A stretch of 8,499 bases of DNA. Origin: a virus. Its lineage: Duplodnaviria > Heunggongvirae > Uroviricota > Caudoviricetes. Below, in pieces: positions 1-8,499 of the stretch. The stretch lies in the IMG/VR virus record IMGVR_UViG_2579778606_000009. One strand, 5' to 3'. The notes under the pieces are model-generated. The model made no database searches, had not been told where the DNA came from, and saw only the letters and a program-made list of their open reading frames with translations. The position numbers and the translations under genes are program-made. How positions within the stretch are numbered: the stretch's first letter is position 1; each line of letters opens with the position of its first letter.

Positions 1-192
1 ACTCCCCGCACACAGACAACGGATAACGGCAAACAGAACACCTATTTTTCTTCACTGGATAACATGGTTGCCCAGGGCAATGTTCTGCCGGTTCTGTACG
101 GTGAAATGCGCGTGGGGTCACGCGTGGTTTCTCAGGAGATCAGCACGGCAGACGAAGGGGATGGTGGTCAGGTTGTGGTGATTGGTCGCTGA
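1..192 (+). CDS. I: Tail assembly protein I, 3' fragment (5' end lies outside the window)
   Basis: Frame 1 from position 1 reads ...NGKQNTYFSSLDNMVAQGNVLPVLYGEMRVGSRVVSQEISTADEGDGGQVVVIGR* with TGA at 190-192. This matches my recollection of the C-terminus of lambda gpI, and it sits immediately upstream of J as in lambda. No start codon is in the window. Confidence 0.8.
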   Translation, partial: TPRTQTTDNGKQNTYFSSLDNMVAQGNVLPVLYGEMRVGSRVVSQEISTADEGDGGQVVVIGR

Positions 193-210
193 TGCAAAAT
201 GTTTTATGTG

Positions 211-231
211 AAACCGCCTCCGGGCGGTTTT
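211..231 (+). other. GC-rich stem-loop in the I-J intergenic spacer
   Basis: aaaccgcc (211-218) pairs with ggcggttt (223-230) around a 4-nt loop tccg, followed by T-rich sequence. It lies between the I stop (190-192) and the J RBS ggag (241-244). Function is unknown; it could be an RNA structure modulating J translation or a weak terminator. Confidence 0.3.
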
Positions 232-252
232 ATCGTTTATGGAGCATGACGA

Positions 253-3200
253 ATGGGTAAAGGCAGCAGTAAGGGGCATACCCCGCGCGAAGCGAAGGAC
301 AACCTGAAGTCCACGCAGCTGCTGAGTGTGATCGATGCCATCAGCGAAGGGCCGGTTGAAGGTCCGGTGGATGGATTAAAAAGCGTGCTGCTGAACAGTA
401 CGCCGGTGCTGGACAGTGAGGGGAATACCAATATATCCGGCGTCACGGTGGTGTTCCGGGCCGGTGAGCAGGAGCAGACACCGCCGGAGGGATTTGAATC
501 CTCCGGCTCCGAGACGGTGCTCGGTACAGAAGTGAAATATGACACGCCGATAACCCGGACCATCACGTCGGCAAACATTGACCGTCTGCGTTTTACTTTC
601 GGCGTGCAGGCACTGGTGGAAACCACCTCAAAGGGGGACAGGAATCCATCGGAAGTCCGCCTGCTGGTTCAGATACAACGTAACGGTGGCTGGGTGACGG
701 AAAAAGACATCACCATTAAGGGTAAAACCACTTCACAGTATCTGGCCTCGGTTGTGGTGGATAACCTGCCGCCGCGCCCGTTTAATATCCGGATGCGCAG
801 GATGACGCCGGACAGCACCACAGACCAGCTGCAGAACAAAACGCTCTGGTCGTCATACACTGAAATCATCGATGTGAAACAGTGCTACCCGAACACGGCA
901 CTGGTCGGCGTGCAGGTGGACTCGGAACAGTTCGGCAGCCAGCAGGTGAGCCGTAATTATCATCTTCGCGGGCGCATTCTGCAGGTGCCATCGAACTATA
1001 ACCCGCAGACTCGGCAATACAGCGGTATCTGGGACGGAACGTTTAAGCCAGCATACAGCAATAACATGGCCTGGTGTCTGTGGGATATGCTGACCCATCC
1101 ACGCTACGGCATGGGGAAACGTCTTGGTGCGGCGGATGTGGACAAATGGGCGCTGTATGTCATCGGCCAGTACTGCGACCAGTCAGTGCCGGACGGCTTT
1201 GGCGGCACGGAGCCGCGCATCACCTGTAATGCGTACCTGACCACACAGCGCAAGGCGTGGGATGTGCTCAGTGATTTCTGTTCGGCGATGCGCTGTATGC
1301 TGGTATGGAACGGGCAGACGCTGACGTTCGTGCAGGACCGACCGTCGGATAAGGTGTGGACCTATAACCACAGTAATGTGGTGATGCCGGATGATGGCGC
1401 GCCGTTCCGCTACAGCTTCAGCGCCCTGAAGGACCGCCATAATGCCGTTGAGGTGAACTGGATTGACCCGGATAACGGCTGGGAGACGGCGACAGAGCTT
1501 GTTGAAGATACGCAGGCCATTCTCCGTTACGGTCGTAACGTCACGAAGATGGATGCCTTTGGCTGTACCAGCCGGGGGCAGGCGCACCGCGCCGGGCTGT
1601 GGCTGATTAAAACGGAACTGCTGGAAACGCAGACCGTGGACTTCAGCGTGGGTGCCGAAGGGCTTCGCCATGTACCGGGCGATGTCATTGAAATCTGTGA
1701 TGATGACTATGCCGGTATCAGCACCGGTGGTCGCGTGCTGGCGGTGAACAGCCAGACCCGGACGCTGACGCTCGACCGTGAAATCACGCTGCCATCCTCC
1801 GGTACCACGCTGATAAGCCTGGTTGACGGAAGTGGTAATCCGGTCAGCGTGGAGGTTCAGTCCGTCACCGACGGACTTAAGGTGAAAGTGAACCGGGTTC
1901 CTGACGGCGTTGCAGAATACAGTGTGTGGGGGCTGAAGCTGCCGACGCTGCGCCAGCGCCTGTTCCGCTGTGTGAGTATCCGTGAGAACGATGACGGCAC
2001 GTATGCCATCACTGCCGTGCAGCATGTACCGGAAAAAGAAGCCATCGTGGATAACGGGGCGCACTTTGACGGCGACCAGAGCGGCACGGTGAATGGTGTC
2101 ACGCCGCCAGCGGTGCAGCACCTGACCGCCGAAGTCACCGCAGACAGCGGGGAATATCAGGTGCTGGCGCGCTGGGACACGCCGAAGGTGGTGAAGGGCG
2201 TGAGCTTCCTGCTTCGCCTGACCGTGGCAGCGGATGACGGCAGTGAGCGGCTGGTCAGCACGGCCCGGACGACGGAAACCACATACCGCTTCACGCAACT
2301 GGCGCTGGGGCGGTACACGCTGACAGTCCGGGCGGTAAATGCGTGGGGACAGCAGGGCGATCCGGCGTCGGTATCGTTCCGGATTGCCGCACCGGTAGCA
2401 CCGTCGCGGATTGAGCTGACGCCGGGGTATTTTCAGATAACCGCCACGCCGCATCTTGCCGTTTATGACCCGACGGTACAGTTTGAGTTCTGGTTCTCGG
2501 AAAAGCGGATTACCGATATCAGGCAGGTTGAAACCACAGCCAGCTATCTTGGCACGGGGCTGTACTGGATAGCCGCCAGTATCAATATCAAACCGGGCCA
2601 TGATTATTATTTTTACGTTCGCAGTGTGAACACCGTTGGCAAATCGGCATTCGTGGAGGCTGTTGGTCAGCCGAGTGATGATGCATCCGGCTATCTGGAT
2701 TTTTTCAAAGGCGAGATAGGGAAAACCCATCTGGCTCAGGAGCTGTGGACGCAGATTGATAACGGTCAGCTTGCGCCTGACCTGGCTGAAATCAGGACGT
2801 CCATTACGGATGTCAGCAATGAAATCACGCAGACCGTCAATAAGAAACTGGAAGACCAGAGTGCAGCGATCCAGCAGATACAGAAGGTTCAGGTTGATAC
2901 AAATAATAACCTGAACAGCATGTGGGCAGTGAAGCTGCAGCAGATGCAGGACGGACGCCTTTATATTGCGGGTATCGGTGCCGGTATTGAGAACACCCCC
3001 GACGGCATGCAGAGTCAGGTGCTGCTGGCGGCGGACAGGATTGCGATGATTAATCCTGCGAATGGCAACACAAAGCCGATGTTTGTTGGTCAGGGCGATC
3101 AGATATTCATGAATGAAGTGTTCCTGAAATATCTGACGGCTCCCACCATTACCAGCGGCGGTAATCCTCCGGCATTTTCCCTGACACCGGACGGGCGACT

Positions 3201-3327
3201 GACGGCGAAAAATGCCGATATCAGCGGTAGCGTGAATGCGAACTCTGGGACGCTCAACAACGTCACGATTAACGATAACTGTCGCCGGAAAAACTGTCCG
3301 CGAACCAGGATGAAGGGTTGTCGTTAA
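253..3327 (+). CDS. J: Host specificity protein J (central tail fibre / tail tip), 1024-aa ORF that ends prematurely relative to lambda gpJ
   Basis: ATG at 253 preceded by ggag at 241-244. The translation [34 protein letters not shown]... is near-identical, from memory, to lambda gpJ across most of its length, including the fibronectin-like central region and ...[40 protein letters not shown].... The frame ends at TAA 3325-3327 after a non-homologous tail [16 protein letters not shown]. Confidence 0.9.
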
Positions 3328-3331
3328 AACA

Positions 3332-3727
3332 GTGGGCAAAGCTTTCCCCCGGGACTCCCGTGCACCGGAGCGGTGGCCATCAGGGACCATTACCGTCAGG
3401 GTTTATGACGATCAGCCGTTTGACCGGCAAATTGTTATTCCAGCGGTGGCTTTCAGCGGTGCCAGACATGAACGGGAGAATAGCGATACTTATTCGTCAT
3501 GCCGCCTGATAGTGAAGAAAAACGGGGCTGAAATTTATAACCGAACGGCTCTGGATAATACTCTGATTTACACGGGTGTTATTGATATGCCTGCAGGCAG
3601 TGGCGTAATGACACTGGAGTTTTCTGTATCAGCATGGTGGGTAAATGGCTGGTATCCCACAGCAAGTATCAGCGATTTGCTGGTTGTTGTGATGAAGAAA
3701 GCCACTGCAGGCATCACGATTAGCTGA
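3332..3727 (+). pseudogene. J: J C-terminal receptor-binding domain, out of frame with the main J ORF (frameshifted J 3' segment)
   Basis: Frame 2 reads (RVVV)[46 protein letters not shown]...DMPAGSGVMTLEFS...VVVMKKATAGITIS*, colinear with the lambda gpJ C-terminus (...AAFPRQRESSVDWPSGTRTVTVTDDHPFDRQIVVLP...DMPAGRGNV...VMVIKKQALGISVV). Homology in this frame begins around 3317; the ORF track assigns a GTG at 3332. A short bridging segment in frame 3 (3279-3320, ...[10 protein letters not shown]...) links the two, implying two single-base frame changes. Confidence 0.7.
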
Positions 3728-3745
3728 ATTTTATAACCCAGATAC

Positions 3746-3772
3746 GGGCGCCAGAAATGGCGCCTTTTTTAT
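3746..3772 (+). terminator. Rho-independent terminator between J and lom
   Basis: gggcgcc (3746-3752), loop agaaat, ggcgcc (3759-3764), then T6 (3765-3770). Confidence 0.6.
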
Positions 3773-3794
3773 TGCAGAAAAGCGAGAGGTAATT

Positions 3795-4394
3795 ATGCGT
3801 AAATTATGTGCTGTTATTCTGTCCACAGTAGTCTGGCTGGTCGCCGCTGGTACGCCAGCGAGCGCAGCAGAGCATCAGTCCACACTAAGCGCCGGGTATC
3901 TTCAGACCCATACTGATATGCCCGGCAACGATGACCTGAAGGGCATTAACGTGAAATACCGTTATGAATTTACGGACACGCTGGGGCTGGTGACGTCATT
4001 CAGTTATGCCATTGTAAAACATGAGCAAAAAACGCATTACAGCGATACCCGCTGGCATGAAGATTCAGTGCGTAACCGCTGGTTCAGCATGATGGCGGGG
4101 CCGTCTGTACGCGTGAATGAATGGTTCAGTGCTTATGCGATGGCAGGTGTGGCTTACAGCCGTGTTTCAACTTTTTCCGGGGATTATCTCCGCGTAACTG
4201 ACAGCAAGGGGAAAACGCACGATGTGCTGACCGGAAGTGATGACGGTCGCCACAGCAACACGTCTCTGGCGTGGGGGGCTGGCGTGCAGTTTAACCCGAC
4301 CGAATCCGTGGCCATTGATATTGCTTATGAAGGCTCCGGCAGTGGTGACTGGCGCACTGACGGTTTCATCGTGGGTGTCGGTTATAAATTCTGA
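3795..4394 (+). CDS. lom: Lom, Ail/Lom-family 8-stranded beta-barrel outer-membrane protein
   Basis: RBS gagagg (3784-3789) and ATG at 3795. N-terminal signal peptide MRKLCAVILSTVVWLVAAGTPASA|AE. The C-terminus ...VAIDIAYEGSGSGDWRTDGFIVGVGYKF* matches lambda Lom as I recall it and ends in the aromatic residue typical of OMPs. Position between J and stf is as in lambda. Confidence 0.9.
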   Translation: MRKLCAVILSTVVWLVAAGTPASAAEHQSTLSAGYLQTHTDMPGNDDLKGINVKYRYEFTDTLGLVTSFSYAIVKHEQKTHYSDTRWHEDSVRNRWFSMMAGPSVRVNEWFSAYAMAGVAYSRVSTFSGDYLRVTDSKGKTHDVLTGSDDGRHSNTSLAWGAGVQFNPTESVAIDIAYEGSGSGDWRTDGFIVGVGYKF

Positions 4395-4420
4395 TTAGCC
4401 AGGTAACACAGTGTTATGAC

Positions 4421-4447
4421 AGCCCGCCGGTTCAGGCGGGCTTTTTT
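4421..4447 (+). terminator. Rho-independent terminator downstream of lom
   Basis: agcccgcc (4421-4428), loop ggttca, ggcgggct (4435-4442), followed by a T-run to 4447. Confidence 0.65.
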
Positions 4448-4480
4448 GTGGAGTGGATATAGCAATTAAAAATCTCAGGT

Positions 4481-6832
4481 GTGCTGAAAGATTGTGCGGG
4501 AAAACCAATACAGAACTGCACTATTCAACTGAAGGCAAAGCGTAACAGCACCACGGTACTGGTGAACACGGTGGCCTCTGAAAATCCGGATGAAGCCGGG
4601 CGTTACAGCATGGATGTTGAGCATGGCCAGTACAGCGTCATCCTGCTGGTTGAAGGTTTTCCGCCTTCACATGCCGGGACCATTACCGTCTATGAAGGCT
4701 CCAGACCAGGTACGCTGAATGATTTTCTCGGTGCCATGACGGAAGAGGATGTCATGCCGGAGGCATTGCGTCGTTTTGAGGCAATGGTGGAAGAAGTGGC
4801 ACGCAACGCCGAAGCCGCCTCTCAGAGCGCAGCGGCGGCAAAGAAATCCGAAACTGCAGCGGCATCATCGAAGAACGCGGCGAAAACCTCAGAAACGAAT
4901 GCAGCTAATAGTGCACAGGCGGCAGCGACCTCAAAGACTGCATCGGCAAACTCTGCGACAGCAGCCAAAAAATCAGAAACCAACGCGAAAAACAGTGAGA
5001 CAGCCGCAAAGACGAGCGAAACCAACGCAAAGTCCAGCCAGACGGCAGCGAAAACCAGCGAAACGAATGCCAAAGCCAGTGAAACTGCGGCAAAAAACAG
5101 CCAGGCTGCAGCAGCTGAAAGCGAGAGCGCGGCAGCCGGTTCTGCGACTTCAGCAGCTGGATCAGCAACTGCTGCGGCTAACAGCCAGAAAGCTGCGAAG
5201 ACGAGTGAAACTAACGCAAAGTCCAGCCAGACGGCAGCGAAGACCAGCGAAACGAATGCCAAAGCCAGTGAAACTGCGGCGAAAAGCAGTCAGGATGCAG
5301 CGGCCCAAAGCGAGAGTGCCGCAGCCAGTTCTGCAAGCGCGGCGGCTGCTTCTGCCACTGCATCAGCTAACAGTCAAAAAGCAGCAAAAACCAGTGAAAC
5401 CAACGCAAAGGTGAGCGAAACAGCGGCTGCGAACTCAGCGAAAGCATCGGCAGCAAGCCAGACGGCAGCTAAAGCAAGCGAAGATGCAGCCAGAGAGTAC
5501 GCAAGCCAGGCTGCGGAGCCGTATAAATATGTCTTACAACCGCTACCTGATGTGTGGATACCGTTTAACGATTCGCTGGATATGATTACGGGCTTTTCGC
5601 CATCATATAAAAAGATTGTTATTGGCGACGACGAAATAACAATGCCTGGCGACAAGGTTGTTAAGTTTAAACGCGCATCGAAAGCAACCTATATTAATAA
5701 ATCTGGTGTGCTTACAGAGGCTGCCATTGACGAGCCACGATTTGAACGTGATGGCCTGCTTATTGAGGGACAACGAACAAACTACATGCTCAATTCGGAA
5801 AACCCTGCCAGTTGGGGGCGATCGTCAAATATGGATGTTCCCGAAACCGGGACTGATAGTTTTGGTTTTACCTATGGAAAGTTTGTCTGTAACGATTCTC
5901 TGATTGGGCAAACGTCAGCCATTAATATGGCATCAATTGCTGCTACAAAGTCAGTTGATGTTTCAGGCGATAACAAGTACGTGACAACCTCATGTCGTTT
6001 TAAAACAGAACGACAGGTAAGGTTGCGTATCCGCTTTGATAAATATGACGGTAGTGCAACAACTTTTCTTGGTGATGCATATATTGATACACAAACGCTT
6101 GAAATTAATATGACAGGTGGCGCGGCCTCAAGGATTACAGCGAGAGTCAGAAAGGACGAAGCTACCGGATGGATTTTTGCAGAGGCAACAATCCTGGCAA
6201 TTGATGATGAGTTAAAAATAGGATCTCAGATACAGTATTCTCCTAAGCAGGGCGGAGCAACCGTATCTGGAGACTATATTTATCTGGCCACCCCTCAGGT
6301 TGAGGATGGTTCGTGTGCATCATCTTTTATTATCTCAGGAACGACGGCGGCTACCCGCGCAAGCGATATAGTTACAGTTCCAATTAATAATAATCTTTAT
6401 AATCTTCCTTTTACGGTTCTTTGTGAGGTACATAAGAACTGGTATAAAACGCCAAATGCAGCGCCGCGTGTTTTTGATACAGGCGGTCATCAAACCGGAG
6501 CGGCTATTATTCTTGGCTTCGGTCGTTCAACAGATTACGACGGATTTCCTTATTGCGATATTGGAGGAGCTAACAGACGGGTAAACGAAAACGCATCGCT
6601 TGAAAAAATGGTTATGGGGATGCGTGTAAAATCAGATCAGTCTACGTGCTCAGTAAGTAACGGGCGCATATCCAGCGAAACAAAGACTACGTGGTCCTAT
6701 ATTCAGAACTCTGCAACCATCCGTATTGGAGGCCAGACTACAGCAGGCTTACGTCATTTATTTGGTCATATCAGGAATTTCAGAATATGGCATAAAGCAT
6801 TAACAGACCAACAAATGGCTGAGGTTATTTAA
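4481..6832 (+). CDS. stf: Side tail fibre protein: lambda Stf-like N-terminal domain, Ala/Ser/Thr-rich repeat shaft, and a non-lambda distal domain with a concanavalin/LamG-like C-terminal motif
   Basis: 783-aa ORF. Residues 1-100 (..KDCAGKPIQNCTIQLKAKRNSTTVLVNTVASENPDEAGRYSMDVEHGQYSVILLVEGFPPSHAGTITVYEGSRPGTLNDFLGAMTEED...) match the lambda Stf N-terminus from memory. The authentic start is probably GTG 4453 (VDIAIK...) in another frame, joined by a single-base frameshift at the A5 run 4468-4472. The C-terminal 430 aa are unrelated to lambda Stf and end ...GLRHLFGHIRNFRIWHKALTDQQMAEVI*. Confidence 0.85.
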   Translation: MLKDCAGKPIQNCTIQLKAKRNSTTVLVNTVASENPDEAGRYSMDVEHGQYSVILLVEGFPPSHAGTITVYEGSRPGTLNDFLGAMTEEDVMPEALRRFEAMVEEVARNAEAASQSAAAAKKSETAAASSKNAAKTSETNAANSAQAAATSKTASANSATAAKKSETNAKNSETAAKTSETNAKSSQTAAKTSETNAKASETAAKNSQAAAAESESAAAGSATSAAGSATAAANSQKAAKTSETNAKSSQTAAKTSETNAKASETAAKSSQDAAAQSESAAASSASAAAASATASANSQKAAKTSETNAKVSETAAANSAKASAASQTAAKASEDAAREYASQAAEPYKYVLQPLPDVWIPFNDSLDMITGFSPSYKKIVIGDDEITMPGDKVVKFKRASKATYINKSGVLTEAAIDEPRFERDGLLIEGQRTNYMLNSENPASWGRSSNMDVPETGTDSFGFTYGKFVCNDSLIGQTSAINMASIAATKSVDVSGDNKYVTTSCRFKTERQVRLRIRFDKYDGSATTFLGDAYIDTQTLEINMTGGAASRITARVRKDEATGWIFAEATILAIDDELKIGSQIQYSPKQGGATVSGDYIYLATPQVEDGSCASSFIISGTTAATRASDIVTVPINNNLYNLPFTVLCEVHKNWYKTPNAAPRVFDTGGHQTGAAIILGFGRSTDYDGFPYCDIGGANRRVNENASLEKMVMGMRVKSDQSTCSVSNGRISSETKTTWSYIQNSATIRIGGQTTAGLRHLFGHIRNFRIWHKALTDQQMAEVI
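5008..5385 (+). repeat. Two tandem copies of a 189-bp (63-aa) unit inside the stf shaft, within a longer degenerate Ala/Ser/Thr/Lys repeat region (about 4806-5500)
   Basis: gacgagcgaaaccaacgcaaagtccagccagacggcagcgaaaaccagcgaaacgaatgccaaagccagtgaaactgcggc... at 5011 recurs with a few substitutions at 5200 (offset 189). At protein level KTSETNAKSSQTAAKTSETNAKASETAAK(N/S)SQ(A/D)AAA(E/Q)SESAAA(G/S)S... repeats, with shorter AAKTSETNAK-type sub-repeats nested inside. Confidence 0.8.
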
Positions 6833-7113
6833 TGAAAGATATTACGTTGAAATTTGCCGACAGGGCCGACTTTTCGGCCTTTATGGAGAGTATTGGCTAT
6901 TATGATGACGAGTCGATGCAGGATGATATTCTTATTGACGTGATAGGTAACGTGTACAAAGAAACCGGAGAACTGACTGAAGATGGCGAACCGGTATGTG
7001 TTAAGGAAGACGGATATTTTGTAAACGTGCGCATCATTAATGATTCGCAAATATCGTCATTATTCGATGAATACGTGGTTGCTGTTGAGCATCAACTTCG
7101 TGGCTGGATGTGA
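6832..7113 (+). CDS. Hypothetical small acidic protein (93 aa), translationally coupled to stf; possible fibre chaperone or adaptor
   Basis: ATG at 6832 overlaps the stf stop (TAATG) with gaggt at 6821-6825 upstream. It ends at TGA 7111-7113, 9 nt before the next gene. D/E-rich, no TM or signal sequence; I do not recognise a family. It occupies the position where lambda has tfa but does not resemble Tfa. Confidence 0.55.
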   Translation: MKDITLKFADRADFSAFMESIGYYDDESMQDDILIDVIGNVYKETGELTEDGEPVCVKEDGYFVNVRIINDSQISSLFDEYVVAVEHQLRGWM

Positions 7114-7122
7114 GGAAGAAAA

Positions 7123-8163
7123 ATGGCTACATCGACAGTAATTCCTGATGACATCAAAACGCTAAAATCCGACGTTAGCAAATTAAAAAACGATCAAGGA
7201 AGCTACGCAACAAAATTATATGTAGACAGCAAAGATGAAATCGTTGGTGACTGGTCTGCTTCATGGTATCAGCAGGTATTGCCAACTAGCGGAGCTATAT
7301 TTGGGAGAAAACTCCGCTCAACTCACAGGACGGCAGGTGTTGAGGATGCGTATTGCGAACTATACCTCAAAAAATGGATAGACAGTCCAGGTAACGCAAT
7401 GGCGCGCCTTAACCTGAACGATAACGGGACAAACATTTGCTGGGACTTTACCAACCTTTATGGCGGTACGATGATTTTTCCCGGTGACAGCGGATACCTC
7501 AAAATGGGTAACTGCCTTATGTCATACAGCAAGCGTGGAAGTAACGCGCTTATTAAATTTGATTACACCGACACATTACAGATCAAATATGCCAATCATG
7601 GGTCAACCATGACATTAAACACACAGGGAACCGCTTATGCTGGTGTTACTGCTCAATTGTGGGGCAACTCCAGCCGTCCTGTTGTTTATGAAGTCGGTGT
7701 TGATGGTGGCGCTTATATGTTCTATGCGCAGAAAAATACCGATAACACCTATATGTTAAGCGTTAATGGTGCATGTCATGCCACCGCATTTAACCAGCAT
7801 TCCGACCGGGATCTGAAAGACAACATTCAGGTGATCGATAATGCAACCGACCGCATCCGTAAAATGAACGGCTATACATACACGCTTAAAGAAAACGGTA
7901 TGCCCTATGCTGGTGTCATTGCACAGGAAGCTCTGGAAGCAATCCCAGAAGTTGTAGGTTCCGCAATGAAATATCAGGACGGTGCAAGCGGATCGGAAGG
8001 TGAAGAAGGTGAACGTTATTACACAGTAGATTATTCTGGTGTTACTGGCTTGCTTGTTCAGGTAGCCAGAGAGTCAGACGACAGAATAACAGCACTGGAA
8101 GAAGAAAATGCAGAATTAAAACAAAGATTATCTGCAATTGAGGCGACGCTTGCGTCTAAATAA
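7123..8163 (+). CDS. Tail-fibre/tailspike-like protein (346 aa) with a C-terminal Peptidase_S74-type intramolecular chaperone domain
   Basis: RBS gaggaag (7112-7118) and ATG at 7123. The C-terminal about 120 aa read S227-DRDLK232-DNIQVIDNATDRIRKMNGYTYTLKENGMPYAGVIAQEALEAIPEVVG...ITALEEENAELKQRLSAIE. This matches the S-D-x-x-L-K Ser/Lys dyad motif, the GVIAQE...P.V core and the terminal coiled coil of endosialidase and T5 pb1-type self-cleaving chaperone domains. The preceding region is beta-rich (Gly/Asn/Thr/Tyr). Confidence 0.75.
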   Translation: MATSTVIPDDIKTLKSDVSKLKNDQGSYATKLYVDSKDEIVGDWSASWYQQVLPTSGAIFGRKLRSTHRTAGVEDAYCELYLKKWIDSPGNAMARLNLNDNGTNICWDFTNLYGGTMIFPGDSGYLKMGNCLMSYSKRGSNALIKFDYTDTLQIKYANHGSTMTLNTQGTAYAGVTAQLWGNSSRPVVYEVGVDGGAYMFYAQKNTDNTYMLSVNGACHATAFNQHSDRDLKDNIQVIDNATDRIRKMNGYTYTLKENGMPYAGVIAQEALEAIPEVVGSAMKYQDGASGSEGEEGERYYTVDYSGVTGLLVQVARESDDRITALEEENAELKQRLSAIEATLASK

Positions 8164-8169
8164 TATTAA

Positions 8170-8192
8170 GGGGCCGAGCGCCCCGTTTTATT
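8170..8192 (+). terminator. Rho-independent terminator after the 346-aa gene
   Basis: ggggc (8170-8174), loop cgagc, gcccc (8180-8184), followed by gttttatt. Confidence 0.55.
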
Positions 8193-8205
8193 GGGTAGGA
8201 TGAAA

Positions 8206-8499
8206 ATGGATATAACACCTTTCCTTCATGCACTTTGTGCTGTGGCTGCGCAGGTACTGGTTGGTCTTTTTACCGGAAACTGGGCTTACGGGGCGATAGC
8301 CGGTTGTACGTTCTTCATTGCTCGTGAACATACCCAGGCAGAATATCGCTGGATTGAAATGTTCGGGCATGGCAAGCGTATGAATATGCCGTGGTGGGGT
8401 GGTTTTGATCCGCGCGTGTGGGATGTGGCAAGCCTGATGGATTTTTCTGTGCCGGTGGTGGCTTGTCTGCTGGTCTGGCTGTTGGTTAATCGTGGGTGA
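8206..8499 (+). CDS. Small hydrophobic membrane protein of unknown function (about 97 aa, three predicted helices); candidate moron
   Basis: ATG at 8206 with agga (8197-8200) 5 nt upstream; alternative starts are ATG 8200 and the track's TTG 8191. Stop is TGA 8497-8499. Three hydrophobic stretches: ITPFLHALCAVAAQVLVGLF, AYGAIAGCTFFIA, FSVPVVACLLVWLLV. No lipobox, and no charged C-terminal tail of the kind holins carry. Family not recognised. Confidence 0.6.
   Translation: MDITPFLHALCAVAAQVLVGLFTGNWAYGAIAGCTFFIAREHTQAEYRWIEMFGHGKRMNMPWWGGFDPRVWDVASLMDFSVPVVACLLVWLLVNRG

Follow-up and report, generated by a model that had tools for sequence, protein, structure and literature searches.

The tail locus of a lambdoid prophage in Escherichia coli BIDMC 77

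The window considered here, a stretch of DNA of 8,499 nt, corresponds to the opening 8.5 kb of scaffold KK736427.1 (223,440 bp) in the draft assembly GCA_000692635.1 of Escherichia coli BIDMC 77, a draft from a project whose libraries were Illumina paired-end and mate-pair (PMC8981930). The window contains the tail end of a lambdoid prophage: the scaffold starts inside gene I, which functions in tail assembly, and later exits from the prophage into sitABCD. The 3′ end of gene I comes first in order and is followed from position 253 by J, the gene for the tip attachment or host specificity protein, which was recognized from its Pfam domains and by alignment. J is present as a truncated plus-strand ORF of 1024 aa at 253–3327, deposited as KDG29493.1. 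Alignment to intact relatives revealed a first patch of altered sequence at 3276–3320 (plus strand), and the coding sequence of the J C-terminal receptor-binding domain, identified by a match to PF12421, lies out of frame in frame 2 at 3317–3727 on the same strand.

A terminator-like hairpin followed by a T run was called after J, at 3746–3765 on the plus strand. The next gene, lom (3795–4394, plus strand), encodes an Ail/Lom outer-membrane beta-barrel protein of 199 aa and contains a second patch at 4012–4020, and a second terminator-like hairpin (4421–4442) separates lom from the side tail fibre gene stf. Comparison with the nearest complete genomes placed a third patch at the start of stf (4461–4466, plus strand), and the stf ORF as it is left in the window occupies 4481–6832 on the plus strand (783 aa). 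A small ORF (6832–7113) and a gene with a tail-fibre domain (7123–8163) follow. With gene I upstream and both lom and stf downstream, the locus has the synteny of a gpJ locus, as judged from the gene tables of the loci L005 and L003 and of phage PhiR47_1. A further ORF of 735 aa runs antisense through J on the minus strand (1183–3390), and most likely arises from the codon composition of J.

The frame-1 ORF of J ends at a TAA codon (3325–3327). Residues 1–1007 of its product are identical to those of an intact J protein of 1159 aa (WP_021523093.1 type), and the last 17 residues are out-of-frame junk. Homology to J resumes for 10 residues in frame 3, at about 3285–3316, where the intact protein reads GKLSANQIEG, and then passes to frame 2, which is open from 3317 to a TGA codon at 3725–3727. 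The preliminary description of this DNA had reported just such a passage of J out of frame 1, by way of frame 3, into frame 2, with a stop at 3325–3327 and homology extending to 3727, and the sequence bears it out.

Five Pfam families, FNIII-A_GpJ, Phage-tail_3, Ig_J, Ig_J_second and Phage_Tail_Tip, were found in the 1024-aa product, with E values from 1e-31 to 1e-42. The Pfam family Ig_GpJ_C (PF12421), described as ‘C-terminal receptor binding domain’, was not found in the product of 253–3327; it matches the frame-2 piece instead, at 3332–3727 (E = 1.6e-38). In an intact relative, Phage_Tail_Tip covers residues 872–1000 and PF12421 covers residues 1029–1159, so that the break falls in the short stretch between the Phage_Tail_Tip domain of the central fibre region and the receptor-binding domain. 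The relatives of the frame-2 piece in the PDB are lambda gpJ (8iyk, 8xcj and others) and ‘A8 gpJ’ (9wca), and the structure of the lambda tail with LamB places a receptor-binding Ig-like domain at the C-terminus of gpJ (PMC11101478). In the sequence as written, J is deprived of its C-terminal receptor-binding domain; this functional reading had been proposed before the domain searches, and it holds, with PF12421 confined to the frame-2 piece.

Dense patches of differences in J, lom and stf

The nearest relatives of the window are chromosomes of ST131-type E. coli, which are 98.7% identical to it across its whole length and have an intact J of 3480 nt (1159 aa; WP_021523093.1) at the same locus adjoining sitABCD. 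A base-by-base comparison with these intact relatives resolved patch 1 into seven substitutions, at 3276, 3286, 3289, 3309, 3310, 3318 and 3320, and two deletions, of 4 nt (GGTT) after 3284 and of 1 nt (C) after 3316. Together these amount to 12 differing positions within 45 nt, and 5 nt are lost overall. When the 5 nt are put back, an ORF of 1159 aa is recovered, in which Ig_GpJ_C would again be part of the J polypeptide and which carries the replacements E1008D, L1013P, G1014E, I1021D, D1024V and L1025V. The stretch of DNA that underlies the patch is identical among all the relatives aligned.

The flanks of patch 1 (1–3275 and 3321–4011) are 100% identical to the intact allele, so the sequence as deposited truly differs from that allele at the patch, and the question of chance does not arise. 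The anatomy of the patch departs from what had first been supposed. Alignment to intact J genes located the missing bases, as had been hoped, but the lesion that emerged was not the pair of single-base deletions put forward as its cause, being composed of a 4-nt deletion, a 1-nt deletion and the seven substitutions. The size of about 1130 aa previously expected for the intact protein also gives way to the 1159 aa of the intact relatives. The 407 nt of receptor-binding-domain coding sequence that follow the shift (3321–3727) are identical to the intact allele, and for this reason we see no decay elsewhere in the domain.

Two further patches, which the preliminary description had overlooked, lie within 1.2 kb downstream of patch 1, and we regard these sister patches in lom and stf as the strongest clue to the nature of the lesion. 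Patch 2 (4012–4020) consists of four substitutions in 9 nt of lom, which produce the replacements N73I, A74V and D76H; the resulting Lom variant is deposited as KDG29494.1 and has a RefSeq entry of its own, WP_032152832.1. Patch 3 (4461–4466) changes the ATG start codon of stf to ATA, so that the start is lost, and includes a 2-nt deletion and one further substitution. The longest stf ORF that remains begins at a GTG codon at 4481 and encodes 783 aa, compared with 791 aa in relatives, and the deposited Stf protein (KDG29495.1) forms a singleton cluster at 90% identity.

The three patches hold 12, 4 and 4 differing positions in 45, 9 and 6 nt, respectively, and together comprise eight transversions, five transitions and three small indels, with each patch being damaging. 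Everywhere else, apart from a diverged segment within stf, the window is 100% identical to the nearest complete genomes (1–3275, 3321–4011, 4021–4460, 4467–5538 and 6850–8499), and so are the next 4.9 kb of the scaffold, containing sitABCD (100.0%). All non-mosaic differences are thus confined to the three patches, with none in the remaining approximately 12 kb (7.1 kb of the window and 4.9 kb of flank). By a rough post-hoc estimate, uniform point mutation would yield such clustering (20 differing positions in 60 nt) with a probability of about 1e-20 or less.

Distribution of the patches and natural variation in stf

Patch 1 was absent from all 8,267 copies of J in 5,426 complete E. coli genomes; every one of these copies has J in one frame and in its canonical form, and the best match to the patch region over 91 nt is 87.5% identical and represents the canonical allele. 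Nor was an exact match to patch 1 found in 185,579 GTDB species representatives (one genome per species), in IMG/VR or in metagenome contigs. Patch 2 had no match in IMG/VR or in any complete E. coli genome, and patches 2 and 3 are both absent from the lom–stf junction of complete E. coli genomes, in which the best identity over 3950–4530 is 98.6% and again belongs to the canonical allele. A collection of approximately 15 billion proteins has exactly one contig each for the truncated J, for the Lom variant and for the 783-aa Stf, compared with 923 contigs for intact J and 963 for canonical Lom. With the protein collection added to the complete E. coli genomes, GTDB representatives, IMG/VR and metagenome contigs, no other assembly was found to share patch 1.

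A search for a second assembly of BIDMC 77 through the 131-aa ORF of frame 2 returned four contigs (L006–L009), all of which come from other samples and have the canonical sequence. Likewise, a search for sibling isolates through the closest Stf proteins found none, the proteins that are 99% and 98% identical coming from unrelated contigs. Two of the Logan contigs, L006:2315 (SRR28226758_267) and L007 (SRR5487902_261), have a fragment of the terminase large subunit fused to the J C-terminal domain at window position 3284. This terminase–J junction, considered as a candidate branch point at about 3284, is present in no complete E. coli genome and so lends no support to an artefact at patch 1; it represents an uncommon deletion or else a de Bruijn chimera.

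The one segment of the window that differs from the relatives outside the patches is of another kind. From 5539 to 6849, stf is a natural mosaic allele that has 91 substitutions (54 transitions and 37 transversions) and is diverged by approximately 7% from the otherwise identical ST131-type prophages. Third codon positions account for 64 of 86 differences, and 54 codons are changed synonymously as against 21 non-synonymously. Two natural alleles from unrelated assemblies (L010 and L011) share 77 of the 91 variants and are 99–99.5% identical to the window over 5820–6820; both have J in one frame and are canonical at patches 1 and 3. Approximately 14 variants, at 5539–5914, are matched by no locus that was compared. 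To judge from these patterns, the divergence at stf 5539–6849 is ordinary tail-fibre mosaicism, unlike the three patches.

A chimeric origin of the stf divergence from the two copies of this block in strain FDAARGOS_1281 was considered and rejected, as only 25 of the 91 sites match the second copy (L001); 41 of the 91 match either L001 or phage PhiR47_1 (L002). The N-terminal half of stf also contains a direct repeat of approximately 231 nt (4991–5221 and 5180–5410; 83–85% identical), which emerged from secondary BLAST hits and is present in relatives too. In two of the related loci (L003 and L004), RefSeq divides the in-frame 791-aa stf ORF in two: an N-terminal pseudogene marked ‘incomplete’ and, overlapping it in the same frame, a CDS named ‘phage head spike fiber domain’. 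This split of stf in ST131-type prophages is an annotation quirk and involves no frameshift.

The distribution of patch 1 bears on the proposal that translation itself mends the gene, with two successive −1 ribosomal frameshifts, near 3285–3292 and 3317–3330, rejoining the receptor-binding domain to J. Both frame changes are indeed in the −1 direction, the G-to-A substitution at 3289 creates the sequence CGG AAA AAC, similar to the slippery motif A AAA AAC, and a modest hairpin is possible in the region (z = −2.4). However, the first heptamer is G AAA AAC and does not have the form X XXY YYZ, nothing at the second shift is slippery, and the yields of two low-efficiency events would have to be multiplied. 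Known recoding sites are conserved, whereas this site occurs in one assembly only, and the window has no Rfam match and no frameshift element. Even the rejoined product would still have six substitutions in an otherwise conserved segment. Neither a slippery heptamer at each shift nor a conserved two-frame layout, as would characterize a programmed −1 frameshift, was found at this locus, and we consider recoding to be exceedingly improbable.

Equally remote is the idea of a phase-variable switch, or of diversification by a diversity-generating retroelement (DGR), acting on the receptor-binding protein. The lesion does adjoin the determinant of host range, where diversification acts in other phages. 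Against phase variation, the site has neither a tract of simple sequence nor a tandem repeat, with A5 as the longest run compared with A4 in the canonical allele, and thousands of copies of the site show no length polymorphism; the repeat tract and length variants of a contingency locus are therefore both missing. Against a DGR, the substitutions fell on G, T, G, A, T, A and C of the canonical allele and hence are not adenine-specific, the window has no template repeat, and no reverse transcriptase is present among the genes called in the 13.3 kb examined.

Origin of the patches

In FDAARGOS_1281 (NZ_CP070134.1; L001 and L003), the nearest complete genome, the I–J–lom block occurs twice in one chromosome, with no differences between the copies across J and lom. 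The copies diverge where one of them has an IS200C insertion between lom and stf (window position approximately 4450), a point 10 nt upstream of patch 3, and that copy also has a 1-nt homopolymer difference that frameshifts the tail assembly gene I. Scaffold KK736427.1 ends inside this block, the repeat itself having been observed in FDAARGOS_1281. No known branch point between repeat copies lies at patch 1 or patch 2, and no runs of N occur near the patches; both points count against an assembly artefact.

All three patches are densely packed with changes, occur in this assembly alone and are restricted to a single block, which is an exact repeat in the nearest complete genome. Our data are best explained by a local assembly or consensus error in a short-read draft, with no biological interruption of J, and we hold this to be the probable origin of patch 1. 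We favour this reading because the patches are clustered, private and noise-like and lie in a repeat-type block near a scaffold end. In such a model, the assembler or polisher, in resolving the repeated lambdoid tail block, would have produced a faulty 45-nt consensus at 3276–3320, and patches 2 and 3 would share the same origin. We infer from the sequence comparisons that the patches arose in the assembly rather than in the cell, in which case the actual prophage would most likely have a canonical J of 1159 aa with its receptor-binding domain in frame. The draft was presumably assembled with ALLPATHS-LG and polished with Pilon, and local patching or polishing is prone to fail at a repeated prophage by a scaffold end. 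Two further considerations weigh against an artefact: short-read assemblies of this sort are normally very accurate per base, and for an erroneous path of 45 nt with 12 differences to be chosen, either some reads must support it or a patching step must have been faulty.

The main competing account takes the patches at face value, with private complex lesions having recently inactivated J, altered Lom and removed the start of stf in what would be a young cryptic prophage. Each patch would then perhaps have arisen in one step, for example by template switching or through error-prone repair. The patches are, after all, present in the deposited sequence, the frame changes are unambiguous, and Illumina consensus errors as dense as these are unusual. 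Prophage tail genes are also often pseudogenised, as illustrated by FDAARGOS_1281, where the tail assembly gene beside the second J copy is annotated as frameshifted. Patch 1 itself offers a hint of a mechanism: three of its seven substitutions fall in the arms of an 11-nt inverted repeat (3269–3279 and 3317–3327), and the substitution at 3318 repairs a mismatch in this repeat, as quasi-palindrome correction would.

Set against this, three independent complex lesions in 1.2 kb, with not one single-base change in the approximately 12 kb around them, are unlike ordinary decay, and the patches are in no other isolate. Quasi-palindrome correction at patch 1 is weakly suggested at best. Because the hairpin has the same stability in both versions (−12.1 kcal/mol) and its arms are not perfectly complementary, template switching does not explain patch 1 as a whole, and we rejected it in that role. 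Gene conversion was also rejected: the novel k-mers of the patches have no donor elsewhere in the window, and searches of complete E. coli genomes, GTDB representatives, IMG/VR and metagenome contigs found none either. Overall, we consider a real, strain-private lesion to be possible but doubtful. If it is real, the prophage could still build tails, but these would be without the receptor-binding domain and unable to adsorb.

A more specific version of the same idea, that the patches are real and were made by a localized complex-lesion process striking precisely the surface and host-recognition genes of a single prophage (J at its receptor-binding junction, lom, and stf at its start), for example error-prone repair after targeted cleavage, seems to us very unlikely. 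Were it true, it would amount to an unusual disarming of the adsorption apparatus of a prophage. Of the three causes listed in the preliminary description, an assembly or sequencing error is accordingly the one that we favour, pseudogenisation has a place as a possible but private event, and recoding or phase variation is opposed by the evidence.

The break in the J gene of BIDMC 77 is of little biological consequence. Should the patch be an artefact, as we favour, then J of this prophage is normal, and three database entries are noise: KDG29493.1, labelled a ‘hypothetical protein’, the Lom variant WP_032152832.1 and the singleton Stf. Should it be real, a prophage tail gene has been privately inactivated once again. 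The wider lesson concerns the reading of draft genomes, in which a frame break composed of a dense, private patch of mixed changes, flanked by sequence 100% identical to an intact allele and close to the end of a scaffold, ought to be taken for assembly noise unless reads support it.

Several known systems provide points of comparison. In E. coli, lambdoid prophages that are cryptic or defective have tail genes with frameshifts, ordinary pseudogenes in which a structural gene likewise has a frame-disrupting lesion. However, ordinary prophage decay leaves scattered single changes that are common to clonal relatives, whereas BIDMC 77 has three dense private patches. Local consensus or patching errors of short-read draft assemblies at repeated prophages are a candidate parallel, as the patches lie near a scaffold end in a block that is an exact repeat in the nearest complete genome, are noise-like and rich in indels and transversions, and are seen in no other genome. 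With respect to J itself, the BIDMC 77 gene differs from that for the intact 1159-aa protein in that its frame is broken before Ig_GpJ_C, leaving a deposited product of 1024 aa that lacks the receptor-binding domain. In other respects it agrees with its intact counterparts, sharing its order of Pfam domains with the intact ST131-type allele (WP_021523093.1) and with lambda gpJ (8IYK, 8XCJ and 8XCK), sharing with intact lambdoid J loci the gene order I, J, lom and stf, and having a C-terminal domain coding sequence that is identical to that of the ST131-type allele from position 3321 onwards.

Follow-up and report, generated by a model that had tools for sequence, protein, structure and literature searches.

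A mobile side-fibre cassette predicted to combine a lectin-ended Stf, a small partner unrelated to Tfa and a self-chaperoned short fibre

Tail fibres built from two adjacent fibre genes have been described in several T5-like phages. LtfA and LtfB of DT57C and DT571/2 form branched, L-shaped fibres (PMC4728585; PMC10713586), and genetic work on DT57C shows that the first fibre can serve as the attachment site of a second, S74-bearing one (PMC4728585). In the BASEL completion paper (Humolli et al., 10.1101/2024.09.12.612763), phage IrisVonRoten has a proximal fibre, gp22, whose C-terminal domain is called 'galectin-like', and a distal one, gp24, that combines a T5-like tip with a chaperone domain, the two being joined in an AlphaFold-Multimer model; that paper makes no mention of the 92-aa gp23. 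The locus described here is a member of this already known fibre architecture, and what is new in it is an accessory protein other than Tfa, strictly linked and uncharacterised.

The window, an 8,499-nucleotide stretch of viral DNA, carries two genes on the + strand directly after stf, namely ORF93 (6832-7113, 93 aa) and ORF346 (7123-8163, 346 aa). The stf stop codon TAA (6830-6832) shares one nucleotide with the ORF93 start codon (6832-6834) in a TAATG overlap, the ORF93 stop is separated from the ORF346 ATG by 9 nt (7114-7122), and the two starts are preceded by the Shine-Dalgarno-like sequences GAGG and GAGGA, respectively; the ORFs, the overlap and the gap are all as given in the preliminary description. 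Judged from sequence conservation, both are real genes and not chance ORFs, because they have full-length PHROG profile matches (phrog_1361 for ORF93, E=2.6e-46; phrog_4563 for ORF346, E=2.6e-220) and retain a constant length at 35%-98% identity in several phage families. The stf-ORF93-ORF346 transcription unit is limited upstream by a terminator-like hairpin after lom (4421-4442, + strand; an 8-bp stem with seven G-C pairs, then TTTTTT). A second such hairpin (GGGGCCGAGCGCCCC then GTTTTATT; 8170-8184, + strand) is the downstream limit of both the operon and the low-GC region within it.

Comparison with related loci indicates that Stf residues ~352-783, ORF93 and ORF346 constitute a low-GC, mobile side-fibre cassette. 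The GC content is 42-44% within the cassette versus 51-56% in its flanks, and identity to the Nonagvirus ESCO3 is 92-98% over the stretch that starts at Stf residue ~352 and takes in most of ORF346. Since the mobile unit begins within stf, the cassette has three parts and is not a two-gene module. It is present in more than 500 of the 5,426 complete E. coli genomes, as well as in several isolated phages. Its parts are also shuffled: at least four Stf lectin alleles paired with two third-gene types occur together with one ORF93 allele, and in PhiR49_1 and PhiR47_1 breakpoints lie on either side of ORF93.

The part of Stf outside the mobile cassette (residues 1-351; 4481-5533, + strand; GC 55%) comprises the phage-specific tail anchor and an Ala/Ser/Thr-rich repeat shaft, with 57% identity to lambda orf-401. 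Pfam phage_tail_N matches residues 2-124 (E=8.8e-61, beginning at profile position 9), and the lambda Stf N-terminus in the tail structure 9e7m matches the anchor with E=1.4e-43. The first cassette part (residues ~352-783; 5534-6832, + strand; GC 43.3%) is a globular receptor-binding end for which profile searches point to two carbohydrate-binding-type domains, an RcGTA head-spike-fibre-like domain followed by a terminal ConA/LamG-like one. The former is covered by NCBIfam GTA_spike_fiber (residues 427-627; 5759-6361) and by a profile match to the RcGTA head spike fibre Rcc01080 (PDB 6TB9; about residues 394-635, E=7e-16). For the latter, Laminin_G_3 is found in 12 of 13 Stf-end members at scores below the gathering score, and the C-terminal motif IRIGGQTxxGxRHLFGHIRNFRIWHKALTD is conserved in all 13 loci. 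The lambda Stf C-terminus (orf-314) has no match by tblastn in the six frames of the window. Because homology places two such domains, and not a Tfa-dependent tip, at the end of this Stf type, Tfa would not be needed. The absence of a Tfa-like protein stated in the preliminary description is borne out: no main ORF of the window has a Pfam Caudo_TAP domain, a tblastn search of all six frames with lambda Tfa yields nothing above 16-bit noise, and the hhalign comparison of lambda Tfa with ORF93 has a probability of 0.09%, with no fold likeness found either.

ORF93 encodes a small acidic alpha/beta protein (pI 4.05; 21 D+E versus 7 K+R) of PHROG 1361, which is labelled as of unknown function; as described earlier, it is unassigned, with zero matches in Pfam and NCBIfam profile searches. 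Its monomer model has a pLDDT of 86.8, with low confidence at the C-terminal tip, L-R-x-W-x, which is kept family-wide. In every locus examined, an ORF93 homologue lies immediately 3' of a fibre with a ConA/LamG-like end, a linkage that spans lambdoid, T1-like, T5-like, Nonagvirus, Dhillonvirus and rV5-like phages and is also seen for distant homologues. The third gene is absent in 45 of the 46 evaluable phage-21-type loci, phage 21 included, with the ORF93 homologue kept. Being present with or without the third gene, ORF93 is assigned by its distribution to the Stf C-terminus and not to the 346-aa protein.

The gene linkage suggests a role for ORF93 at the fibre end, where it might be either a chaperone that acts transiently or part of the virion. 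It is co-translated with Stf from the overlapping start, placed and arranged exactly as lambda tfa is though unrelated to Tfa, and we propose that it is a subunit that assembles or caps the end of the fibre, possibly staying bound there as part of the joint. Domains of the ConA/LamG-like type as a rule fold unaided, which weakens the chaperone reading. Across 12 loci, ORF93 identity does not co-vary with that of the Stf lectin domain (Spearman 0.03) or the third-gene N-terminus (0.21), so that no allele-specific co-evolution backs an interface; the only correlation, with the start of the globular part of Stf (0.49), may reflect simple linkage.

Alternatively, ORF93 could be a structural connector only, a knee or adaptor like T4 gp35/gp36 that joins an ORF346 trimer to the Stf trimer with no role in Stf assembly. 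The position of its gene between two fibre genes is compatible with this, as is the presence of a motif-bearing third gene at each of the 78 evaluable loci that have the ORF93 allele of the window type. The conserved, low-confidence end of ORF93 fits the expectation for a partner-binding tail, and the rV5-like homologues, from loci without a motif-bearing third gene, differ in the C-terminal part. However, the 45 phage-21-type loci, ev243 and a distant locus (L155) keep their ORF93 homologue whole, down to the R-x-W ending, where no third fibre gene adjoins it, and no motif-bearing gene is found elsewhere in the records of these phages (E<=10). Moreover, ORF93 differs by about 40% between two lineages lacking the third gene, and thus is maintained without it. 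We consider a purely connecting role unlikely and favour a partner of the lectin-type fibre end.

ORF346 is, by its domain composition, a short fibre with a chaperone of its own, and an optional one by the loci that lack it. Two features named in the preliminary description, a beta-rich make-up and an intramolecular chaperone at the C-terminus, are recovered. The body (residues 58-214) is beta-rich by prediction, and the domain expected within residues 227-346 (7801-8160, + strand), predicted to act in intramolecular chaperoning and auto-processing, has a Peptidase_S74 (PF13884) match that covers residues 227-278 (52.8 bits, the Pfam cut-off being 22 bits; E=4.7e-14). The predicted dyad is formed by Ser227 (7801-7803) and Lys232 (7816-7818) within SDRDLK (227-232), which is nearly invariant among 61 homologues, each of S227, D228, R229, D230, L231 and K232 being at least 90% conserved. 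A long C-terminal helix is predicted at residues 304-345, and the chaperone region of S16 gp37 (6f45) matches this C-terminal domain with E=8e-4. By analogy with the family, the S74 domain would drive trimer folding and then cleave itself off at Ser227, leaving a predicted mature short fibre of residues 1-226 (7123-7800, + strand; 24.9 kDa per chain). Its residues ~132-226 are a variable distal tip that is found also at the ends of far longer fibres, as illustrated by phrog_6578 (positions 988-1201) and phrog_5668 (positions 1299-1566), which match ORF346 residues 92/132-343; residues 157-219 have a weak match to T4 gp34. The monomer model is poor (pLDDT 62.7). Most likely, ORF346 adds a second receptor-binding element beside Stf.

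The N-terminal motif MxTxTxIPxDIxxLK (residues 1-15; 7123-7167, + strand), a putative docking peptide with a helix predicted at residues 11-26, recurs in lambdoid, T1-like, T5-like, Nonagvirus and Dhillonvirus phages at the start of third-gene products that range from 221 to 586 aa. Its constancy across these tail types makes it most likely that ORF346 docks on the cassette itself, the N-terminal peptide presumably binding a conserved part, the Stf end and/or ORF93. A separate short fibre attached directly to the tail tip or baseplate, and not to Stf or ORF93, is conceivable, since certain published fibres that combine a T5-like tip and a chaperone domain have a baseplate anchor of their own, e.g. 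ManiWeber gp114. ORF346, however, has no recognisable anchor domain, just the ~15-aa motif and then a short helix, and the motif is the same in phages with different first-fibre anchors: phage_tail_N occurs in lambdoids and Nonagvirus, the first fibres of T5-like, T1-like and Dhillonvirus phages have no match to it, and LtfC lies upstream in T5-like phages. In addition, the motif stands immediately 3' of an ORF93 homologue in all loci retrieved and in all records listing both positions, and the cassette is transferred as a unit between lambdoid prophage and Nonagvirus at the identity given above. Direct attachment is thus quite improbable, and docking on the cassette is retained.

A further explanation is that ORF93 and/or ORF346 are not virion proteins, being either morons acting on the host surface or decayed remnants of an older, longer S74-type Stf left after recombination. 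The window prophage is indeed degraded, with J frameshifted and the canonical stf start damaged by an ATG to ATA change plus a 2-nt deletion at about 4459-4467, so that this copy of the cassette is probably defective and not in use here. Long fibres with an Stf N-terminus and an ORF346-like C-terminus exist (phrog_6578, 1210 aa), E. coli genomes commonly contain ORF346 variants truncated to 254 aa as well as shorter fragments, and a membrane-protein gene lies downstream of the cassette. Nevertheless, full-length syntenic copies are carried by the plaque-forming phages Tritos, 2G7b, HannyBb, PhiR63_1, ESCO3 and JenP1, and the trio is found within the lateral-fibre loci of virulent-group phages (T1-like, T5-like, Nonagvirus). 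Each gene has its own Shine-Dalgarno sequence and a constant length, the N-terminal motif is conserved, the S74 dyad is intact, the operon is shared with stf, and neither protein matches secretion- or membrane-associated families in Pfam or NCBIfam. Non-virion proteins of either kind are therefore highly improbable.

The earlier interpretation thus stands in part. The lack of Tfa, a second fibre-type receptor-binding protein and ORF93 as a possible adaptor or chaperone are upheld: ORF93 is no diverged Tfa, ORF346 has its S74 domain, and the pair, an experimentally uncharacterised one, is annotated in hundreds of genomes. A two-gene module filling the tfa slot is replaced by the cassette, with ORF93 tied to the lectin-type end of Stf and ORF346 carrying its own chaperone. 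A depolymerase is not supported given the absence of an enzyme domain, the short mature chain and the matches to distal fibre segments, and a moron is unlikely for a terminator-bounded operon with stf. We consider reasonably probable, as a whole, a three-component side or lateral fibre cassette of a lectin-ended Stf, its ORF93 partner and a docked ORF346. The product would be a bipartite or branched fibre with two independent receptor-binding specificities, whose conserved joint (Stf end, ORF93 and third-gene N-terminus) would allow independent recombinational swapping of the two variable receptor-binding modules.

Among the known systems, gp22-gp23-gp24 of IrisVonRoten (Bas32, Tequintavirus) is homologous to the trio, with the same gene order and an overlapping start of the small gene. 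The last 250 aa of gp22 are 66% identical to Stf and have the same lectin-type end, gp23 is 40% identical to ORF93, and gp24 shares with ORF346 the starting motif (MVTKTVIPTDITKLK) and the Peptidase_S74 end. The differences are that gp24 is a T-shaped protein of 574 aa with two receptor-binding domains, whereas ORF346 has one, and that the first fibre of this virulent phage sits on a T5-type LtfC collar, whereas the window Stf has the lambda Stf N-terminal domain. DT57C and DT571/2 likewise have adjacent, readily recombining fibre genes, the products of which both bind receptors (O-antigens), and a second protein that lacks a tail anchor, is attached via the first and has an auto-cleaving S74 chaperone. 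In DT57C, however, LtfA and LtfB each have an S74 end, the fibre branches mid-LtfA in the region with homology to phiEco32 gp14/gp15, and the published description has no small gene between the two, whereas in the window the first fibre has a lectin-type end without S74 and a 93-aa protein is encoded between the fibre genes. Lambda Stf and Tfa share with this locus the Stf anchor and, for orf-314/tfa and stf/ORF93, coupling by an identical 1-nt overlap; unlike in lambda and other pairs of this type (Mu, P2, T4 gp37/gp38), the small protein lacks sequence, profile and fold similarity to Tfa, the C-terminal half of Stf is unrelated to that of lambda, and a third fibre gene is added. The S74 domain of ORF346 resembles those of K1F endosialidase, T5 pb1 and S16 gp37 in the Ser-x4-Lys dyad at the cleavage position and the C-terminal helical region, but ORF346 is much shorter (mature ~226 aa) and has neither an enzymatic domain nor a virion anchor of its own. 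Finally, the domain of Stf that is homologous to RcGTA Rcc01080 belongs to the end part of a side fibre of the tail, and an additional lectin-type domain and then the ORF93 gene come after it.

The window, part of a lambdoid prophage, spans the right-hand end of its tail module and comprises J (253-3727, split into 253-3327 and 3332-3727), lom (3795-4394), an stf-like gene (4481-6832), ORF93 encoding a 93-aa protein (6832-7113), ORF346 encoding a 346-aa protein (7123-8163), and a gene for a small predicted membrane protein of 97 aa (8206-8499; phrog_1443, function unknown). Terminator-like hairpins at 4421-4442 and 8170-8184 bound the operon shared by stf, ORF93 and ORF346. The preliminary description had taken ORF93 and ORF346 for a two-gene module in the slot of tfa, the gene for the lambda tail fibre assembly chaperone. 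Every detail that it reported proved correct, including the TAATG overlap of the stf stop and the ORF93 start at 6830-6834, the nine-nucleotide gap between ORF93 and ORF346, and the lack of a Tfa, none being encoded in any of the window's frames; its interpretation is supported in part.

J differs from the intact gpJ of E. coli 7/2 by a 4-nt deletion after ~3284 and a 1-nt deletion after ~3316, which cause a frameshift and a premature stop; its second piece (3332-3727) holds the receptor-binding domain Ig_GpJ_C. At the start of stf (4455-4483), the ATG of intact relatives (GATATGGCAGCAGTAAAAATC) is changed to ATA with an adjacent 2-nt deletion in the window (GATATAGCAAT--TAAAAATC), and the remaining GTG-initiated ORF lacks the first 8 residues and any obvious ribosome-binding site. 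ORF93 and ORF346 are both intact despite this damage. Unless the J and stf lesions are sequencing errors, the prophage is probably defective, and for this reason the biology of the cassette formed by Stf residues ~352-783, ORF93 and ORF346 (the third gene) is deduced from intact relatives. In E. coli 7/2 (NZ_CP023820), a relative that is otherwise intact, the RefSeq stf is annotated in two pieces (6758-9133 of the retrieved locus), a pseudogene fragment for the N-terminus and a separate 'phage head spike fiber domain-containing protein', which suggests a frameshift or annotation break in the repeat shaft; the shaft repeats of stf may be a hotspot for events of this kind. Three alternative-frame or antisense ORFs of the window, at 4749-5414 (+, 221 aa), 4822-5262 (-, 146 aa) and 1183-3390 (-, 735 aa), overlap J and the Ala/Ser/Thr-rich repeat shaft of stf, have a biased, low-complexity composition, and seem to result from the repeats and the high GC rather than to be genes.

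The N-terminal third of Stf consists of a lambda-type anchor followed by the repeat shaft; it shares 57% identity with lambda orf-401 and matches both Pfam phage_tail_N and the Stf segment of the lambda tail structure 9e7m. The character of the protein changes at residue ~352, and no counterpart of the C-terminal half of lambda Stf was found in the window. Stf contains a region homologous to Rcc01080, the head-spike fibre of the Rhodobacter capsulatus gene transfer agent (PDB 6TB9, profile E=7e-16), and also matches NCBIfam GTA_spike_fiber. The end that follows, with the motif IRIGGQTxxGxRHLFGHIRNFRIWHKALTD, is predicted to be ConA/LamG-like: 12 of 13 homologues give a sub-threshold match to Pfam Laminin_G_3 (best E=2e-5), and the window Stf itself scores 18.6 bits against a cut-off of 27.6, with only the last ~50 profile residues covered. 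The equivalent domain of IrisVonRoten gp22 was described as galectin-like by structure prediction, and its authors suggest that it may itself bind a receptor (BASEL; 10.1101/2024.09.12.612763). The Stf end is of a different type from the fibre tips served by Tfa.

The limits of the cassette are marked by two coinciding signals. The virulent Nonagvirus vB_EcoS_ESCO3 shares the C-terminal part of Stf, ORF93 and most of ORF346 with the window at 92-98% identity, the similarity beginning sharply at Stf residue ~352 (QPLPDVWIPFNDSLDMITG), and the GC content changes at the same boundaries: it is 55% in Stf 1-351, falls to 43.3%, 41.8% and 44.2% across the successive parts of the cassette, and is 51% in the gene that follows them. 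At least 80% of a 1.8-kb query is present in 518 of 5,426 complete E. coli genomes, and the module occurs at 97% identity in the isolated phages Tritos, 2G7b, HannyBb and PhiR63_1. We consider the existence of the cassette as established with high confidence. The preliminary description had also entertained the idea that ORF346 is a moron acting on the host surface; the presence of the trio in lateral-fibre loci of virulent phage groups and its position in a terminator-bounded operon with stf argue against this. The phrog_1443 gene lies 3' of the lambdoid fibre genes with the third gene present or absent, as in phage 21, Lambda_2E9, ev243, Tritos and 45 phage-21-type loci, and does not belong to the cassette in non-lambdoid phages; its phage 21 product was predicted by its annotators to have a signal sequence and two transmembrane segments. 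It may act as a moron or in superinfection exclusion. In Tritos, ~230 bp separate the fibre cluster and the membrane-protein gene from a PinR-type site-specific invertase on their downstream side (11028-11618 of the retrieved locus); the annotated Tritos region shows no obvious fibre segment that could be inverted.

ORF93 and ORF346 are real genes, as judged from full-length PHROG matches and from lengths that are kept across 35-98% identity in many phages. ORF93, an acidic protein (pI 4.05), matches phrog_1361 (function unknown; E=2.6e-46, residues 1-93 on profile positions 1-92 of 92), and gave no Pfam or NCBIfam match at E<=0.1, in line with the earlier failure to assign it to a family. Its family is small, with ~80 genuine representatives (50% clustering) in a set of 1.84 billion proteins after removal of artefactual matches to PKD and TPR repeat proteins. 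Large proteins of 395-1,838 aa with 3-7 ORF93-like stretches had come up in an exhaustive profile search as a repeated-domain lead and were rejected as summed repeat noise, the stretches scoring ~2-13 bits each and, in the six proteins scanned, sitting in PKD, TPR and other repeat arrays. The extended members of the family are frameshift or assembly artefacts or carry loop insertions, and no Rosetta-stone fusion to a neighbour protein was found among them. The C-terminal end L-R-x-W-x is conserved in the siphovirus members and in distant homologues and has low confidence in the monomer model, a pattern typical of a partner-binding peptide.

Membership of ORF93 in the Tfa family (Caudo_TAP; lambda orf-194, Mu gpU) found no support in sequence, profile and fold comparisons. 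A tblastn search of the window with lambda Tfa gave noise only, a profile of 92 ORF93 sequences aligned to lambda Tfa by hhalign with a probability of 0.09%, which speaks against the diverged Tfa named beforehand as part of a refuting outcome, and the ORF93 fold has no similarity to solved fibre chaperones such as Mu Tfa in 5YVQ. The one-nucleotide TAATG overlap between stf and ORF93 reproduces the geometry of lambda orf-314/orf-194; by analogy, this coupling supports the idea that ORF93 may work like Tfa, not that it belongs to the Tfa family.

The genomic distribution of ORF93 links it to lectin-type fibre ends. By tblastn, ORF93 homologues were found in 185 phage records and the lectin-type fibre end in 205, the two sets having a nearly identical organism breakdown, and in the records listed by both searches the ORF93 start adjoins the fibre end. 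In 16/16 diverse loci, retrieved from lambdoids including phage 21, Drexlerviridae, Dhillonvirus, Nonagvirus, T5-like phages and rV5-like myoviruses, a lectin-ended fibre gene and the small gene overlap at the stop codon of the former, and the same arrangement was observed in another 54 of 56 viral-contig loci. The three most distant placeable homologues have large loop insertions and keep few motifs; in each of their loci the upstream gene has a lectin-type C-terminus, and the downstream gene is absent or unrelated. Phage 21, Lambda_2E9 and ev243 have the ORF93 homologue followed by the small membrane-protein gene and no third gene, and so do 45 of 46 evaluable phage-21-type loci. The third gene is dispensable and ORF93 is independent of it. 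Both members of the supposed two-gene module are genuine, but ORF93 belongs, with high confidence, with the Stf end. Across 12 loci, ORF93 gave no signal of co-variation with the lectin domain of Stf or with the N-terminus of the third gene (Spearman 0.03 and 0.21), and its co-variation with the start of the globular region, 0.49 across 12 loci, is inseparable from linkage. Among database records with such fibres, MG065666, MG065676, MG065653 ('Campylobacter phage') and OR848352 ('Listeria phage LM 4-14-1') contain rV5-like or T5-like coliphage fibre sequence, the fibre end of the Listeria-labelled entry being 85% identical to that of the window, and are probably contaminated or mislabelled.

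The expectation of a Peptidase_S74 intramolecular chaperone domain at residues 227-346 of ORF346 was borne out by a match to PF13884 at residues 227-278 (E=4.7e-14, 52.8 bits with a cut-off of 22, profile positions 1-57 of 58), by the sequence SDRDLK at 227-232, and by a long predicted terminal helix. S227, D228, R229, D230, L231 and K232 are each conserved in at least 90% of 61 homologues. Ser and Lys of the cleavage-site motif S-D-R-x-x-K lie where the domain begins, with a spacing of five residues; in endoNF and T5 pb1 this pair forms the catalytic dyad (PMC4728585). By analogy with K1F endosialidase, T5 pb1 and S16 gp37, the domain would promote folding of the trimer and then release itself at Ser227, with predicted products of 24.9 kDa (mature, per chain) and 13.2 kDa. 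ORF346 matches phrog_4563 'tail fiber protein' over its whole length (E=2.6e-220, residues 1-346 on profile positions 1-346 of 346), its best PDB sequence match is 6f45 (S16 gp37), and its distal part, from ~132, recurs at the ends of fibres of 1,200-1,570 aa (phrog_6578, phrog_5668). The monomer model has a pLDDT of 62.7 and gave weak T4 gp34-like matches only, no fold match reaching E<=0.001; a poor model is expected for an obligate trimer, and the fold search is therefore uninformative. These sequence features point with high confidence to an S74 fibre, and suggest an optional short fibre with its own chaperone. The role of capsule or O-antigen depolymerase proposed earlier appears unlikely, since no enzymatic domain (beta-helix lyase/hydrolase, sialidase or esterase) was detected upstream of S74 in Pfam, NCBIfam or PDB, the mature part has only 226 aa, and the PHROG matches are distal fibre segments.

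Third genes of 221-586 aa, otherwise different from one another, have in common the motif MxTxTxIPxDIxxLK in their first ~15 residues. The motif occurs in lambdoid, T1-like, T5-like, Nonagvirus and Dhillonvirus phages, and the gene that bears it lies directly 3' of an ORF93 homologue in every retrieved locus and in every record listing both positions; longer S74 fibres with the same C-terminal part in other genomic contexts have unrelated N-termini. No anchor domain was found in ORF346. The anchor of the first fibre (Stf or its counterpart) varies, with phage_tail_N in lambdoids and Nonagvirus and LtfC upstream in T5-like phages; phage_tail_N was not found in the first fibres of T5-like, T1-like and Dhillonvirus phages. 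Since the N-terminus of the third gene stays constant while the first-fibre anchor varies, the docking site is expected to lie within the cassette, and we propose with moderate confidence that ORF346 would dock on the Stf end and/or ORF93. In the Dhillonvirus KarlBarth the third slot (4270-5149 of the retrieved locus) holds two genes, one of 98 aa with the shared N-terminal motif and one of 196 aa with Phage_tail_C_2 and no S74; the docking motif may be combinable with a non-S74 distal domain, or the gene may be split.

In several loci the parts of the cassette are found in different combinations. In 80 prophage loci of E. coli that have essentially the same ORF93 allele, the Stf lectin domain occurs in four or more alleles (~93%, 48%, 40% and 32% identity), combined with two types of third gene, one for the 346-aa fibre and the other for a fibre of ~234 aa, likewise with S74 (residues 116-172 by Pfam scan); recombination breakpoints flank ORF93 on each side in PhiR49_1 and PhiR47_1. 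These combinations and breakpoints identify ORF93 with its short conserved flanks as the joint that stays constant while two receptor-binding modules appear to be shuffled around it.

Taken together, the observations are explained best, and on balance probably correctly, by a three-part side-fibre cassette. Confidence in the exact role of ORF93 is low. One possibility, which we regard as rather doubtful, is that ORF93 represents a third class of accessory protein beside the Tfa-type and S74 chaperones, being needed to assemble or cap lectin-ended fibres and then staying bound as a universal socket for interchangeable short S74 fibres, which would plug in by their MxTxTxIPxDIxxLK peptide. If true, this would constitute a natural plug-and-play system of branched fibres in at least five families of enterobacterial phages. 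Clarifying the function of ORF93 would fill a gap concerning the assembly of fibre ends that are neither Tfa- nor S74-dependent. Which O-antigen and capsule types a phage gets past depends on its side and lateral fibres, and these are for that reason the main target of host-range engineering, as in therapeutic phages or delivery particles based on lambda. One lambdoid fibre type that is very common (>500 of 5,426 complete E. coli genomes) works without Tfa, its two receptor-binding modules apparently exchange independently around a conserved joint, and a ~92-aa protein accompanies it in every locus examined from six phage groups; when such fibres are transplanted, the small gene probably must come along. 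The interest of the finding lies mainly in this widespread accessory protein and in the clear implications for fibre engineering.

In KarlJaspers the third gene (5270-5947 of the retrieved locus) bears the label 'putative lateral tail fiber chaperone', and in ESCO3 (6424-7479) it bears 'endosialidase chaperone'. These labels mislead, apparently being derived from the name of the S74 domain, and are corrected here, as both genes encode short fibres with the shared N-terminal motif. The annotated start of the KarlJaspers gene probably lies 12 nt upstream of the true one, with the motif beginning at MATVTNIPADITALK.

The architecture itself is already known, and the genes are already annotated as 'tail fiber domain-containing protein' and 'hypothetical protein'. 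In the searchable literature, covering RefSeq accessions, phage Tritos, Nonagvirus virion proteomics and later work on the IrisVonRoten fibre, we found no experimental data on the ORF93 or ORF346 proteins, and no report of the strict link of the ORF93 family to lectin-ended fibres, of its independence from the third gene, of the shared docking motif or of the cassette boundaries. According to the BASEL papers, lateral fibres of small siphoviruses may be built from a single protein, from two or from more. Of the systems described so far, the lateral fibre of IrisVonRoten comes closest; its genes are homologous to the trio of the window and stand in the same order: a lectin-ended first fibre, a ~92-aa protein, and an S74 fibre with the shared N-terminal motif. 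AlphaFold-Multimer was used to model a complex of proximal gp22, with its galectin-like end, and distal gp24, which has an S74 chaperone domain (10.1101/2024.09.12.612763), and attachment of a distal to a proximal fibre is predicted by this published model only; the 92-aa gp23, a homologue of ORF93, is not discussed there. Genomes of T1-like, T5-like and Nonagvirus phages contain the same trio. A functional analogue with genetic support is provided by the branched LtfA/LtfB fibres of DT57C, which differ in their build, having S74 on both fibre proteins and no small gene (PMC4728585, PMC10713586).

Follow-up and report, generated by a model that had tools for sequence, protein, structure and literature searches.

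The side tail fibre gene (stf) studied here begins like that of phage lambda and ends in a protein sequence that lambda does not have, which raises the question of where this distal part came from and what it may do. The gene belongs to an E. coli prophage and lies in an 8,499-nt stretch of caudoviral DNA, which was analysed as a whole (the window), and it occupies the same position as lambda stf in the order J–lom–stf. A first-pass annotation made from the DNA alone had proposed a recombinational mosaic joined at the boundary of shaft and tip, at about 5500–5520, with an AT-richer, lectin-like end that may fold without the chaperone Tfa. The gene is composed of the following parts.

4481–6832, + strand: stf, with a lambda-type base and shaft followed by a predicted lectin-fold end module
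4481–4852 (aa 1–124), + strand: N-terminal tail-attachment domain, Pfam PF08400 (phage_tail_N)
4853–5536 (aa 125–352), + strand: Ala/Ser/Thr-rich repetitive shaft, lambda Stf-like in character from its alignment with lambda orf-401
5537, + strand: mosaic junction at Stf residue 353, the start of 'LQPLPDVWIPFNDSL', placed by blastn breakpoints
5537–6370 (about aa 353–630), + strand: distal module part 1, a conserved N-terminal segment and a predicted beta-sandwich of the 'GTA head-spike-fibre' type (D1)
6371–6829 (about aa 631–783), + strand: distal module part 2, a predicted ConA-like/Laminin_G_3/pentraxin-like jelly roll ending in GHIRNFRIWHKALTDQQMAEVI (D2)

A lambda-type fibre gene fused to an unrelated distal module

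The proximal part of the protein is that of a lambda-type side tail fibre. Residues 2–124 match PF08400 (E 8.8e-61, 204.2 bits against a cutoff of 26.6), and this attachment domain is about 85% identical to lambda orf-401, the proximal part of lambda Stf. Together with the Ala-rich shaft, which contains tandem repeats with periods of 42 nt and 189 nt spanning 4957–5410 (the 189-nt period covering 4991–5410), residues 1–335 are 57% identical to orf-401 (E 1e-73), and the alignment stops at about residue 335. By contrast, the distal 431 residues are unrelated to the distal Stf of lambda: orf-314 has no similarity to this Stf (best E 5.3), and the window has neither an orf-314-like tip nor a Caudo_TAP gene downstream, as a complete lambda Stf would. 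The left end of the blastn match falls exactly at nt 5537 with both Nonagvirus ESCO3 (L004) and a P2-like prophage (L008/L009), and at 5495 with Warwickvirus tinuso. In protein comparisons, different and unrelated shafts meet the module at '(I/L)QPLPDVWIPFNDSL', and 'QPLPDVW' is the common module start behind them. The gene is thus a natural chimera, in which lambda-type residues 1–352 give way at nt 5537 to a C-terminal module of 431 residues. The proposed mosaic stands, as does the dissimilarity of the distal protein to lambda Stf, with homologues of the distal half in ESCO3, tinuso and the P2-like prophage; the boundary is real, although the junction lies about 17–37 nt from where it had been placed.

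Base composition changes at the same point. In 300-nt windows the GC content is 0.54–0.58 across 4650–5550 and 0.41–0.48 from about 5400 onward, so it is not uniform along the gene; by segment it is 0.547 in the N-terminal domain, 0.549 in the repeats and shaft, and 0.435 in residues 353–783. GC at third codon positions (GC3) is 0.503 in residues 1–352 and 0.357 in residues 353–783 (two-proportion z = 4.1). The higher GC of codon positions 1 and 2 in the repeats (0.586) than elsewhere might mean that the shift is a by-product of amino-acid content, an Ala-rich shaft being set beside a globular domain, rather than a sign of foreign origin. However, because the drop is seen at synonymous sites, it does not merely reflect a shaft rich in GCN codons; the non-repetitive N-terminal domain is GC-rich too (GC3 0.56, with 0.474 in the shaft), low GC persists beyond stf, and the independently determined homology breakpoints fall where the composition shifts. 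The GC3 and breakpoint data rule out the Ala-codon account, to which we give virtually no credence. The AT-richer, foreign composition noticed at the outset is therefore borne out (GC from 0.55 to 0.435, GC3 from 0.50 to 0.36), but it is not confined to stf: the low-GC block continues through two further genes to 8163, and over 5537–8163 has a GC content of 0.435, compared with 0.550 upstream and 0.518 downstream.

Predicted fold and possible ligand of the distal module

Two different domains appear to make up the module. Residues 427–627 match NCBIfam NF048003 (GTA_spike_fiber) over profile positions 1–181 of 182 (53.6 bits against a cutoff of 36), and D1 matches Rcc01080 of the Rhodobacter capsulatus gene transfer agent RcGTA (PDB 6tb9_F3) at E 1.4e-5 as a single sequence and at E 8e-44 as a family profile, over about 230 residues. 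The wedge proteins Pa193 gp46 and E217 gp45 are also matched by D1. An AlphaFold2 (AF2) monomer model of the module (pLDDT 91.6, pTM 0.88), whose shaft is presumably a trimer, is all-beta across D1, with pLDDT above 90; the D1 fold rests on prediction because only residues 2–10 of the RcGTA fibre have been resolved experimentally (PMC7296036).

The last 150 or so residues, used as a family profile, match pentraxin, CBM40, BoNT-Hc and LamG domains. The C-terminal motif GHIRNFRIWHKALTDQQ, the best-conserved block in a family with more than 2,300 clusters at 50% identity, aligns to the end of Pfam Laminin_G_3 (PF13385; profile positions 100–149 of 151); the window's own sequence scores 18.5–19.7 bits over these positions only, below the gathering score (GA) of 27.6. 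Laminin_G_3 is nevertheless matched by 32 of 49 family members at E ≤ 0.01, and the best of them, the full-length homologue P0157 (34% identical), reaches 44.8 bits over positions 11–151. In the model, D2 is a jelly roll that superposes on solved ConA-like lectin domains, and structural comparison places non-catalytic carbohydrate-binding domains nearest to the module. Identity to Laminin_G_3 and ConA-like lectins (pentraxins, sialidase CBM40, BoNT HCN and AbnA domain 4) is only 10–17%, and unlike them the window's own sequence stays below the Pfam gathering score. On the predicted structure, then, the module is two beta-sandwich domains, a 'GTA head-spike-fibre' D1 followed by a terminal concanavalin-A/LamG-like jelly roll. 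The resemblance of the extreme C-terminus to the terminal motif of such lectins, noted in the first-pass annotation, is thereby supported at the level of the family and by the predicted beta-sandwich structure with its ConA-like D2. A lectin-like character had been assigned to all of residues 340–783; it fits the last 150 or so, whereas the first 280 or so of the module are a GTA head spike fibre domain (NF048003).

The RcGTA head spike fibre has been found experimentally to bind capsular polysaccharide (PMC10218006; PMC7296036), which suggests the same kind of ligand for the module. Rcc01080 is a 325-aa monomer whose N-terminal ILGLGLGL peptide plugs into a pentameric head-spike base (PMC7296036); here, in contrast, D1 is carried at the tip of a tail fibre shaft, with the LamG-like domain after it. 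From the capsule binding of this homologue and from the fold class we infer that the module binds glycans. It would be a non-enzymatic lectin for a surface polysaccharide (O-antigen, capsule or similar), and its binding would serve reversible primary adsorption, as the RcGTA homologue binds capsule. Across the module family, variable domain cores lie between conserved framing blocks, as would be expected for specificity determinants. The name of the 'ConA-like lectin/glucanase' superfamily would also allow an enzyme, a glycanase or depolymerase that cleaves surface polysaccharide, and we consider this highly improbable: the parts of such enzymes that were matched are non-catalytic carbohydrate-binding or lectin domains (AbnA domain 4, CBM40), the GH16-type ExDxxE motif is absent from the module, and no hydrolase family was matched in Pfam or NCBIfam. 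On these grounds a glucanase or depolymerase identity was rejected.

A partner gene in the position of tfa and a second fibre

Downstream of stf, the low-GC block holds two more genes, and the features concerned are these.

5537–8163, + strand: low-GC cassette (stf distal module, orf93 and second fibre), GC 0.435, which moves between phage types
6832–7113, + strand: orf93, a small acidic protein of 93 aa in the tfa position, PHROG 1361 (unknown function)
7123–8163, + strand: second short tail-fibre gene, 346 aa, PHROG 4563 (tail fiber), Pfam Peptidase_S74
7123–7197 (aa 1 to about 25 of the second fibre), + strand: conserved N-terminal adaptor peptide
7801–7956 (aa 227–278 of the second fibre), + strand: C-terminal intramolecular chaperone, Peptidase_S74

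The start of orf93 overlaps the stf stop in TAATG at 6830–6834, from which the gene is predicted to be translationally coupled to stf, much as lambda tfa is linked to its stf by a one-base stop/start overlap. Unlike lambda Tfa, this partner of 93 aa belongs to no characterised family: orf93 has no match in Pfam or NCBIfam, and its AF2 model (pLDDT 77.7) gave no informative fold match. No ORF in the window matches Caudo_TAP (the Tfa family), and tblastn with lambda Tfa found nothing in the window better than E 5, ruling out Tfa as a gene present here. Of 15 diverse loci, drawn from Escherichia, Silvania, Leclercia, Buttiauxella, Aeromonas and a metagenome, 14 have a homologue of orf93 (hmmsearch E 1e-52 to 5e-6) as the next gene after the LamG-ended fibre; the scan for related loci, run from a 9-sequence alignment, yielded 13 loci. 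The orf93 gene has co-diverged with the module, being 34% identical in L090, and is kept in ev207, a locus that has no second fibre. We put forward orf93 as a dedicated assembly factor or structural partner of the module that would replace Tfa, a role that is about as probable as not from gene order and conservation. The absence of tfa had been reported correctly, but a conserved gene that overlaps the stf stop occupies its position here and accompanies the module in 14 of 15 loci, which means that independence from a chaperone is not implied.

The window differs further from the lambda stf locus in having an extra fibre gene after orf93. Its product matches Peptidase_S74 (PF13884) at residues 227–278 (E 4.7e-14, 52.8 bits against 22), and its body between adaptor peptide and chaperone is unique. 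ESCO3, tinuso and the P2-like prophage share the N-terminal MATxTxIPxDIxxLK on second fibres that are otherwise unrelated, and it is also found on second-fibre variants of 346, 234 and 227 aa in 80 IMG/VR loci. In the P2-like prophage it precedes a tip of the classical P1/P2 type, which has 76% identity with the P1 fibre and is followed by its own Caudo_TAP gene. The peptide thus occurs on unrelated bodies in four phage backbones, of which the only common element is the module with orf93, and a diverged lineage has a conserved second-fibre peptide of its own, MAxRxDSIxLT. In loci such as ev207, L096, L101 and L105, the module and orf93 are present and a second fibre is not. This gene linkage is consistent with docking of the second fibre on the module or orf93 through its N-terminal peptide, so that the fibre would be branched or in two parts, and we regard such docking as an evenly balanced proposition. 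In the T5-like phage DT57C, the second fibre LtfB is believed to be held through the first, LtfA, each recognising its own glycan (PMC4728585, PMC10713586). In both systems the N-terminus of the first fibre protein is conserved and serves tail attachment, and the second fibres have C-terminal intramolecular chaperones. They differ in that no sequence relationship was found between the window's fibres and LtfA/LtfB, that a small third protein, orf93, is near-constant here, and that attachment here is a proposal drawn from gene linkage.

In T4, half-fibres are linked by gp35 and gp36, and the distal module could similarly be a structural connector, a knee or socket holding the true tip (the second fibre), with orf93 forming the joint. 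The order of the cassette is constant (module, orf93, then a second fibre with a conserved adaptor peptide), the P2-like prophage keeps its P1/P2-type tip and Tfa as a separate downstream protein, and D1-type domains also occur in the baseplate wedge proteins Pa193 gp46 and E217 gp45, proteins that have a fibre-attachment loop as well (PMC11456595). However, in the loci that have the module and orf93 without a second fibre the module must act on its own, its variable cores within conserved framing blocks suit specificity determinants, and its RcGTA homologue binds capsule directly (PMC10218006). We therefore regard a pure connector as unlikely and favour a glycan-binding module. The two roles are not mutually exclusive. 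The exchange proposed for the receptor-binding tip did take place at the shaft boundary, but with a second fibre carrying a conserved N-terminal peptide in the same cassette the lectin module may not be the sole tip. A portable 'socket' made of the module and its obligate orf93, both lectin and docking station for tips with a lineage-matched N-terminal peptide of about 15–25 residues, is a tentative idea, possible and on balance doubtful. If true, it would allow receptor-binding proteins to be shared and stacked by siphoviruses and myoviruses, and orf93 would represent a novel type of joint or assembly protein for fibres in place of Tfa. In any case, a 93-aa partner that is nearly obligate, together with second fibres bearing adaptor peptides, constitutes an uncharacterised but testable assembly system.

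Exchange of the cassette and state of this copy

The cassette is shared with phages of several types, being 92% identical to Nonagvirus ESCO3 over nt 5537–8099, 77% identical to Warwickvirus tinuso over 5495–7081 and 99% identical to the P2-like prophage over 5537–6854. At 97–98% protein identity, the module follows P2 gpH-type N-termini (PF12571 and PF03406) and PF08400 N-termini alike, and its P2-like context was confirmed gene by gene. Recombination, either homologous or illegitimate, would carry the cassette between lambdoid siphoviruses, virulent siphoviruses (Nonagvirus, Warwickvirus) and P2-like myoviruses, and the second fibre gene is usually, though not always, part of it. Chimeric stf is common (PHROG 1419), with hundreds of E. 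coli prophages carrying it. Within this pattern the window is particular in one respect. Compared with its own lineage (L001) it has 91 mismatches, the first at 5539 and all within 5539–6849, with identical flanks; compared with the P2-like L008 it has 13, and L001 and L008 differ by 92. The 13 mismatches to the P2-like locus, set against 91 to its own lineage, argue for a recent event, indicating that the segment 5537–6854 was replaced by a P2-type allele in this copy. The proposed swap is thus real, but the chimera is not peculiar to the window; what is particular here is this recent replacement. We hold the account as a whole, which joins the mosaic, its junction, the fold class, the linkage of orf93 and the allele replacement to glycan binding by the module, to be quite probable.

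Tail-fibre mosaicism is textbook knowledge, and this chimera, already present in hundreds of sequenced prophages, is an ordinary instance of it; the core finding therefore mainly corrects an annotation, either 'tail fiber protein' or RefSeq's split 'head spike fiber domain-containing protein'. The chimeric allele also occurs in several isolated phages. Literature searches on the phages HannyBb, IdasGreatGrand and Tritos found no relevant paper, a search on lambdoid side tail fibres with Laminin_G_3 found none containing that term, and what the BASEL papers say of variable lateral-fibre loci and of fibres made of two proteins is general. As in the classical mosaicism of lambda, P2, P1, Mu and T-even phages, distal fibre segments are traded between siphoviruses and myoviruses; unlike there, the unit is a GTA-spike-fibre domain with a LamG-like domain rather than a P2 H or lambda Stf tip, and its own partner gene travels with it. 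The 99%-identical tract in P2-like and lambda-like prophages offers a concrete case of very recent exchange between myovirus and siphovirus. Lambda-type, Nonagvirus/T1-like and P2-type shafts all meet the same lectin module at Stf residue 352/353, and this clean natural splice point would be useful for engineering Stf chimeras for retargeting; an engineered Stf with a lambda N-terminus and a P2 C-terminus is functional (10.1101/2022.09.30.509847).

This copy also bears lesions of its own. The usual stf ATG, 24 nt upstream of 4481, is destroyed by the change of ATGGCAGCAGT to ATAGCAAT-- at 4461–4466, and the remaining start is a GTG without spacing to a Shine–Dalgarno sequence. In J, a deletion of 5 nt and seven substitutions at 3276–3320 cause a frameshift that splits the gene into 253–3327 and 3332–3727. 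Neither lesion is carried by any of about 50 related loci or by any of 5,426 complete E. coli genomes. Such private, clustered lesions could mean that the tail module is defective and the gene a decaying remnant, its chimera a fossil without current function. Against this, neither the remaining 783 stf codons nor orf93 nor the second fibre is broken, outside the replaced tract these genes are 100% identical to intact copies, and indels and substitutions clustered within about 45 nt could have arisen in sequencing or assembly; we rate decay as a serious possibility, albeit somewhat improbable. Should the sequence be correct, this copy may produce no fibre whatsoever. The remnant reading bears on the state of this copy and not on the nature of the module.

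A composite stf gene and a recent allele exchange

The window derives from a lambdoid prophage of E. coli and represents its distal tail region, with the following genes in order:

253-3327 plus 3332-3727: J, a split ORF
3795-4394: lom
4481-6832: stf, the side-tail-fibre gene (783 aa)
6832-7113: orf93 (93 aa)
7123-8163: 346-aa fibre gene (second fibre)
8191 onward: small membrane-like ORF, start only

Many E. coli chromosomes match the window over its full length at 98.7% identity, and the stretch from stf to the second fibre (4481-8163) is about 96% identical in the isolated phages Tritos, HannyBb, PhiR63_1 and 2G7b, in which stf is annotated as 'tail fiber protein / lambda phage stf protein homolog'. 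A strong intrinsic-terminator-like hairpin between lom and stf (4420-4449; CAGCCCGCCGGTTCAGGCGGGCTTTTTTGT) suggests that stf and the genes behind it may be transcribed apart from the J-lom unit, or via its read-through.

The first-pass annotation had described stf as lambda-like proximally and unlike lambda Stf distally, with AT-richer distal DNA, and both descriptions were borne out. Lambda orf-401 aligns with Stf residues 1-335 (57% identity, E = 1e-73) and no further, Pfam PF08400 covers residues 2-124, and the lambda distal Stf orf-314 gave no alignment to the window Stf. GC content in 300-nt windows is 0.54-0.58 across 4650-5550 and 0.41-0.48 thereafter. GC3 falls from 0.56 in the N-domain through 0.47 in the repeats to 0.36 distally (0.503 proximal versus 0.357 distal, z = 4.1), a shift that rules out the drop as an artefact of the Ala-rich shaft. 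However, the low-GC region (GC 0.435) does not end with stf, but takes in the two genes that follow and extends to 8163. The junction had been placed correctly to within about 17-37 nt, given that blastn homology starts at nt 5537 for both the virulent Nonagvirus ESCO3 and a P2-like prophage and at 5495 for the T1-like Warwickvirus tinuso, and that four different shafts lead into one common protein sequence, '(I/L)QPLPDVWIPFNDSL'.

At 4991-5410 the shaft contains a 189-nt (63-aa) tandem repeat, present in 2.2 copies that are 83% identical, together with 42-nt sub-repeats. Stf proteins of related genes vary in length (727-803 aa) in this region, so repeat copy number is probably one source of fibre length variation. 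In the chromosome closest to the window (NZ_CP070134.1; locus L001), positions 7464-9839 correspond to window 4457-6832 and stf is intact, with 791 codons and a frame open throughout. RefSeq/PGAP splits this gene into a 'prophage tail fiber N-terminal domain' pseudogene and a 'phage head spike fiber domain-containing protein', which looks like an artefact of the repetitive shaft and is seen across many genomes.

The chimeric architecture of stf is established, and the chimera itself is old and common. Its distal 431 residues (aa 353-783; hereafter the module) occur at 85-100% identity behind lambda-type (PF08400) and P2 gpH-type (PF12571 plus PF03406) N-termini, as well as in ESCO3 and tinuso; in the P2-like prophage the module sits in the gpH position, between gpI and tail genes. 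It is already catalogued (NF048003, PHROG 1419), with near-identical genes in deposited phages. That lambda, P2, P1, Mu and T-even phages swap distal fibre parts is a classical observation. The mosaic stf is a well-supported but ordinary finding, and experimental follow-up is worthwhile only for orf93 and for the second fibres with their adaptor peptide. Engineered lambda-P2 Stf chimeras are functional (10.1101/2022.09.30.509847).

On a shorter time scale, the window departs from L001 only in three tiny private patches and at 91 substituted positions, the latter all within 5539-6849. Across this tract, the window differs by 13 mismatches from the allele of the P2-like prophage, whereas L001 differs from it by 92. 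Read from these alignments, the window copy has undergone a very recent allele exchange, which we regard as established. The replaced tract coincides with the full stretch of lambda-type/P2-type homology (5537-6854), the pattern expected of homologous recombination or gene conversion between both prophage types.

Private lesions in the window copy

J is split at 3276-3320 by a private 5-nt deletion and 7 substitutions, cutting off its C-terminal receptor-binding domain (Ig_GpJ_C, 3332-3727). At the stf start, the usual GGATATGGCAGCAGTAAAAATC (-> MAAVKISG...) is replaced by GGATATAGCAAT--TAAAAATC at 4457-4483; the ATG is lost at 4461-4466 and an in-frame TAG is created, such that the ORF can start only at GTG 4481, without a properly spaced Shine-Dalgarno sequence. 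Neither lesion was found in about 50 related loci or in 5,426 complete E. coli genomes (best match for the J lesion, 90.5% over 121 nt). Given these private lesions, either this prophage is a defective one or there are local errors in the source sequence. The third private patch lies in lom (4012-4020), where four bases in a 9-nt stretch differ from the otherwise identical L001 sequence. For three patches this dense, local errors in the sequence or its assembly, or micro-conversions, seem a better explanation than ordinary point mutation.

Fold and putative function of the distal module

The distal half of Stf consists of two domains, and their fold class is established. The first is matched above cutoff by NCBIfam NF048003 'GTA_spike_fiber' (residues 427-627), and the sole PDB sequence match at E < 0.01 is Rcc01080, the head spike fibre of the Rhodobacter capsulatus gene transfer agent (RcGTA; E = 1.4e-5). 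When 1.84 billion representatives were searched exhaustively, 2,324 clusters matched at E <= 1e-3, and in the 51 full-coverage representatives inspected (proteins of 375-1,481 aa) the module lies at the C-terminus or <=7 residues from it. Over the first domain, a 49-member family profile matches Rcc01080 at 8e-44, together with tail fibre gp17 (9occ) and the baseplate wedge proteins of Pseudomonas phages Pa193 and E217. Its last ~150 positions match C-reactive protein and other pentraxins, the pneumococcal NanA CBM40 lectin, botulinum toxin Hc, neurexin LamG domains and the pentraxin domain of an adhesion GPCR. Pfam Laminin_G_3 is sub-threshold on the window Stf (19.7 bits) but is matched by 32 of the 49 family members, and scores 44.8 bits, above its GA of 27.6, over the C-terminal 150 residues of a homologue with 34% identity. 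Structural matches (values in brackets) include AbnA domain 4 (18.5), Pa193 gp46 (17.6), BoNT/NTNH HCN (15-17), PAPP-A (16.8), PTX3 (15.8), CBM40 (15) and the LG domains of laminin, perlecan and neurexin (12-14), and Foldseek was consistent with these. The LamG-like terminal motif noted at first pass was therefore a correct lead, although it holds only for the last third of the distal half.

We propose that the module is a putative non-enzymatic lectin that would bind surface polysaccharide reversibly. In favour of a lectin, capsule binding has been demonstrated experimentally for the RcGTA homologue (PMC10218006, PMC7296036), the folds closest to the module are sugar-binding domains of non-catalytic type, and the domain cores vary whereas the blocks that frame them are conserved; a search of the module for a glucanase motif found none, which argues against an enzyme.

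orf93 and the second fibre as partners of the module

The stf TAA overlaps the orf93 ATG in TAATG at 6830-6834, the same one-base stop/start coupling as in lambda stf/tfa. orf93 belongs to PHROG 1361 ('unknown'), had no match in Pfam or NCBIfam, and a search with its predicted fold gave nothing informative. Its linkage to the module is nevertheless established, and orf93 is a near-obligate partner. In 76 of 80 IMG/VR loci with an orf93 homologue, a complete upstream fibre ORF ends in the LamG motif; the upstream ORF is truncated or uncalled in the remaining four. Among 15 diverse loci (Escherichia, Silvania, Leclercia, Buttiauxella, Aeromonas and metagenomes; module identity down to ~28%), 14 have an orf93 homologue (hmmsearch E = 1e-52 to 5e-6) directly 3' of the LamG-ended fibre, in most cases overlapping the fibre's stop, and phage ev207 retains orf93 without the second fibre. 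No Tfa was found in the window, as first noted, but because of this partnership it does not follow that the lectin tip needs no helper; orf93 may be the module's assembly factor or structural joint. In phage 4A7 (locus L007, 5990-8406), three 'mobile element protein' genes (an IS) lie between a shorter stf (642 aa) and the orf93 homologue.

The product of the 346-aa gene is a short fibre that carries a Peptidase_S74 intramolecular chaperone; this fibre would add a second specificity. Its first ~25 residues, MATSTVIPDDIKTLK..., recur in the proteins that ESCO3, tinuso and the P2-like prophage encode at this position, although those proteins are otherwise unrelated, and are also conserved in 346-, 234- and 227-aa variants at IMG/VR loci. 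In the P2-like prophage, the peptide is joined to a fibre tip of the classical P1/P2 type that shares 76% identity with the P1 fibre, and the protein's own Caudo_TAP comes next. A diverged Leclercia/Silvania lineage carries another internally conserved N-terminal peptide, MAxRxDSIxLT, on dissimilar bodies. Because the module and orf93 are the sole element common to the lambda-like, 9g-like, T1-like and P2-like backbones here, the simplest reading of these sequences is that the peptide would dock the second fibre onto them. Such a proposed arrangement would resemble the two-part/branched LtfA/LtfB fibres of the T5-like phage DT57C (PMC4728585, PMC10713586). Some loci have the module and orf93 without a second fibre, so the module must also function alone.

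The last ORF (8191-8499) runs off the window end; it is hydrophobic (about 97-102 aa), its GC returns to 0.52 and a search for a family match found none. In ev207, 4A7 and E. ruysiae its counterpart comes immediately after the orf93 homologue, which makes the 346-aa fibre gene, compared with those phages, a clean insertion separating orf93 from the last ORF. Just past the fibre cassette lies sitABCD, an iron/manganese transporter (L001, 13319 onward; ev207, locus L006, 7028 onward). It adjoins the prophage end in the L001 chromosome and falls within the deposited phage genomes of ev207 and 4A7, which suggests that sit is cargo of these phages.

Follow-up and report, generated by a model that had tools for sequence, protein, structure and literature searches.

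A probable short tail fiber precursor with a predicted self-cleaving peptidase S74 chaperone in a lambdoid E. coli prophage

INTRODUCTION

Self-cleaving S74 chaperones are a textbook feature of phage fibers and spikes. The type member of the family is K1F gp17, whose passenger is an endosialidase triple beta-helix stalk; its GenBank record lists a mature gp17 peptide of residues 2 to 910 and a CTD of residues 911 to 1064. In T5, the lateral fiber protein pb1 is a single 1396-aa polypeptide attached directly to the tail. Its Thr1263-Ser1264 bond is cut, and the serine leaves with the chaperone, which is built around a central trimeric coiled coil, and is absent from the mature fiber (PMC4690869). 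K1F is likewise reported to be cut N-terminal to the serine; only for the phi29 appendage was the serine kept in the model of the mature protein, "with less convincing density" (PMC4690869). In the T-even phage S16, the long tail fiber protein gp37 is cut at DLNVS^SDRRIKK (PMC7917993), directly before SD, and once the chaperone has left, a surface becomes exposed on which a separate adhesin, gp38, docks. The ICA domain of MyRF is a eukaryotic homologue of the phage chaperone; it belongs to a membrane-bound transcription factor, and its biological context is unrelated.

Lateral fibers may consist of one, two, or more proteins, as noted in the BASEL paper, and two-protein fibers have already been described: LtfA and LtfB of DT57C and the proximal and distal fibers of Bas32 (PMC4728585, PMC10713586, PMC11990801). 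In both phages, a tail-anchored main fiber is accompanied by a second fiber that has no domain for tail attachment and terminates in PF13884, the Pfam family of the S74 chaperones.

Here, we analyzed an 8,499-nucleotide stretch of DNA (the window; IMG/VR record IMGVR_UViG_2579778606_000009) that covers the late tail region of a lambdoid E. coli prophage. A preliminary description of this DNA had proposed an autoproteolytic Ser227/Lys232 site in a 346-aa protein. With a probability of roughly 80%, we consider this protein the precursor of a short trimeric tail fiber of a lambdoid (Tritos/2G7b/PhiR63_1-like) E. coli prophage, with residues 227 to 346 forming a C-terminal intramolecular chaperone of the peptidase S74 family. 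The S74 domain of the protein is already known, being a standard Ser/Lys chaperone with a public PF13884 label. The present analysis establishes the domain membership of the protein, the register of its dyad, its conservation, and its genomic context.

RESULTS

The window encodes, in this order, gpJ, lom, a homologue of the side tail fiber gene stf, a 93-aa open reading frame (ORF), the 346-aa ORF, and a small membrane protein ORF (Table 1). Many E. coli genomes contain prophages that match the whole of it at 98.7% identity. The 346-aa gene, part of the late tail operon, is preceded by a Shine-Dalgarno-like GAGGAAG located 6 nt 5' of the ATG, and a terminator-like hairpin follows its stop codon. 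No overlapping ORF of at least 50 aa was present on the opposite strand of the gene in the ORF list of the window. An Rfam scan of the whole window gave no match, and a promoter scan of the window returned fewer sites than were found in shuffled sequences. The match of the 346-aa protein to PHROG 4563, "tail fiber protein," extends from end to end (E = 2.6e-220), and the protein shares 98% identity with cluster P0001, "tail fiber domain-containing protein," a 90%-identity cluster of 2132 members for which the PF13884 label is precomputed. Annotated tail fiber proteins from lambdoid phages and prophages of E. coli, namely, those of Tritos (TRITO_21), 2G7b, and PhiR63_1, are also about 98% identical to it and already bear the PF13884 label; the part of the protein predicted to remain in the mature fiber is 100% identical in PhiR63_1, an isolated phage. 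An NCBIfam search with the protein returned only sub-threshold coiled-coil noise, and a literature search covering the protein, its close relatives, and the cassette in lambdoid phages found no direct experiment.

TABLE 1 Coordinates of the tail genes in the window and of the features of the 346-aa gene
Feature	Coordinates	Strand	Basis or remark
gpJ	253-3327		Remainder in another frame, 3332-3727
lom	3795-4394		
Side tail fiber gene (stf homologue)	4481..6832	+	Pfam phage_tail_N; NCBIfam GTA_spike_fiber domain
93-aa ORF	6832..7113	+	PHROG 1361 (function unknown); middle gene of the cassette
346-aa gene, probable short tail fiber precursor	7123..8163	+	ORF list and sequence; stop codon included
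N-terminal conserved motif M-x-T-x-T-x-I-P-x-D-I-x-x-L-K, then helical heptad-like stalk (residues 1-28)	7123..7206	+	Putative docking peptide
Conserved beta-rich fiber module (residues 170-226), directly before the predicted cut	7630..7800	+	Homologous to T4 gp34 module
Predicted scissile bond His226-Ser227	7798..7803	+	Alignment to T5 pb1 (Thr1263-Ser1264), K1F gp17 (910-Ser911), and S16 gp37 (DLNVS^SDRRIKK)
C-terminal intramolecular chaperone/peptidase S74 domain (residues 227-346)	7801..8160	+	Predicted released fragment of 120 aa, 13.2 kDa, pI 4.4
Ser227 (TCC), predicted nucleophile	7801..7803	+	PF13884 profile position 1; invariant in 96 sequences
Lys232 (AAA), predicted general base of the Ser/Lys dyad	7816..7818	+	PF13884 profile position 6; counterpart of K1F Lys916 and T5 Lys1269; invariant
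GVIAQEALEAIPEVV helix block (residues 264-278), conserved S74 core motif	7912..7956	+	G264, I266, A267, Q268, E269, P275, and E276 invariant
C-terminal long helix (residues 304-345; 42 residues)	8032..8157	+	Present in both models; pLDDT of 86-96 in the second; trimeric coiled coil expected
Terminator-like GC hairpin, then T run	8170..8184	+	Directly 3' of the stop codon of the 346-aa gene
Small membrane protein ORF	from about 8200		

Residues 227 to 278 of the protein match Pfam Peptidase_S74 (PF13884) with an E value of 4.7e-14 and a score of 52.8 bits (gathering score, 22), and the match spans profile positions 1 to 57 of 58. As a check of the register, the T5 and K1F fiber and spike proteins were taken from GenBank and scanned with the same PF13884 model. 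T5 pb1 aligned through residues 1264 to 1323 with positions 1 to 57, which puts its proven Ser1264 at position 1, and K1F gp17 aligned through residues 916 to 971 with positions 6 to 58, which puts Lys916 at position 6. Both are proven members of the family, and both scored lower than the 346-aa protein (35.9 bits for T5 pb1 and 36.3 bits for K1F gp17). In a three-way alignment, S227 corresponds to Ser911 of K1F and Ser1264 of T5, while K232 corresponds to Lys916 and Lys1269, respectively. The endosialidase-chaperone spacing that the preliminary description had read into Ser227/Lys232 is thus borne out by profile positions 1 and 6 and by the T5/K1F alignment. The alignment to the Peptidase_S74 profile that it had named as a check is significant, with no failure to match, and begins exactly at Ser227; the interval that it had marked, 7801 to 8160, contains exactly the 120 codons of S227 to K346.

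The dyad lies in the sequence TAFNQH-SDRDLK-DNIQVIDN. Since an S-x4-K spacing recurs at S140-K145 of the same protein, the bare spacing is not significant alone; it is the PF13884 match that lifts the S227/K232 site above chance. Among the 120 homologues listed, 116 carry S-D-[RK]-[DE]-L-K, and the other 4 are truncated or bear deletions; the residue preceding the dyad serine varies in these homologues (S, G, H, L, T, V, or Q). In a 96-sequence alignment, S227, D228, L231, and K232 are all invariant. K1F gp17 and the 346-aa protein belong to the same Pfam family, have the domain in the same C-terminal position, and have a chaperone that begins at the serine, and their SNGERK and SDRDLK segments have identical Ser/Lys spacing. 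They also share a GVIAQ helix motif, the GVIAQE block of the 346-aa protein aligning with GVIAQQ in K1F and GLTVQR in T5. A C-terminal RLSAIE motif is common to all three proteins in the alignment, and the terminal helices of K1F gp17 and the 346-aa protein both end in RLSA(I/L)E. The downstream conserved block and the terminal helix are likewise parts of the S74 domain, as had been supposed. T5 pb1 shows an identical profile register and is, like the probable fiber considered here, a siphovirus lateral fiber; the two differ in that the S74 domain is carried here by a 346-aa protein of its own, whose gene lies two places behind that of the main fiber.

The oxyanion hole of T5 involves Arg1250 from the neighboring chain, together with the upstream Asp1239. 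This arginine was sought in the alignment with T5 and K1F and was not found at the aligned position: where T5 and K1F have the 11-residue segment that bears it, the 346-aa protein shows a gap. Relative to K1F, the Asp...Arg stretch ahead of the serine is shorter and lacks the Arg. D207-N208 of the protein pair with the Asp-Asn found in T5 and K1F. Upstream of the serine, R185 is the sole invariant Arg; it lies 42 residues before Ser227, and the module that bears it also occurs in T4 gp34, which has no S74 domain. An S74-like domain that is catalytically dead, still chaperoning the fold and staying attached, would fit the fact that no counterpart of the neighboring-chain arginine of T5 and K1F was identified in this protein. 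We regard such a domain as highly improbable, given that Ser and Lys are invariant across the family, that the S74 score exceeds those of the proven T5 and K1F domains, and that S16 gp37, with a similar pre-serine module, is reported to be cleaved.

S16 gp37 is the closest solved relative in sequence (PDB 6f45; E = 3.5e-08 in the profile search, residues 214 to 338), with SDRRIKK in the place of SDRDLKD. A single-sequence search of the PDB with the 346-aa protein returned S16 gp37 only; a profile search added T4 gp34 and MyRF, and T5 and K1F were absent from the matches. The window has no gp38-like gene. Because T5, K1F, and S16 are cut N-terminal to the serine, the cut is expected on that side of Ser227 as well, and the His226-Ser227 bond (His226 codon, 7798 to 7800) is the best prediction for the 346-aa protein, cleavage itself being assumed by homology with high confidence. 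The placement of the cut C-terminal to Ser227 in the preliminary description therefore does not hold, and its mature protein of 227 aa and fragment of 119 aa are corrected to a predicted 226 aa and 120 aa. The product masses of about 25 and 13 kDa that it gave are unchanged by this correction, as the predicted cleavage products have computed masses of 24.9 and 13.2 kDa. The predicted mature chain has a computed pI of 6.9.

The S74 domain occupies the extreme C terminus (residues 227 to 346 of 346) and is preceded by a module resembling parts of T4 gp34 and P2 gpH. In the profile search against PDB sequences, residues 170 to 225 matched chains 4uxe, 5nxf, and 5nxh of T4 gp34, the proximal long tail fiber protein, with an E value of about 1e-7, and residues 110 to 221 resemble part of P2 gpH (tblastn to P2 H). 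W180, G181, and R185 are invariant in this pre-cleavage module. The passenger here is a small fiber module, in contrast to the endosialidase stalk of K1F. At the other end of the protein, the N-terminal motif is kept in all of the short homologues, whereas residues of about 45 to 170 diverge; T5, I7, D10, I11, L14, and K15 do not vary, not even in the VogelGryff homologue, whose overall identity is only 23%. Homologues of 300 to 390 aa share one architecture: behind the strongly conserved N-terminal motif come heptad-like TLKSDVS repeats, which vary in number, and then a divergent center, the conserved pre-cleavage module, and the S74 domain.

Two monomer models were built. The full-length AlphaFold2 model (22 sequences) had a pLDDT of 54, with values of <50 in the S74 region, and was kept out of the fold search because its pLDDT was too low; it contains a helix at residues 9 to 28. 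A monomer model of residues 160 to 346 (96 sequences) reached a pLDDT of 79.9. It has four strands in the pre-cleavage module; beyond Ser227 it shows short helices and hairpins as well as the terminal helix. T4 gp34 provided the top Foldseek matches of the model, with probabilities of 0.98 to 1.0; the match to 3gw6, the K1F chaperone, was not significant (E = 1.4).

Receptor-binding fibers usually combine an end for docking with a binding region that varies and with a chaperone, and the correspondence of the homologues to this plan argues against the label "lateral tail fiber chaperone" that some of them bear in databases. That label nevertheless raises the alternative that the 346-aa protein is no fiber itself and acts in trans as an assembly chaperone for the main side tail fiber. 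The HMD-P4 and VogelGryff homologues are annotated as "putative lateral tail fiber chaperone" and that of ESCO3 as "endosialidase chaperone." Moreover, the 346-aa gene always accompanies the C-terminal domain of the main fiber, which has neither an S74 domain of its own nor a Tfa-type chaperone gene. On the other hand, the chaperone names most likely echo the Pfam title "Chaperone of endosialidase," the characterized S74 domains all act in cis on their own chain, and the 226 residues ahead of the S74 domain hold fiber modules of the T4 gp34 and P2 gpH-like kinds; a variable center between a conserved N-terminal motif and a chaperone is, in addition, how a receptor-binding protein is laid out. 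An action in trans is accordingly unlikely in our view. A separate chaperone of the lambda Tfa or Mu type was also considered for both the 346-aa and the 93-aa proteins and was rejected, as neither gave such a match in Pfam or NCBIfam.

The probable short fiber gene is the third member of a cassette that comprises the C-terminal domain of a main fiber, an ORF of about 92 aa, and the short S74 fiber. In homologous loci, the short S74 fiber gene always follows the ~92-aa ORF and a main fiber with a conserved C terminus of about 430 residues. In the window, the main fiber is the Stf homologue, in which a lambda-type N-terminal domain and a repeat stalk rich in Ala/Ser/Thr precede a C-terminal domain of about 430 aa; a Pfam search of this protein gave no S74 match. 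The C-terminal domain travels with the two downstream genes, and its conserved part opens with a nearly invariant stretch of about 80 residues (QPLPDVWIPFNDSLDMITGFSPSYKK...). It is 94% identical in Nonagvirus ESCO3 and 56 to 66% identical in other contexts, and on its own it occurs in 224 phage records. The cassette lies behind a lambda-type Stf N terminus in the window and in Tritos, and it is present in Nonagvirus ESCO3 (92 to 94% protein identity), in Seuratvirus VogelGryff/Bas25, in ERF-encoding siphophage contigs, and, at the position of the T5 ltf gene, in T5-like phages (metagenome contig L010 and Salmonella phage HMD-P4). Homologues of the 93-aa ORF occupy the same cassette position in ESCO3, PhiR47_1, L007, L009, L010, HMD-P4, and VogelGryff. 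Queuovirinae are among the phages in which the cassette occurs.

The cassette resembles the two-protein fibers of DT57C and Bas32 in pairing a tail-anchored main fiber with a second fiber that ends in PF13884. It differs from them in that the main fiber here has no S74 domain and in that an ORF of about 92 aa always lies between the two fiber genes. We also considered whether the 346-aa protein is a homologue of DT57C LtfB, for which the N-terminal ~45 residues should be like those of LtfB and phiEco32 gp15, the part that attaches to LtfA. The best BLASTP E value was 0.56, no similarity was found outside the S74 domain, and the N termini are unrelated. Since the protein is not an LtfB homologue, a branched-fiber model is an analogy supported by context rather than by homology.

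Outside the 346-aa gene, which is itself intact, the tail genes of this copy carry lesions. Compared with E. coli FDAARGOS_1281, gpJ has 4-bp and 1-bp deletions near 3284 to 3320 that put its receptor-binding domain out of frame. The start codon of stf reads ATA, a further 2-bp deletion is present, and the ORF restarts only at the GTG at 4481. Either the prophage copy is defective or the sequence has local errors; with a frameshifted gpJ and a lost stf ATG, this copy may never be assembled into a virion. The same lesions could make the S74 domain a relic in a decaying prophage, present without productive expression and with a cut site that currently serves no function. We think this improbable: the 346-aa ORF is intact, with its catalytic residues, ribosome-binding site, and terminator; the gene is 98 to 100% identical to that of isolated, plaque-forming phages; and the gpJ and stf lesions could be sequencing errors. 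In any event, decay would concern the host copy and not the identity of the domain. The DNA from 6832 to 8499 is 98 to 98.6% identical to that of Tritos, 2G7b, PhiR63_1, and HannyBb.

DISCUSSION

Our analysis favors a short trimeric tail fiber that is made as a precursor with its own S74 chaperone. For trimerization and actual cleavage of the 346-aa protein, we infer the following course by homology to K1F, T5 pb1, and S16 gp37. Three chains would associate via the C-terminal coiled coil of the chaperone, which would then nucleate folding of the beta-rich module at residues ~170 to 226. Once the trimer is correctly folded, Lys232 would activate Ser227, and the His226-Ser227 bond would be cut in each chain. 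This would free the acidic 120-aa fragment and leave the 226-aa mature fiber subunit in place. The mature fiber probably docks via its conserved N-terminal motif, for which the likely partners are the main side tail fiber, whose gene lies two places upstream, or the product of the intervening 93-aa ORF. The docked short fiber would serve as a second receptor-binding element, either a branch or a distal one.

More tentatively, the whole cassette may be a portable, self-contained "two-headed" lateral-fiber module that can be joined to the tail-attachment domains of various siphophages, among them lambdoid phages, T5-like phages, and Queuovirinae, a proposal that we hold to be possible rather than probable. 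In such a module, the C-terminal domain of the main fiber would be lectin-like and the ~92-aa protein an adaptor. The short fiber would dock through its T-x-I-P-x-D-I-x-x-L-K peptide on the ~80-residue QPLPDVWIPFNDSLDMITGFSPSYKK segment or on the 92-aa protein, and the S74 cut would unmask a receptor-binding tip. Because the two-protein fibers of DT57C and Bas32 have already been described, a module of this kind, if real, would be a variant of a known theme and not a new principle. What is mildly new is limited to the portable cassette and the conserved N-terminal docking motif of the short S74 fiber.

In practical terms, those who express the fiber, whether for lambda-type host-range engineering or for receptor-binding studies, should expect a predicted product of 24.9 kDa ending at His226, and not one of 38 kDa. 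If T5 pb1 is a guide, an S227A form that stays uncleaved may fail to bind receptor. The database name "lateral tail fiber chaperone" is probably misleading, as most of the protein looks like a structural fiber. Finally, the spread of the cassette across unrelated siphophage groups is an example of the modular exchange of host-range determinants.

Three-gene tail-fiber cassette in unrelated phage backgrounds

A cassette of three genes, which encode in order the main-fiber C-terminal domain of ~430 aa, an ORF product of 91 to 93 aa, and a short fiber of ~330 to 390 aa with a terminal S74 chaperone domain, was found to be common to lambdoid phages, Nonagvirus, Seuratvirus, ERF-type siphophage contigs, and T5-like phages. 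In T5-like genomes, the cassette is located where T5 carries ltf. The table lists the coordinates of the cassette and related features.

Coordinates of the tail-gene features in the window and in comparison loci from databases (L-numbers)
Feature	Window	Comparison loci	Description
Main and second gpJ ORFs	253-3327 and 3332-3727		Main ORF ends at 1024 aa; second ORF holds the remainder
Stf stalk	4780-5500 (Stf residues ~100-340)	L002 7464-9839	Long Ala/Ser/Thr-rich repeat, KTSETNAK-type units
Three-gene cassette	5528-8163	L005, L007, L009, L010, L012, L013	
Opening stretch of main-fiber C-terminal domain	5540-5780 (Stf residues ~354-433)		~80 residues, QPLPDVWIPFNDSLDMITGFSPSYKKI.IGDDEIT.PGDK.VKFKRAS...
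93-aa ORF	6832-7113		PHROG 1361
S74-fiber family members with conflicting database names		L013 5559-6725; L012 4884-5885; L005 6292-7347	
PhiR47_1 S74-fiber homologue		L006 6020-7060	Last residue 294, just ahead of C-terminal helix
Downstream ORF	8191-8499		PHROG 1443; hydrophobic, ~97-102 aa

Genes flanking the cassette

Compared to the intact prophage of E. coli FDAARGOS_1281, gpJ carries 4-bp and 1-bp deletions at window positions 3284 to 3320, and PF12421, the C-terminal receptor-binding domain of gpJ, lies in a different frame from the main gpJ ORF. Either gpJ is a pseudogene here, or the sequence is in error at this point. At the start of stf, the main side tail fiber gene (window 4455 to 4481), ATA replaces the ATG start codon and 2 bp are absent directly after it, resulting in an in-frame TAA; the ORF restarts at GTG 4481. 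The stf product matches Pfam phage_tail_N from profile position 9 onward. In RefSeq E. coli genomes, stf is annotated in two parts: one is listed as a partial N-terminal-domain pseudogene and the other as a "head spike fiber domain" CDS of its own. This split probably reflects an artifact of annotation in the repeat region. Beyond the S74 fiber gene, the PHROG 1443 ORF extends exactly to the window end, and its DNA is 94% identical to a gene present in many lambda-like records.

Components of the cassette

Members of the S74-fiber family are variously named "tail fiber protein," "endosialidase chaperone," "putative lateral tail fiber chaperone," and "hypothetical protein" in databases; the "chaperone" names were probably taken over from the title of the Pfam entry rather than based on evidence. 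In the isolated phage PhiR47_1, the chaperone is truncated, and a separate 114-nt ORF comes after the shortened homologue. The 93-aa ORF, which had no match in Pfam or NCBIfam, invariably lies between the main fiber and the S74 fiber. Its invariant residues across six contexts include M1, D3, L6, F8, D36, G39, G61, N65, R67, and W92, and its product may act as an adaptor or chaperone. Within the main-fiber C-terminal domain, the opening stretch is nearly invariant in all phage backgrounds, and identity drops to 56 to 66% over the remainder. This stretch of Stf is a candidate docking site.
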